From: Promethearchaeota archaeon
Lineage (GTDB): Archaea > Asgardarchaeota > Lokiarchaeia > Sigyniarchaeales > SOKP01
Assembly (NCBI GenBank): GCA_016840165.1
Contig: JAEOSU010000029.1
Location: 12,966-76,965 of the forward strand
Length of the DNA: 64,000 bases
Reading direction: 5' to 3'
The position numbers and the translations under genes are program-made. The notes beneath the pieces are model-generated. The model saw only the letters and a program-made list of their open reading frames with translations. It did no database searches and was not told where the DNA came from. How positions within the stretch are numbered: the first letter of the stretch is position 1; each line of letters opens with the position of its first letter. Of this stretch, positions 1 through 64,000 are shown in pieces.

Positions 1-1
1 T

Positions 2-334
2 GAATTTTTACGATCTGATTTTTACGAGGAAAGCAAAGCCGCTATCATTGTCTATTCTCTTGAAAATAGTGATCTTGGAAAGCAAAGCCTTGAACATGTA
101 ATAGATTGGTATAATGATATTAAAAACCATTGCGGAGATATTCCTGTAGTTATTTTTGCTAACAAGGCAGATTTAGTAAAGGAAGGAAAATCAGAAAATG
201 ACTTCATCAAGGATTTACTTGAGAAAGATAAAATAATAGATGTATATCGCACTTCTGCAAAAACTGGAAAAATGGTACCTGACGCATTTTACAGAATAAT
301 TAAAGAGTTGCACGATAAATACAAGGGTAATTAA
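2..334 (+). CDS. Rab-like small GTPase, C-terminal part (truncated by window edge; absent from ORF track)
   Basis: Frame +2 reads EFLRSDFYEESKAAIIVYSL...WYNDIKNHCGDIPVVIFANKADL...YRTSAKTG...KGN*; G4 NKxD and G5 SAK motifs. Confidence 0.9.
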   Translation, partial: EFLRSDFYEESKAAIIVYSLENSDLGKQSLEHVIDWYNDIKNHCGDIPVVIFANKADLVKEGKSENDFIKDLLEKDKIIDVYRTSAKTGKMVPDAFYRIIKELHDKYKGN

Positions 335-401
335 ATTCGCTAGTGTGAGTAGCAATCGTTAAAATAAAATGATTTTAATCAATAAGGAGGAATAAATTGT
401 C

Positions 402-719
402 TTGCAAGCTGAAGGAGTTATTATTTTCGATGATCTTGAAGGTAAAATTATTTTTTCCGAAGTTCCATCAGAATTTGCCACTCCGCGTCAGACATCAGTG
501 GGTGGGATGCTGATTAATTTGGTTAAAAAATTTTCCAATGAATTTAAAGCAGGTGAAGTAAAAAGTTTAGTTATCTCCTCAGAAAAAAAAATAATTTCTA
601 TCTCAAAACGAGAACATAAGTATATTATTGTTTTATTTCCGATAACCACTGTCATCGAACATAATATTATTTTACAAAAAACAGAAGAAATTTTTAATTC
701 CGTTATTAATAATGGATAA
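402..719 (+). CDS. Small roadblock/longin-like (profilin-like fold) protein
   Basis: 105 aa; GVIIFDDLEGKIIFS beta hairpin, helix, then GEVKSLVISS...IIVLF strands; GGAGG at 386-390; follows GTPase. Confidence 0.55.
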   Translation: MQAEGVIIFDDLEGKIIFSEVPSEFATPRQTSVGGMLINLVKKFSNEFKAGEVKSLVISSEKKIISISKREHKYIIVLFPITTVIEHNIILQKTEEIFNSVINNG

Positions 720-735
720 GTAAAAAGTTAATAAG

Positions 736-1251
736 GTGAATATAATAGGTTTAAAACGAAAGTTAATGGATAAGATGATGCCAAAAGAGTTTGGCTTTAT
801 TTCTGGCTTATTCCATGTTGGGGTATTTACTCTACAAACAGGGATTGATGAAACTTTAGGAAGAATTGGTTATAATGATTACATTTTTCCTGCGGTGAAG
901 GAATCGATGGAACAAGCAGAAAAATTGGGAATTGAGCCCATGATAGGAGAAAATGTTGAAGATTTTGGAGAGCGTTTCATAAAATTGTTAAAAACGTCAT
1001 TATTAGTCGAAAATGCCTCCCTGAAAAAGAAAGCAGATGGTGCTTATGTATTTTCTTTAAACAACTGTTTTATGGCTAAAACGGCTCATACCGTCGCTGG
1101 AACTAAGGGAGTATGCCCGATGGCTATGGTAATGGCGGCTATGATTGAAAAATATGTAAATAAAGAAGTAACAGTGAACTATTCAGATTTAACTCCAAAT
1201 GGAAGTATTACAGTCATAACACCAACTAATAGCGATTTTGAAAGAAAGTAA
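736..1251 (+). CDS. V4R/MetOD1-like small-ligand-binding domain protein
   Basis: YVFSLNNCFMA...GVCPMAMVMAAMIEK Cys pattern typical of V4R-like domains; start uncertain (GTG 736 or ATG 766). Confidence 0.55.
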   Translation: MNIIGLKRKLMDKMMPKEFGFISGLFHVGVFTLQTGIDETLGRIGYNDYIFPAVKESMEQAEKLGIEPMIGENVEDFGERFIKLLKTSLLVENASLKKKADGAYVFSLNNCFMAKTAHTVAGTKGVCPMAMVMAAMIEKYVNKEVTVNYSDLTPNGSITVITPTNSDFERK

Positions 1252-1338
1252 AAAAAAGAATTATAATAATTTTCGAAAAGTTATTTGAAATCTGGCGCAA
1301 ATATCTAAAAAGAATTTTTTAGAAAAAAATTCTATGAT

Positions 1339-3123
1339 TCAATGAATGCTTTGATGCTCAAAATATTGCTTATATAAGCTTGCATACTTCCCACCGTCAG
1401 CAAGTAGGGAAGCATGCGTTCCTTCTTCCACAATCCTTCCATGGTCTAAAACAATTATTCTATCAGCATTAATAACCGTTGATAAGCGATGGGCAATTAT
1501 GATTGACGTTCGATTTGCAAGTAATTTTTGAAGTGCTTCTTGAATTATTGCTTCGGTATATGCATCCACACTTGAAGTTGCCTCGTCAAGAATAAGAATT
1601 TTTGGATTACTTAAGACAGCTCGGGCAAAACTAATTATCTGTTTTTGACCCACTGATAACCCTTTCCCTCTCTCTCCCAATCTTGTATTTAAACCATCTG
1701 GCAAATACTTAATAATTTCTTCAGCATGAACAGTTCTAATTGCCTCATTTAGTTCTTCTTGTGAGGCATTTGGGTTCCCATAACGGATATTTTCTTCTAA
1801 AGTGCCTGAAAATAAGAAAATATCCTGTTGAACCATCGCAATATTGTTTCTATATGAATCTAATGTCATGTCCCTGATATCAATTCCATCAATTTTAATT
1901 GATCCCCCTTGAAATTCGTAAAATCGTGCTAAAAGAGAAACTAAAGAGGTTTTTCCAGCTCCAGTATGGCCAACAATCGCCAATTTTTCTCCTTTTGATA
2001 TCTTGAGATTAAAATCTTTGAAAACACCTTGATTATCATTATACCGAAAGTTAACGTTTTGAAATACAATCTCCCCTTCAAGTTCTCCCACTTCGATAGC
2101 CTTATTGTTCTGGATAACTGAAGGTTGAGCATCAAGAATCTCTAAAATTCTTTCATATGCCGCCATACCCGTGCTTAGTTGGGGGAAAAAGGTAGCTAGA
2201 ACGATAATTGGTCTAAAAAAGCTTTGTAGATAAAGAATAAAGGTTAGCAAGGTTCCAGTAGTTAAATTTCCCTCAAGAAATAATTGAGTTCCATAATAAA
2301 TTACGATTAGAATTGTAACTGAGGCAATTATGTTTAAAATATGCCTCCACATATGGGTTACAGAGGTCAATTTAAAAGTTGAGCGAAAATAATCCTTATT
2401 AATCTGACTAAAGTGATAAGAGATATTCGATTCTTGTCCATAACTTTTAGAAACATGTATTCCTTCAATAGATTCTACCATTGCATTGTTTACATTTTCA
2501 ATTGCATTTCTATAACTTCTACTTACGACTCTTGCCCATCTTCTTAGTGAGAACATTAGCAACAATACGATAGGGACTGCAATTAGCACGATTAAAGCTA
2601 AAAAGGGATTCAAAATCAGCAATATAGTGAAAGTCAATAAGCTTATAAGAAAATTTCCCACAGTTTCTGCAATTAAGGAAGTTATATCTCCAAAATCTAA
2701 TGCATCATTAGAAACTCTGGTATTTAAAGCACCACTTTCATACTCATCAAAAAAGCTTATACTTTGCCGCTGTAGCTTATCGAATATGTCCATACGCAAG
2801 TATTCTAAAAAGAAGGGAACAAACTTGCCGTATTCTCTCCTCCTTAAAGAAAACATTAACCATTGAATAGCAGAGGCAATAACATAAGCTATTCCAAAAA
2901 ATATTATTATATTAAACTCAGTTGATAATGGAGTTTCTAGATGATCGACAGTAAATCCCACAACTAAAGGACCCAGAATTTCTACAATGGTTGCTATAAA
3001 GATAAATAATGCAACCATTACAATATTTTTTTTAAAGGGGGCTAATCTTTTTACATATCTGCCGAATAATTCACGATCAGAGTATTTTCGTTTCGGTTTC
3101 TCTTTCCTTATACTTCTATACAT
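1339..3123 (-). CDS. ABC exporter permease/ATPase half-transporter (subunit with consensus Walker B)
   Basis: N-terminal TMD; GHTGAGKT, LSVGQKQ, ILILDEATSSVD, IAHRLST. Confidence 0.95.
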   Translation of the reverse strand: MYRSIRKEKPKRKYSDRELFGRYVKRLAPFKKNIVMVALFIFIATIVEILGPLVVGFTVDHLETPLSTEFNIIIFFGIAYVIASAIQWLMFSLRRREYGKFVPFFLEYLRMDIFDKLQRQSISFFDEYESGALNTRVSNDALDFGDITSLIAETVGNFLISLLTFTILLILNPFLALIVLIAVPIVLLLMFSLRRWARVVSRSYRNAIENVNNAMVESIEGIHVSKSYGQESNISYHFSQINKDYFRSTFKLTSVTHMWRHILNIIASVTILIVIYYGTQLFLEGNLTTGTLLTFILYLQSFFRPIIVLATFFPQLSTGMAAYERILEILDAQPSVIQNNKAIEVGELEGEIVFQNVNFRYNDNQGVFKDFNLKISKGEKLAIVGHTGAGKTSLVSLLARFYEFQGGSIKIDGIDIRDMTLDSYRNNIAMVQQDIFLFSGTLEENIRYGNPNASQEELNEAIRTVHAEEIIKYLPDGLNTRLGERGKGLSVGQKQIISFARAVLSNPKILILDEATSSVDAYTEAIIQEALQKLLANRTSIIIAHRLSTVINADRIIVLDHGRIVEEGTHASLLADGGKYASLYKQYFEHQSIH

Positions 3124-3149
3124 TCGCTTTTCTTTTCCCCTTATTTATT

Positions 3150-4919
3150 TTATACTTTTATATCAGGTAATGGGAGGAATCTACCGAAAATTCTTCTATA
3201 ATCTTCTGATCTCTTTAATAAGTTTTGGTGATCGCCTTGGGCTACAATTCTTCCCTCCTTAAGAACTAAGATTTTATCTGCGGATCGTATCGCATTTAAA
3301 CGATGTGTAATAATTATAGTCGTCCTTTTCTGTAGAACATTTTCTATTGCTTTTCCTATCTTTTCTTCAGTCTCACTATCTACAGCTGAAACAGAATCAT
3401 CCAGAATTATGATATCAGGGTTAGTTAATAATGCGCGAGCAATTGCTATTCTTTGACGCTCTCCTCCCGATAGTTTTGTTCCCCGCTCACCTACAATAGT
3501 ATCGTATCCTTCCGCAAAATCTCTAACGAAATCATCTACTTGGGCTAATCTCGCCGCTTCTATAATTTCCTCATCAGAGGCATCAGGATTGCCAAAGGAA
3601 ATATTTTCCTTAATGGATCTAGGAAATAGATAAATATCTTGCTCTATATAACCCACCCGTTTCCTTAATACTTCAAGAGGATAGTTTGATATCTCTAAAT
3701 CATCAATATAAATAGAACCATCTTGGGGTTTATACAAGGATAAAATAATTTTCGCTAAAGTCGTCTTACCACATCCCGTTGGACCTACTAATGCAACCTT
3801 TTGGAGGGGGTCAATTACAAAATTAAGATTCTCGAAAACGCGTGTGCTTCTATTATTTTCATTCTCATAAGAGAAGGATACATTTTTAAACTCAATTTTT
3901 CCTTTTAATTTTTTAAAGGACACCTTGGAACCTGAATTAACATCCTCACTTTCACCCTTAGAAAGGGCATCAAAAACCCGTGAACAAGCAGCAAATCCAC
4001 TCATCATATCATTTGTTGCCCAAAAAATCAAATTTGTTGGATCTATTAAAGTAATTAAAAGTAGATTAATAGCGGCTAATTCCTCAATTCTAAGAGAGTT
4101 AAAATATACGAAAAAGGCGCTTATTAAGAACAATGTACTGATTGCGAGGTAAATAATAAGGAGAGGATAATATTTTGATTGGACTCTATTTTCACCAATC
4201 CAATTATCTCTAAACGCTTGAACAACCGATTGAAATCTTTTACTTTCAAATTTTTCTGTTGTAAATAATTTTATGACTTTCGTACCGCTTATATTATCTT
4301 GAAGAGTTATTGCTATATTTGAATGTTTTTTCATACGTGCTCTCACATATGGAGCAAGTTTCCTCCGATAATATAAAATAAAATAGCAGTACAATATAAG
4401 AAATGGTAGAAAAAATATAGCAACTCTTATGTCTAAATTATTAAAGATTACAATTATTACGATAAATACTTGAATAAAGGGATATATATAGAATGCTCCA
4501 TGGGAGATCATAGTGTTGACAATTCGTAAATCATAAGTTGCAAGTGCTTGTAAATCTCCTGTTCGCACACTGTCATGGTATTTTAATGATTTCGATTGGA
4601 TGATATTGAAAAATTCCGTTCGCATATTTTTTTCGATTTTTAACCCTAAAAAATGGCCTACCATCATGGAACCATAATCTAAGGCGATATTTGTAATATA
4701 AATTGATAATGCTATAAAAATTAGGGGCAAAATTTCGGTTAGTGTACCAATTGTGGAAATATTATATGTTATTTCTCCTAATATTAATGGAATTAATGTT
4801 CTCGTGTAGGTCACGAGGAAAATTCCAATGATTACGCAAAAAACTAAATATTTTTGTTTAAAAAGATGATGAGAAAGCCACCATAAATAATTCTTATACT
4901 TTTTACTTTCGATGTTCAT
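3150..4919 (-). CDS. ABC exporter permease/ATPase half-transporter (subunit with degenerate Walker B)
   Basis: TMD; GPTGCGKT, LSGGERQ, IIILDDSVSAVD (catalytic E replaced by D); tandem with partner subunit. Confidence 0.95.
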   Translation of the reverse strand: MNIESKKYKNYLWWLSHHLFKQKYLVFCVIIGIFLVTYTRTLIPLILGEITYNISTIGTLTEILPLIFIALSIYITNIALDYGSMMVGHFLGLKIEKNMRTEFFNIIQSKSLKYHDSVRTGDLQALATYDLRIVNTMISHGAFYIYPFIQVFIVIIVIFNNLDIRVAIFFLPFLILYCYFILYYRRKLAPYVRARMKKHSNIAITLQDNISGTKVIKLFTTEKFESKRFQSVVQAFRDNWIGENRVQSKYYPLLIIYLAISTLFLISAFFVYFNSLRIEELAAINLLLITLIDPTNLIFWATNDMMSGFAACSRVFDALSKGESEDVNSGSKVSFKKLKGKIEFKNVSFSYENENNRSTRVFENLNFVIDPLQKVALVGPTGCGKTTLAKIILSLYKPQDGSIYIDDLEISNYPLEVLRKRVGYIEQDIYLFPRSIKENISFGNPDASDEEIIEAARLAQVDDFVRDFAEGYDTIVGERGTKLSGGERQRIAIARALLTNPDIIILDDSVSAVDSETEEKIGKAIENVLQKRTTIIITHRLNAIRSADKILVLKEGRIVAQGDHQNLLKRSEDYRRIFGRFLPLPDIKV

Positions 4920-5013
4920 ATAATTATTAAATTTGTAATAAAATAATTATAATTTACTAATTCCCATTAAACATTTATAGCCTAATGATTCTAAATTCCT
5001 CTAGGGTGTAAAA

Positions 5014-5967
5014 TTGAACGAAAAGTGGCAAACTAAATTTTTAAATACGATTGTACATGGCGATTGCCTTAATCTAATAAAAGAGCTTCCAACTGAAGTA
5101 GTTGATTTGGTAATTGCCGACCCTCCTTATTTCAAAGTAGTAGGAGAGAAATGGGATTACTCATGGAGAACTTTAGATGATTATCTCGATTGGTCTTACG
5201 AGTGGCTTAAAGAAGTCTCACGCATATTACGTTTGGGAGGAAGTTTCTATCTATTTGGCTATATTCGTGTACTTGCCCACATTATTCCAAAACTCGAGAA
5301 TTATGGGTTGGAATTTAAGCAACAAATTATTATAGATAAAGGGATGCAAGCCGTCTCGGGGAGAGCAACGAAGAACTACACAATTTTTCCAAATACCACT
5401 GAAAGTATATTATTGATAATTAAAGACAATAAAAAATGGCTTAAGCAATTCTTAAAGGAGAAACAACGAGAAAAGGGTTGGTCATCAAAACAAATCAACG
5501 ATAAATTAGGAGTTAAAAGCAATGGAGGAGGAATGTGGAGTATCTACACTGGTAAGAACGTATGTGAACAATTTCCGACAAAGGAACGTTGGTCACAGTT
5601 TCAAAACTTATTCGATTTTTCTTTAGATTATGAGAAAGTAAGCCAAACATTTAACCCTATCATGGGATTTACTAATGTATGGACAGATATTGATTTTTAT
5701 AAAGAAAAGAGAATCCATCCCACTCAAAAACCTTTAAAACTCGTTCAGAGATTAATAGAAGCAAGTAGTAATCAAAAAGATCTTGTCGTAGATCCATTTA
5801 TGGGAAGTGGTACAACAGTAGTGGCGGCGAAAATACTAAACCGAAAATATATTGGTTTTGAAATTAATAAGGATTATGTGAATCAGATTAGGAAGAGACT
5901 CATTAATCTTGAAAATGAGCGTGATTTGACGAAAAGAAAAGACGTACCCTTAGATGACTTTCTTTGA
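5014..5967 (+). CDS. Orphan beta-class N6-adenine/N4-cytosine DNA methyltransferase
   Basis: DPPY motif precedes DPFMGSGTT SAM-binding motif; HPTQKP; no adjacent endonuclease. Confidence 0.92.
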   Translation: MNEKWQTKFLNTIVHGDCLNLIKELPTEVVDLVIADPPYFKVVGEKWDYSWRTLDDYLDWSYEWLKEVSRILRLGGSFYLFGYIRVLAHIIPKLENYGLEFKQQIIIDKGMQAVSGRATKNYTIFPNTTESILLIIKDNKKWLKQFLKEKQREKGWSSKQINDKLGVKSNGGGMWSIYTGKNVCEQFPTKERWSQFQNLFDFSLDYEKVSQTFNPIMGFTNVWTDIDFYKEKRIHPTQKPLKLVQRLIEASSNQKDLVVDPFMGSGTTVVAAKILNRKYIGFEINKDYVNQIRKRLINLENERDLTKRKDVPLDDFL

Positions 5968-6012
5968 TAAATAAGAAAAAAATAATAAAATTAATATTAA
6001 TATCTCCCACCC

Positions 6013-6393
6013 TTATAAACCAAGAGCGGTGAGAGCTTTATCTATGTTATCGACACCTAGTACAATACGATTATTTTCCGCTAAATAGATAGTATCAATA
6101 TTAACTCCCGCATTTCCAATTTTACGGGCTAATTTTCCCCCTGAACCTGCTTTTCCCGCAAGATCGGCAATATCAAGGACGATAACATCCCGTATAGCGC
6201 TTACCGAGAAACCCTCTTGTTCAAGTATATATTTAGTAGTAGTATCATCTTCTACAACGATATGCAATACACTCTCATCATTTAAGGGAATTCCACACAA
6301 ACCCTCCATATTGATGTTATGTTTTCCAAGTATTTCGCCTAAATCTGCGAGTATTCCTGGTTTATTTTCCAATATTATGGTTAAATCTTTCAG
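6013..6393 (-). CDS. Tandem ACT-domain protein (probable CTG start at 6393; ORF track starts at 6372)
   Basis: (M)KDLTIILENKPGILADLGEILGKHNINMEG ACT signature and second copy KLARKIGNAGVNIDTIY; GGAGGT 8 nt upstream of the CTG. Confidence 0.85.
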   Translation of the reverse strand: MKDLTIILENKPGILADLGEILGKHNINMEGLCGIPLNDESVLHIVVEDDTTTKYILEQEGFSVSAIRDVIVLDIADLAGKAGSGGKLARKIGNAGVNIDTIYLAENNRIVLGVDNIDKALTALGL

Positions 6394-6545
6394 GATAATA
6401 TACCTCCAATATTAATTATTAATAGCTCTACAGATAGAAAATAAATATTCGCCATTATAATGCAATGATTATTTATGTCGATCCTCTATTTAAGATTTCT
6501 TTTAAATCTTAATTTGTCAAATTTCATTAAAAAAGAATTTATAAA

Positions 6546-8771
6546 TTATAAATTGAGTTTCTTTTTCCAGAACTCAATTTTATTTGCAGTGCTTTGCTGT
6601 AATGATAAAGGAATTAATCCCTCATTTACATTTAATTCAATAATAGTCATTTCTATTGGATTTAATAGACTTATGTAACCAATATCATTTAATATTCTAT
6701 TTTTCACATTCAACAAGATGCTACCTAACTGTTGTCCGGTTTTTGTAGCTAAACTGTCTCGTATGAAATCTAACTGTTGAGCTATTGTAAGATCCTTAAA
6801 GGATTCAGTAGTAGGTTTAGAAATTGTAGGAGAGGTTTTTGGTACCTGAGGTGAGGGAGGAACGAAGGTTTGCGCAGGTTTTACAGGGGTAGGTTGTCGA
6901 TCCTCCTTAATTATAGGTTCAGATAACTCTGCCTGCAAGCCATAATTCTGAGTTGATTCTACTGACTTTACGGGGGTTGATTGTACGTCACTTTGTTTTG
7001 GGGGTATAAATTGACTAGTTGATGGAGACAGATCAGGAGTAGGGGTTTTTAGCGTTTTTTGTACATAAGATGCCCTAATAAGTGGAGCTGTTGCCTTTTG
7101 AGCTCCAACCCAAGCCTCTTCTAATACAGGTACAAATATTTTGATATGTTGTTGAACAATACTTCCAATGCCTCCAATTTCTATTCGTTCTTGATTTCCT
7201 ATCTCCGTTTTAGACAATATGCATAAAATTACTTCTTCATAATCTCTGTTGATTCCAAATAAATCTGCTTCAGTTCGATTTCTATAAGATACATTCTGCA
7301 TTCCATCAAGTTGCTGCAAGAGATCCAAATGCTCAGGAATAGTTGCATCAATTTGTGTCGCAATTCGTATGTTTACATGTTTAGGTAAAGATTGTAGAAG
7401 AGAAATTTTTATTTCAGAGAGATCTGGTGCTACAATTAATAGCCTCATCTTAGTTTTTGCAATTTCTTCATTAATATGAGCCCTTGCTCCCTCAAGGGAA
7501 CGAATAAACCATATATCCTTCATGGACATTAATGATTTCTTTTTTGCTTGATCCCAGAACTCCTTTGTGGTTATTTGACTGATTTCCAATCGCTTAAGAA
7601 TTTTGATTAGTTCTTGATTTAGAGTATTAACTACCCTTGAAGAGAAAATATTTCGCAAATCTTCAAAGGAACTTAGAATTTGATTCGAAATTCCCTCCAC
7701 TTTTTCTTCCGCATAAATCACGCTGTTACTAAATTCCTTAATTACCGTTGAAAATGTTTCTTCCAATGTTTCTCCTGTTTTAGCTGATGTTCCTATAATT
7801 TGATTCACATTATCGACAATATCTTTAATAAGGTCTCTAACCTTTACGATTAACTTTGTATTAAATCCTTCTACGATGATTTTCATCCGGGCATTTAATA
7901 CACTATCGATGATTTGATGAACTGTCTTACTAATGACTCCTAAATGCAACTCCTTTAAATTGTTTGCAATCATTTGCTTTATTTCTTCAAATTGTTGTTC
8001 AAGATCTTTTACTTGATCATCAATAATTGTCTTAGTATCGTTCTCAAGATTAGAGATAACTTCATTAACTTTTCTTATCTGCCCTATTATTTTGATTGCA
8101 TTATCTACTTCTACTTTTTGCCCCTCTATTTGTGCTTCAATTTTGTCTTTCAAGCTTTTGATAAAATTTGTGTACTCATTAAGTTCATTAATCCCTTTAC
8201 TTTTTGCTTCTAGTTGGGAAAATGATTCATTTAATTGAGCGGGAGCAACTTCTTTTATCTCTCGGATATATTCATCAAAATTAGAAAGTTGTTTCATTAA
8301 TGCTGCATATGGTGGTAAAGGAGCATAATGAGGTGTTGCACCAATAATTTCCCTATATAATCCTTTTTCTACAAATTTGTCCGCAATTTGTTTACACTCT
8401 TCTTTGTTTTTATCGATAAGTAATGATATCTCTCCCAATGATACCGCATCTCTTCCTGTAGTTAGGAAATACAATTGTATCTCATCTTCATTTAGTTGGA
8501 TATCGCTTAATACTTGATAGGTTAATTCTTTAGAATATGATACTTCTTTATCAATAAGCTCCTCAACCTTAAATTCACTAATTTCTAAGTTTTTGTCGAA
8601 ATATACCACTAATCTATGAGGAGGTGTTCCATGGATAGATTCCTTAATCAATGGAAATCTTGAGGTTTTTTGATATTCAGCTAGTGTAACAACAAATTTG
8701 ACTTCAGATAAACATACTTTGCAGGTGGTACGTATTTCTTTTTCGGTTTTATCTTGAAATAGGAAAGCCAT
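6546..8771 (-). CDS. Multidomain TrmB-like protein: CxxC/His N-domain, wHTH, long coiled coil, PLD-like domain, Pro-rich linker
   Basis: CKVC..HGTPPH; LNEDEIQLYF...SLGEISLL...FVEKGLY...YAPLPP; long heptad region; KMRLLIVAP...GINRDYEEVIL. Confidence 0.55.
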   Translation of the reverse strand: MAFLFQDKTEKEIRTTCKVCLSEVKFVVTLAEYQKTSRFPLIKESIHGTPPHRLVVYFDKNLEISEFKVEELIDKEVSYSKELTYQVLSDIQLNEDEIQLYFLTTGRDAVSLGEISLLIDKNKEECKQIADKFVEKGLYREIIGATPHYAPLPPYAALMKQLSNFDEYIREIKEVAPAQLNESFSQLEAKSKGINELNEYTNFIKSLKDKIEAQIEGQKVEVDNAIKIIGQIRKVNEVISNLENDTKTIIDDQVKDLEQQFEEIKQMIANNLKELHLGVISKTVHQIIDSVLNARMKIIVEGFNTKLIVKVRDLIKDIVDNVNQIIGTSAKTGETLEETFSTVIKEFSNSVIYAEEKVEGISNQILSSFEDLRNIFSSRVVNTLNQELIKILKRLEISQITTKEFWDQAKKKSLMSMKDIWFIRSLEGARAHINEEIAKTKMRLLIVAPDLSEIKISLLQSLPKHVNIRIATQIDATIPEHLDLLQQLDGMQNVSYRNRTEADLFGINRDYEEVILCILSKTEIGNQERIEIGGIGSIVQQHIKIFVPVLEEAWVGAQKATAPLIRASYVQKTLKTPTPDLSPSTSQFIPPKQSDVQSTPVKSVESTQNYGLQAELSEPIIKEDRQPTPVKPAQTFVPPSPQVPKTSPTISKPTTESFKDLTIAQQLDFIRDSLATKTGQQLGSILLNVKNRILNDIGYISLLNPIEMTIIELNVNEGLIPLSLQQSTANKIEFWKKKLNL

Positions 8772-8980
8772 CTTAAAAATTCAACTCAGTAATAAGTTTA
8801 TGATTTTCATAGCCTTTTATTAAACAATAATAGAACTAATTAATAAAATTATTTGATATACGGTTTTAGAGGTACTAATATTTTCTAAAACAAACTTTTT
8901 AATATTAAATTAAAGATATTTTAACTAAATAAAAACTAATAGTGGTTTTAACTTAATTTTAGCAAGGATTGGGATTTTCT

Positions 8981-10609
8981 ATGGTAAAAAAGAAGTTATT
9001 TGAAAATTTATTCAATAATTTTCTCAATCAAAATACCGAAGTTGAAGCATTAATTGTTTCAGATGAAGAGGGGCTTGTCATTGCAGGGGAAAAACGATTA
9101 GATATAGACATCGAAATAGTGTCATTTCTAACTGCTGTAATTAACCCCATTATTGAAAGAGTGAGAGAAGAATTTTCGTTTAAAAAATTTGGGACTGCAA
9201 GTATTGATACAGAAGAACATAGGTTGTTATTTATTTTAATTAATGAAGCAACTACATTAAGTTTAGTTATGAAAAGTATGGGTTCTATAGATGATATTGC
9301 CCCTTATGCTTATTTCCTCGCAGAAAAAACAGCTCAAATCCTTGATGCTGACGAAACTGAATTAGTAGAAATTGATATTCCCGATTTTAAATTTGCAGGA
9401 GGAATATTTGATTCAACTGAACGAATAAAAAATATTATATATCAATCTAAAGTAGAACAAGGGGGAGTCTACAGATTTAAATTTATTGTGCTCGGGGATC
9501 ATGAAGTTGGTAAAACATCAATTATTAGAAGATTTGTGGAAAATAGCTTTTTAGATAAATATCGAGCTACGATCGGATTAAATATATTATCTCATGATTT
9601 TGAAGCATTTGGAAATAAGATTAGTATCATGCTTTGGGACATCGGAGCTCAAAAATTTTTTAAGCGGTATCGTAAAACATATTATAATGGAGCCCAAGCA
9701 GCATTTATTGTATTTGATTTGACAAATAGAGAATCATTTAATAATGTAACGTACTGGCATAATGAACTGAAGGAATTTATAGAGTATATAGATTTACCCA
9801 TTATAATTGTGGGAAACAAAACAGATTTAGCCGAGCAACGAGTTGTAACCCAAGAAGAAGGCATTCAATTAGCAACAGACTTATCAAAATTATCAGGTCT
9901 CGTGGAAAGTACAACTTTATCTGATTATTCTGATCTTTCTAATCTTTCTGCTTCACAAACAAAAATTTCTTATATTGAAACAAGTGCAAAAACAGGTAAC
10001 CGCGTCCAAGATGCATTTAATCTGATCTCCTATAATTTTATTCTGGTATGTGAGGAGAAGGAACAACAACTGCTAAAAGAAAAAATCTTAGATGAGATTA
10101 ACTCAATTATAGATATTAATAAAAGTCTTACCCTTACTTTTTTAAATAGTTCCGAACTTTGGAATCCAACTTTACGAATTCTCTCTGAAATTGATGGTTT
10201 AGGAAAATTATCAGAAATTAAAGATAAAAAGAAACAAAAGCAATATGAATATAATAGTGGATTAGTTTTGAAAAGCTTTATCTTTGATTCTTATAAAGTT
10301 GTCGATTCTGATGGTGTAGTTTGTATTTTCGATGCTCGAGAGAGAAAGAGTATAGATGAGAATTGGATAAACATCCTTTCTGATATTATTAATAATTTAA
10401 AGAAAAATAAGGTATTATCAGTGGGGATAAGGGTGTCTGATGAGAAAATTTGGTCGAAATTAATTGAAAGCTTTAAATTAGACGAAGAAGCCGAAGAAAG
10501 ACTAGTTTCATTGTTATTTTTTCGGATTCAAAACGATTCTTTGTTAGATGTTTATGAATTACTCTCTGCTACATTGAACACAATAAAAAATCTTAGTTTT
10601 AGCTATTAA
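8981..10609 (+). CDS. Roadblock/LC7 + Rab-like GTPase + degenerate GTPase-like domain protein
   Basis: VEALIVSDEEGLVIA roadblock; GDHEVGKT, ATIG, WDIGAQ, GNKTD, ETSAK; ATG at 8981 preferred over TTG 8969. Confidence 0.9.
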   Translation: MVKKKLFENLFNNFLNQNTEVEALIVSDEEGLVIAGEKRLDIDIEIVSFLTAVINPIIERVREEFSFKKFGTASIDTEEHRLLFILINEATTLSLVMKSMGSIDDIAPYAYFLAEKTAQILDADETELVEIDIPDFKFAGGIFDSTERIKNIIYQSKVEQGGVYRFKFIVLGDHEVGKTSIIRRFVENSFLDKYRATIGLNILSHDFEAFGNKISIMLWDIGAQKFFKRYRKTYYNGAQAAFIVFDLTNRESFNNVTYWHNELKEFIEYIDLPIIIVGNKTDLAEQRVVTQEEGIQLATDLSKLSGLVESTTLSDYSDLSNLSASQTKISYIETSAKTGNRVQDAFNLISYNFILVCEEKEQQLLKEKILDEINSIIDINKSLTLTFLNSSELWNPTLRILSEIDGLGKLSEIKDKKKQKQYEYNSGLVLKSFIFDSYKVVDSDGVVCIFDARERKSIDENWINILSDIINNLKKNKVLSVGIRVSDEKIWSKLIESFKLDEEAEERLVSLLFFRIQNDSLLDVYELLSATLNTIKNLSFSY

Positions 10610-10631
10610 AAAATGAAAAATTAAGTTATTT

Positions 10632-11885
10632 TTAGAGAATTACTTTCTCAGGATATGCAATTTCAAGTAATTCCAAGGCCAATTTAGCCACCTCAATCGG
10701 GATCTTTTTAGAACTGTCTTCGCTATGTAAGGCGTTTGTTATATTATCTAATAGGTATTCAGGAAAGAAAATTATCGGTTTTATGTCCGTTAATAGAAGT
10801 AACCATTCTTTCCCTTTCTGATCCTTAATCTCAGTTATAATATTAAGTTGAATTAAATCATCCAGAATCAGATCAATATCGGCAAACTCAGAAAAGATAT
10901 TAGGAATTTTATCTCGTGGATAGAATTTTTGTCTAAGTACTGCAAAAAGATCATAAATATCTGGATTAAGTAAAATAGATGAAATCTTTTTTCTCTCCTC
11001 AATTGTTTGGTCTTTTGGGTTGTAGTTTGAGAAAAAGTCGACTACTTTTGATTCATATCTAGTTAGCAATTCATTTTTTGTCTGCTTCAAATGATCTAAT
11101 AGTTCATAATTAGGGATTCGAATTAATTCTATATCTTTTGTTAAAAATAGATATTCTCCTTGGTCTTGTATTAATCCTGTACGTTTATCCCTTTTTCCTT
11201 TAATCCAGTCACGACGTACAAGATTCAGTTCTAAAAACGGCTCAAGTAAAACATCCATATTAGGATTTTCTTTTATCTTTTCTAAATCTTCTCTTACATC
11301 CTTTTTAGGTTTAGGGCTCTCTCGTAAAATTTTTAAGATTTCTAAGCGTTGATAGTTATTAAATATTAATGCCGCTTTCTGAATCTTATCAAGATTGGTG
11401 AGCCTTTTGATCTGAAATATCGTATATTTTAATTCATTTTTAATATTATCATGAATCTTACTTATCAACGAGACTTGATTGGTTTTCTTAGAAGTCTCGA
11501 ATGTTTCAAATAGGTAATACATTTTTTTTGATAAATCTTTGATAATATCTTCATATTTACCTAAATCCTCATCAAGAGTGAAAATCAAAATAGTTAAATA
11601 TTGAGTCCCACTCTCTGCTTGCATAAAGTATGAACTCACTTGATATGATGTTTCTTTGAGTCGTCCTTGATAAAAGTTACTAAATCCTCCTACAATTTCA
11701 TGAATGCTAGTGGTGTGATGGTAGAGTATTGAGAATAAATCGCTTGTTGTGATTAACTCAGAGAAATTTTCCGCTGAAAAATCCCTATTTTCAAAAGCTA
11801 AAACGATAGGTTTAAAATCAGGTTTTACCTCTCCAGTAGGTTGCTGAATCAATAAAAATTCAAAGCTTAATATTGCTTCAATCAT
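10632..11885 (-). CDS. Hypothetical protein with longin/uDENN-like N-terminus and tandem wHTH-like C-terminus
   Basis: 417 aa; YQVSSYF...YLTILIF..DEDLGKYEDIIKDL resembles the 46463 protein; ILKILRESPKPK...FLELNLVRR and LFAVLRQK...LIQLNII look like winged helices. Confidence 0.45.
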   Translation of the reverse strand: MIEAILSFEFLLIQQPTGEVKPDFKPIVLAFENRDFSAENFSELITTSDLFSILYHHTTSIHEIVGGFSNFYQGRLKETSYQVSSYFMQAESGTQYLTILIFTLDEDLGKYEDIIKDLSKKMYYLFETFETSKKTNQVSLISKIHDNIKNELKYTIFQIKRLTNLDKIQKAALIFNNYQRLEILKILRESPKPKKDVREDLEKIKENPNMDVLLEPFLELNLVRRDWIKGKRDKRTGLIQDQGEYLFLTKDIELIRIPNYELLDHLKQTKNELLTRYESKVVDFFSNYNPKDQTIEERKKISSILLNPDIYDLFAVLRQKFYPRDKIPNIFSEFADIDLILDDLIQLNIITEIKDQKGKEWLLLLTDIKPIIFFPEYLLDNITNALHSEDSSKKIPIEVAKLALELLEIAYPEKVIL

Positions 11886-12127
11886 AATCTTTTCATTTTT
11901 TACTCATTTATTTGAAAAGAATAAAAAAGAATTCATATTTAACTCTTATTCAAATTAAATATTTGAATTATTAAACTCTAAAATTTTGAAGAATTAGAGT
12001 CCGAAAGCTTATTTCTCACATTATTATGAATATTTCATAACTTGAATGTTATAGTACAAGCAATTAAATTCTAGTTATATTTTGATATATTTAATTAAAA
12101 TTTTCACTACAACTTGAGGTATATCAA

Positions 12128-15100
12128 ATGAATCTTAAGAATAATAATAGAAAAAAAATGCAGAAAATCTTAATCCTCATGGTTCTATTTACCAGCCTTT
12201 TTTTAATTTCCTTTCCAAGAAACAATAACTTTGTTACTTATGAACCTAAGTTTAGCGAACAAATTATTATGAATGAAAAACCAGAAACTAATGATTTGTC
12301 TTCTGAAAATAGTTTCACAGGTATTGGTGCACCTTGGAATGTGACTCATTATGGAAACCGAACAAAATCTGATTTGACAGTAAGCTTTAATAACAATTCC
12401 TATGATGATACTCATGCCCAAGTAGAACTATATGGATGGGATGGGTACCAGTTAAATTCTTCAATATCAAACTTATACGATACACGAAACTGGGTTAACG
12501 GGACGTTTCACGCTGGTTCTTTTGGTGGTTCTCCTTCTGGCTCTGACGATAGTGATTATCTTGTTAATTGGACATTCGTTGATGGAGATATCGGACCAAA
12601 TAATAATCCAACAAGCGGTAATTATTTTGACACATCTTCGGGTAATTCTGACGGACAAGATTGCTTAGAGTTGAGGATTGATGCTGATTCTGGGGATTAT
12701 GATGTTGGGGACGAATGTTCATGGGAAACTTCCGTTGATCTTGATAGGGGGGACGTTGAAGAGGCAAGGTTAAGTTTTTCAACCCGAGCATATTATAGTG
12801 ATGGCTTTAATAATCATATGGTTTTACAAGTATTAGTTAATGATAAAGTTTTGTGGGGTAACGGTCTTGCATCAATTTTGGAAGCAAGCGGTAATCCTAG
12901 CTCACCACAATGGGGAGATTGGTACAAACCTCCAACTATTTTATTAGATGTGAATGATGAAGATATCTTTCCCACAGGAGTTAAAAACTTGAATGTGACT
13001 TTTCAATTTAAAAGAGTCAGTGGAACTGCATCCGGTTATGCGGATTACTATACTGTCCTTTTCGATAATGTTTCATTAATCATAAAAGCGAAGGCAAAGC
13101 CAACACAACTTGAATTACAATTAAATAATGAAGATATCAATGATGGTTCAAATTATGGTGAAGGAAATCTTGGTGTTGTAGGTAATTGGAACGGAAGCAT
13201 CCAATCATCTGTAGTTGCGAATTTCAGTAGCAATGCCAATTGGCCACTAACTTATGATGATAATGGAAATATATTAAGTTATAAAATTGAATTAGAAACC
13301 GATTTAAATTTATTCGCAACCAAATTAACCCCCGAATCATATTATACTGCTGATCCTAGTATAGAATTTCAAGGATCTTCATTTAGCTCATCTAATAATA
13401 GTAATACTAGTTGGACTACCTATGCCCATATGGAAGTACCCGCTGGATATGAAGAAACTAATATGACAGTTGAATTTCCATCTGATTATAGTTTAACGGG
13501 AGTATTTTTCTCGCTAAATCCGAATTCAATTTCTCAAACTTCAATAACTACCTATGGAAATAAAAAAGTAGTGAATATACCCGTGAGTTCAATCACGAGT
13601 AATACCAATGGGTTTTGGAGGTTAACAGCTTTATCCCCAAATTATTGTGAAGAATTAAACATATATAACAATAATACTGGTGATTGGGAGCTTGATACAC
13701 AATTTTTAAGTGGAGAATATATAAATATTACGGGGAAAATCAACAATTCTCTTGGTTATATTCAACAAACCAAAGCTCAGCTTCAAATAAGATTTCCAAA
13801 CGGTACAATTTGGATAGAGCAAAGTCAATGGCACTCTATTGAGACTACCGGATGGATTTATTTCGATCCTATAAGGATACCTAGTGATATCCCTTTTTAC
13901 GAAGTGGGAGAGTATGAAGCAATCATTACATGGAATAATACATATTCCTCCTTTGGTCTAAATGAGTCTGGAGTCATTTACAAGACGTTCACAGTTATCC
14001 ATGATTCACTCCTTTATCCCGACCAAGGTACTTTTTTCATAGATAATGTACTTGATGATAGAATCATTAATATAAAAGTCTCATTTAACGATTTAATAGA
14101 TAATACAGCAATAGATTACGCATTAGTTTATACAAATTTTACTGGAACAGTTGAAACATTAGATAGAATAAGTCCAGGTTTTTACCTATACGAATTTAAT
14201 GCTAGTAAAGCTAAACCGGGAAATAATACTGTAACAATTTATGCTAATCATTCATTTTATCTTAACAAGGCTATCGATATTACAGTTTATGTCATTGCGC
14301 AAACCATTCTTACAGCAGAGGAATATCCAAGTTTAGAAGTTACCTGGAATAATAATTTTATTGTCCATCTTAATTACACTTATGAATCAAATGGGACTGG
14401 CATTGAAAATGCGGATCTTACAATTGAGTGGAACGGAGAGCAATCACTGATGTCAGGTAATGGATTGTATAATCTTACGCTTAATAGTTCACTTTATGAG
14501 ATAAACAAGGTATATAATCTCATAATAACATTCAATAAAATTGGACATGAAGAGCAAACAATGATTATATCCATTGGAATAGTACCAAGAGAAACTGAAA
14601 TTGCGAGCATTTTTATCAACGGTATAGACTGCACAGCTAACAAATCTTATAATATACGATCTGGACAACTCTTAAACTTTAACATCACATATAATGATCT
14701 CGAAGCTTCAGGTTCCTTTATTAAGGGCGCCATAGTTACTCTAAATAAAACTACTGAAATTGGGGAAATTTTTGATGAAAATCCTACATATTATAACTTA
14801 ACCTTAGACTCGATATATTTAGGAGTTGGGACATCGTTTATTAACATAATAGCTACAAAGACAAATTATACTTCTACAATTGTACTTCTTACTATAAATG
14901 TTTTTGAAAGGAGTACAGATTATAAAATCTATTTGGATGAAGAGGACTATACAACCAATCCTGCAATAACAACATATCCCGATCAATTCATTAACCTTAC
15001 CGTTTCCTATATAGATACTATTACAAGCCTGTTTATAAGTGGGGCAACCGTCGATGTAAACGGTTCTGGCGTGTCAAAAGAGCTTATAGAGAGTTATAGT

Positions 15101-17743
15101 AATTATACGACCATATTAGACACAAGTGAATTAAACTTTGGTATTAATTTTCTGACGGTTTATGCTAGAAAAGACGGATACGAGCCCCAATCGATTACAC
15201 TTGCAGTTCAAATAATACAAATAGAGACCGAATTAACCTTATACCTAAATAATCAAAATAAAACCTCGAATCCTGCAATAACAACATATCCCAATCAATT
15301 TATTAATCTTACCGTTTCTTATAAAGAATCGGTTTCGATGCTGGTTATAAGTGGGGCAACCGTCGATGTAAACGGTTCTGGCGTTTCAGAAGAACTTATA
15401 GAGAGTTATGGTAACTATACTGCCTTGTTAGACACAAGTGAGTTAAACTTTGGAGCGAACTTTCTAACGGTTTATGCCAGAAAAGACGGATACGAGCCTC
15501 AAACGATCATTATCACAGTTCAAATAATTCAAATAGAGACCGAACTAACCTTATACCTAGATGATCAAGACAAAACCTCGAATCCTGCAATAACAACATA
15601 TCCCAATCAATTCATTAATCTTACCGTTTCCTATAAAGAATTAGCTTCAATGTTGCTTATAAGTGGAGCAACTGTTGATGTAAATGGTTCAGGCGTTTCA
15701 GAAGAACTCATAGAGAGTTATGGTAACTATACAGTCATGTTAGATACAAGTGAGTTAAACTTTGGAGCAAACTTTCTAACGGTTTATGCCAGAAAAGATG
15801 GATACGAGCCTCAATCGATCATTATCACAGTTCAAATAATTCAAATAGAGACCGAACTAACCTTATACCTAGATGATCAAGACAAAACGTTGAATCCAGC
15901 AATTACAACTTATACCAATCAATTCATTAATCTTACCGTTTCCTATAAAGAATGGATTTCGACGCTGGTTATAAGTGGAGCAACTGTCGATGTAAATGGT
16001 TCAGGAGTTTCAAAAGTTCTTATAGAGAGTTATGGTAACTATACAGTTATGTTAGATACAAGTGAATTAAACTTTGGAGCGAATTTTCTAACGGTCTATG
16101 CTAGAAAAGAGGGATACGAGCCTCAAACTATCTTAATCACAATTCAAATAATACAAATAGAGACCGAGTTAAGCTTATATCTAAACAATGAAGACAAAAC
16201 ATTGAATCCTTCGATAACTACATATACCAATCAACTAATTAATCTTACCGTTTCCTATAAAGAATTAGCTTCAATGTTGTTTATAAGTGGAGCAACTGTT
16301 GATGTAAATGGTTCAGGCGTCTCAAAAGTTCTTATAGAGAGTTATAGTAACTATACAGTCATGTTAAATACGACTAATTTTAGTCTTGGAGCGAATTTTC
16401 TAACAATTTATGCTAGAAAAGAGGGATACGAGCCTCAATCGATCATATTCACAATACAAATGATAGAAATAAACACCAATTATACTCTATATCTAAATAC
16501 TCAAGATAAAACGTTAGATAAATCAATTAAAGTTACTATTGGTGAATTTGTAAATATTACTCTCATCTATGAGGATCATTTAGGAACTTTCCTTGATAAT
16601 GCAACTGTAATCATCTTGGGAGAGGGAATTTCTCTAAATTTAACTAAGCATTCAATGTATGATCGGTATTATGTATTACTGGATTCAAACGATTTAAATT
16701 TTGGAATAAATCGGCTTACTCTCTACGCCCATCAAGATAACTATCAGCCACAGACGTTCATAGTGAATATAGAAATAATTGATAAGGATACAGATTTACA
16801 TATATATATGGAATATGGTGGTGAAACCTACAATAAGACCATTGATAGGACACTTTCAATTACAATTCGAAAGTTATTAAATATTACAGTGTTTTACTTT
16901 GACATAGAAACTGGAACTGCCATTGAAGATGCTACGGTTCAGTTAGTGGGTACAGGCCTTTCTTTAAATTTTTCAGAAAGCCTACTTAATCATCAATACT
17001 CGATTATTGTCAACACTAGTCAAATAGGTCTAGGTGTAAAATTTTTAACAATATACTGCTCACGTCCTAACTACCAATCCTATTCTGCACTTTTCAAAAT
17101 TGATGTGAAAACAATAATAATGAATGTTACCACAATGACAGGAAAAACTGTGTTTAACCTTGATCCAAGAGATGATTTTCGATTAAAAATTAGGCTCACG
17201 GATTTGGCCTTCAATATGAGTGTACTAAATGCACAACTCCAGTATACATGGGCATTTGGTCAAGGGTATCTTACGGATGAAGATGATGATGGTATATATG
17301 AAGCTTTATTAACAGAGCTCCCTATTGGAACATATATCGTTTCAATAACCGTATACGCTGGAGATGATTATGAATTTACTCATTTTCAGGTAACAATGAA
17401 TATAATACCACCTGCTGAAGACGTACTTCTATTCCAGATTCTAACGATTGTAGGAATTACTGCTGCCATTGGTGTTTCAGGCTATTTGATCGCATATCAA
17501 AAATTCTTGAAATATCCTAAACAAGTCCGTATGATACATAAGTACAAGAGTAAGTTGAAGAAGAAAAAACCATTAACCCTAGAAGTGTCAAACAGAGAGG
17601 AAATAATTCAAAAACACTATTCTGAGGAAATTAATGCTTTGGAAAAACAGATAAAGAGAAAATTAACTCCTAAATCAGATATTACAGATACTCCTGATGA
17701 AATAATAGAGAAAACAGAAAAAACTGAATTAAATTCTCTATAA
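12128..17743 (+). CDS. Giant single-pass cell-surface glycoprotein with Ig-like repeats
   Basis: 1871 aa; N-terminal signal/anchor, many N-x-S/T sequons, beta-rich repeats, C-terminal TM (ILTIVGITAAIGVSGYLIAY) and basic cytoplasmic tail; GAGGT SD. Confidence 0.85.
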   Translation: MNLKNNNRKKMQKILILMVLFTSLFLISFPRNNNFVTYEPKFSEQIIMNEKPETNDLSSENSFTGIGAPWNVTHYGNRTKSDLTVSFNNNSYDDTHAQVELYGWDGYQLNSSISNLYDTRNWVNGTFHAGSFGGSPSGSDDSDYLVNWTFVDGDIGPNNNPTSGNYFDTSSGNSDGQDCLELRIDADSGDYDVGDECSWETSVDLDRGDVEEARLSFSTRAYYSDGFNNHMVLQVLVNDKVLWGNGLASILEASGNPSSPQWGDWYKPPTILLDVNDEDIFPTGVKNLNVTFQFKRVSGTASGYADYYTVLFDNVSLIIKAKAKPTQLELQLNNEDINDGSNYGEGNLGVVGNWNGSIQSSVVANFSSNANWPLTYDDNGNILSYKIELETDLNLFATKLTPESYYTADPSIEFQGSSFSSSNNSNTSWTTYAHMEVPAGYEETNMTVEFPSDYSLTGVFFSLNPNSISQTSITTYGNKKVVNIPVSSITSNTNGFWRLTALSPNYCEELNIYNNNTGDWELDTQFLSGEYINITGKINNSLGYIQQTKAQLQIRFPNGTIWIEQSQWHSIETTGWIYFDPIRIPSDIPFYEVGEYEAIITWNNTYSSFGLNESGVIYKTFTVIHDSLLYPDQGTFFIDNVLDDRIINIKVSFNDLIDNTAIDYALVYTNFTGTVETLDRISPGFYLYEFNASKAKPGNNTVTIYANHSFYLNKAIDITVYVIAQTILTAEEYPSLEVTWNNNFIVHLNYTYESNGTGIENADLTIEWNGEQSLMSGNGLYNLTLNSSLYEINKVYNLIITFNKIGHEEQTMIISIGIVPRETEIASIFINGIDCTANKSYNIRSGQLLNFNITYNDLEASGSFIKGAIVTLNKTTEIGEIFDENPTYYNLTLDSIYLGVGTSFINIIATKTNYTSTIVLLTINVFERSTDYKIYLDEEDYTTNPAITTYPDQFINLTVSYIDTITSLFISGATVDVNGSGVSKELIESYSNYTTILDTSELNFGINFLTVYARKDGYEPQSITLAVQIIQIETELTLYLNNQNKTSNPAITTYPNQFINLTVSYKESVSMLVISGATVDVNGSGVSEELIESYGNYTALLDTSELNFGANFLTVYARKDGYEPQTIIITVQIIQIETELTLYLDDQDKTSNPAITTYPNQFINLTVSYKELASMLLISGATVDVNGSGVSEELIESYGNYTVMLDTSELNFGANFLTVYARKDGYEPQSIIITVQIIQIETELTLYLDDQDKTLNPAITTYTNQFINLTVSYKEWISTLVISGATVDVNGSGVSKVLIESYGNYTVMLDTSELNFGANFLTVYARKEGYEPQTILITIQIIQIETELSLYLNNEDKTLNPSITTYTNQLINLTVSYKELASMLFISGATVDVNGSGVSKVLIESYSNYTVMLNTTNFSLGANFLTIYARKEGYEPQSIIFTIQMIEINTNYTLYLNTQDKTLDKSIKVTIGEFVNITLIYEDHLGTFLDNATVIILGEGISLNLTKHSMYDRYYVLLDSNDLNFGINRLTLYAHQDNYQPQTFIVNIEIIDKDTDLHIYMEYGGETYNKTIDRTLSITIRKLLNITVFYFDIETGTAIEDATVQLVGTGLSLNFSESLLNHQYSIIVNTSQIGLGVKFLTIYCSRPNYQSYSALFKIDVKTIIMNVTTMTGKTVFNLDPRDDFRLKIRLTDLAFNMSVLNAQLQYTWAFGQGYLTDEDDDGIYEALLTELPIGTYIVSITVYAGDDYEFTHFQVTMNIIPPAEDVLLFQILTIVGITAAIGVSGYLIAYQKFLKYPKQVRMIHKYKSKLKKKKPLTLEVSNREEIIQKHYSEEINALEKQIKRKLTPKSDITDTPDEIIEKTEKTELNSL
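14915..16474 (+). repeat. Five tandem 312-bp (104-aa) intragenic repeats
   Basis: The AATCC of the NPAI/NPSI motif recurs at 14957, 15269, 15581, 15893 and 16205, an exact 312-bp period, with high nucleotide identity. Confidence 0.95.
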
Positions 17744-17846
17744 CTTTTAATTAGATTTTATTAAATCTTTTTTATTAACTTCTTTTTTATTTTTTCCTTT
17801 TTTATTTTTTATAAAACAAACTTTTTATTAACCAAGTTAAATCCAA

Positions 17847-18260
17847 ATGTATATGTCAGACTTAAAAACAAAACCGACAGATAAGAATGTAGTAGAATTT
17901 TTAAATAAAGTTGAGAATCCCAAAAAGCGAGAGGATTCATTTAAAATCTTAGATCTAATGCGTGAAGTGACGCAAGAAGAACCCATTATGTGGGGAGACA
18001 GTATTATAGGATTTGGTAATTATCACTACAAGTATAAGAGTGGGCGGGAAGGAGATTGGTTCTTGATTGGATTCTCCCCTCGCAAGCAGAGTCTCACATT
18101 ATATATTATGTCGGGTTTCGATAATTATGAAGAAAAACTCAAAAAACTTGGTAAATTTAAAACAGGGAAATCATGCCTTTATATAAACAAACTTGAAGAT
18201 GTGAATATCTCTATTCTAAAAGAATTAATTGCTGATTCAATTAATTATGTAAAACGTTAA
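17847..18260 (+). CDS. DUF1801 (YdhG-like) protein
   Basis: MWGDSIIGFGNYHYKYKSGREGDW...GFSPRK...LGKFKTGKSCLYINKL. Confidence 0.85.
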   Translation: MYMSDLKTKPTDKNVVEFLNKVENPKKREDSFKILDLMREVTQEEPIMWGDSIIGFGNYHYKYKSGREGDWFLIGFSPRKQSLTLYIMSGFDNYEEKLKKLGKFKTGKSCLYINKLEDVNISILKELIADSINYVKR

Positions 18261-18383
18261 TTATCTTTTTTTATTAATAATGAATATTCATTCATAAAGG
18301 TTAAATACTGAAAAAAATAAGGTAACATAGCTTTAAATAATGAATAATAATTCATAATGAACCTAAAATAAAAGGTAATTTTA

Positions 18384-18569
18384 ATGGTAAGCTATCAACT
18401 AATAATTAAAGATGACAAGTTCGATAAGGAAGATTCATATTTTGTAGACGCTAAAATACCCAAAATGTGTTGGGGATGTGAAAAGAAATATCAATCGGGT
18501 TATATGGTAAGAGATGTGACAAAATCACGTCGAATTTTTTTCTGTAAGGAATGTTATGAGAAGCTATAA
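18384..18569 (+). CDS. Small C4 zinc-finger protein
   Basis: 61 aa; CWGC...FCKECYEKL; AGGT upstream of ATG. Confidence 0.65.
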   Translation: MVSYQLIIKDDKFDKEDSYFVDAKIPKMCWGCEKKYQSGYMVRDVTKSRRIFFCKECYEKL

Positions 18570-18591
18570 TCTTTGAAAGTAGACTCGTCTC

Positions 18592-20160
18592 TCATTTGTC
18601 AAATTTACCTCTACCATAGAGTAGGCTCATAGAGGTTAAATCATCACTAAATTTTTTATTTAGTTGTTCCCAAGTAAATCGCCACTTCCAATTTTCGCTT
18701 GTCGTTCCTGGAACATTCATTCTAGCCTCATCACCTAATCGTAGAAGGTCTTGAAGTGGTATTACTGCCATTTTGGCAACTGAACTCCAGATAAGACGGA
18801 TCAAGTCTCCTACTATATCTTTTCCGTCAGAGCCCGTATAATCAAGGATATGTTTTTTCACTCTTTTAGGTAAGTCGTCGAACCATGCTGTCGTGGTCTG
18901 ATTGTCATGGGTACCAGTATAGGCAATTGAATTTTGGTTGTAATTATGAGGAAGAAATTTATTATTAGCATGATCCTCGGTTTTCTCTTCAAATGCAAAA
19001 TGTAGGACTCTCATTCCTGGATATCCTGTATCATGAAGTAATTTTTCGACTTTAGGAGTAATTAAACCTAAATCTTCAGCAATAATTGCTAAGTTTCCTA
19101 ATTCTTGCTGTAACTTGCGAAAGATGTCTATTCCCGGACCAGGTTTCCACTCTCCTATTATTGCAGTATCTTCAGAGGCAGGAATCTGCCAATAGGATTC
19201 AAATCCACGGAAATGATCGATACGCAATATATCTACAATTTGAAAACAATGTTTTATACGTTGGATCCACCATCTATAATCATCCTTTTTCATTAGATCC
19301 CAATCATATAACGGATTGCCCCATCTTTGTCCTGTTTCCGAAAAATAATCAGGGGGAACGCCGGCAACATATTTTAATTTTCTTTTCTCATCAAGCTGAT
19401 AATATTCGGGATAAGACCATACGTCAACGGAATCATACGCTACAAATATCGGAATGTCACCAATGATCTTGATCTTTTTTTTGTTAGCATATTCCTTTGC
19501 TTCATTCCATTGTTTAAAGAACAAATATTGAGTGAATTTCTGAAATTCAATTTCACTTTCATGATTTTTGGTCCAGTCTTCAATAGCAGAGGTTTCATAA
19601 AATCTTAAATCCTTCTCCCATTTAATCCAAGCCCTCAAATTGTTTTCCAACTTGATTGACATGAATACGCTAAAATCATCGAGCCAAAACTTATGTATGT
19701 TGACAAAATTATTGAACTCCTTTTGAATAATGGAAGATGTATTTTTTTTATATTCATTAAATGCGCGCTCTAGAAGGCTCCATTTATATTCAATTATTCT
19801 CCCGAAATCTACATAAGAATCAGGAAAAGGTTCATTTGTTTCACATTCTTTTTCCGAAAGTAATTCCATTGTAATTAATTTCTCAAGACTAATAAGCATT
19901 GGATTCCCCGCAAATGCAGAAAAACTTTGATACGGAGAGTCTGCATACCCCGTTGGGCCTAGAGGAAGGATTTGCCAAAGGTTTAATTTAGATTCATATA
20001 AAAAATCAACAAATTTATATAGCCCAGGACCAAGGTCTCCTATTCCATATTTAGAAGGTAAACTAGTAGGATGAAGCAATATTCCTCCATATCTTTCAGT
20101 AAGAGTGGAATCTTGATTTAATTTCTCCTTATCATTTATTGAAAGCATAGCTCTTTTCAC
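18592..20160 (-). CDS. malQ: 4-alpha-glucanotransferase (amylomaltase, GH77)
   Basis: GILLHPTSLP, WQILPLGPT, GDIPIFV, GVPPDYFSETGQRWGNP, RIDHFRG, AEDLG, TGTHDN; start may be ATG 20148. Confidence 0.96.
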   Translation of the reverse strand: MKRAMLSINDKEKLNQDSTLTERYGGILLHPTSLPSKYGIGDLGPGLYKFVDFLYESKLNLWQILPLGPTGYADSPYQSFSAFAGNPMLISLEKLITMELLSEKECETNEPFPDSYVDFGRIIEYKWSLLERAFNEYKKNTSSIIQKEFNNFVNIHKFWLDDFSVFMSIKLENNLRAWIKWEKDLRFYETSAIEDWTKNHESEIEFQKFTQYLFFKQWNEAKEYANKKKIKIIGDIPIFVAYDSVDVWSYPEYYQLDEKRKLKYVAGVPPDYFSETGQRWGNPLYDWDLMKKDDYRWWIQRIKHCFQIVDILRIDHFRGFESYWQIPASEDTAIIGEWKPGPGIDIFRKLQQELGNLAIIAEDLGLITPKVEKLLHDTGYPGMRVLHFAFEEKTEDHANNKFLPHNYNQNSIAYTGTHDNQTTTAWFDDLPKRVKKHILDYTGSDGKDIVGDLIRLIWSSVAKMAVIPLQDLLRLGDEARMNVPGTTSENWKWRFTWEQLNKKFSDDLTSMSLLYGRGKFDK

Positions 20161-20197
20161 CTCTTATTTTCTCTTAATAAAGAAGTTATTTTATTAT

Positions 20198-20512
20198 TCA
20201 TAAAAAAGCCTTCCATTCATCAATATTTAACTTTAAAAGATCAATCTCGTATAATTCTGACGTCCCTTTTAATTTACTTTCTAATTCACTTATTTTACTA
20301 GTTATAAACTCCTTTATCTTATGAATACTTCTTTCTTTTTTATTTAATTCTTCAAGAATTTGATCACCGATCGAATTTCTTATCAAATATAAATCATAGG
20401 CTTCTTTTGATAAATTTGCAATTAAATTCGGATGATACATCTGTTTAAATTTAAAGATTTTTTCTTCCATTTTCTGTAGATAAAAAAAATCATTTATCCT
20501 ATTATCATTCAT
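20198..20512 (-). CDS. Hypothetical helical protein
   Basis: 104 aa; overlaps the upstream MFS stop by 4 nt, inside the MFS-malQ run. Confidence 0.6.
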   Translation of the reverse strand: MNDNRINDFFYLQKMEEKIFKFKQMYHPNLIANLSKEAYDLYLIRNSIGDQILEELNKKERSIHKIKEFITSKISELESKLKGTSELYEIDLLKLNIDEWKAFL

Positions 20513-21918
20513 TTCATCAAATCTCTTTTATTTTTATCTAAATAATCTAAATAATTTTTTTCTTTTATCTGATGAATCTTGATAAGTTTATCCTTTTGTT
20601 TGAGCCATTCAGGTCCGTCTAAAGGATAAAATAGCATAATTAAAGCACCAGCAAATAAAAATATAAAGGGAACAAGAGCGAATGCTGCCATTATCCCTAA
20701 TTGAGTACTTAAATTCTGAACTTTTTGTTCAGCATCAAATCCAAATAAACTAATTATGACTAAAAATAACCAATTTGCGAGGGATATTGCAGGTTTAGTT
20801 ATTAACGCATTAATTCCCGAATAGGTGGTTTCTCTTCGTTTACTAGTGCGCACTTCATCATAATCAACGATGTCGGCCACAACAGCTTGATTAGAGAGCA
20901 TATACCCCGATATACCTGAACCGACAAGTATAAAAGCAAATAAAGCAAATTGAAAGGTCCATCCGATAAAAAAGATTAAAAAAAAGCTTAGCCCCGTCCA
21001 AAATAGTGCTAAAATAAAGGTTTTCTTTACTCCAATCTTCCGAATGATTATATTAAACACTCCTATAAATATGAAAATCATTAAGAACACAATAATCAAT
21101 GGAACTGTTGTAAAAATACCTGTTAATTTCAGTACATAATCAATATAATAGAAGATTGCTGTGGTGAGGATAGTCTGGGCAAATGTAAAAGAAAAATTAG
21201 CTCCTTCAAATATGAGGAACGGAGTATTTTTAAAGGTCTCTTTAACTGCTTTAATAATTGGAAGCGTAGGTTCCATCTGAGTATATTTATTCTCCTTTAA
21301 ATAAAAACTACTTATAAATAGGATTATTGTAGATATGATGCCTACCAATATCATTGCAATCAAAAAGATAAATGGTGCATCCGGAGATTCATTTCCTGTG
21401 AGAAAAATAATGGGTAGGATGTATGCTATTAAAAGCGAGATTGAACTAATAATATTGCTATACATTAACAAGTTTCCACGGGCTTTTACAGTTAAAGCCA
21501 TCTCTGCGGGGAGAGTATAATTTATAAGGCCAAGAATAGTAAAAAGAGTATCAAAAACAAAAAGGACGATAATAAGATTTATAAAGAGAGCAAGTTCATT
21601 ATTTTGATCTACAAAAGGTATCCAGCAGAGGATAAACACTATACCATATATAGGAGCACCAAACCTAATATATGGCACCCGACGCCCATACTTTTCTGAT
21701 TTGGTGTTATCTTCGATAAATCCAAATATTGGATCATTAACGGCATTCCAGAAAGAAAACAGTAACCATGCAATACCAATCAATTCTGCATTTAACCCCA
21801 ATATAACATTATAGAAAAAAGTAATAGCTGAAAAGGTGATTTGGGAGGGTAGACTAATTCCTGCCCCCAATCCTCCGTAAGCTAACTTTAATTTAAGGGG
21901 TAGATTCTCTTCAACCAT
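20509..21918 (-). CDS. GPH-family (MelB-like) MFS sugar transporter
   Basis: WNAVNDPIFGFIEDNT...YGRRVPY; ADIVDYDEVRTSKRRETTYSG; about 12 TM. Confidence 0.92.
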   Translation of the reverse strand: MVEENLPLKLKLAYGGLGAGISLPSQITFSAITFFYNVILGLNAELIGIAWLLFSFWNAVNDPIFGFIEDNTKSEKYGRRVPYIRFGAPIYGIVFILCWIPFVDQNNELALFINLIIVLFVFDTLFTILGLINYTLPAEMALTVKARGNLLMYSNIISSISLLIAYILPIIFLTGNESPDAPFIFLIAMILVGIISTIILFISSFYLKENKYTQMEPTLPIIKAVKETFKNTPFLIFEGANFSFTFAQTILTTAIFYYIDYVLKLTGIFTTVPLIIVFLMIFIFIGVFNIIIRKIGVKKTFILALFWTGLSFFLIFFIGWTFQFALFAFILVGSGISGYMLSNQAVVADIVDYDEVRTSKRRETTYSGINALITKPAISLANWLFLVIISLFGFDAEQKVQNLSTQLGIMAAFALVPFIFLFAGALIMLFYPLDGPEWLKQKDKLIKIHQIKEKNYLDYLDKNKRDLMK

Positions 21919-21953
21919 TAATGATCTTTACATAATCTTTAAATATTAATGCA

Positions 21954-22220
21954 ATGGTTTTAAAAACTTTTAGCAAGGTAGCTAAAGATATTTATCTCCC
22001 AATTCTCACAGCTATTATTGAGGAGGGTATTGAGGCGGGTTCGTTTGATACAGAATATTCTGCGGAGACTATAGAATTGCTTTTAGAGATTATGCGTTAT
22101 TTAGCAGAATTTACAACTACTCCACAGAGCAATAAGTTGGAGCGAATGATTCAAGCAACGAATAACATTTTCCGTAAATCATTGGGAAGCAAAGATGAGA
22201 TCCTGATAATCCCATTTTAA
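21954..22220 (+). pseudogene. TetR-family C-terminal domain remnant without HTH
   Basis: LPILTAIIEEGIEAGSFDTEYSAETIELL matches the TetR C-terminal pattern; only 35 bp upstream before the divergent MFS gene. Confidence 0.55.
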
Positions 22221-22398
22221 TAATCAATACATCAATGAAATTAAATAATATTTGTCTATTGCTAGTAAAATCATCATCATTATCATCACCATCATCTTCA
22301 AATCCTGTAAAAGTATTAACAACTTGAGTTGTAAATACAATAACAGAAATGGAAACAAAGACAAACATCAAAATTGCAATGATTAACACTTTTTTCAT
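22117..22398 (-). CDS. Small membrane-anchored protein with acidic patch, 3' end possibly aberrant
   Basis: MKKVLIIAILMFVFVSISVIVF signal/TM followed by EDDGDDNDDD; starts 5 nt after the upstream gene; overlaps the TetR remnant tail-to-tail. Confidence 0.45.
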   Translation of the reverse strand: MKKVLIIAILMFVFVSISVIVFTTQVVNTFTGFEDDGDDNDDDFTSNRQILFNFIDVLIIKMGLSGSHLCFPMIYGKCYSLLESFAPTYCSVE

Positions 22399-22403
22399 GC
22401 ATT

Positions 22404-23036
22404 TCAACCCCAGAAAAGTATTAAAAATTCAGTATTTATTAAAAAAATATGAATCCCTAAAAGAAAAGATAAACTGAGCATGATATAATGAACTTTTATA
22501 AAATTTTTAAAGCCAAACTTCTTCATCCTTTCCAGATCTCTAAAATAAAAAGCACTCAATGCCACCGAAAACATTATTAAGCCGAATAATATCCCTGTCC
22601 AAAGTTTTACCATAAATAAAGGATAAGGGATGTGGTTATATTCCCCATCAAATATGAGATCACCCCACGGATCAGATCCTAAAAGGGTACCGATATGGAT
22701 TAAAAAAACAGTTATCGTTATAGTTGCATTTAAACAGTGCAAATTACGTGCTTTTTGATAAGATTTGAAGCTTTTTGCAATTTTTTTTGTATTTATTCCA
22801 AAAATTGAACTCACTATAAACCATACAAAAGTTGTAAAGCCCAATGCTCTCCCAACTATCCATAAAGTACCATTATCTTCCTCTATATGGTGAAGACAAC
22901 TCCTATTCTGATTTAAATTGACGAGAAATAACGGAATTATAATAGAAATGATTAAAATAATTAGGATAATTACAAGAAATAGAGGATATATCCGAGAAAT
23001 CTTAACTGAAGATTTAGAATTATTATCACCTTTCAC
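22404..23036 (-). CDS. Ferric-reductase-like transmembrane (cytochrome b-type) protein
   Basis: GRALG helix and two His pairs about 14 residues apart in TM helices (LHCLN...LIH; KVHYI...GIH). Confidence 0.6.
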   Translation of the reverse strand: MKGDNNSKSSVKISRIYPLFLVIILIILIISIIIPLFLVNLNQNRSCLHHIEEDNGTLWIVGRALGFTTFVWFIVSSIFGINTKKIAKSFKSYQKARNLHCLNATITITVFLIHIGTLLGSDPWGDLIFDGEYNHIPYPLFMVKLWTGILFGLIMFSVALSAFYFRDLERMKKFGFKNFIKVHYIMLSLSFLLGIHIFLINTEFLILFWG

Positions 23037-23143
23037 AATAGTTAATAATTTTGTGCCAATAATATAAAAAATTAATGAAAGAATTATAGAACTTAATCAC
23101 ATTACTTATTAATAAAATAGCATTGGATCTAATTTGAATTCAT

Positions 23144-23665
23144 ATGCCATGGAAAGAGATATCTAAAGATGCTATAATTTTTGATCCCAAAGTTCAGTCA
23201 TATTGTAATAATCCGAAATTTATTTGCCCATATTATGGTCATTCATGGGCTTGTCCTCCAAATGCCCCATTTCTTGAAGATGAGATTTTGAATTATAAAA
23301 AATATTATTTAATTTATACAAAATTTGATTTAAAGGAGGAAAATCAGAACAAACATAAAAAATCTTTCAGGTATGAATACATGAGAGACAATATGGAACA
23401 GGAAATGGAAAATTTCCTCCAAACTCATCAAGAAAAATTAACAGAATTGAGGATTCTATGGGATGGACATTGTCGTATATGTGAAAAAGAAGATAAGAAA
23501 TGTAGCATAAAAGATGATGATCCATGTAGATATCCTGAAAAAATTAGATATTCAATGGAAGCTGTTGGCATAGATGTCACCCAAACAGTAAAAAATGTTA
23601 ATCTTGATATAGAGTGGCCCCCTCTCAACCATGTCTACCGGTTTGGATTAGTTTGTATCAAATAG
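23144..23665 (+). CDS. DUF2284 metal-binding protein
   Basis: CPYYGHSWACPP, GHCRIC, CRYP...RYSMEAVGIDV. Confidence 0.88.
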   Translation: MPWKEISKDAIIFDPKVQSYCNNPKFICPYYGHSWACPPNAPFLEDEILNYKKYYLIYTKFDLKEENQNKHKKSFRYEYMRDNMEQEMENFLQTHQEKLTELRILWDGHCRICEKEDKKCSIKDDDPCRYPEKIRYSMEAVGIDVTQTVKNVNLDIEWPPLNHVYRFGLVCIK

Positions 23666-23673
23666 ATATCCAG

Positions 23674-24003
23674 TTATATATTATCTATCTTTGCCGCCAT
23701 TATAAAGTCATTCTTATGCAAACCTTTAATTGCATGAGTATGTAGTTCTAAAAGCACTTTATCATAATATATATAAATATCTGGGTGGTGTCCTTCATTT
23801 TCTGCTATATCTGCAACTTTATTGACAAATTCAATTGCCTTTATAAAGTTATCAAAATAAAATTCTTTTCTAATACGATGAATTCCCTCCCTTTCTAGAC
23901 TCCAGCCTTGAACCTCTCTTATATATTCTTCTTCCTTTTGATTTTCTAATGGTGGAATCCCACCTTCACATGGAACACACTTTTGGTTTATTAAATCAGT
24001 CAT
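23674..24003 (-). CDS. Pterin-4a-carbinolamine dehydratase
   Basis: CVPCEGG...AENEGHHPDI...THAIKGLHKNDFIMAAKID; ATG at 24003. Confidence 0.93.
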   Translation of the reverse strand: MTDLINQKCVPCEGGIPPLENQKEEEYIREVQGWSLEREGIHRIRKEFYFDNFIKAIEFVNKVADIAENEGHHPDIYIYYDKVLLELHTHAIKGLHKNDFIMAAKIDNI

Positions 24004-24190
24004 TCTTAGTATCACAAACAATTCGAGGTTTTTAGTATTTAATATTGATTTATGAGGTTCATATATTAGAATTTGTATTATAATCCATAAAAAAAAATGA
24101 GCTAATTTAAGTTATTTATCCATAATCCTACGGAGATTTTTATTTTTCATAATACTGAGCTTTTTTATCTGAGTTTGTAACGATAATAAT

Positions 24191-24772
24191 ATGGAAATAA
24201 TATTTATTATTCTAATTGTAGTTGGAGTGATTATAGGATTATGGATTGCGTGGGGAATTATCTCTCCGCATATTTGGGAACAACCAGAATATGAAGTTAA
24301 AGAAAAGGAAGGTAAATTTGAAATACGTCGATATAAAGATGCAAAAATCCTTTCAACAACAACCTCGGAGTTTAATAATGCCTTTTCGGTGCTCTCATCT
24401 TATATATTTGGAAAGAACAAAGAAAAAGAGAAAATTGCTATGACCTCTCCAGTATTAACCGAGATGGAAACTGATAACACGATGAAGATGGTGTTTTTTA
24501 TTCCTAAAAAATATAGGAATAAACAGATGCCAACTCCTTATTCTGATGATATAGAATTTTCCACACAAAATGCACGAGATGTGGCAGTTGTCCGCTTTCA
24601 TGGTCTTATGACCGTAAAAAAAAGGGAGAAAAATCTTGATAAACTACTTGAACTACTCACAAGGAAAGAGATACAAACAAAAGGAAGTGCTTTCTATATG
24701 AACTATAGTGATCCTTTTGTCCCACCTCCATTGCGGATTAATGAAATTGGAATTGAAATCTATTCCGAATAA
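24191..24772 (+). CDS. Membrane-anchored SOUL heme-binding protein
   Basis: N-terminal TM; EQPEYEV...FEIRRY, AFSVLSSYIFGKN, IAMTSPV, YSDPFVPPPLRINEI. Confidence 0.9.
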   Translation: MEIIFIILIVVGVIIGLWIAWGIISPHIWEQPEYEVKEKEGKFEIRRYKDAKILSTTTSEFNNAFSVLSSYIFGKNKEKEKIAMTSPVLTEMETDNTMKMVFFIPKKYRNKQMPTPYSDDIEFSTQNARDVAVVRFHGLMTVKKREKNLDKLLELLTRKEIQTKGSAFYMNYSDPFVPPPLRINEIGIEIYSE

Positions 24773-24868
24773 TCTTTTCCGCAAAAATATATTATCTAAC
24801 ACTTCGAAATTATTTACAAAGGTAAAATAAAATAAAAAAAAATTAGTTAAAATTATAATCTTAGTTTT

Positions 24869-26959
24869 CTAACTTCTTACCACTTCAAATGCGTAATCGC
24901 AAGGTCCTTTATTTGGACTCACTACAGCTAAGATATACCCATCTTCTGAAATATAATCTGTGATATCAAAGGTTCCGGTTTCATATAAATCATCAAGAGT
25001 CAAGGTTGCAATCATAGTATATGTAAGATCACCATCTAAACCGTTAACATCAATTAATGTTACCATAAAATCAATCTCAGGAGGTTCAGGAGCCGTAAAG
25101 AAGACGGTCTCATCAGCGTCATCAATGAGTTCTCCATTAATATGGATGTTATCAATCCACCATCCTGGATCTTCTGTACCCCAATCCGTCATATATCTGA
25201 AGCAAAGTTCAACTTCTTGACCAGCAAATTCTGTTAAGTTATAACTCATTGTCAACCACTCTTCGCTTGAACCAGTTAGACCGGGAAGGTTATCGATAAT
25301 TGCAGGATAGGCATCTGGATCATGATCATATGTTGTATAATCATTCTCGAGTGATACCCAGTTCTCATCTCCTTCTGGCAGGACTTGGACAAACCCATAA
25401 TCCCACAAAGGCTCGATATCATAATATGTATCGAATGTGAGTATAACTGGTGTATCTGAAGGGAGAGTAATTGTCTGGCATAACTTTACATCAGATTCTG
25501 GTTTTGCACTCGTTGAATACCATTCAAGATCACCATTTCCGTCTTGATCATCTAAGACCCACGTTGGAACCGTTGCTTTATCATCACCATCAAATAGGAA
25601 ATCAAGTTTATATGTTTTATCTCCAGGAGGATTACTGTTTTCCAGTTCTGTAAACTTTATATAATCTGAACCATACGCTCCTAATAATGAAATTTTGGTA
25701 TTATAATTTAAGTCAGTTCGAGTAAATCCAAAATCCGAGCCATGTTTTTCTGGTACAATAGGACTTTTTATTTCATACACTCGTGAATCGATAGCCTCAT
25801 CTCCTCCCAGATCAATGGTAATATAGTTATACTTTCCATCTCCAATCAGGTCGGTATGAAGTAAATTTGCTAGTCTCCAATTTTGAAAAATATCATTGAA
25901 TCTATCAGAATAACCATAATGCGCTAAAGCTTCATTTAATCCTTGTATTCCGGGAACACCAGTTTGTACGAAATAACTTAAAAATTCAGCTCCTCCATAA
26001 TGGTCACTTAAATAAATTGCCCAAAGAAGTGCTTGACCGTAATCAGCTAGAATATTGATATCTCCTTGATCGCCCCATTTTGTTAAAGAATTATCAGGTG
26101 TGAATAGGAAACTATTGATCGAACTCCAATCAATCGGATAACCGCATAAAGGTTCAGCATACATTGAGCATCCCTCATTCATAAATGTATCGTCATATGG
26201 ATTATAGTCATCATGGATAAGATGCTGGTACTCATGAGCTAAAACTGCTTCATATAGGTTTTTATGACTCGCATCATCTCCAATTCTATTTTCCCAGTCA
26301 TGAACATCAATAGTAACTATATTTCGGTCATGTTGCCTCTCTAAATAACCCCAGTAATATCCAACTATATAATATGGATATTTATCATCATAGAACATCT
26401 GATCTCGAATATTAGATAATAAAATAACATTTCTCCCATTTTCTTCATAATAAGAAGCAGTTGTATCCTCTATCTGAGGATCACTTCCATCATGAAAATA
26501 TGGTTCACCAAAATATTCTACATCAGTCGGATAAATATTATTTTCAAATTCAGTAAGATAGTAGTCGATTTGGTTATCAGTTACTATAGGTGTGTCTCGA
26601 TTATCCTCATATGCTAAATCGTCTTGTAACCAGATTTCAGCGCAACTTCCAATCGCTTTTAACTCAAATGAAGATAAAAATACATCTCCTGTGTAATCAT
26701 CTAGAACTAACCATTCTAAATGATCTCCAACGGTATAATAACCTTCTTGTGCTGTTTCTAAGTATGTTATGAATTCATTTTGAGCATTAGAAGCACGGAT
26801 AGGTAATTCTTTACTTCTTAACGAGTGTCCAATGTCTAGTGGTAGATAGTCAATCTTTTCAGTGTCTGGAGTTAAGAAGAAAATAGCTCCCATAACGCCT
26901 AAGGTCATAGGGATTACTAACAGGAATAGTAGTGTAAATATTTTATAAGATTTCTTCAT
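24869..26959 (-). CDS. Secreted/anchored zinc metalloprotease (M30/M6 immune-inhibitor-A-like)
   Basis: Signal/TM; LAHEYQHLIH...MNEGCS; InhA-like C-domain YDIEPLWDYGFVQV, FRYMTD..GWWIDNI; ATG 26959 preferred over 26974. Confidence 0.85.
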   Translation of the reverse strand: MKKSYKIFTLLFLLVIPMTLGVMGAIFFLTPDTEKIDYLPLDIGHSLRSKELPIRASNAQNEFITYLETAQEGYYTVGDHLEWLVLDDYTGDVFLSSFELKAIGSCAEIWLQDDLAYEDNRDTPIVTDNQIDYYLTEFENNIYPTDVEYFGEPYFHDGSDPQIEDTTASYYEENGRNVILLSNIRDQMFYDDKYPYYIVGYYWGYLERQHDRNIVTIDVHDWENRIGDDASHKNLYEAVLAHEYQHLIHDDYNPYDDTFMNEGCSMYAEPLCGYPIDWSSINSFLFTPDNSLTKWGDQGDINILADYGQALLWAIYLSDHYGGAEFLSYFVQTGVPGIQGLNEALAHYGYSDRFNDIFQNWRLANLLHTDLIGDGKYNYITIDLGGDEAIDSRVYEIKSPIVPEKHGSDFGFTRTDLNYNTKISLLGAYGSDYIKFTELENSNPPGDKTYKLDFLFDGDDKATVPTWVLDDQDGNGDLEWYSTSAKPESDVKLCQTITLPSDTPVILTFDTYYDIEPLWDYGFVQVLPEGDENWVSLENDYTTYDHDPDAYPAIIDNLPGLTGSSEEWLTMSYNLTEFAGQEVELCFRYMTDWGTEDPGWWIDNIHINGELIDDADETVFFTAPEPPEIDFMVTLIDVNGLDGDLTYTMIATLTLDDLYETGTFDITDYISEDGYILAVVSPNKGPCDYAFEVVRS

Positions 26960-27243
26960 TTTTAATAACCACATTAAATTTGTGTGGTTAGAATTAATTC
27001 TTTTGATATAAAAAGAAATAAGGTATAATGTTCCCCCATTGACAAATATGAAAAATTCACGTTATTGGATTATTGTAAGAATTTATATCTTGATTATTGA
27101 TAACACTCTTGTATGTATCTTTCAAGGCGTCTAGTAAAACACGGTTTAAAAAAGTTTTTCAATTAGGGATGACATGATTTCTAAAATCTTTGTTCATTTT
27201 GTTTATGATTTTTATACATCATTATTTGTTGTGATAAGGTTAG

Positions 27244-27660
27244 ATGGAATTAATAGAAGAAAATTCTGTTGCTGCAGTAGTCTATTACAGAAATGAGTAT
27301 CTATTGCTTAAATATGGGCTCGGCCATTGGGAATATGTCAAAGGCCATATGGAGTCGGAAGAAACTGAAAAAGAAACTATTATGCGGGAGTTAGAAGAAG
27401 AAACCAGTATAAAAGAAGCATCAATAATAGAAGGATTTAATGAAAAATATGATTATTTATTTACCTCAAAGGGAAAAAAAATCCATAAATTTGTAAGTTG
27501 CTATCTTATAAAATCTAATACGAAAAATGTAACACTAAGTTTTGAGCATGTTGGTTATAAATGGCTGTCGTTTCAAAAAGCAATCAAACAGTTAACTTAT
27601 GATAATGCTAAAAAAGTACTAAAGAAGGCTCATAACTTCCGTTTGTTAACCTTTGTATAG
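27244..27660 (+). CDS. NUDIX hydrolase, Ap4A hydrolase-like
   Basis: GHWEYVKGHMESEETEKETIMRELEEETSI Nudix box; LSFEHVGYKW. Confidence 0.88.
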   Translation: MELIEENSVAAVVYYRNEYLLLKYGLGHWEYVKGHMESEETEKETIMRELEEETSIKEASIIEGFNEKYDYLFTSKGKKIHKFVSCYLIKSNTKNVTLSFEHVGYKWLSFQKAIKQLTYDNAKKVLKKAHNFRLLTFV

Positions 27661-27714
27661 AAATTAAGAGAAAAAAGTTGTATAATTATCTATTAATTTA
27701 TTTAGAAATCTTAC

Positions 27715-27897
27715 TTAATCATCTAAAAGTTCTTCTTCTCCTTCTTTAAAGGTTTTTTTTATACCTTTTTTAACGCTTCCTTTCTTAACCCCCTTTTTCA
27801 CACCCTTTCCTACTGCTTCACTTCCCGTAACCTCTTCAGCAATCCCTCCAGCGACCTTAGCGAAACCTTTTTTGAATTTTTTTCCTAAACCACCCAT
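27715..27897 (-). CDS. 60-aa Lys/Gly-rich amphipathic small protein
   Basis: Own intergenic slot; GGTGAT SD-like element upstream of ATG; GVKK/KKG repeats and acidic tail. Confidence 0.7.
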   Translation of the reverse strand: MGGLGKKFKKGFAKVAGGIAEEVTGSEAVGKGVKKGVKKGSVKKGIKKTFKEGEEELLDD

Positions 27898-28107
27898 ATA
27901 ATCATCACCTTATTTATATCAAGTTCGTTAAATACTTTTATTTTATTAGTAAAAGAAATGTTATTTAAATCTCAACTATTATTAAGATTTTTTTAGATTA
28001 TATCGATGGGGTCCAATGTCTTTATATTACCCTTTTTAAATATAAGAATAAGTACTATAAGTTGACTATGATTACTTCTATTTTAAAAATAATAAAAGAA
28101 ATTAACC

Positions 28108-29034
28108 ATGAATAAAGAAACACTATTAGAAAAATTTCACACTTTTCTAAAGTCTAAAAATTATGAAGGTAGGATTGTATCTGCGAATCATATCCCTGAT
28201 ATACTTAGTGATATTAAAAAACTCCATGATCATAAAGAAATTTATCCAGCACTTTATCAACAATATAAAGATCTTTTTGAGTTTAAACCAGAAGCGAGCT
28301 TTGGTTCTATAAAGTCTCTCATTATTGTAGCTATACCCGTTCCTCAGTTTAAGCTAACCTTTCGATTGAATAATAACGATTTATCAACAATAATTCCTCC
28401 AACCTACCTTTATAGTCAAAAAATAATCGATGAGACTCAAAAATTATTATATAATATTTTTTCTGCTGAAGGGTATAAAGTTGCTTATGCACGAATCCCA
28501 TTTAAAACGCTTGCTGTTCGCAGTGGTTTAGCGAGATATGGGCGTAATAATATTAGCTATATTTCAAATATGGGAAGTTTTTATCGGTTATGCAGTTATT
28601 ATTCAGACTTTAAATCAGAAGAAGATAATTGGCATGAATTAAAGATGATGAATACTTGCGAAAAATGTTCAGCATGCCGCCTTGCTTGTCCCACAGGAGC
28701 CATTTCAAATGATAGATTTTTGTTACACGTTGAGCGATGCCTTACTTATCATAACGAACAGCCCATTGGGGTGGCATTTCCTCAATGGATTGAACGCGAA
28801 TGGCATAATTGTCTTGTTGGATGCCTTAAATGTCAAAGAATTTGTCCTGAAAACAAAATAGTGAAAGATTGGATTGAGATAGGTCCCAGTTTCACACAAG
28901 AAGAAACTGAGCTTTTTCTCAGAGAGATCCCGTTTAATGAACTTCCCGAGCAAACCAAAAGAAAGCTTAAAAAAAGTGAATTGGATGAATATGCCGAAGT
29001 ATTTGCCCGAAATCTTAAGCCATTTTTAAACTGA
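28108..29034 (+). CDS. Epoxyqueuosine reductase (QueG)-like 4Fe-4S protein
   Basis: LAVRSGLARYGRNN...GS; CEKCSACRLACPTGAI; CLVGCLKCQRICP. Confidence 0.8.
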   Translation: MNKETLLEKFHTFLKSKNYEGRIVSANHIPDILSDIKKLHDHKEIYPALYQQYKDLFEFKPEASFGSIKSLIIVAIPVPQFKLTFRLNNNDLSTIIPPTYLYSQKIIDETQKLLYNIFSAEGYKVAYARIPFKTLAVRSGLARYGRNNISYISNMGSFYRLCSYYSDFKSEEDNWHELKMMNTCEKCSACRLACPTGAISNDRFLLHVERCLTYHNEQPIGVAFPQWIEREWHNCLVGCLKCQRICPENKIVKDWIEIGPSFTQEETELFLREIPFNELPEQTKRKLKKSELDEYAEVFARNLKPFLN

Positions 29035-29192
29035 ATAGATAAAATTAAGAAATTAATTATCAATATAATTAAATATTTTAAATGAAAATCTGTCTTTAAT
29101 AATTTAAATAATTTTGAATTAGATTTATTTATATGAAATATATAAAAGACATGAAAAAGTGTAAAATAATTTTTTGAAAACGAGGATCTAAA

Positions 29193-30407
29193 ATGAGTGA
29201 AAACTTAAAAGATTTAATCGATAAAGCGGAGGAAGACGAACATTCAAGAGCAGTAATGGAAAAGACAATCGAAAAGTTGAAACTAGAAGTCAAGAGTTTA
29301 AATGCTAAGTTAGATAGCAAAAAAGAGCCCTTTAAACCTCCCCGATCGCGATTAGAGGAAGAAAGAGAAGACTCGGACGAGATAAAGACATTAAAGGAGA
29401 TGGTGACCTCTCTTAGAGAGGACCTTAATCAAAAGGATCAAGAAAAAGACAAATTGAATGAGAAAGTCAGAGTTTTAACAAAAGAAATGGATGAAATGAA
29501 AGAAAAGGAATCAGACTCTATCAAAGAGGAGATCCTTTTGAAAACACAAAACTCTTTGAATAATCTAATTGAGGATTACAGCAGATTAGAAAAGAATAAT
29601 AAGTTCCTAAAGGAAGAAATTGCGAAACTGCAGCAGGAGATTGATAAAAGTTCAGAAAAGTCTGAACTGACTCAAAGTGAAGGATTAAAGCAAGAAATTG
29701 ATATATTAAAAAACCAAATATCAAGTTTAGAAGATAAAAATAAGTCTCTTATACACAATATCCAACTTTTAGAAAACAAATCCTCTTCATCAGAAGAACT
29801 AGATATCTTAATAGAAAAACTAAAACAAAATAATTCTCAATTAGAAATGGAAAATAAAAGATTAAATGAAAAATTAGAGGAGTTGAAGCGAGATAAGCTA
29901 AGAATCCTTAAATATGAAAAGCAAATTTCAGAATTAAATATGAAAATTAACCAGCTCGAAGAGGCAAATAAGCTACTAAAAAAAAGAGACTCAATATTAT
30001 TAGCAAAAACAATAACTGCTATGGAACCCCAAATAGTAAAAAAAAGTGCTAAAATACAAACACCAGTAGTAAAACCTCTTCAATCGAATATTATTGAGGA
30101 ACTAAAACCCAAAGAACCAAGTAAAGTAGTAGAAGAACAAAAAAAGCCAATTTTAGTTTCACAACCAATTAAAGAAGTATTAAAACAAGCACCAATTCCT
30201 ACATCTGAGGAATACCAAGAATCAATTGAGTCACCAATAGAGGAAGTTGAGGAAGAAGCAACACGTAAATGGCAGTGTCCTCACTGTGGAAATGCAAATA
30301 AAAGCCAAATAAGAGAGTTAGACGATAAAACACGATTAATTTATTCCTATCCGAAAATTTACGCCAAAAAATATATTTGCGGGCAATGTGGGAAAGAGTG
30401 GAGATAA
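29193..30407 (+). CDS. Long coiled-coil protein with C-terminal zinc ribbon
   Basis: About 270 aa of heptads, Pro/Glu/Lys linker, CPHCGN...CGQCGKEW. Confidence 0.75.
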   Translation: MSENLKDLIDKAEEDEHSRAVMEKTIEKLKLEVKSLNAKLDSKKEPFKPPRSRLEEEREDSDEIKTLKEMVTSLREDLNQKDQEKDKLNEKVRVLTKEMDEMKEKESDSIKEEILLKTQNSLNNLIEDYSRLEKNNKFLKEEIAKLQQEIDKSSEKSELTQSEGLKQEIDILKNQISSLEDKNKSLIHNIQLLENKSSSSEELDILIEKLKQNNSQLEMENKRLNEKLEELKRDKLRILKYEKQISELNMKINQLEEANKLLKKRDSILLAKTITAMEPQIVKKSAKIQTPVVKPLQSNIIEELKPKEPSKVVEEQKKPILVSQPIKEVLKQAPIPTSEEYQESIESPIEEVEEEATRKWQCPHCGNANKSQIRELDDKTRLIYSYPKIYAKKYICGQCGKEWR

Positions 30408-30429
30408 AGAAGTAGCGAAGGCAATTGTT

Positions 30430-30906
30430 ATGGCGGAATATCACATTCCTTATAATTTTCGCAAGGATAATCCTATAGAAAAATATGCTGAAGTGAAAAA
30501 GAGTCGCATTCATGGATTAGGTTTATTTGCAAAGGTTCTGATTCCAAAAGGGGCTATTTGGTGGCATGCCCGCCCTCAAGATGTCTTAATTATCTCAAAA
30601 AAACAGTTTTTAACTCTTGATTCATCAAAGAAGGCGAATATAATGGCGAATTTTATGAAATCGCTATTGACATATTCTTATTATGAACGAGATTTAGATG
30701 CGCTTATTTTATGTTTGGATAATTCCCGATATGTGAATCATTCATTTGACGCAAATTCGGGAGCTTCTGAGGATGAGAACGGATTTTTTGCCGTAGCACA
30801 GAAAGATATCTCTGCTGGCGTAGAAATTACCGAAGATTATTCAAAATATAATCTTTGCCCATGGTTAAAGAAATATAAAGAATATTTTGATCCTTCTTGT
30901 TGGTAA
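30430..30906 (+). CDS. SET-domain protein-lysine methyltransferase
   Basis: SRIHGLGLFAK..IPKG, RYVNHSFDAN, AQKDISAGVEITEDY; ATG at 30430. Confidence 0.9.
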   Translation: MAEYHIPYNFRKDNPIEKYAEVKKSRIHGLGLFAKVLIPKGAIWWHARPQDVLIISKKQFLTLDSSKKANIMANFMKSLLTYSYYERDLDALILCLDNSRYVNHSFDANSGASEDENGFFAVAQKDISAGVEITEDYSKYNLCPWLKKYKEYFDPSCW

Positions 30907-31068
30907 ACTATCATTAAAAATTGAAGGAATGGAATTAACTTAACGAAATTAACAAATTATGAATGATCATTCTAAATTTATAAGTTTTTGACAATTACTG
31001 TGCTCCTAATCTTTTTTAAGGTAAAATATATTTATTTGTCTTAATTTACCTAAACAATATCATTCAAA

Positions 31069-32004
31069 TTGAACTTACAAATGGATCTAAAAACAAAATT
31101 AAAAGCTTATTTAGATTTAACGCGAGCACATTTTGCTATTGTATGGCCCTTACTATTTCTATCTGGGTTAATGCTCGCATTCAAGGATTACAATGTATTC
31201 TCATGGTCGCTAGTCATTCGTGTAGTTTTTATTGGACTTTTCGGGTTTGAAGCAGGTATGGTGCTTAACGATATTATTGACAGAAATATTGATAAAAAAG
31301 TAGGAGACAATAAGTTTACTAAGTATTGGCGCCCTTTTAATGAACGTCCTTTAACCTCAGGAATAATTTCACTTAAAGAAGCACTCTCGGTTTTTGTTTT
31401 ATTCGTTTTAATTGCCGCATTTTTAATTGCCACCTTACCATTTCCTAATAATCTCTATGTCTATATTATTATGATATATGCCTACTCAATGGAAGTATTT
31501 TATCAAATAGTAAAAAGAAAACAAAATTTTCCAATAGCCCAATTATTAGGAAGGACTGATTTAGTCTTGTTTCCTGTGGCAGGATATTTATGTTACGGTC
31601 AACCAACTTGCACCATTTTTCTCTATATTCTTTTCTTGTATCCTTGGGCTCAAGCACATTTGGGAGTGAACGATATTGGTGATTATGACAACGACCAAGA
31701 AAAAAACTTGAAAACCATCACAGTCTTATATGGGATAAAAGGAAACTTGCTTTGGATATCAATTTTTACGCTAATAAATATCTCTACAGCCATATTTTTT
31801 ATAATTTTCAGGATGGGCTTAGTTGCATTAGTGGGATTTTCATTATCTTTTGCACTCCTCCTTCTATCAAATATATTCTTGCTTAAAAGGAGAGATCCGG
31901 ATACTGGAATAAAAGTTCTACCCATATTTCATGCAAGTCTTTTGATTTACATCTTATCAATTATTCTCGATTCGATTTTCTATTATCCTTTCTTAATCAG
32001 TTAA
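31069..32004 (+). CDS. UbiA-family prenyltransferase
   Basis: NDIIDRNID, RPLTSG, NDIGDYDND; multi-TM; start may be ATG 31081. Confidence 0.9.
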   Translation: MNLQMDLKTKLKAYLDLTRAHFAIVWPLLFLSGLMLAFKDYNVFSWSLVIRVVFIGLFGFEAGMVLNDIIDRNIDKKVGDNKFTKYWRPFNERPLTSGIISLKEALSVFVLFVLIAAFLIATLPFPNNLYVYIIMIYAYSMEVFYQIVKRKQNFPIAQLLGRTDLVLFPVAGYLCYGQPTCTIFLYILFLYPWAQAHLGVNDIGDYDNDQEKNLKTITVLYGIKGNLLWISIFTLINISTAIFFIIFRMGLVALVGFSLSFALLLLSNIFLLKRRDPDTGIKVLPIFHASLLIYILSIILDSIFYYPFLIS

Positions 32005-32083
32005 AGAAAAATCTAATAATTCTTTTTTTATCTACTTACTTATTCATCATTATTATAAGAATAATTTAGATAGATAGGAAATC

Positions 32084-32638
32084 GTGACTTCTATAGAAGA
32101 ATGGAAAAGTAAAATTGCGCCTAATGTACTCAAAGAGATAGGATTTAAACTTGGGCAAGTAATAGTTGACTTTGGATGTGGAACTGGAATTTATGATGTC
32201 ATTCTTTCAACTATTATCGGACCTAAAGGCAAAATTTATGCTATTGATTCAGATGAAAAAGGATTACTCTCTCAACTCTATAGTGAAATTGATAAACTTA
32301 AATTACAGAATATTGAGGTTATTGAAACCTCTGGAGAGATCGAATTTCCTATACCAGATAAGGTGGCTAATTTTATACTAATCTATGACGTTATGCATAT
32401 AATTAACGAAAATGATAGAGATCCATTAATTAAAGAAGCATCTCGTATGCTCAAGAAAGAAGGAATTATTTCTTATCATGCGACACATGTTGATGGTAAA
32501 AATGATGAGTTTATTCAAGAAATTCATAAATTAATGCAAAATAATGGATTTATTTTGTCAGAGACTTTAAAAAAACCGATGTTTCATTGGTCTTGGATTC
32601 AAGACTCATGGATCTTTAATTATCGTCGAAAAATCTAA
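32084..32638 (+). CDS. Class I SAM-dependent methyltransferase
   Basis: IVDFGCGTG, GKIYAID, RMLKKEG. Confidence 0.88.
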   Translation: MTSIEEWKSKIAPNVLKEIGFKLGQVIVDFGCGTGIYDVILSTIIGPKGKIYAIDSDEKGLLSQLYSEIDKLKLQNIEVIETSGEIEFPIPDKVANFILIYDVMHIINENDRDPLIKEASRMLKKEGIISYHATHVDGKNDEFIQEIHKLMQNNGFILSETLKKPMFHWSWIQDSWIFNYRRKI

Positions 32639-32686
32639 ACTATCATAGGATTTTAAATAAAACTATAAAAAAAAAAGTTAATTAAT

Positions 32687-32980
32687 TTAACCCATTATTT
32701 TCATTGCATCTCGAGCACTAACTAAAACTTCTAATTTAGCTTCAATATGTTCGTTATCAATGAAAGGCTTCATAATCTTGGAGATATCGACAATTGCATC
32801 ATCTCCATGATTCTTTTCTATGTGAATAATATTATATTGTTTCATTCCCTTTTTCCCATCACCAGTTTGTAAAATTTGCCACTTTTTAACATAATCGGGC
32901 ATTTTTGGCATTTTTTTGGCAATATCTATTAAATCTTTTGACATAGATGAAGGATACCATAATATAAAGTTTAAAATCAT
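32687..32980 (-). CDS. Small hypothetical protein (WYP family, paralogue of 56074-56394)
   Basis: GAGGTG SD then ATG 32980; ILWYP...GMKQYNI...LEV. Confidence 0.7.
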   Translation of the reverse strand: MILNFILWYPSSMSKDLIDIAKKMPKMPDYVKKWQILQTGDGKKGMKQYNIIHIEKNHGDDAIVDISKIMKPFIDNEHIEAKLEVLVSARDAMKIMG

Positions 32981-33112
32981 GCAAACACACCTCATAGTGT
33001 ATTTTTAATAACTAGATTTCGCATCTAGTAAGATTAAATTGATTTACAAGGTATTTAAAAGTTTACATTAATGTCCAAAAAATCATTACACAATTACATA
33101 AGATCTTGTTAA

Positions 33113-34135
33113 TCACATTTTTCTGCCACAATATGGGCAGATTTTAGCCGAAAATTCAACCAATTTTCCACAATTTGAACATTTTACTTTAACAAAACCA
33201 TGGTTTGATATTTTAAAGCCAGTAGCTAAATTATCCATAAACTGTGGTATTGAATCATGATCAACCACGACTTCGTCACCATCTACGATGAAATTAAATT
33301 TCTTAGCCCACCTAAATATTTTCTCGAAAAATTCTTTCTCATCCATATCCAATGCTAGTCGCATTGTATCCAACTTAATTTTACTGGATACTGCCAACAT
33401 TGTTTTAATTTGCTTAATCAACTCTCTTTTTTTTTCTTCAATTTGTAGTTGTTCAGTTTCTTTATAGTTTTTCGCTTGATTGATTAATTCATAAAGCTTG
33501 TCAGTTTTTAATTCATCTTGCTTTATTAAACGTGAATTACTCTTCAAGGCAAGATATGAAGTAATTTTCTTCTGAATATTGACAATTTGGATATAAGCCA
33601 CTGAATCTATTAATTCCCTATGGATATCTTTTATTTGAGTGACTTTTTCATGATAGACAGAGTTTTTATTGAAAAATTTAAAGCTTAGACCATTTTCCGT
33701 AAGAATAAGGAAACCTTCATGTAATTTTGCTTTCCAATCGACCTCAGAAGGCACCCCTTTCCAGAATGCTGCTTTCGTTTCATAAAGCACGGGATAATCA
33801 TTTTTATAGGCAGCACGAGTTAATTGTTGAAATAAATATTCTGTAAGGGTTTTTGAACTTTTTAAAGAGCTATTTCCCCTCTTATGAGGATAAAAATTAT
33901 ACTTATTAACTTTATCTATAGTTAATTCGATAGTATGTAGATTACGCCGTTTTCTTATCACAAAATTATCAATTTCTGAGATATTAATCTGAAAAAGAAT
34001 TTGGTCTTTGATTGATTTAAAGGAAAAGGTTCTATCTGTTAATATGATAGTTCCCCGAGACTTTTTTGAAATTAGGGCAAAATAATTTGCTTCCCCTGAA
34101 ACAAAATTGCCATATGATTCAAAAAGGATCACCAT
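33113..34135 (-). CDS. Tandem PH/GRAM-like domains + wHTH-like domain + zinc ribbon protein
   Basis: RGTIILTDRTFSF..QINISEI and EGFLILTENGLSF; IKLDTMRLALDM..FRWAKKFNFIVDG; CSNCG..CPYCG. Confidence 0.6.
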   Translation of the reverse strand: MVILFESYGNFVSGEANYFALISKKSRGTIILTDRTFSFKSIKDQILFQINISEIDNFVIRKRRNLHTIELTIDKVNKYNFYPHKRGNSSLKSSKTLTEYLFQQLTRAAYKNDYPVLYETKAAFWKGVPSEVDWKAKLHEGFLILTENGLSFKFFNKNSVYHEKVTQIKDIHRELIDSVAYIQIVNIQKKITSYLALKSNSRLIKQDELKTDKLYELINQAKNYKETEQLQIEEKKRELIKQIKTMLAVSSKIKLDTMRLALDMDEKEFFEKIFRWAKKFNFIVDGDEVVVDHDSIPQFMDNLATGFKISNHGFVKVKCSNCGKLVEFSAKICPYCGRKM

Positions 34136-34391
34136 TTCAAATTCAATAAAAAAGTTCTACCCATATATAATTTTGCATTCCAAAGTATGAAGAATCTCAT
34201 TTAAAATCGAGCCTACTATGTTGAAACGAAATGATACTTTTAATTTTGCGCAATAAAATAAAAAAAAATACGGAAAACCGAGAATTAATAAAAACCATAA
34301 ATCTTCCATAAAGAATTTTTACTAATTTTCTATCTTTTCTCTTTATTCCCTTTATTTAACTACTTTTTGACACTTTTTTAATTACTTAGAA

Positions 34392-34646
34392 TTAATAATC
34401 GCGTCTTCGTGATCTATGACTCTTACGTGGACCTTCTTCAATAACCTTAATGTCTATGGCTTGGGGGCCTTTATCACCCTCAGAAACAGAGAATTCTACG
34501 ACATCTCCTTCATAGATAGTTTTAAACTCGCCCTCATCTCCCTTAATGGCAGAATAATGAGCGAAGATATCACCAGAACCATCATCTTGAGTTATAAATC
34601 CGTAACCCTTTCGGGCGTCGAACCATTTAACTTTACCAGTTGGCAT
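34392..34646 (-). CDS. cspA: Cold-shock domain protein
   Basis: GKVKWFDARKGYGFI, DIFAHYSAI, KGPQA; Arg-rich tail. Confidence 0.95.
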   Translation of the reverse strand: MPTGKVKWFDARKGYGFITQDDGSGDIFAHYSAIKGDEGEFKTIYEGDVVEFSVSEGDKGPQAIDIKVIEEGPRKSHRSRRRDY

Positions 34647-34811
34647 TACAAAAAACCTTTGTGTACATTAGAGCACATTCAATTACAATGCACTCTTCAA
34701 GTGATAATAAATTATTGGTATGTAATAAAAATTGTGGTATTAGAATCAAATTTGTATTACAATCTATGTTATAAGGAAAATTATAAATAGTCCTCAAATA
34801 AAAACTATATT

Positions 34812-35633
34812 ATGCCATTTGTAGAAGTTAATGGAATTAAATTGTATTATGAAGTTCATGGAGACGGATATCCCTTATTCATACTTCATGGCTACGGAGC
34901 GACAAGTAAAGTATGGATTGGTCAAATTGATGCTCTTTCAAAAAATTATAAAGTCATTGCTTATGATCAACGAAGTTCGGGAAACTCTGACCATCCCAGT
35001 GAAGATTATACCTTGGATACCTTAGTAGAAGATTTAAAAGGATTAATGGACTTTTTGAAGATAGATAAGGCTCATCTTATGGGGCAATCTATGGGTGGGT
35101 GGGTGTCTCAAAATTTCGCACTTAAATATCCGGATAGAGTAAATAAATTAGTGTTAATTGGTACAAATCATAAAGGAGCGGGATTATATATTCTTAAGAA
35201 TACATTAATTGACCTTTATGAACTGGCACAAACTAGTAAGGAAGAAGCATTCTGGAAATATGCGAAATTGATGCATCATAGAAATTTTTTAAAAGAAATG
35301 AAAGCAGATCCAAAGAAAAAGTTTTATGGATTATGGTCAACTGAAGATTTAATGGAAGAACTTACAGAGAATAAGATGACTCCAGATGATTATGAGCGAT
35401 TCGAAAAAGCAGGTTCTATGCATAACCTTTTAGATCGATTACCTGAGGTAAAACATCCAGCGATAATAATTGGTGGTTCTAACGATAAAATGTCTCCTAA
35501 GCTCGTTATGGATGAGATGCATGCCAAACTTCCTAATAGTACTATAAAGATCTTTGAAAATTCAGGGCATCATGTATTCATCGAAAGAGCACCAGAGGTA
35601 AATGATTTAATAATCGACTTTCTAAATAAATAA
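34812..35633 (+). CDS. Alpha/beta-fold hydrolase
   Basis: LHGY, GQSMGG nucleophile elbow, GSNDK, SGHH. Confidence 0.92.
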   Translation: MPFVEVNGIKLYYEVHGDGYPLFILHGYGATSKVWIGQIDALSKNYKVIAYDQRSSGNSDHPSEDYTLDTLVEDLKGLMDFLKIDKAHLMGQSMGGWVSQNFALKYPDRVNKLVLIGTNHKGAGLYILKNTLIDLYELAQTSKEEAFWKYAKLMHHRNFLKEMKADPKKKFYGLWSTEDLMEELTENKMTPDDYERFEKAGSMHNLLDRLPEVKHPAIIIGGSNDKMSPKLVMDEMHAKLPNSTIKIFENSGHHVFIERAPEVNDLIIDFLNK

Positions 35634-35802
35634 ATTTTTTTTTTTCTAAATCTTCATTTCTGTAAATGAAGGGAAATATTCCTACCAAAACAGTTTTCAT
35701 TAAATCGATACTTAAGCTTTTTTAAGGCGTATAACTAATTTTAATGTAATTATATGTTTTATTATTTGAAATAGTCAATATCTGTAGAAACTGAGAAAAT
35801 TT

Positions 35803-36348
35803 ATGGCCGATTTAAAAGATCTTACAGTTCCTCTTTTAGATAAATTAGCAAAAGAATGCTATATTACCTTCAAAAGTGGCGATAAAAAAAAAGATAAAAT
35901 TAGAAAAATCGATGAAGCAGATATCGACCCATTGCGGTTACAATCTCTTATAAATAAGTATGCCGGTAAAAGAAAGAAATCAAAAAGAATCTCCTCGGAT
36001 CAATTTTCCGAATTAAAAGGAAGGATCAAATTATTAGAGGAACAGGTAAAATTTTTGATGTCAAAAATTTCTTTTAGTGAAATTGAACTACTGGAGGAAG
36101 AAAATCGCAATGTCATAACAATATCAAGTGATTTAGGAGATATTAAACGATTTATCACATCTATCATTTCACCTGGTGAATCAATAACAATTGATGAATT
36201 AATCGAAATAAAACAACTTCAAAAAATCCCATTAATCACTCTAAAACACGTCATATATGATCTAATTGACGAAAACGTATTTGAGGCAATAGAGGGAAAT
36301 TCACGACAAAAAATTGGTAATAAAGTTGGAATGTTAAAAAGGATTTAA
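35803..36348 (+). CDS. Hypothetical protein, possibly nucleic-acid binding (SAP/Rho-N-like N-terminus, coiled coil, wHTH-like C-terminus)
   Basis: LKDLTVPLLDKLAKE...KKKDKIRKI; LKGRIKLLEEQV; ITIDEL...IYDLIDENVF. Confidence 0.5.
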   Translation: MADLKDLTVPLLDKLAKECYITFKSGDKKKDKIRKIDEADIDPLRLQSLINKYAGKRKKSKRISSDQFSELKGRIKLLEEQVKFLMSKISFSEIELLEEENRNVITISSDLGDIKRFITSIISPGESITIDELIEIKQLQKIPLITLKHVIYDLIDENVFEAIEGNSRQKIGNKVGMLKRI

Positions 36349-36588
36349 AATCTAAGTGATTATAGTACCTTTGGTATCTTAACTAAATCTTATGTTGAAT
36401 CTGTCTTACATATATCTCCTAAATATTGTATTGCTCTTACAGAGGAATATATTAATACAACGATGCAATTTGCTTTGAAACTCTTTGAATTAGGTTATAT
36501 TGATCAAAAACTCGAAGTAAGTGATATTTTTGAGTCTAAATTTGTAAAGCAAATCCATCATGAACGTAGCCATTATGGTAATCTATAA
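36349..36588 (+). pseudogene. Start-less remnant resembling the C-terminus of a NitT/TauT-type ABC substrate-binding protein
   Basis: 79 open codons: ...VLHISPKYCIALTEEYINTTMQF..LFELGYI..LEVSDIFESKFVKQIHHERSHY*; family recalled from memory. Confidence 0.5.
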
Positions 36589-36623
36589 GAAAAAAATTTA
36601 ATTAATCATACATCTAACAAATT

Positions 36624-37271
36624 ATGGATTTTTTAACGATCTTAATTACGTATGGAATCTTATTTGTTGGAGAATTAGGCGATAAAACACAATTAATAGT
36701 TTTCAATCTTGCGTTAGAATATCCAAAATTTTATAAAGTTGGGATTGGCGCGTCGTTAGGGTTTGCTGTCATAGTAACCCTTGGAGTATTTTTTGGGGCG
36801 CTCATTACTGCGTTTATTCCTGTTTTCATTATATCTATAATTTCTGGGATTATATTCATAGTTATCGGATTATTAGAGAGTCGTAATTTGAAATCTCTCT
36901 ATAAAGAGAATAAGCGAGGTAAATCAAACTCTCAAAGTCCAGTTAATAATATAAGTTCAGAGGAATCTTTAGAAATTACTAAAAAAAGCAAATTTGCGAA
37001 ATTAAAAAAAAATCCCTACTTAGCGGGATTTTTTGCCATTTTTATTATGGAGTTAGGAGATAAAACTCAACTTTTAACAATAACTCTTGCTTCCATATAT
37101 GCTGCACCAATAGAAGTGTGGCTTGGATCATTTTTAGCTCTAATAACTGTCGCTTGGATAGGTATTTTATTAGGCGGATTTATTGCGCGAAAAGTTTCAA
37201 AGTTTTATTTAAAACTAATTTCAGTAGCTCTCTTTATATTTGTGGGGGTATTGATATTATTTACCATTTAA
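36624..37271 (+). CDS. GDT1/TMEM165 (UPF0016) Ca2+/Mn2+ transporter
   Basis: Two ELGDKTQL motifs, each followed by three TM segments. Confidence 0.95.
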   Translation: MDFLTILITYGILFVGELGDKTQLIVFNLALEYPKFYKVGIGASLGFAVIVTLGVFFGALITAFIPVFIISIISGIIFIVIGLLESRNLKSLYKENKRGKSNSQSPVNNISSEESLEITKKSKFAKLKKNPYLAGFFAIFIMELGDKTQLLTITLASIYAAPIEVWLGSFLALITVAWIGILLGGFIARKVSKFYLKLISVALFIFVGVLILFTI

Positions 37272-38194
37272 TTAATATTACACGATTTCAGATAATCGTT
37301 AGAAACAACTTGAATTGTCGATTCGATGATATTATATTCCTTATGGAGAAATTCATTGATCTCTGAAATTAAATCGACATCTCCACCTTCTTTTTTCTCA
37401 TTTTTTAACACTATATATGCTGAAAAGACTAGCATATCGGGAGTTATAGTCCATAAATGCATATTAAATAGTTCACTTATTTCAGAGAAATTATTTTTTA
37501 AGTTCGTTGAAATAATATGAACATTCATTCCCTTAGGAGCAACCTCAAGCAATATTCTAGTAGATTCCTTTAATATGCCTATCGCCCAATATAAAATAAT
37601 AATAGATATTCCAATACTGACGAGTGGGTCTAAAATGTACCAATTGGTATAATTGATTATAAACGCAACAGTGACAATTCCAATCGAAGAGGCTGCATCG
37701 GCTATCATATGAAAAAAGACACTCTTGACATTTAGGCTTTTATTTTTGCCTTTACTTAATATGAGTATACTTGAGATGTTTACTGCTAATCCCACAAGAG
37801 CAACAAAAAACATATAAAATCCGGCAACTTCAATTGGATTCAAAAATCTCATAATCGCCTCATATAATATAAATCCAATAATTGGTAAAAGAAAGAGACC
37901 ATTAATGAATGCCGCTAAAATTTCTGAACGATATAAACCAAAGGTCTTATGATGACAAGGAGGCTTTTTTGCAATGTAAATTGCTAATAAGCTTATACCA
38001 ATGGCAAAAGCATGTGTGAACATGTGTCCAGCATCGCTAATTAAAGCAATACTATATGTTATTAACCCCCCTATAATTTCTACTATCATTACGATTAATG
38101 TAATAGTTAATGAAAGGATTAACCTCTTTTTTTCTACACTTCGATATTCGAATAATTGACTTGATATTTGATTGAAGTCTTTTTTCTCTTCCAT
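37268..38194 (-). CDS. Cation diffusion facilitator (CzcD/ZitB-like)
   Basis: SIALISDAGHM, FGLYRSEILAAFING, HMIADA, DPL, HLWTIT; GGTGA SD then ATG 38194. Confidence 0.95.
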   Translation of the reverse strand: MEEKKDFNQISSQLFEYRSVEKKRLILSLTITLIVMIVEIIGGLITYSIALISDAGHMFTHAFAIGISLLAIYIAKKPPCHHKTFGLYRSEILAAFINGLFLLPIIGFILYEAIMRFLNPIEVAGFYMFFVALVGLAVNISSILILSKGKNKSLNVKSVFFHMIADAASSIGIVTVAFIINYTNWYILDPLVSIGISIIILYWAIGILKESTRILLEVAPKGMNVHIISTNLKNNFSEISELFNMHLWTITPDMLVFSAYIVLKNEKKEGGDVDLISEINEFLHKEYNIIESTIQVVSNDYLKSCNIN

Positions 38195-38390
38195 TATAAA
38201 TATCACCAGGCGTAAACAAGGTAAATTAATGCTCTAATAAGGAAATTTGTGTTAGAAAGTCTAATAAAAACCAACTTGATAAAGTAAAATTCTATTTAAA
38301 ATTAAAATTTACTACTAATATAATATTAAGAATTATAATAAGAAATATATCAATATTGCATTGATCATTTCTTAAAGAGGATAAGAGATA

Positions 38391-39176
38391 ATGAAAATTG
38401 TTGATTTGGAAGAAAAATATAACCAACTTTACTTCATGTGCCTTGAAGATTGGTCTGATGAGATGAAAGAAGCAGGAGATCACAAGGAAAAATGGTACCA
38501 TAAAATGAAAGATAAAGGTTTAGGTGTGAAACTTGCACTAAACGATAATGAGGATGTGGTTGGGATGATTCAATATCTTCCAATTGAATTCTCCCCTGCT
38601 GAAGGAACTCAAGCTTATTTTATCAGTTGTATATGGGTTCATGGATATGAAGAGGGTGTTGGTAATTTTCAAAAGAAAGGAATAGGAAAAGAGCTATTAA
38701 AAGCCGCCGAACAAGATATTAAGAATAGAGAGGTTTCAGGGATCGCTGCATGGGGTCTATCCTTACCCTTTTGGATGAAGGCATCGTGGTTTAAAAAGCA
38801 AGGTTATGAAAAAGTGGATAAGGATGGAGTTGCTGTCTTATTGTGGAAACCTTTTAATAAAGAGATTAAAATCCCTAATTGGATTAAACTAAAAAAAAAG
38901 CCCAAAAAAAACCCTGGAAAAGTAACCGTCACAGCTTTTTCAAATGGTTGGTGTCCCGCACAAAATATTGTTTTTGAAAGAGCAAAGAGAGCTGCTAGTG
39001 AATTTGGAAATACAGTAATATTTCAAGGAATTGATACTTTTAATCGAGATACCTTTAAAGAATGGGGTATTTATGATGGTCTCTTCATCGATGGTAAAGA
39101 AATAAGGACGGGACCACCTCCTACTTATGAAGATTTAGTAAAGAAAATCAAAAAAAGAGTAAAAAAGTTGAAATAG
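38391..39176 (+). CDS. GNAT acetyltransferase, YoaP-like, with thioredoxin-like C-terminal domain
   Basis: FISCIWV, QKKGIGKELL, WFKKQGY, NGWCP. Confidence 0.82.
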   Translation: MKIVDLEEKYNQLYFMCLEDWSDEMKEAGDHKEKWYHKMKDKGLGVKLALNDNEDVVGMIQYLPIEFSPAEGTQAYFISCIWVHGYEEGVGNFQKKGIGKELLKAAEQDIKNREVSGIAAWGLSLPFWMKASWFKKQGYEKVDKDGVAVLLWKPFNKEIKIPNWIKLKKKPKKNPGKVTVTAFSNGWCPAQNIVFERAKRAASEFGNTVIFQGIDTFNRDTFKEWGIYDGLFIDGKEIRTGPPPTYEDLVKKIKKRVKKLK

Positions 39177-39219
39177 ACTATTAAAATAACTTAATTGCAT
39201 TTATTAAATAAGCAAAATT

Positions 39220-40350
39220 TTATTTTTGTTTTTTTCTTTCAATCTTTTTTCGCACTACACAATGTGTTGGTCCTGTGAGCATAGAAAGATAGCACGAATT
39301 GCAACTTATACACTTAGCTGGAGTGATATCTCCACTCTGCCATCTTTTTGGTAAATCCGGTTCATATAATAATGGTCTACTTATCGAAATAAAGTCAGCA
39401 TTTCCATTCTTAAGGATTTTTTCGGCGGATATTGGATTTTTAATGCCTCCTACCATAATTAATTTACTTTCCCCCATAAAGGGTTTTAGTTCTTTTGCTA
39501 CGGCTAAGAAATAATTCTCGTCATCGGTACTTTTAATGATTTTACTAGGATAGGCATTAGGTGTTCCAATTTGAGTTTCACCAATACCACCACTCGGTTC
39601 AATAGCATCAAAACCGGATTTTATAATAATTTTCGCAATATTAATGCCATCATCAAGTATTAATCCACCCGGTATAAAATCTTGGGTTTGAAGCTTAATA
39701 ATAATTGGAAAACTTTTACCAACTTTTTCTCTCAGTTGCTCATGTATCATTATTAAGATTCGAGTCATATTTTCAATGTTTCCTCCATATTCGTCGTCTC
39801 TTCTATTTGTATAGGGGGATATAAAATTACTAAGTAGATAACCATGAGCCGCATGTAATTGGACCATATCATATCCACATAGGTATGAGCGATATCCTGC
39901 ATCGACAAATTTTTTAATTATTACTTCAATTTCTTTCTTTGATAGTTTTCGCGGTGTTAAACCGGTAATTTTGTCTTTTACAGCAGTGGGAGCAACAGGT
40001 GGGTATTTAGGATGAACTCCTTGCTTTCCTGTATGGCCAATTTGAGCAGCAATTTTTACTTCGGGAATATCATGCACTTTTTCAACTAACTTTCTTTGCC
40101 CAGAGATATAGGAATCATTATCTAATCGCGCTTGATATGGACTAATTGTTCCTCCAACATCTACTGAAATAAACCCACTTATAATCAAACCTGTTCCTCC
40201 TTTTGCTAATTCGTCGTAAAAATTAATCATTTTCTCTCCAACGCTTCCATACTTTTCAGCTCTTCCTGAAAATGTGGCTGAGCGAACAATTCGATTTTTG
40301 ATCCGAACAGCTCCAATATAACCGGGGCTAAATAACAATTCAACACTCAT
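39220..40350 (-). CDS. NADH:flavin oxidoreductase (Old Yellow Enzyme family)
   Basis: IKNRIVRSAT, QLHAAHGYLLSNFISPYTNRRDDEYGG, CISCNSC. Confidence 0.93.
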   Translation of the reverse strand: MSVELLFSPGYIGAVRIKNRIVRSATFSGRAEKYGSVGEKMINFYDELAKGGTGLIISGFISVDVGGTISPYQARLDNDSYISGQRKLVEKVHDIPEVKIAAQIGHTGKQGVHPKYPPVAPTAVKDKITGLTPRKLSKKEIEVIIKKFVDAGYRSYLCGYDMVQLHAAHGYLLSNFISPYTNRRDDEYGGNIENMTRILIMIHEQLREKVGKSFPIIIKLQTQDFIPGGLILDDGINIAKIIIKSGFDAIEPSGGIGETQIGTPNAYPSKIIKSTDDENYFLAVAKELKPFMGESKLIMVGGIKNPISAEKILKNGNADFISISRPLLYEPDLPKRWQSGDITPAKCISCNSCYLSMLTGPTHCVVRKKIERKKQK

Positions 40351-40461
40351 TGGTATCGATTCTTCTTAATTTTTAAAACCTAAAAGAAAATAAATATAAA
40401 TTAATTTTGAATTTTATCCTTATTATTTAATTATGAATTTGCAGTAAAATTGTGATGAATA

Positions 40462-40863
40462 ATGCTCTTAGACTTTTTCAATGAGGATTGGGCTCAAACT
40501 TTCTCTTCAATTGAGGATATATTTTGGTTTCTCATTCTTTATCTCATATTTCTGTTGATTATGTCGATATTCCTATCGATTGCAATAAATCTTTTTAGTT
40601 CAGCGAAAAACTCAGGTTTTGGCTCTGTGTTTGCTACATCCTTTGTGATTACCATTTTTTATGCAGTTATCTTTCTATTTCTCCAAGGATTGTTAGCTTG
40701 GATAATTGTCTTAGTTATCGCATGGTTGATCATTAGTGCAAGGCACCACATAGGATTTCTGGGAGCTATATTGGCCACAGTAATAGCCTTTATTCTTTAT
40801 GTAATCGTAGCTATTGTTCTTGGAATAATATTTAATGTGACACTAATCGTACTCCCATTTTAA
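40462..40863 (+). CDS. Hypothetical 4-TM membrane protein
   Basis: 133 aa, four hydrophobic segments. Confidence 0.7.
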   Translation: MLLDFFNEDWAQTFSSIEDIFWFLILYLIFLLIMSIFLSIAINLFSSAKNSGFGSVFATSFVITIFYAVIFLFLQGLLAWIIVLVIAWLIISARHHIGFLGAILATVIAFILYVIVAIVLGIIFNVTLIVLPF

Positions 40864-40921
40864 ATACTTTTTTTCTTTTTTTTTACATCTAAAAAGAGTT
40901 TCAGAACAGATAATTCTGTAT

Positions 40922-42241
40922 TTAGGTCAAGCTTTGAATACGTTCCTGAAAGATCCTTTCTGTTTCATCCATTTCTTTAATAACATTTCTAAGTACAGGT
41001 ATCCAAAAGAATGGAATTAAAATCCATGCAAAAATAGCTGTCATCATCCCAAGCACATACTCGAAAAGGTCTGCGATGACTGCTCCGATTAATGGACCAA
41101 TTGCTCGCCCTATAATATCGAAAAAATTGGATGCAGCCAAAACTGTTCCACGATGTTCCGGAAGATTTAAATCTGCAACGGTTGCATACCAATTTCCATT
41201 GACTGCTCCATTAGTGAACATTCCTATCATAAATAGAATTATCCAAATCAATAAACCAGGAAATATGTTTGGAGGTCTAAATGGGATTATTAAGGCGATA
41301 AAAAGAAAGGGGATTGGAAACACATTGCCAAATAAAGCTAGCTTAACTCTTGCCTTCTTATTTCCTTTGCTAAAGGCTCTATCACCAATGATGCCAAAAA
41401 TAATCGTTCCCAAAATAATAAATATTAAAATTAAAAGCATTACAAATATCGTAATTTCAGAGGGTATGCCATGATATTCTTCCATATATGCATACAACAA
41501 GAAAAGAATTATCCCGCTAGGGATATTATCCACAAAATTAATAATTAGCCAGATATTCGCTTTCTTCTTAAAGATTGTGTTTAAATCAGAAAAATTTATA
41601 CGATATGTATATTCTATTCCGTCCTTCTCTAATAGATAAAACTGATCTTTCCCAATTCTAGATGGCTCCTTAAAAAAAATAAAAAGGATCGCTCCTACTA
41701 ACCCCATAAAACCTATTATAAAAAAAGGAACTCTCCAGTCTGAGGATCCGATAAACGTTGCTAACCCTGTACCAACAACTATACCAAAGAACGAGGCAAT
41801 AGAAAAAAATGAATAACCTTTCGAGCGGCTTTCCCTAGAAATTATATCTCCAATAAGTGAAAATATACTAGGAACAAGAGCGCCATATCCCACTCCCGTT
41901 ATAATCGTGAGGAAAAAGAATAGAATATATCCTCCTCCTCCAGATGGTATAACTATTGTTAATAGCGCAAATAATGAAAAGATAAATGCTCCACAAAATA
42001 CTATCCACTTTCTTGTTATTTTATCCGCTAAATATCCAAAAATTAGCATGAAAATACCTGATGCTAATGTAAATGAAAACGTAAGCACACCTAATGGAGT
42101 AGTATCGCCACCAAATCCAAAAAAATAGGAAATAGCAATTAAATTAGGAGATATCATATTAGAAATTGATGATATTAGTGTAGCAATTAGAATAAAAAGA
42201 ATAAATGATAACAGAGGGAGATTATTCGTATCTTTTTTCAT
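40922..42241 (-). CDS. MFS transporter
   Basis: GYLADKITRK motif A, GIIGDR, about 12 TM. Confidence 0.9.
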   Translation of the reverse strand: MKKDTNNLPLLSFILFILIATLISSISNMISPNLIAISYFFGFGGDTTPLGVLTFSFTLASGIFMLIFGYLADKITRKWIVFCGAFIFSLFALLTIVIPSGGGGYILFFFLTIITGVGYGALVPSIFSLIGDIISRESRSKGYSFFSIASFFGIVVGTGLATFIGSSDWRVPFFIIGFMGLVGAILFIFFKEPSRIGKDQFYLLEKDGIEYTYRINFSDLNTIFKKKANIWLIINFVDNIPSGIILFLLYAYMEEYHGIPSEITIFVMLLILIFIILGTIIFGIIGDRAFSKGNKKARVKLALFGNVFPIPFLFIALIIPFRPPNIFPGLLIWIILFMIGMFTNGAVNGNWYATVADLNLPEHRGTVLAASNFFDIIGRAIGPLIGAVIADLFEYVLGMMTAIFAWILIPFFWIPVLRNVIKEMDETERIFQERIQSLT

Positions 42242-42319
42242 ATAACATAATGGGATGTGTTACTTTAAAAAGATTCAATTTAATAATTAGGCAAATGTGG
42301 TTTAAAAATAAATTATATT

Positions 42320-42766
42320 TTAGCAGAGTTCTCCATCTTTTTGATAGCAATCAAAAAGACTGTCTATATTATCGATATAATCGGTCATTTTACGATACCA
42401 TCTATTTAACAAATCACGAAACTCCTTTTTAATTGTCTTTAGATCTTTTGCACCATATACGTATAAATATCCTCGTTTGTTTGTTTCATCCGTACCTTTT
42501 TGTTGAACGTAATCTTTCAATGACATTGACTTTCTATCAATAACATTTAAGTCGTATAGATTTTGTAATGCTCTCTGAATGGAACTTCGATCTTTTTCAA
42601 GAGCTTTCGCAAGCTCCATAGTACTTGCATTATCGTTTTTTAGCAAGTATGAAAATACATTAGTTTCAATTTCATTCAATCCTAAAATACATTTGAATAG
42701 GTTTCCACTCTTGAATATTTTCTTTTCCTCAAGCATACCCTTCAATTGTTCTGTAATACTTTCCAT
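42320..42766 (-). CDS. wHTH transcriptional regulator (TrmB-like HTH)
   Basis: CILGLNEIETNVF...ELAKALEKDRSSIQRALQNL...RGYLYVY; downstream of trxA. Confidence 0.85.
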   Translation of the reverse strand: MESITEQLKGMLEEKKIFKSGNLFKCILGLNEIETNVFSYLLKNDNASTMELAKALEKDRSSIQRALQNLYDLNVIDRKSMSLKDYVQQKGTDETNKRGYLYVYGAKDLKTIKKEFRDLLNRWYRKMTDYIDNIDSLFDCYQKDGELC

Positions 42767-42822
42767 TTTACATCCCTTTAAAAAAAATTATTATAATAAA
42801 AGAAAAAATACCAATTTTGATT

Positions 42823-43227
42823 TTATATCGAATTTAAATTTTCTAAAATTTTCTTCATACTGTTATAATTCATTGAACCAACGATTTTTTGAATTACTTT
42901 TCCTTCTTTAATGAATAAAGTAGTCGGAATCCCCGTAATTCCAAATCTTTGAGCGATTGAACCAATTTCATCGACATTCACTTTCGTAAATATAAAGTTT
43001 CCAGAAAATTCTTGCTGTAGTTTCTCAAAGACAGGTGCAAATGCTATGCAAGGTCCACACCATACAGCCCAGAAATCAATAACAACTATCCTATCAGGAT
43101 AATCAGCTAGCAGTTTATTAAATTCTTCATTACTATGAATTTTAATGATCTCTTTAGGCATCTTCTGAAGCTTCATCATCATTTCTACTTTTTTCATGCG
43201 GATTCTTTCCAAGTCATTATCAGACAT
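42823..43227 (-). CDS. trxA: Thioredoxin
   Basis: IDFWAVWCGPC, KVNVDE, GIPT; archaeal N-terminal DLERIRMKK extension. Confidence 0.95.
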   Translation of the reverse strand: MSDNDLERIRMKKVEMMMKLQKMPKEIIKIHSNEEFNKLLADYPDRIVVIDFWAVWCGPCIAFAPVFEKLQQEFSGNFIFTKVNVDEIGSIAQRFGITGIPTTLFIKEGKVIQKIVGSMNYNSMKKILENLNSI

Positions 43228-43385
43228 ATAAATTTTTCATCCATTTTGGTTATTTCTTTATTAAGTAAAAGTTGTGTAAGTTATGTAAGCAACTTTCTTA
43301 ATTTAGAATAAAGAAGATTTATTTTTAAATGTCATGTTTATGAAAAAAAACTATTTTATATTCTTTGATTGAATTGCTATCTTTT

Positions 43386-43913
43386 TCAGTTTTTCTTCTT
43401 TTGCAGTAAGAGTTTTATCAATCCTATGAAAGGATTAAGCCGAGGTACCTCTTTTTTGTATACTTCATATTCCTCGCCAAATTTTGCAATAAGTTTTTTA
43501 TCTTCAGTATAGGTCCATTGATAAATTAAAATAATGATTAGAGCACTAAAAAGTATATTAAACCAAACAGGGTTCCATAAAGTAATACTAATTGAAAATA
43601 GGATACCGCCTAAATATTGAGGATGTCGAATGAGTGCATATGGACCATGTTTTACTATTTTTGTAGTATGAAGATAGCTTTTTCCCTTTTCAACCTCCCC
43701 TCGTTTCCTAAAAGTGAAAAATGAGATAAATGCAAAATAAAGACTGAAGATCCATATTACCCATCCACTATAGTACAATAGAGGGATATAAAGTGAGCTT
43801 TCAGCAATAAACAATAAGACCACTTGAAAGATAAAGACTATTGTAAATAGAACAGTTAATAAGATATCTCCTATTGTGAATTTTTGTTTGTTATTTTCAG
43901 TTGATTCCTTAAT
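43386..43913 (-). CDS. ICMT/PEMT-family membrane methyltransferase (probable ATT start; ORF track starts at GTG 43823)
   Basis: GPYALIRHPQYLG, EDKKLIAKFGEEYEVYKKEVPR; the frame stays open 31 codons upstream. Confidence 0.8.
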   Translation of the reverse strand: MKESTENNKQKFTIGDILLTVLFTIVFIFQVVLLFIAESSLYIPLLYYSGWVIWIFSLYFAFISFFTFRKRGEVEKGKSYLHTTKIVKHGPYALIRHPQYLGGILFSISITLWNPVWFNILFSALIIILIYQWTYTEDKKLIAKFGEEYEVYKKEVPRLNPFIGLIKLLLQKKKN

Positions 43914-44104
43914 AATTTATCACTATCTGATATTTTTTTCATTGGAATTTCTTGATAGAATAAATTATTGTTTCTCCCTTTTAAATCGGTAATAAAATAA
44001 TTTTTTTTTTTTTAATTTCAAAATTCAAGATTTAACATTTACTAATACTTATAAGATTGGACTTCTATTATTAATTCTAATAGATTTAATGAAAATCATC
44101 CATA

Positions 44105-44857
44105 ATGAAGATTCATTCTTTATTCATTCTAAACAAAACTGGCGCTTGTATCTACAGTAGAAATTTCACAGAAGATTTTAGAAATATCGAACCTAACTTG
44201 ATTACGCCTTTTTTTTCAGCAATTTTCTCATTTTCAGAAAACGTAATCTCACAAAAGACACCGGAGGTATTGGAAATGGGAGGATTTCGATTTGTCTTTC
44301 AAATAAAGGAAGAATTTATTTATACGATATTATCAGATTCTAGTGTAAGCTTGCTTTTTATAAAATCACGTTTGAAAACTATTACTAAGGAATTCGAAAA
44401 TTTTTTGGAACAAAATGCAATTGAAGATTATGAAATAGTTCAGAACGAAGAATTTGATGAAAAAATAGACGGAATTATCACGGGGGATGATATCATCACC
44501 AATAGTAAAGTTCTTTATAAAAAAATCATAGATCTTATTAAAAAACTAGTTTATGAAAATGAAATTTTAGGAGCTGCTTTATTTGCTATTAATGGAAAGG
44601 TTATCTATACCTCTCTTCCACAAAATATACTATTATCCTCTATCAAAGAATTGGAAATTCGTTTTATGGTGGCTAATGAGTTTGATGAGACCTTCTATAG
44701 TCTAGAAAACGATCAAAGAGTTTTTTCTAAGCGTATTAGAATTCCGTGGAAACTAGAACCCCTAATAATTGTAGTTCTATTTGACTCTGGTGTACCTACT
44801 GGTATGGCTGAAGTAAACTTAGATAAAATAGTTAAAAATATTGAAAATATTATCTAA
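44105..44857 (+). CDS. Longin-like + roadblock-like two-domain protein
   Basis: IHSLFILNKTGACIYSRNF...LITPFFSAIFSFS; second domain EILGAALFAINGKVIYTSLP. Confidence 0.75.
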   Translation: MKIHSLFILNKTGACIYSRNFTEDFRNIEPNLITPFFSAIFSFSENVISQKTPEVLEMGGFRFVFQIKEEFIYTILSDSSVSLLFIKSRLKTITKEFENFLEQNAIEDYEIVQNEEFDEKIDGIITGDDIITNSKVLYKKIIDLIKKLVYENEILGAALFAINGKVIYTSLPQNILLSSIKELEIRFMVANEFDETFYSLENDQRVFSKRIRIPWKLEPLIIVVLFDSGVPTGMAEVNLDKIVKNIENII

Positions 44858-44918
44858 TGAACTCAATTTTTCAATAAAACCAAAATTTTTTTACTGCTTA
44901 ATATTTACATTCATACTT

Positions 44919-46187
44919 ATGTATGATATTATTGTAATCGGTGCGGGTATTTCTGGAACTTCTTTTGCTTATAAAAGTTCTAAATTTGCAAATACACTGC
45001 TCATTGAGGCACAAGACTATAATACCCAAATTCCTGAACGAACAAATATTTATGCTGAGCATAATAAACCATTTATCGAAGAGTTGTTTTGGAATGATCG
45101 TGAAATATTTCCCCGCGATTTTATTCAGCTTAATTATAAAAGCGAACAAAATGATGGTCTTCTACATTCAAAAGAATTTGGAGCTCCTTTAGGTAAAATT
45201 TGTCATACTGAAATCTTTTTGAAAAAGTTAATCAATCGCTTTAAAGATAATGATGGAGAGACTAAATTTAATGAAACAGTTTCTAAAATTAACCATCATC
45301 AAGATTTTATTGAGCTAATTACAAACAAAGGGGAAACTATCAAAGCTAAAACACTTATACTTGCGACAGGTTCCCGTGGATTTGAACTGCAAAAATCTTT
45401 TGGGTTTGAAACACCTGATTCTTTTAAGGGAATATATTTGAATACCTTTGCTGATGAGGATCTTCTCGATCAAAACTTCACTTTTCAGTATATGTTTCAT
45501 TTAAATCCAAATATAAGTATGAATGGGCCTTTCTTCTTCAATATTGGAAAAGGAAGACTTTCTGCTGGTTTTCTTGGTAATTTAGAGTCTCCCAGTCAAT
45601 TAAAAGATAAGCTCCAAAGAATATTACAGAATTATAATAAAATTCAAGATTTTATTAAAGGAATTACCTGGGATTTAAACCAGGTTGTTGTAGGTGACAT
45701 TTCAAAACATCCAATTAAGAACATGTCAAAGGACAGAGTGCTGGTATTAGGAGAAGCTGCAGGCTTAGTTACTTCATTTTTCTACGAAGGAATGTTATGT
45801 GGTTTAGCAAGTGCCGATATCGCTTCAAAAGTAATCCAATCGCTCCTAAATAATGGTAGTAATTTTTCTAAGGCAGAGTTAAACAACTACGATCGCGAAG
45901 TCTCAAAATTACTCTTAGAAAAATATTTTAGAAATGGGAATGCATGTGAATACCTTTTTTATAAGACCAATGCGAGCACCAGTAAGACCATTTGGGACGC
46001 ATACACCGATATGTTATTAAAAAATAAAACAGTGAGACAGTTCGTATATGATGTTCTTTTAATTCAAGATTTCACGCAATATAATACGGATAACGATCGA
46101 TGGGTCGGAGAGAAATTGTTTGGCAACTTACCAATTATTTCTAAAGCTACACTATGGCCTCGCTTTCTCAAGGCAATGAGTTTTTAG
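44919..46187 (+). CDS. FAD-dependent oxidoreductase, geranylgeranyl-reductase family
   Basis: MYDIIVIGAGISG, LILATG, VLVLGEAAGLVTSFFYEGM; ATG at 44919. Confidence 0.8.
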   Translation: MYDIIVIGAGISGTSFAYKSSKFANTLLIEAQDYNTQIPERTNIYAEHNKPFIEELFWNDREIFPRDFIQLNYKSEQNDGLLHSKEFGAPLGKICHTEIFLKKLINRFKDNDGETKFNETVSKINHHQDFIELITNKGETIKAKTLILATGSRGFELQKSFGFETPDSFKGIYLNTFADEDLLDQNFTFQYMFHLNPNISMNGPFFFNIGKGRLSAGFLGNLESPSQLKDKLQRILQNYNKIQDFIKGITWDLNQVVVGDISKHPIKNMSKDRVLVLGEAAGLVTSFFYEGMLCGLASADIASKVIQSLLNNGSNFSKAELNNYDREVSKLLLEKYFRNGNACEYLFYKTNASTSKTIWDAYTDMLLKNKTVRQFVYDVLLIQDFTQYNTDNDRWVGEKLFGNLPIISKATLWPRFLKAMSF

Positions 46188-46462
46188 ATTTAAAAATATT
46201 TTCTTTTGATCATTTTCTTCTTTGTTAAATAATTAGATCCACATTATTTGTGTGCAAAAAATTGTGCAATTATATTTTTTGGTAAAAAAATAATGTTATG
46301 ATGTAACAAAACAATTAAAAAAAAAATTGATTTTTAAACGAAAAACTTCTCCAGATTTGTATATACAACCAGAGCTATATAATAAATATCTAATAACAGG
46401 AAAAAAACATTATTTTTAGCTCTTAAAGTAAAAATTAAAATCAAAAAGTAGGTTTATTATTT

Positions 46463-46957
46463 ATGGCTTCAGAATATGCAATCCTCGCAAAACTGGGCGG
46501 GTTCGTTGGAAGTAATCCTGAAATCGTAAGTTCCTATCCTCCTTACACTGCTGTAGGGAACGAAACAGAAATACTGAACTCATGTTTTCCACTTGGTGCA
46601 AAAGCAGGAAAGTTTTTTGAAGATAGATTTCGTAAGTATATAGCGTTATCCTATGTTTTTAAAGTGCGAAAAAGCGCAGAAAGAGATGATCTTTTTTCAT
46701 TTTCCGTCCTTTTACATAAACGTGACAAGGTGGAAATATACAAGAAAGTATTAACTGAACTAATAAACATTTTAGAAAGCAATGGACGATTATCTGAGAG
46801 TGTGCTTACACAATATCATCAAAAAATTTATGAGGGTATAAATTCAGAGTCAGATATTTTAATTGAGGATCTACTAATTGATTTTTCGAGAATTTTTAAA
46901 GAAGTTAAAGCAAAAGTTCTTAAACAAAAACCACAATTAAAAGGGAGTTTTTTCTAA
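46463..46957 (+). CDS. Stand-alone uDENN/longin-like protein
   Basis: PEIVSSYP...ILNSCFPLG matches the uDENN P-x-I-x-x-x-YP...CFP-x-G pattern; SYVFKVRKSAERDDLFSFSVLL hairpin. Confidence 0.65.
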   Translation: MASEYAILAKLGGFVGSNPEIVSSYPPYTAVGNETEILNSCFPLGAKAGKFFEDRFRKYIALSYVFKVRKSAERDDLFSFSVLLHKRDKVEIYKKVLTELINILESNGRLSESVLTQYHQKIYEGINSESDILIEDLLIDFSRIFKEVKAKVLKQKPQLKGSFF

Positions 46958-47601
46958 TGGCAGAAGACATATTATTGACAAATTTACAATTCAGTGGATA
47001 TATTTTAAGTGCTATTATAATACCTTTGGCAACAATAATTCTAGGTAGAAAATTATTTAAAGAAAAAGCTATAACAGGATCTTTCAATCACGTTAAGCTA
47101 ATTACCTTCAGCATTTTTGCTTGTTTCTCAATTATGAGTGTGTTAGAGTTGATAGTTGAAATGAGTTGGTTTCCCCTACTCAGCGAAATCTTTGGCTTTA
47201 ATATTAATAGCGTCAATCTTTATTCAATATTAATTGGTACCATGGTATCATTAGGTCTTACCTTGGTTTTCTATGCAAATCGATGGGAAATGTTCTATTA
47301 TACTGCACTTTTTTTTTTTGGTGGAATGGTAATCTTCTATTATTTTACTGGATTTGATGCTTGGCTTGAAAGTTATATACACTTCGCAGGTCTCTGTAGT
47401 TTAGTTTTTATGTATATCACTAGTTTTCGTATTAAAGATAACGGAGCACTGGGATTGGCAATCTTTTATACACTAGTATTTAGTGTATTAATATGGGGTA
47501 TGCCCTATTTTACTCAAATTATAATTCTTTCATATAATGCATTCCTTCTTATGTTTTCATTTGGACTCTTCAAACCTTTTAAACAGGAGGTAGCAGAGTA
47601 A
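46957..47601 (+). CDS. 7-TM membrane protein A
   Basis: 214 aa, seven hydrophobic segments; TAATG overlap with the upstream gene. Confidence 0.8.
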   Translation: MAEDILLTNLQFSGYILSAIIIPLATIILGRKLFKEKAITGSFNHVKLITFSIFACFSIMSVLELIVEMSWFPLLSEIFGFNINSVNLYSILIGTMVSLGLTLVFYANRWEMFYYTALFFFGGMVIFYYFTGFDAWLESYIHFAGLCSLVFMYITSFRIKDNGALGLAIFYTLVFSVLIWGMPYFTQIIILSYNAFLLMFSFGLFKPFKQEVAE

Positions 47602-47602
47602 A

Positions 47603-48253
47603 ATGTCAAATTTAGCATATTCTATATGTGAAATAATAATTATCATATTTTGTGTCTTGACTCTTTTCCCAATTATTCAATCTTGGCGAGACACTAAGAA
47701 TAGGATGTATATAGCTGTTTTTACTTTGACACTTGGAATTATTGGTTATTCGATAGCTAATTTACTAACATATTTATTTGAAATTGACACTACTGCATAC
47801 TTGATTGGAGGACTTCGATTTGGCTATATCCTTGGATATATGCTGGCTACAATTCAGTTCGAATTTATGCTTTACCTAAGGCGACTCATTAAATTATATA
47901 CTCTACCATTTATAATTGCATTTTATTTGATGTTAGGAAATATTTTAGTGATTAATAGTATTCCTTTCATTATATACCTAGCATTTATTACTTTTGTCCC
48001 AGCTTATATCCTTTTAAGAGATGGAAAAAGAAAACATAATGGATTAGCGTTCGGTATGGGAATGCTTTTTCTGCTATGGGGTATTGGACAAATGTTTCCA
48101 ATAACCATTGTGATTGCACTATTTCGAACTGTAGCTGTTTTCTCTTTCTTCTTAGGTACGCGTGGATTTTACGAAAAATACATCTTCCCACGGCAAGAAG
48201 AAGAAGAAAAAATCATGGGAACATGGATCTCTAAGTTAGTAGTTAAAGATTAA
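47603..48253 (+). CDS. 7-TM membrane protein B
   Basis: 216 aa, seven hydrophobic segments and charged tail EEEEKIMGTWISKL; starts 1 nt after the stop of A. Confidence 0.8.
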   Translation: MSNLAYSICEIIIIIFCVLTLFPIIQSWRDTKNRMYIAVFTLTLGIIGYSIANLLTYLFEIDTTAYLIGGLRFGYILGYMLATIQFEFMLYLRRLIKLYTLPFIIAFYLMLGNILVINSIPFIIYLAFITFVPAYILLRDGKRKHNGLAFGMGMLFLLWGIGQMFPITIVIALFRTVAVFSFFLGTRGFYEKYIFPRQEEEEKIMGTWISKLVVKD

Positions 48254-48433
48254 TCTTATTTTTTCTTATCTCTATTTTTATTTATTATTTTGTTAAATCA
48301 TCTACTTCTTTTGTGTGCTAAATTAATAATTTGTGGCAACAGAACAAAAAATGGATAAAAAAGATTATTTTTATAATCCAAATTATACCTTATTTTTAAG
48401 ATTATAAAATTACGTTTTGAAAAATTATAAATC

Positions 48434-49330
48434 ATGGCAGTTAAGAGTTTATTACGAAGGATTTTTACCAAAGAAAAGAAGATTGTAATCTGTGGTCTAG
48501 ATTCAGCAGGCAAAACAACTATGGTATCATTCCTTCAGAATGGAACCTTCATGGAACACACTCCAACCATGGGAAAAGAGATGACTACCATGGAAATTCA
48601 AGGCATAAGGATTAATATTATGGATATGGGAGGGCAAAAAGATTTCAGAGAGTTATGGACTGGCGAAGCCAATCATGCAGAATGTGTGATATTCATGATC
48701 GATGCCTATGCTCGGAAGAGATTTAATGAAGCTCGAGATGAATTATGGAAATTATCAAATGTTTTAAAAAAAAAACCGTTAGTCGTTCTAGCAAATAAGT
48801 ATGACCTCCATCCTGTTGCTCAGATTAGTGAGATAATTGATGTATTAGAACTTAAAAGATTACCTTCATTCGAAGTTCTACCTATATCATGTAAAACAGG
48901 TTATGGGATAGTAAGAGCATTCATGAAAATCTACTATAAATTAACTGGAAAGCAACTAACAAGACGCTTAAGTGTTAAAGGAGTGACAGTTTTCGACAAA
49001 GCCGGTATTCCACTTACCTCATCCTCAAATCAAGATATTTTACAAGGAGGATTATTTACCGCTATCAGCAGTTTTGTACAGGAATCCTTTAATTCAGAAC
49101 TCAACCAACTAAAGATTGGTAATCATATCATTGTCTTCAAACGTTCTAAAAACTTATTAGGGTCATTAGTGCTTAGTGATTCAGATAATATTGATCCCCA
49201 AGAAGCAGAAGATGGTTTAAGCGAACTTCTTTGTCATTTAGAAAATATGTGTCCCGAATTGGGAAGTGATCAATTAGAACCTCAGAAGATAGAATACTTA
49301 CTCGACCAATATGCTTCAAACTTATTGTAA
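48434..49330 (+). CDS. Arf-family GTPase with C-terminal roadblock/longin-like domain
   Basis: Amphipathic MAVKSLLRRIF; GLDSAGKTT, PTMG, DMGGQ..FRELW, LANKYD, SCKTG; C-domain VTVFDKAGIPL..GGLFTAISSFVQE. Confidence 0.9.
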   Translation: MAVKSLLRRIFTKEKKIVICGLDSAGKTTMVSFLQNGTFMEHTPTMGKEMTTMEIQGIRINIMDMGGQKDFRELWTGEANHAECVIFMIDAYARKRFNEARDELWKLSNVLKKKPLVVLANKYDLHPVAQISEIIDVLELKRLPSFEVLPISCKTGYGIVRAFMKIYYKLTGKQLTRRLSVKGVTVFDKAGIPLTSSSNQDILQGGLFTAISSFVQESFNSELNQLKIGNHIIVFKRSKNLLGSLVLSDSDNIDPQEAEDGLSELLCHLENMCPELGSDQLEPQKIEYLLDQYASNLL

Positions 49331-49378
49331 TACTACTTTTTCTATTATTATTTCAATTTAAATTTCCAAAACTAGTTT

Positions 49379-51751
49379 TTAAAATAAAGAGTTTAATTTA
49401 TTATCAAAGCTTTTGGAAATATTTTCCTTCATATTTTCTATACTATCTTTAAATTCACTAATATGCCTATTTAACTCTTGTTCTAACCTTGAATCTAAAG
49501 ATGTTGATTTTTCTAAGCTCTCAACTGCGGAAAAATATTCATTTTTTTCTAAATAGCAATGTCCCAAGAAGAGCCATGCCATAGCGTGGTCAGGTTCGAT
49601 TTCCGTTACCTTCTTATAGATATCAATCGCTTTATTAAGTTGGTTCTTCAACTTATAGGCATTTGCCATATTAAAGAAAGCCTCGGTATAGATAGGCTCA
49701 ATTTCAATTGCTTTTTCATATGATTCAATAGCTTCATCATATTCTTTTTTCTTAGTATAGACCAAACCCATGTGATTCCATGATTTTACATGGTTTTTAG
49801 TAAGATCTAAAGCTTTCTTAAATGAAGCTATGGCTTCATCATATTGCGCTTTATGAGAATTTGCTATTCCGATATAAAAGTAAGCATTGATATGAGTACT
49901 GTCGAGCTCAAGCGCTTTTTCACAGTCTCCAATCGCATGATCGAAATTATTAGTTTCAATTTCCTTTTTCGCTTTATTTATCAATTGGTTTTTATAATTA
50001 GTCTTAATGGGTACTTTATCCTTATACTCTGAGCTCTCGATTAAATCGTTTACCCGTATTGCTTTCTCGAAAAATTCGAAGCTATCTAAATAATTTCGAC
50101 TATCTGCTAACTGATTTGCTTGTTCTACAATGAGTTTGATTTCAGAATAGTGAACTTCATCAATAGCTAACTTAATTTTATTCATCTCTTCAAAACGGCG
50201 TTGTTCATCAACAATAGTTTTAGCATATTCCATTTTTTTATCTAGCTTCTCTAATTCTTTTTCAAATTTTTTCTGTTCTTCGACTAGATCTCCTCTCCCA
50301 ACTAAATCTTTTAATTCTGCTTGATAAATTAAACTCTTTATCTTGGCTATTTCCTCTTCCATTATTTCATTTAAGTACATCTTATTGGTAATATCCATAG
50401 CTTTTGTAAAGATTTCCAACGCTTCATTATAATTTTTTTGAGTAAGAAATGCTTTTCCTTCGACTAAGATTTCATTTATTTGAGATGAAAAAGCTTTATT
50501 AACAGAATCCTTTAATTTGTTTAATTCTTCATTTTCCTCTTCCCTAATAGGGATTTTCTTTGCAATACTAATCGCAGCATATAATTCATTTACAGCTCCT
50601 TCATAGTCTTTTTGCGCCAGTTTCCTTAGAGAATTGTCTCTTAATAAATCAATTCTGGTTAAACACACTTTTTTAATTAAATTTGAAATATTACTTACTT
50701 GGGTTTCTTTCTCCTTAGATTCAGCCATGTTTTCTGCGATATCTAAAGCTTCAGTAAAATCTCTAATTGCTTGATTCACTATGGTAAGATCTTGTGCATA
50801 ATATTCTCTGCCAGTTAATTCCTTACCTTTTTCTATCAAAGGCTCGATTCGAGACAAATAAACTGGATTTAATGCATCAGCAGAGACACTATTGATGTTT
50901 CGCATTACTTTCTCTTTTTGTTCTGATTCAAACATTTTCCTAGCAACCTCAAGAGCACTTTCAAACTCTTTTACGGCCTCTTTGAAATTATTTTGTGAAT
51001 AGAGTGATTTACCTTTTTCTAAGAGTGGTTCAATCAAGGTTGAATAGATTTGGTTTATAATAGTTTTTAGATTAATTGTTTGCGTTGTTTTTAAGTCAGA
51101 TTCATAAAATTTCTCTGTTATCTTTAAAGCATCCTTATAGGTTTCAATTGCTTCATAATGATTTCCCGTAGCCTTCAATTTATCTCCTTGTTCAGTTAAA
51201 AGGGTCACTTGACGGGAATATACTTCATTTGTGGTGTTTTTAATACGATCAATTATCTCGTGGTTTGGCTTAGTTTTATAAACTTTCTGAGCTTTGATTA
51301 AAGTATCTTTCAGTACATTTATTGCATTTTCATATCTATCCTCTTTCACTAATACTCCTGCCTTGTAAATTGTTTCCTCTAATTGATTATGGGTGATAGC
51401 ATTGTTAATTTCCTCAATTTCGTCATCTCTTAGTTCTTTTTCCTCGATTTTATCAGCGATTCTCATTGCCTCTTCATAAGTTTTATAAGCTCTATCATAA
51501 TCATTCTCATTCATAAAATTATAAGCCCTATTAGTAATATCGATAATCTCAATAACATAGATTTGATCAATTTCTGCTTTAAGATTTTCAATCTCATCAC
51601 GTTTTTCTTCAGGCTCCTTAACTCTATCCTCAATAAATTGTATGCCTTCTAAAAGTTTCTCGACTGCTTTATTATATTTTCTTTCTCCTTTTAGAGCTTC
51701 TGACTCTTCCATGATTGAATTTAATTTTTTTAAATCTGACTTTTTTACCAT
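49379..51751 (-). CDS. Helical-repeat protein with C-terminal canonical TPRs
   Basis: 790 aa; about 60-aa helical units, then 34-aa TPRs (WNHMGLVY..YDEAIESYEKAIEIEP). Confidence 0.85.
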   Translation of the reverse strand: MVKKSDLKKLNSIMEESEALKGERKYNKAVEKLLEGIQFIEDRVKEPEEKRDEIENLKAEIDQIYVIEIIDITNRAYNFMNENDYDRAYKTYEEAMRIADKIEEKELRDDEIEEINNAITHNQLEETIYKAGVLVKEDRYENAINVLKDTLIKAQKVYKTKPNHEIIDRIKNTTNEVYSRQVTLLTEQGDKLKATGNHYEAIETYKDALKITEKFYESDLKTTQTINLKTIINQIYSTLIEPLLEKGKSLYSQNNFKEAVKEFESALEVARKMFESEQKEKVMRNINSVSADALNPVYLSRIEPLIEKGKELTGREYYAQDLTIVNQAIRDFTEALDIAENMAESKEKETQVSNISNLIKKVCLTRIDLLRDNSLRKLAQKDYEGAVNELYAAISIAKKIPIREEENEELNKLKDSVNKAFSSQINEILVEGKAFLTQKNYNEALEIFTKAMDITNKMYLNEIMEEEIAKIKSLIYQAELKDLVGRGDLVEEQKKFEKELEKLDKKMEYAKTIVDEQRRFEEMNKIKLAIDEVHYSEIKLIVEQANQLADSRNYLDSFEFFEKAIRVNDLIESSEYKDKVPIKTNYKNQLINKAKKEIETNNFDHAIGDCEKALELDSTHINAYFYIGIANSHKAQYDEAIASFKKALDLTKNHVKSWNHMGLVYTKKKEYDEAIESYEKAIEIEPIYTEAFFNMANAYKLKNQLNKAIDIYKKVTEIEPDHAMAWLFLGHCYLEKNEYFSAVESLEKSTSLDSRLEQELNRHISEFKDSIENMKENISKSFDNKLNSLF

Positions 51752-51898
51752 TTTCTATTCGCCGAATTTAATTTGCGATTATGCATTTATAATTGCACTT
51801 AATCCATAGAATTGATTAAAATTTTTTAAACTTTTCTCAAAAAACCGAAGTGCAAGAGAAGAATTATTAAAATCTTAACCTACCCTCTATAATTATAA

Positions 51899-53530
51899 GT
51901 GAAGATCATGAAAAGTAGAAAATCAATAAAAAAAATCTATTTTGGGGGTCCAATTATTACTATGAATGCTTTTATGCCCATTGCAGAAGCGATTGGGGTT
52001 TCTGGTGAAACAATTAAGGCAGTTGGAACATTAGAATATGTAAAAAGTAAGTTCTATAATCATTATCAACTAATTAATTTAAATGGTAATACTATGATTC
52101 CCGGGTTCTGTGATTGCCATTTACACCCAATTATGTATATGAACTATTTATTAAGTCCCGATTTTTCTAATATTACTAATTTTACTCAATTTAAAGACTA
52201 TATCAAGCAAGTCACGAAAAAAAAACCTAGAGATCAATTAATTATAGGGTATAATTTAAGTGAAGAGAAATTTGACGATCCAGTTTTACCTAGCCGCTGG
52301 GATTTAGATGATGCATGCCCTAATAAGCCTTTTTTTATTTTGCGTTATGATAGTCATATAGGTATTGCAAATAGTAAAGCCTTAGAATTAGCAGGGATTA
52401 ATCAATTCACAATGCCACCGGATGGCGGGGAGATTCGCAAAGACAGTAATGGTTCTCTTACGGGTGTAATCTCTGAAAAAGCTTTAGAATTAATTTTTTC
52501 CCATATGAGTCTCCCAAATTATGAGGAAATGAAAGAAGCATTCATTCAAGTAACTCAGACGTTTGCAGAAAAAGGATTAACTTCAGTCCATGCTATTGTT
52601 GATGCGGAACCTCTCTTAAAACAAGATCAAAAAGAATTATCAGAATTTCTTATTTTTGAATCATTAAAAGATTTATTTCTTCAAAATTGTTGTTTTTTTA
52701 TTGAGATTGAAGAGCCTAAGGAATTAGTTAAACTTCAACTTACATCTCTGAATGAAAAAGATAAGTATGGAAAATTTAAGATAAGAGGCTTAAAGCTCTT
52801 CCTTGACGGTACTTTAGGGGCAAAAACCGCATGTATGCACGCACCTTTCACAGATGCACCTGATATGTCTGGATTCTGTGTCGTGGAAGAAGAAGAGGTT
52901 TATGAAAAGATGAAAATTGCTCATAACGAGGGATTCCAAGTTATTATCCATTCAATAGGCGATAAAGGGTGTAGAATTGCGATGGATTTATTCATTCGCT
53001 TATTAAAAGAATATCCGAGAGCTGATGCTCGACATCGAATTGAACATGCATCACTTCTGACTAAGGATGTAATTAGTGATATGGAAAAATACGGTGTTAT
53101 ATCATCCTGTCAGCCACCTTTTCTCAATTCAGAGTATCAATGGCTTGAAAAGCGCTTAGGAAAAGAACGAATTAAATATACTTATCCATTTAAATCTATA
53201 ATAGATAATGGAGCTATTTTGATTTCAGGTTCAGATTGTCCCATAGAGGATCCAAGCCCTATCCAGGGAATACATGCCTTAGTTAATCGAAATAATTTCG
53301 TCCCTGAACAGTGCATATCTGTTAAAGAAGCGCTGAAAACATACACCATTAATGCTGCTTTCGCAAGCTTTCAAGAAGATCTTAAAGGTAGTATCGAAGA
53401 AGGAAAACTGGCAGATCTTGTTGTATTAGATCAAAATCCAATTGATATTCCCAAAGAAAAAATCAAAGATCTTATGATAATTGAAACCATAATACGAGGT
53501 AAATCAGTGTATAAACGAGAAAGTAAGTAA
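51899..53530 (+). CDS. YtcJ-like metal-dependent amidohydrolase
   Basis: PGFCDCHLH, KLFLDGTLG, IHSIGD, RIEHA, GSDCP, GKLADLVVL. Confidence 0.92.
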   Translation: MKIMKSRKSIKKIYFGGPIITMNAFMPIAEAIGVSGETIKAVGTLEYVKSKFYNHYQLINLNGNTMIPGFCDCHLHPIMYMNYLLSPDFSNITNFTQFKDYIKQVTKKKPRDQLIIGYNLSEEKFDDPVLPSRWDLDDACPNKPFFILRYDSHIGIANSKALELAGINQFTMPPDGGEIRKDSNGSLTGVISEKALELIFSHMSLPNYEEMKEAFIQVTQTFAEKGLTSVHAIVDAEPLLKQDQKELSEFLIFESLKDLFLQNCCFFIEIEEPKELVKLQLTSLNEKDKYGKFKIRGLKLFLDGTLGAKTACMHAPFTDAPDMSGFCVVEEEEVYEKMKIAHNEGFQVIIHSIGDKGCRIAMDLFIRLLKEYPRADARHRIEHASLLTKDVISDMEKYGVISSCQPPFLNSEYQWLEKRLGKERIKYTYPFKSIIDNGAILISGSDCPIEDPSPIQGIHALVNRNNFVPEQCISVKEALKTYTINAAFASFQEDLKGSIEEGKLADLVVLDQNPIDIPKEKIKDLMIIETIIRGKSVYKRESK

Positions 53531-53611
53531 GAATTGATTTGAATGAATTCAAGTATTATCTGATTTACTTTTTCGTATTCTTTGACAAGTCTCTGTGTAT
53601 TATTTAACTTT

Positions 53612-54781
53612 TTAATCTGTAAAGTACAGATGTTCGTCGAATCCAGTTTCAGCTATCAGGTCTTGACCTAACTTTTGGATTGCTTTTTTTGTTGGATTAC
53701 GTAAAATTCGTCGAGTGATTTTTACAACTTTTTCTAGCTTATTATCAGGAAAATCGCGAATAATGTTATCATAACGCGAAAAGTCAATTCCCGCTGTATA
53801 AACACCTGCACTTCCATGACCTGCTGAAGAGGATACTTGCCAATGTTCCACTTTGAGTTCTATTTTGGAAAGGAGAAGGCTTGAAACAAACCATTCAAGA
53901 TATAGATCCATACGTTTAGATTTTCGTTTAGTTGTTTTAAGCATTTTTAAGGCACGGTTTAATCTATCGGGATGCATTTGTTTACATACTTGTTCTTGAA
54001 GGTCTGTGAGCCTATCTTTTACATAGGCTTTAATCATGCCTAATATCTCATTAACTTTTTGAGCCCGTTCTGCCGTAATATCTTGATGGATAGATTGTAT
54101 ATGATGCGCTAAAATATCTTCATATCCATTATTTCCTGATGATTCATTAGCAGAATCAGAAGATCCTTCATTCATTGCTAAACTTCCCGAAGCAGATTGT
54201 TGTATTTCACTAGGCACATTGTAAATTTCTTTTTGAGGTAAACTAAAAAGAGATTCTAATTGTGCCGGATCTTGTCTTACTTCATTAAACTTTGCTTGAA
54301 TTTCTTGGCGAGAATATCCCATATTCATTAAATAAAATGCAGCACTGGAGAGCTGACTTTCTAAGGCATCTAAGGCACTATAAGACGAAGTTGCACCAAA
54401 TTGTGCACGTAGTTGATCATCAGCCATTAAACTGATTTTATTTTCACTTATATCCTTTAGGGTTAGATCATTGAGTTTTGAGATTATAAATTGTACTTGT
54501 TCCTCCCCCAAATAATTCAAATTCCCAATTGGGCTAAGTAAATAGGATAATTGCTCCAACTTATCTAAATCAGCTTGAATTTCCCCTTGACTCTTTCCCC
54601 TTGAGATTTTGAGGAAATGATTCAAAAGGATTTTATTAAACCCCGCTATAACTTCAAGAGCTTTTTCATTGAAGCTATTTAAATGGTCCTCTAAACTATT
54701 TCCTTGAAATTCGGGAGGTAGTGCAATCTTATATACGATTACATTATCTAAAATCATATATACATAGTCGAATTTATCCAT
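53612..54781 (-). CDS. Hypothetical protein with UBA-like motif
   Basis: 389 aa; YLMNMGYSRQEI; Ser-rich linker; conserved-looking C-terminal region. Confidence 0.6.
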   Translation of the reverse strand: MDKFDYVYMILDNVIVYKIALPPEFQGNSLEDHLNSFNEKALEVIAGFNKILLNHFLKISRGKSQGEIQADLDKLEQLSYLLSPIGNLNYLGEEQVQFIISKLNDLTLKDISENKISLMADDQLRAQFGATSSYSALDALESQLSSAAFYLMNMGYSRQEIQAKFNEVRQDPAQLESLFSLPQKEIYNVPSEIQQSASGSLAMNEGSSDSANESSGNNGYEDILAHHIQSIHQDITAERAQKVNEILGMIKAYVKDRLTDLQEQVCKQMHPDRLNRALKMLKTTKRKSKRMDLYLEWFVSSLLLSKIELKVEHWQVSSSAGHGSAGVYTAGIDFSRYDNIIRDFPDNKLEKVVKITRRILRNPTKKAIQKLGQDLIAETGFDEHLYFTD

Positions 54782-54885
54782 AATTCCCTAATTCATGTGT
54801 ATTTTTTGAAAGCTGATATCTGTATTCATTAAAACTGAAAAAAAACCTATATAACATATAAAATTTATCTAATATATACTTTACA

Positions 54886-55383
54886 TTATCGCTTTTCTTG
54901 AAATTTTTTTGTAAGCATTCGGGCAAATTTTTTCTGTTCACGAGTTTCAAGACTACATGGTCTACGATTTCTAATCCAATCAACGGGATCGACTTGTTTT
55001 GGTATAAAATTATGATATGCTGACCATGCGATTATAAATTGGGCAGTTCTACCACACCCTGCCACGCAATGCACTACAATAGGTTTCTTCTGTTGAATGT
55101 ATAGATCAGATATATTAAGAAATTGTTGAATTTGTTCCATAGAAGGTACCCCATAATCTGGCACATTAAAATGATGATAAATAAACCCCTTTGGGATATC
55201 TTTTCGATTATCAAATTCAGAACAATTAATAACTACCGATATTCCCTCTTTTTTAAACCTTTCAAATAATTTCAAGTCCGGCCACCAACTAGCAGCTATC
55301 TTTCCTCTGATAATCCAACTAAATGATTCCGATTTCTCAGGCATCCCATTTTTAGGCCAATATGATGGCCAAACCCTGTTCAA
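54886..55383 (-). CDS. Dual-specificity protein phosphatase
   Basis: FSWI, VPDYGVP, VHCVAGCGRT (CX5R), IRNRRPCSLETREQ. Confidence 0.93.
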   Translation of the reverse strand: MNRVWPSYWPKNGMPEKSESFSWIIRGKIAASWWPDLKLFERFKKEGISVVINCSEFDNRKDIPKGFIYHHFNVPDYGVPSMEQIQQFLNISDLYIQQKKPIVVHCVAGCGRTAQFIIAWSAYHNFIPKQVDPVDWIRNRRPCSLETREQKKFARMLTKKFQEKR

Positions 55384-55482
55384 ACTAATCTCAACCTCTC
55401 AGTTACCTAAGTTTTTTTGCACGATAATATTTTATAGTAGTTTAATGGACTTTATAATTATTGAAAGAAAAATGCTTTAAAA

Positions 55483-55953
55483 ATGGTAAGAAAAAAAAAA
55501 TTAACGGCTTATGATACTCGAAAGTATCCCGTAAGACCCCATATAGGTGTTGGTATTCTTTTAATACGGGATAATAAATTGCTACTAGTTAAAAGGAAAT
55601 ACGATCCTGATGCGGAGTATTGGTCCATACCGGGAGGTCATCTCGAATTAGGAGAGAGAACAGTTCATGCAGCAGAAAGAGAAGGGTTTGAGGAAACTGG
55701 ATTTAAAGTAAAAATCGTTAAGTTGGCGGGTCTTATAGATAAAATAATGTATGATAAAAATGGAAAAATAGAATATCATTATGTACTGATTAATTATTTT
55801 GTCGAACAAATTGAAGGCGATCCAAATCAAGCTCCTATTCCCGATAGTGACGCCTTAAAAGCAAAATTTGTTCCTTTTGAGGATTTAAAAAGCTATCGCC
55901 TTACAGACTCTCTAATTGAGTTATTAAAAAAGCTTAAGATTGGTTATGAATAA
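55483..55953 (+). CDS. NUDIX hydrolase (ADP-ribose pyrophosphatase-like)
   Basis: WSIPGGHLELGERTVHAAEREGFEETG; YHYVLI. Confidence 0.92.
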   Translation: MVRKKKLTAYDTRKYPVRPHIGVGILLIRDNKLLLVKRKYDPDAEYWSIPGGHLELGERTVHAAEREGFEETGFKVKIVKLAGLIDKIMYDKNGKIEYHYVLINYFVEQIEGDPNQAPIPDSDALKAKFVPFEDLKSYRLTDSLIELLKKLKIGYE

Positions 55954-56073
55954 AGACCATTCATAATAATTAGTAGAAATGACAAAAGTGTAAAGTTTAT
56001 ATCCTACAACAGCTTAGTTTTTAATTACCCCGAAATCAATTTAAATTGAAAATTAAACAATGAGGTAGATAAT

Positions 56074-56394
56074 ATGCCGTATATAGTAACAACTATGTGG
56101 TATCCCACACATGTGAATGACGATATTGTGAAAAGATACTTAAAAATCACTAGAAACTATCCAGCGAAAGACGAGCTATACATACAACTCTGTGCCCCCC
56201 TTATGGTAACTAAAGAGGGTATTAAAATTATGACTGTTAGAGAACCAAAAAAAGGGAAATTTGAAGAAGCAATGACATACACTACGAAATTTCTCAATGA
56301 ATTTCTGGATATTGAAGGCTATTCTTATCAGATCGAGGTTTGGCACACATTTCAAGAAGCCCTTGCAATCGGTAATATTGAGGTGCCAGATTAA
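56074..56394 (+). CDS. Small hypothetical protein (WYP family)
   Basis: GAGGT SD; TMWYP...GIKIMTV...IEGYSYQIEVW. Confidence 0.75.
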   Translation: MPYIVTTMWYPTHVNDDIVKRYLKITRNYPAKDELYIQLCAPLMVTKEGIKIMTVREPKKGKFEEAMTYTTKFLNEFLDIEGYSYQIEVWHTFQEALAIGNIEVPD

Positions 56395-56541
56395 TTATTA
56401 ATCATTTTTTTTAATTTTTTATCTATTTTTTTAATTCTGTCTGAAATATAAGAAAAAAGAATATAATTTTATCATTATTACTTTATCATAGAGAATATTG
56501 GAATGATAAATAAAAAAGAAATAAATTCAAGGTTCTAAAAT

Positions 56542-57855
56542 TTGTCCACATTAATGAAAATAGCGAAAAGCGGAAATATCACACCAGAAATGGAAATAGT
56601 AGCGAAGAATGAAAAGGTAGACGTTGAATTCATAAGAAAAGGGATAGAAAAAGGCAGAATTATAATTCCTAAATCAAACAGAAGAAAATTAAATCCTCCT
56701 ATTGGTATAGGGAAAGGCTTATTAGTTAAAATTAACGCTAATATTGGTTCTTCTAAGACAGTGTGCAATATTGACCAAGAATTAGAAAAAGCAAAAATTG
56801 CAGTCAAATTTGGTGCCGATACCATTATGGACTTAAGTACAGGGGTAACTGAATCAGATATTCAAACAATTCGAAAGCATATAATCGAAGAAATTAAGGT
56901 ACCTCTCGGAACAGTTCCTATATATCAATCTGCCCTAAGAGGTATAGAAACCAAAGGTGCTATTATCCATATGGATGAAGATGATATGTTTAATGTTGTA
57001 GAAGAGCAAGCAAAGGAGGGAGTTGATTTCTTTACTATCCATGTTGGTGTGACAAAAGAAATAGTAGATTATTTAGTGGATCACCCTCGGACCATGGGAG
57101 TGGTTTCCAGAGGAGGTACATTCTTAGCTTCTTGGATTTTGGAAAATGACTCTGAAAATCCTTTTAATCGTAGATTTGATTATTTGCTAGAAATGGCTCA
57201 AGAGTACGATTTCACGTTATCTTTAGGAGATGGGATGAGACCTGGAGGTATTTTTGATTCTACTGATTATGCACAAATCCAAGAGTTAATAGAGATATCA
57301 AAATTGGTAAAAAGAGCGTGGGATAAAAATATTCAAGTAATGGTTGAAGGTCCAGGGCATATTCCTGCCCATGAAATTGAGCACAACGTTAAAATCATGA
57401 AATCATTATGTAATGAAGCTCCTTTTTACGTACTTGGGCCCTTAGTAACTGATATTGCGCCCGGATATGATCATCTCGTTAGTGCAATAGGAGGAGTTTT
57501 AGCAGGGCTAGCTGGTGCGGATTATTTATGCTATGTTACACCCTCAGAACATTTAGCCTTACCAAATATAGAAGAAGTAAAACAAGGTGTAATTGCCTCA
57601 AAAATCGCGGCTCATGCTGTAAACATTGCAAGATTCGGCAAAAAAGCATCCGATTGGGATTATAATATGGATATTGCAAGAAATAATCTAAACTGGGAGG
57701 ATATGATGAAATATTCCATTGATCCCGAATTCGCAAAAGTTATTCATTATAGAAATGGAAATTTAGATGAAGATGTCTGTTCTATGTGCGGTGAATTCTG
57801 CGCAATTAAACTTTTAAAAGATGCTCTCGAAAAGAAAAAGCAAAAACAAAAATAG
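56542..57855 (+). CDS. thiC: Phosphomethylpyrimidine synthase
   Basis: KINANIG, GADTIMDLST, GTVPIYQ, VSRGG, EGPGH, YVTPSEHL, CSMCGEFC. Confidence 0.96.
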   Translation: MSTLMKIAKSGNITPEMEIVAKNEKVDVEFIRKGIEKGRIIIPKSNRRKLNPPIGIGKGLLVKINANIGSSKTVCNIDQELEKAKIAVKFGADTIMDLSTGVTESDIQTIRKHIIEEIKVPLGTVPIYQSALRGIETKGAIIHMDEDDMFNVVEEQAKEGVDFFTIHVGVTKEIVDYLVDHPRTMGVVSRGGTFLASWILENDSENPFNRRFDYLLEMAQEYDFTLSLGDGMRPGGIFDSTDYAQIQELIEISKLVKRAWDKNIQVMVEGPGHIPAHEIEHNVKIMKSLCNEAPFYVLGPLVTDIAPGYDHLVSAIGGVLAGLAGADYLCYVTPSEHLALPNIEEVKQGVIASKIAAHAVNIARFGKKASDWDYNMDIARNNLNWEDMMKYSIDPEFAKVIHYRNGNLDEDVCSMCGEFCAIKLLKDALEKKKQKQK

Positions 57856-57893
57856 AATTAGTATTTCTTATCTATCGAATCTATTGTTAGAGA

Positions 57894-59300
57894 TCAATCA
57901 GTACTAAGCTTTAGTACATCTGAAATCATTTTTAGTTTTTCTATTATTTCTTTTGAGTTTTTTCCAAATAACCGAATTATTGGTTCTTTTCCTATTGCTC
58001 CTTTATCCCAAATAATATCTGGGAATTTTACTCTCTGATTCATGATTTTTTGAATAATCCACTGCATAGTGGACTCTTCTTTGGATTTAGTTTCTTTCGG
58101 TTGTTGTTCTCTTTTTATTTCCTCCAATTGAAGATTCGATTTTTCCAGAAGGAGAGAAATCCAAGGCTCTTTATATTTTAAATTCATAACAAAATTAATC
58201 GATTTATCATATTTTTTTGCTTCGAGAATTAATCTTGCAGTATGGTCAGAAACACCAAATTTGACTTCTCCCGATGCAAAAGGATAATCATCAATAATTG
58301 TAATTCTTCCTTCAATTGCAGCAATATCTTTTTTTTCAGTGGCATTCGAAAGTGCTCCAGAGATATTCATTCTTACCTCAGGAATTAGTTGACTTAGTTC
58401 TTTATTACTACTTAAAAAAGAATATATCTCCTTTACCTGTTCTACAACTCCTAATCTTTCATTAGATATTGTTAAATCAATAACTGCACCTTGTTGTGGT
58501 AATTCAATATATTTTTGAAATTTCTCATCAAAAAAAGTCTCTGCTGAATTAATAGCTTCAAAAAGTGTGAAATTTTTAGCTAAAAATGCCGTTATTGCAG
58601 AGGAAAATACACATCCAGAACCATGAACATTCTTATCCAAGAATATTTTTGGTTTTTTAAATATATGAAACTTAGGTTTAGAATTAATATCCTCAGAAAT
58701 GCAGAGAATATCACAGATGGTACTTTTTTCGGTCATCACGCTTTTTATAATTACTGCTTTTTCTCTTGAATCAATACTTTCAGTAGGATATATTTTTTTT
58801 AGTAATAAAGTAGCACATTCTTTAATCTTATTGATGTCATTTAATTTAAAATCAGTCATATCGATATTTGTATAAAATGCAGCCTCATGAATATTTGGAG
58901 TGAGAACTGTTACCAGAGGAAAAAGTTTGCTTTCAAGCTCCTCTTCTATTCCTCTTATAGACAATCGTTTCCCAGTACTTGATATAGAAACTGGGTCCAA
59001 AACAGCACAAAGATTATACCTTTTAATATAGTTAGTAATTATCTCAATTGATTTTTTATCAGGAATCATTCCAATCTTTACGTATTTTATAGGATAATCC
59101 TCAAATAATGCTTCTAGCTGACTATCAAGCTCATTTGAAAGAGATTTATATCCATGAAATTTACTTGCTGATTGGTAAGTAAGTGCTGTAATAACAGAAA
59201 ACGGATGCACCCCAATTCGATCAAAAGTTCTTATATCTGCTTGAATTCCTGCCCCAGAAGAAGGATCTGAGCCTGCAATAGTTAAACAAAAATGCTGCAA
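57894..59300 (-). CDS. thiDN: HMP/HMP-P kinase fused to thiamine-phosphate synthase ThiN
   Basis: LTIAGSDPSSGAGIQADI, TPNIHEA, HGSGC; ThiN domain LIPEVRMNI..EGRI..FGVSDHTAR..DKGAIGKEP. Confidence 0.93.
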   Translation of the reverse strand: MQHFCLTIAGSDPSSGAGIQADIRTFDRIGVHPFSVITALTYQSASKFHGYKSLSNELDSQLEALFEDYPIKYVKIGMIPDKKSIEIITNYIKRYNLCAVLDPVSISSTGKRLSIRGIEEELESKLFPLVTVLTPNIHEAAFYTNIDMTDFKLNDINKIKECATLLLKKIYPTESIDSREKAVIIKSVMTEKSTICDILCISEDINSKPKFHIFKKPKIFLDKNVHGSGCVFSSAITAFLAKNFTLFEAINSAETFFDEKFQKYIELPQQGAVIDLTISNERLGVVEQVKEIYSFLSSNKELSQLIPEVRMNISGALSNATEKKDIAAIEGRITIIDDYPFASGEVKFGVSDHTARLILEAKKYDKSINFVMNLKYKEPWISLLLEKSNLQLEEIKREQQPKETKSKEESTMQWIIQKIMNQRVKFPDIIWDKGAIGKEPIIRLFGKNSKEIIEKLKMISDVLKLSTD

Positions 59301-59324
59301 TATAGTTATAATAATTTGAGTAAC

Positions 59325-59900
59325 CTATTTAACTCTTTCAAAAGCCCATTGTGCTTTATCCTTTAAACCTAGAGCTTCATATGATTTTCCAAGAAGTAGA
59401 AAACCTTCCGGAAAATTAAATTTCGCTTTTACTAATTTAAACAAGAAATTTATCGCCAAATCGAATCTCCCTCTTAGATAATTGATTTTCCCTTTCAAGA
59501 ACAATATCTGTTGACCCTTCGGGGTTACAATCGGATATTCGTCATGCAATTCCAGCCTTGATAAAGCGTATTCGTATTCTTCAATCTCAATTAACTCCTC
59601 TATCGTCTCTACAAACTTTAAAAATGCGACCTGATCCGCAACTACTTTTATCTTTTTTACTTTATCTTGTTCAAGCTCTTGTTCGATGAATTCATTTTGT
59701 TCCTTTTCTTTTTCTTCGATAAACTCTTTAAACTTATCAATTACTGCATCGGAATATTTTTCTCGGCAAAGAGGACAATTGGATGAATGAACTAACCACT
59801 CTTTTAAACAATCATAATGAGTTGGATGTCCATTAGGACATGTTTCGTACTTATCTAAACCTTCAATAATTCCCAAATGACAAATTATGCAGTTAGCCAT
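59325..59900 (-). CDS. RING-H2 finger + TPR protein (putative E3 ubiquitin ligase)
   Basis: CIIC..CPNGHPTHYDCLKEWL..CPLCR; C-terminal TPR pair; ATG at 59900. Confidence 0.88.
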   Translation of the reverse strand: MANCIICHLGIIEGLDKYETCPNGHPTHYDCLKEWLVHSSNCPLCREKYSDAVIDKFKEFIEEKEKEQNEFIEQELEQDKVKKIKVVADQVAFLKFVETIEELIEIEEYEYALSRLELHDEYPIVTPKGQQILFLKGKINYLRGRFDLAINFLFKLVKAKFNFPEGFLLLGKSYEALGLKDKAQWAFERVK

Positions 59901-59968
59901 TCCTATAAATAAGCTGTTTAATAAATTATAAAATAACAATTTTTAAGTTTTTGTTATTATTATTCAAT

Positions 59969-59988
59969 TCCAAGTTGATCAACTTGGA
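59969..59988. promoter_or_regulatory. Perfect 20-bp palindrome in a divergent intergenic region
   Basis: TCCAAGTTGATCAACTTGGA equals its own reverse complement; the regulatory role is inferred. Confidence 0.55.
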
Positions 59989-60137
59989 GTTATGCTCAAT
60001 ACCATAAAGAGTCTTAAATGATACTTTTTTTCCCTTTAACTGAAATATGTCTAATACTTTATAAAACTCTATTTTTAATAATATGTATTGGTATTATCTA
60101 ATTAAGATAGATGTTAATCTTATAAAGTTGATATATA

Positions 60138-61700
60138 ATGGTAATTAAACGAAATAAACTATTTCGAGAACTTTTTGGTAATTTTTTAGAGAAATTTCCC
60201 GAAGTTGAGGCAATAGTAGTTTCTGATATTGAAGGATTTGTCATTGCGGGAGAGAAAAAGAAGGAAGCGAAAAGCAGTTTAGAAATTGTCTCAGTATTAA
60301 CCACATTAATTAATCCCGTTTTAGAGCGGATTAGGAATGAATTTTCTTTCAAAAGTTTCGGTAGTTCTTCCTTTGATACTGAGGATTATCGGTTACTATT
60401 TGTATCTATTGATGAGGATAGGATATTAAGTTTAGTACTTAATAGTATGGCCTCAATTGAAATGCTTGCTCCTTATGGATTATATATAGCAGAAAAATCA
60501 GCACAAATACTAACTGCTAAAGACGATGATGTGATCCAAATAACTATCCCAAATTTCGAAGATGAAATAAGTCGCCATGAAACTTTAAAACAAACTCTTG
60601 TACCTTCAGAACTTTTAGAAAAGGGGTCTTATAGCTTTAAATTTGTTGTAGTAGGCGACCATGAGGTTGGAAAAACCTCGCTTATAAGAAGATTTGTTGA
60701 GAGAAAATTTTCTGCTGATTATCGGGCAACAATTGGATTAAATATCCTTGCGCATGACTTTCTATTAGAGGGTAACGAGATCTCGTTGACTCTATGGGAT
60801 TTGGGCGCACAGGAGTTCTTCCGAAGGTATAGGAAAATCTATTACACAGGTGCAGAAGCAGCATTTATCGTATATGATTTAACAGATAGAAAAAGTTTTG
60901 AGCATATTCAAAACTGGTATAATGAATTGATTGAATTTATTGAAGATAAAAATATTCCAGTAGTACTTGTTGGAAATAAACTTGATTTAGTTAATGAAAG
61001 AATAATTAATCGTGAGGAAGGGTTAGAATTATCGAGATCATTATCTTTAGAGGGCGTTTCCCATATTGAAACTAGTGCTCTTAGTGGAGAGAATGTAAAT
61101 GATGCATTTAAACTCATTGCATATCATTATATTATGCGATTAAGAAAAATGGAAGAACAAAAAGTTAAAATTGATTTAATAAATGAAATAACTGAAACCC
61201 TCAAGAAATTAGTTATATTGGAGTTATCATTCATCAACGAATCATTAACATGGAGCCCTGGATTTCAAACTATTATCAATCTTGAGAAATTAGGTGACTA
61301 TTCGGTTATTAAAGATTCTGAAAAGGAACAGTTATATGCCTACAAGAATGGATTGATTGTGAACAACTTTCTCTATGATAGCTTTAATCTTGCCAATACC
61401 GATGGTGCATTTATTATCTTTGATGCCCGTGATAAAATCCATATTGATCCACAGTGGAAAGAAATCCTTATTGAGACTATCAGAAAAATAAGGAAAAAAA
61501 GAGTTATTATAATAGGCTTACGAATAACTGAATCGAGTGATTGGTCCCAACTCATGGAAGAATTCAAAATTGAAGAGGACTTAGAGGAGAAACTGGTAAC
61601 TATTCTCTTTTTAAAAATTGGACCCGACTTTCGAGAAAAGGTGTATGACCATCTCAAACTTATGTTAAATGCGATTGTGAATACAAGAAACTTGAAGTGA
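60138..61700 (+). CDS. Roadblock/LC7 + Rab-like GTPase + degenerate GTPase-like domain protein (paralogue of 8981-10609)
   Basis: VEAIVVSDIEGFVIAGEK; GDHEVGKT, ATIG, WDLGAQ, GNKLD, ETSAL. Confidence 0.9.
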   Translation: MVIKRNKLFRELFGNFLEKFPEVEAIVVSDIEGFVIAGEKKKEAKSSLEIVSVLTTLINPVLERIRNEFSFKSFGSSSFDTEDYRLLFVSIDEDRILSLVLNSMASIEMLAPYGLYIAEKSAQILTAKDDDVIQITIPNFEDEISRHETLKQTLVPSELLEKGSYSFKFVVVGDHEVGKTSLIRRFVERKFSADYRATIGLNILAHDFLLEGNEISLTLWDLGAQEFFRRYRKIYYTGAEAAFIVYDLTDRKSFEHIQNWYNELIEFIEDKNIPVVLVGNKLDLVNERIINREEGLELSRSLSLEGVSHIETSALSGENVNDAFKLIAYHYIMRLRKMEEQKVKIDLINEITETLKKLVILELSFINESLTWSPGFQTIINLEKLGDYSVIKDSEKEQLYAYKNGLIVNNFLYDSFNLANTDGAFIIFDARDKIHIDPQWKEILIETIRKIRKKRVIIIGLRITESSDWSQLMEEFKIEEDLEEKLVTILFLKIGPDFREKVYDHLKLMLNAIVNTRNLK

Positions 61701-61703
61701 TTC

Positions 61704-62780
61704 TTACTTCTTTAAACTCTCTTTAAGTTTATTTGCGATTAAATCACCCATATCTTGGGTACTCATGGTTTTAATATTTGTTTCTTGTATATCTATAGTT
61801 CTCCCTTCATATAGAGCTTGATCTATAGCAATTTCTATTTCATTAGCAATTTCCATTAAATTAAACGATTCTTGCATCATAAGTTTTATACTTAATATCG
61901 TTCCAATAGGGTTTGCGATATTCTTTCCGGCAATATCTGGCGCAGAACCATGGATTGGCTCATACATTGAGATTTTTCCGGGATGGATGTTGCCACTGGA
62001 TGCCATTCCTAAACTCCCGATTAAAAAGGCGCCTTCATCACTGATTATATCTCCAAACATATTGCCTGTTACAACCGTTTGAAACTTATAAGGGGCTCTA
62101 ATTAACCATTGACAGAAGGCATCAATATAAATATCCTCCTTTGCTAAAGTAGGATATCCCTCTCCTATTTCATGAAATATTTTTCGCCATAATTGACTTG
62201 GTTTTAATAGATTTGCTTTATCTACAGAGGTAATTTTTTGGTGCTTTACTTTTGTTGCATATTCAAATGCGTATTTGATGATACGTTCACATCCCTTTCT
62301 TGTATAAAGCATAACACTTTCAGCTTTATTATTTTCCAACTTAGAACCATAATTCGAATATAAGCCCTCGGTATTTTCTCGAATAAAAGTAATATCTATG
62401 CCCTCTCCGATAAACTCCTCTTTGAGAGGACATCGATTTTTCAGTGGCTCGTAAAGTTTAATTGGTCTTAAGTTAACAAATAAATCTAATCCCTGTCTAA
62501 TCTTGAGAATTGCTGACTCCGCAACTCCGGGAGGCAAATCAGGGAGTCCAACCGCACCAAATAATAAAGCATCAGCAGATTTAATAATTTCAAAAGATTT
62601 TTGAGGTAAGTTATCTCCATATTGCTTATAAACATTCCCACCTGCGGGAGCTTCAACAAGATTGAACTCAAAATCCGTATAATTAGTAATTAATTTTAGT
62701 ATCTTGATACCTTCATCAACTACTTCTGGACCCACTCCATCTCCTTTGGTAATTGCGATTTTTTTTTTCATTTTTCTCAT
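61704..62780 (-). CDS. leuB: 3-isopropylmalate dehydrogenase
   Basis: GDGVGPEV, NLRP, RENTEGLY, VDKAN, NMFGDIISD, YEPIHGSAPDIAGKNIANP. Confidence 0.85.
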   Translation of the reverse strand: MRKMKKKIAITKGDGVGPEVVDEGIKILKLITNYTDFEFNLVEAPAGGNVYKQYGDNLPQKSFEIIKSADALLFGAVGLPDLPPGVAESAILKIRQGLDLFVNLRPIKLYEPLKNRCPLKEEFIGEGIDITFIRENTEGLYSNYGSKLENNKAESVMLYTRKGCERIIKYAFEYATKVKHQKITSVDKANLLKPSQLWRKIFHEIGEGYPTLAKEDIYIDAFCQWLIRAPYKFQTVVTGNMFGDIISDEGAFLIGSLGMASSGNIHPGKISMYEPIHGSAPDIAGKNIANPIGTILSIKLMMQESFNLMEIANEIEIAIDQALYEGRTIDIQETNIKTMSTQDMGDLIANKLKESLKK

Positions 62781-62906
62781 TGAAGATAATTTTTATTCTT
62801 TAAAAATTGGGGGAAATTATAATTAAAGCTTCTTAGATAGTTTATTATTTATTAGTATTTCAATCATTACTTTAATCATATCAAGATAATTATTGGTTGA
62901 TAATAT

Positions 62907-63470
62907 ATGGATGTGATTATAAAACCTCTCAAACCAGATTTAATAGATGATTTTTTATATTTTTTTGATGAAGTAGGTTTTGTAGATAATCCAGACTGGG
63001 CGGGTTGCTACTGTAATTTCTTTCACTTCGCAGGTTCAAGAAAGAAATGGTCTAAAAGAACGGGAAAACAAAATAGAGAATCTTCAAAAACATTAATTAA
63101 CTCTGGAAAGATGAAAGGTTTTCTTGCATACTCAAATGAAAAACCAATTGGATGGTGTAATGCTAATTTAAAAGAAAATTATTCATATCTTCCATTTGAA
63201 GAACAAATAGATAATCAGAGTAAAATCGCAGCAGTAGTTTGTTTTTTAATTGCTTCCTCTTTCAGACGGAAAGGGATTTCTAGACAACTCTTAAAGACAG
63301 TATGTCAATATTATAAAGACCAAAACTATGATTTTATCGAAAGCTATCCTATAAAATTGGACAAGTCAGATGCTCATAATTATCATGGCCCTTATAATCT
63401 ATATCTTTCAGAAGGATTCTCCGTTTATAAAGAACTAAAAAGAATTTATGTAATGCGTAAGAAATTATGA
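62907..63470 (+). CDS. GNAT acetyltransferase
   Basis: WAGCYC, IGWCN, VCFLIA..RRKGIS, IESYP. Confidence 0.88.
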   Translation: MDVIIKPLKPDLIDDFLYFFDEVGFVDNPDWAGCYCNFFHFAGSRKKWSKRTGKQNRESSKTLINSGKMKGFLAYSNEKPIGWCNANLKENYSYLPFEEQIDNQSKIAAVVCFLIASSFRRKGISRQLLKTVCQYYKDQNYDFIESYPIKLDKSDAHNYHGPYNLYLSEGFSVYKELKRIYVMRKKL

Positions 63471-63748
63471 TTATTTCATAAGTTCAAAATATTAATAAGC
63501 TTAAATCTTAATTAAGTTTAGGTAGACTTACACGATACTGAAAATTATGGGATATTGTAATCAGTTTAATTATTAATTTATAATCTTTGATATAATAGCT
63601 ATAATAGCTTCTATCCTTAAAGATTAAAAAAAATCTCAGATCTAATGGCTCAGAACTATTTCTACCACTTTTCTTCTCAGACATCGTACTTTTGTCGATT
63701 GGGTGAAATTATTAACCAAAACATAATCTAACGAACATTTAACGCAAC

Positions 63749-63757
63749 TTTTAAATA
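63749..63757 (+). promoter_or_regulatory. Putative TATA box of the histone gene
   Basis: TTTTAAATA about 90 nt upstream of the ATG; GGAGGA SD at 63835-63840. Confidence 0.45.
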
Positions 63758-63848
63758 TTTGAACGAAGTATTATACTATAATAAAGTTCATGTTAAAAAA
63801 TGTGAACTTTAGAAAATATTACCAATTAAAAAGTGGAGGAATACTCAA

Positions 63849-64000
63849 ATGGCTAAAAAAGTATTTGCCTGGTCCCCTGTAAGAAAGTTAATGAAAGATA
63901 ATGGCGCTGAAATGGTTGCTCGAGATGCCGTTGATGCATTAATTGACTACTTAGAAAAAACTGCTAAGGGAGTCACAAACAAGGCATTGGAAATGACCCG
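63849..64000 (+). CDS. Archaeal histone (HMf-like fold), truncated by window edge; absent from ORF track
   Basis: MAKKVFAWSPVRKLMKDNGAEMVARDAVDALIDYLEKTAKGVTNKALEMTR, matching histone-fold alpha1-L1-alpha2; strong SD. Confidence 0.9.
   Translation, partial: MAKKVFAWSPVRKLMKDNGAEMVARDAVDALIDYLEKTAKGVTNKALEMT

Follow-up and report, generated by a model that had tools for sequence, protein, structure and literature searches.

The window, a 64,000-nucleotide stretch of a contig assigned to a Promethearchaeota archaeon, carries a short longin gene followed on the same strand by two genes for multi-pass membrane proteins and then by a gene for a GTPase. The four genes, with the elements of interest inside the longin and GTPase genes, are located as follows.

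46463..46957, plus strand: longin gene, encoding a 164-aa stand-alone longin protein that is NPRL2-like in its modelled fold
46496..46519, plus strand: beta1-beta2 loop of the longin protein (G12-G13-F-V-G-S17-N18-P19), which sits where eukaryotic GAP longins have their 'GP motif' and in the co-fold contacts Gln68 and P-loop residues D23/S24 of the GTPase
46586..46606, plus strand: loop F42-P43-L-G45-A-K-A48, the alpha1/beta3 linker and third element of the predicted interface
46682..46684, plus strand: R74 codon AGA; this residue, a candidate arginine finger, is on the loop between beta4 and beta5 and belongs to the predicted interface
46682..46693, plus strand: R74-D75-D76-L77 motif at the start of beta5, which the co-fold brings into contact with T43, P44 and M46 of switch I
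46850..46954, plus strand: C-terminal extension past the canonical longin domain (beta-hairpin 132-139 and helix 141-154)
46957..47601, plus strand: membrane-protein gene 1 (214 aa, multi-pass), whose start overlaps the longin stop (TAATG)
47603..48253, plus strand: membrane-protein gene 2 (216 aa, multi-pass), beginning 1 nt past gene 1
48434..49330, plus strand: GTPase gene (298 aa), 180 nt beyond membrane-protein gene 2; its product is the probable substrate
48635..48637, plus strand: codon of Gln68, the switch II catalytic glutamine of D64-M-G-G-Q68

An initial annotation of this DNA had proposed a putative arginine finger, R74, in the segment 46646-46714. That segment encodes L62-L84 and includes the peptide singled out at the time, SYVFKVRKSAERDDLFSFSVL (S63-L83); the R74 codon is indeed AGA at 46682-46684, within the open reading frame 46463..46957 (+). 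The helix that was noted downstream, IYKKVLTELINILESNGRLS, spans residues 92-111, and the AlphaFold2 model shows a helix at 90-106. No Pfam or NCBIfam family could be assigned to the longin protein or to any of 48 homologues. More specifically, PF06218 gave no match at E <= 1 to the protein, to the 48 homologues or to the whole genome, a Pfam search found no match of the protein to PF11704, and sequence profile searches of the PDB returned chance matches only. The protein thus has no significant similarity in sequence to NPRL2, FLCN or SMCR8, which speaks against the GAP reading taken up below. Public copies of the family are all named 'hypothetical protein' and come from Asgard metagenome genomes (Promethearchaeota, Hodarchaeales, and Heimdall- and Hermod-named genomes). 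Longer or fused forms were also sought and none turned up, a result that carries little weight.

The AlphaFold2 model (pLDDT 85.7, pTM 0.81) has strands b1 at 5-11, b2 at 20-25, b3 at 51-56, b4 at 59-68 and b5 at 76-85, and helices a1 at 34-41, a2 at 90-106 and a3 at 112-128, followed by the hairpin at 132-139 and the helix at 141-154. The order of these elements is that of a longin domain (b-b-a-b-b-b-a-a), and longin structures fill the structural match lists. R74 falls within the loop 69-75 that joins strands b4 and b5; residues 71-80 are modelled with lower confidence (mean pLDDT 75). The closest solved structures, in a search with the model, are the N-lobes of NPRL2/Npr2. A search of ESM Atlas models retrieved eukaryotic NPR2 and NPRL3 clusters with TM 0.69-0.71 over 148-152 residues, and a language-model search retrieved an archaeal cluster in which 19% of the members carry PF06218. 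These matches argue that the whole protein, extension included, resembles the NPRL2/NPRL3 N-lobe, and owing to its C-terminal extension the protein matches the NPRL2 N-lobe (chain residues up to 173) more closely than it matches other longins. Judged from the model, the protein is a longin domain on its own, of the type seen in the NPRL2 N-lobe. Matches to uDENN occurred in 2 of the 48 members, below the cut-off, and the DENN core is absent because the protein is just 164 aa long.

The sequence comparisons behind the original proposal were made with reference peptides of FLCN and NPRL2, and both peptides turned out to be correct when compared with PDB sequences (FLCN 153-173, containing R164, and NPRL2 64-89, containing R78). 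The ungapped FLCN hairpin had been aligned with S63-L83, and this is its best placement along the protein (BLOSUM62 +20), but the similarity is weak: there are 5 identities in 21 positions, and the score was matched in 63 of 2000 shuffles (p about 0.03). At the sequence level, the resemblance to FLCN is thus real but weak, and the strength of the case lies elsewhere. The second comparison, which put R74 close to NPRL2 R78, holds for position but not for similarity, since the ungapped register with arginine on arginine scores -11 in BLOSUM62; any alignment to NPRL2 consequently needs gaps. NPRL2 R78 has been placed on a longin-domain loop (PMC8534245), and yeast R84 is placed in the Npr2 N-lobe in the literature. 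An hhalign comparison with an alignment of the NPRL2 N-lobe, which was shallow because its search gave vertebrates only, was not significant (probability 0.67%, E 0.085) and was used only for its register. That alignment runs in order through 129 columns, with M1 on C5, P19 on P21 of the published GP motif and R74 on R78, and the structural alignment to NPRL2 begins in the same register, at 1 on 5. The agreement of the registers is consistent with the equivalence of R74 and NPRL2 R78 but does not prove it.

Conservation of R74 among homologues had been named as a check of the proposal, and the residue passes it well. The motif R74-D75-D76-L77 is invariant in all 36 close homologues. In the broader alignment of 48 homologues (mean column identity 30%), R74 is found in 47 members down to 24% identity, and the lone exception has an arginine one column over. 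Further members from diverse Asgard loci, most of them encoded beside a GTPase gene, keep R74 in 27 of 28 cases, the exception being a broken gene, and three paralogues with no GTPase within 4 kb all have it as well. Only L11, G13, S17, P26, P43, G45, Y64, F66 and I122 are as conserved as R74 across the 48 homologues. Two of these, P43 and G45, are the nearly invariant residues of the F42-A48 loop. P19 is present in 43 of the 48 and is preceded by N rather than G, so that the GP-motif site reads NP in the window's protein; it reads GL or GP in distant members. In GAP longins this motif directly precedes beta2 and neighbors the arginine (PMC12290439).

The position of this arginine bears on what kind of regulator the protein might be. 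Most longin and roadblock GTPase regulators are GEFs or platforms rather than GAPs, a consideration that counts against reading the protein as a GAP; examples of such modules are Mon1-Ccz1, TRAPP, DENN proteins and Ragulator. The window's longin could likewise bind the GTPase as a GEF, or as a platform indifferent to nucleotide state, with R74 touching the P-loop or switch I (for example the conserved D23) and not the phosphates. We regard this as unlikely, although it is the strongest of the competing explanations: the structures that match best belong to the GAP subunit NPRL2 and to NPRL3, its partner, and not to GEF longins, the 164-aa protein lacks a DENN core, and an invariant beta4-beta5 arginine near a GP-type motif is a signature of GAP longins that is reported to be missing in non-GAP longins (PMC12290439).

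An exhaustive HMMER search for the longin family yielded 59 representative clusters, and a six-frame search in which 9 candidates were scored per genome found the family in at least 89 of 400 Asgard genomes, G000 included. With the same 9 candidates scored per genome, at least 21 of the 41 genomes of the window's own genus have a match, the window's own genome has one copy, and the copy number reaches nine per genome in some other families. The family has expanded in genomes G081-G092 (family f18) and G011-G041 (f13). Most of the copies examined there adjoin their own short Arf-like GTPase, which argues for an apparent paralogous expansion of regulator-GTPase pairs.

The GTPase itself consists of an Arf-family G domain (residues 1-175) and a C-terminal domain (176-298) that has longin topology in the AlphaFold2 model, a two-domain layout like that of Rag GTPases. 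The G domain matches Pfam Arf at 7e-35. GTPases of this family have the Arf-like motifs GLDxAGKT, PTMG, DxGGQ and NKxD and mostly an N-terminus of the form MGIF...; by these motifs and its N-terminal helix the protein belongs to the Arf family. The catalytic glutamine that had been read from DMGGQ is retained throughout, Gln68 being invariant in 24 homologues. In a structure search, the solved structure that comes nearest to the G domain is Asgard GerdArfR1 (36% identity), with Arf1 and Arl proteins also close, and chains of Gtr1 and Rag match both domains of the GTPase at 17-18% identity. The GTPase of the window begins MAVKSLL... (48434-48466, plus strand), and most homologues begin MGIF... 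or MGLF..., as Arf does, with Gly2; the lineage of the window's GTPase has lost the Arf-like Gly2. The idea that the stand-alone longin and the C-terminal domain of the GTPase are recent paralogues was dropped after an hhalign comparison that was not significant.

Homologue look-ups together with 50 loci from other genomes provided a sample of gene neighborhoods, and in most of the loci examined the longin gene adjoins an Arf-family GTPase gene. Three arrangements were found. In the close clade the order is longin-TM-TM, with the GTPase downstream where the flank reaches that far (L001); in one locus of this clade (L032) the GTPase is instead upstream of the longin. GTPase-longin-TM-TM is the arrangement in other clades of the same taxonomic order. 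In two distant families, which lack the membrane proteins, the longin gene has a gene for a short GTPase (about 175 aa) before or after it. In all loci of the taxonomic order that have enough flank, the longin-TM-TM block is syntenic, its three genes being co-translated.

This distribution is relevant to a second alternative, in which the longin protein would serve as effector or adaptor, linking the GTP-bound GTPase to the two membrane proteins and leaving the nucleotide cycle unchanged, with R74 as a simple interface residue. The distant families that have no membrane proteins nevertheless keep both the longin-GTPase pair and R74. The contact with the catalytic glutamine and the P-loop that is predicted below would also be unusual for an effector, and we consider an effector or adaptor role quite improbable.

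As to the membrane proteins, scans of Pfam and NCBIfam and a language-model search found no family for either the 214-aa or the 216-aa protein, and a BLASTP comparison of the two with each other was not significant (E 0.6). Their single family lead, HisKA_7TM, is at chance level (0.78). The look-alikes that the language model retrieved for them include clusters from Nanobdellota.

Several neighboring observations deserve mention. In a close relative, at L003:6924-7907, the partner GTPase is split into open reading frames of 84 and 236 aa; a frameshift or a metagenome assembly error is the probable reason that the GTPase is not called there. At L057:3638-4465 (minus strand; genome G276, contig C8), a 275-aa open reading frame joins a complete family longin directly to the C-terminal longin-like domain of the partner GTPase. 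The arginine is kept in this frame (...EHRHDLFSF...), and the G domain and both membrane-protein genes are absent. The frame is either the remnant of an in-frame deletion or a true double-longin fusion; if real, the fusion would hint that the two longin domains cooperate. Within the window, a 250-aa protein with a longin-like N-terminus is encoded at 44105-44857 (plus strand; weak matches to Sybindin and Fuz_longin_1, E 1e-3 to 6e-3). Its gene lies two genes upstream of the longin, with an FAD-oxidoreductase gene in between. This protein was considered as a second longin subunit and rejected as a core part of the system, because its synteny holds in close relatives only (L003) and not in more distant loci.

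The G domain (with an alignment of 24 rows), GTP, Mg and the longin protein (with an alignment of 48 rows) were co-folded, the scoring covering the proteins. The ipSAE was 0.84-0.85 in three runs, compared to 0.00 for the best of three controls. In calibration, 58 of 80 solved complexes and 2 of 110 mismatched pairs reached that mark, counts that are only a rough guide here because the co-fold used its own alignments and included ligands. The runs agreed in 100% of their contacts, and the pLDDT of the partner was at least 87. On the GTPase side, the interface consists of residues 23-24 (P-loop), 41-49 (switch I) and 68-70 (switch II, with Gln68); on the longin side, it consists of 11-13, 15-19, 42-48, 65, 67 and 74-77. 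Gln68 touches longin residues 11 and 16-18. The co-fold thus sets R74-L77 and the conserved loops against the P-loop, switch I and Gln68 of the GTPase. Of the 20 longin positions with the highest conservation, ten belong to this 21-residue interface (hypergeometric p = 1e-5). Longin-GTPase complexes have been solved for SMCR8-ARF1, GATOR1-Rag and FLCN-RagC, and because such GAP complexes exist, the high score of the co-fold may partly reflect likeness to them.

One might still suppose that R74 is conserved for folding only, for instance by forming a salt bridge to D75/D76 that closes the hairpin, and that the linkage of the genes reflects co-regulation with no direct contact between the products. 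The conserved acidic residues D75 and D76 could indeed pair with R74, and the lower model confidence at 71-80 would fit as well. However, adjacency of the two genes persists through three gene orders across families, the co-fold score is far above the controls, and the conserved positions gather on one predicted contact face, all of which make a purely structural role the least credible of the explanations, with very little probability left to it.

The NPRL2-like fold, the invariant loop arginine and the adjoining Arf-like GTPase with predicted binding at its active site make the longin protein a candidate for a prokaryotic GTPase activator of the longin type that lends itself to direct testing. 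It is very probably a direct regulator of some kind of the co-encoded GTPase. The narrower reading, that it is an arginine-finger GAP of this GTPase, is somewhat favored. Every part of the original arginine-finger interpretation that can be checked in silico, from the fold and the loop position and conservation of R74 to the retained glutamine of the GTPase and the predicted active-site interface, is upheld.

In eukaryotes, NPRL2 R78, FLCN R164 and SMCR8 R147 act as arginine fingers that stabilize the transition state, and the archaeal protein could work in a similar way. If it binds the GTPase in the cell, the longin would dock on the GTP-bound G domain by one conserved face, made up of the beta1-beta2 loop (G12...S17-N18-P19), the P43-x-G45 loop and the beta4-beta5 hairpin. 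R74 would then enter the nucleotide pocket beside Gln68 of the GTPase, stabilizing the transition state and stimulating hydrolysis. In the clade of the window, the two co-transcribed membrane proteins would probably place the pair at a membrane or control it there. In eukaryotes, longin GAPs function as obligate longin heterodimers and carry large C-lobes or DENN domains, and the analysis turned up no second longin for the window's longin protein to pair with; this counts against the GAP reading. A bolder version of the GAP proposal would join the longin to the Arf-like GTPase and, within this taxonomic order, to the two co-translated membrane proteins. Together they would make up a complete GTPase switch at the membrane whose arginine-finger longin GAP has a single subunit, and this switch would be an archaeal precursor of the GATOR1-Rag and C9orf72/SMCR8-Arf modules. 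The membrane proteins would be its sensor or anchor, and the C-terminal longin of the GTPase would replace the second subunit. We offer this version tentatively, as a possibility that is on the doubtful side.

Comparison with known systems brings out both likenesses and differences. The fold and the arginine position are like those of the N-lobe of NPRL2/Npr2, the arginine-finger GAP subunit of GATOR1/SEACIT for RagA/Gtr1. Unlike NPRL2, which has 380 aa, the window's 164-aa longin shows no detectable sequence homology and has neither a C-lobe nor a DEPDC5 or NPRL3 partner, and the neighboring GTPase has a G domain of the Arf type and not of the Rag type. The longin fold is also shared with FLCN (R164), a GAP for RagC, and with SMCR8 (R147), a GAP for ARF1. 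SMCR8-C9orf72 acts on an Arf GTPase (PMC8213707), the same kind of target as is proposed for the window's longin. Among prokaryotic systems, MglB of the MglB-MglA pair is likewise a small regulator of the roadblock/longin superfamily that is encoded beside its GTPase. However, MglB is a roadblock homodimer without an arginine finger, and MglA has an intrinsic arginine (established knowledge, cited in PMC10933270), whereas the window's regulator has the longin fold and itself carries the arginine.

Proteins of this kind are already known from Asgard archaea. NPRL2-like longin families have been described in Asgard genomes (Liu et al., bioRxiv 10.1101/2020.10.19.343400), and Asgard longins of the FLCN/SMCR8 type are reported to retain both the arginine finger and the GP motif and to be possible GAPs (PMC12290439). 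The published proteins come from the same phylum, are stand-alone or fused, and, like the window's protein, resemble GAP longins and are proposed as candidate GAPs. The latter report asks whether ArfR or Rag GTPases are the partners of Asgard longins, and neither it nor the bioRxiv preprint names a cognate GTPase for the GAP-like longins or contains an operon link to an Arf-like GTPase or an active-site interface. The preprint on Asgard Arf proteins does not discuss GAPs or gene neighbors. With the published longins compared by description, what appears to be new here is an unannotated family that escapes Pfam, its conserved pairing with an Arf-family GTPase and the predicted interface.

The longin-domain GAPs of eukaryotes (GATOR1, folliculin and C9orf72-SMCR8) control nutrient signaling and lysosomal traffic. 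The locus bears on their origin. It is difficult to match an Asgard GTPase with its GAP or GEF by genome layout, since, as was noted for MK-D1, GTPase genes as a rule do not share an operon with longin or roadblock genes (PMC10933270). Such a pair is offered by the present locus, where conserved gene order ties an NPRL2-like longin carrying an invariant arginine to a single Arf-family GTPase. Since the two proteins are small and probably soluble, the ancestry of the longin GAP mechanism could be tested at the bench.

Beyond the GTPase gene, and convergent with it, the window encodes a TPR-rich protein of 790 aa (49379-51751, minus strand), which has a counterpart of 785 aa in L003.
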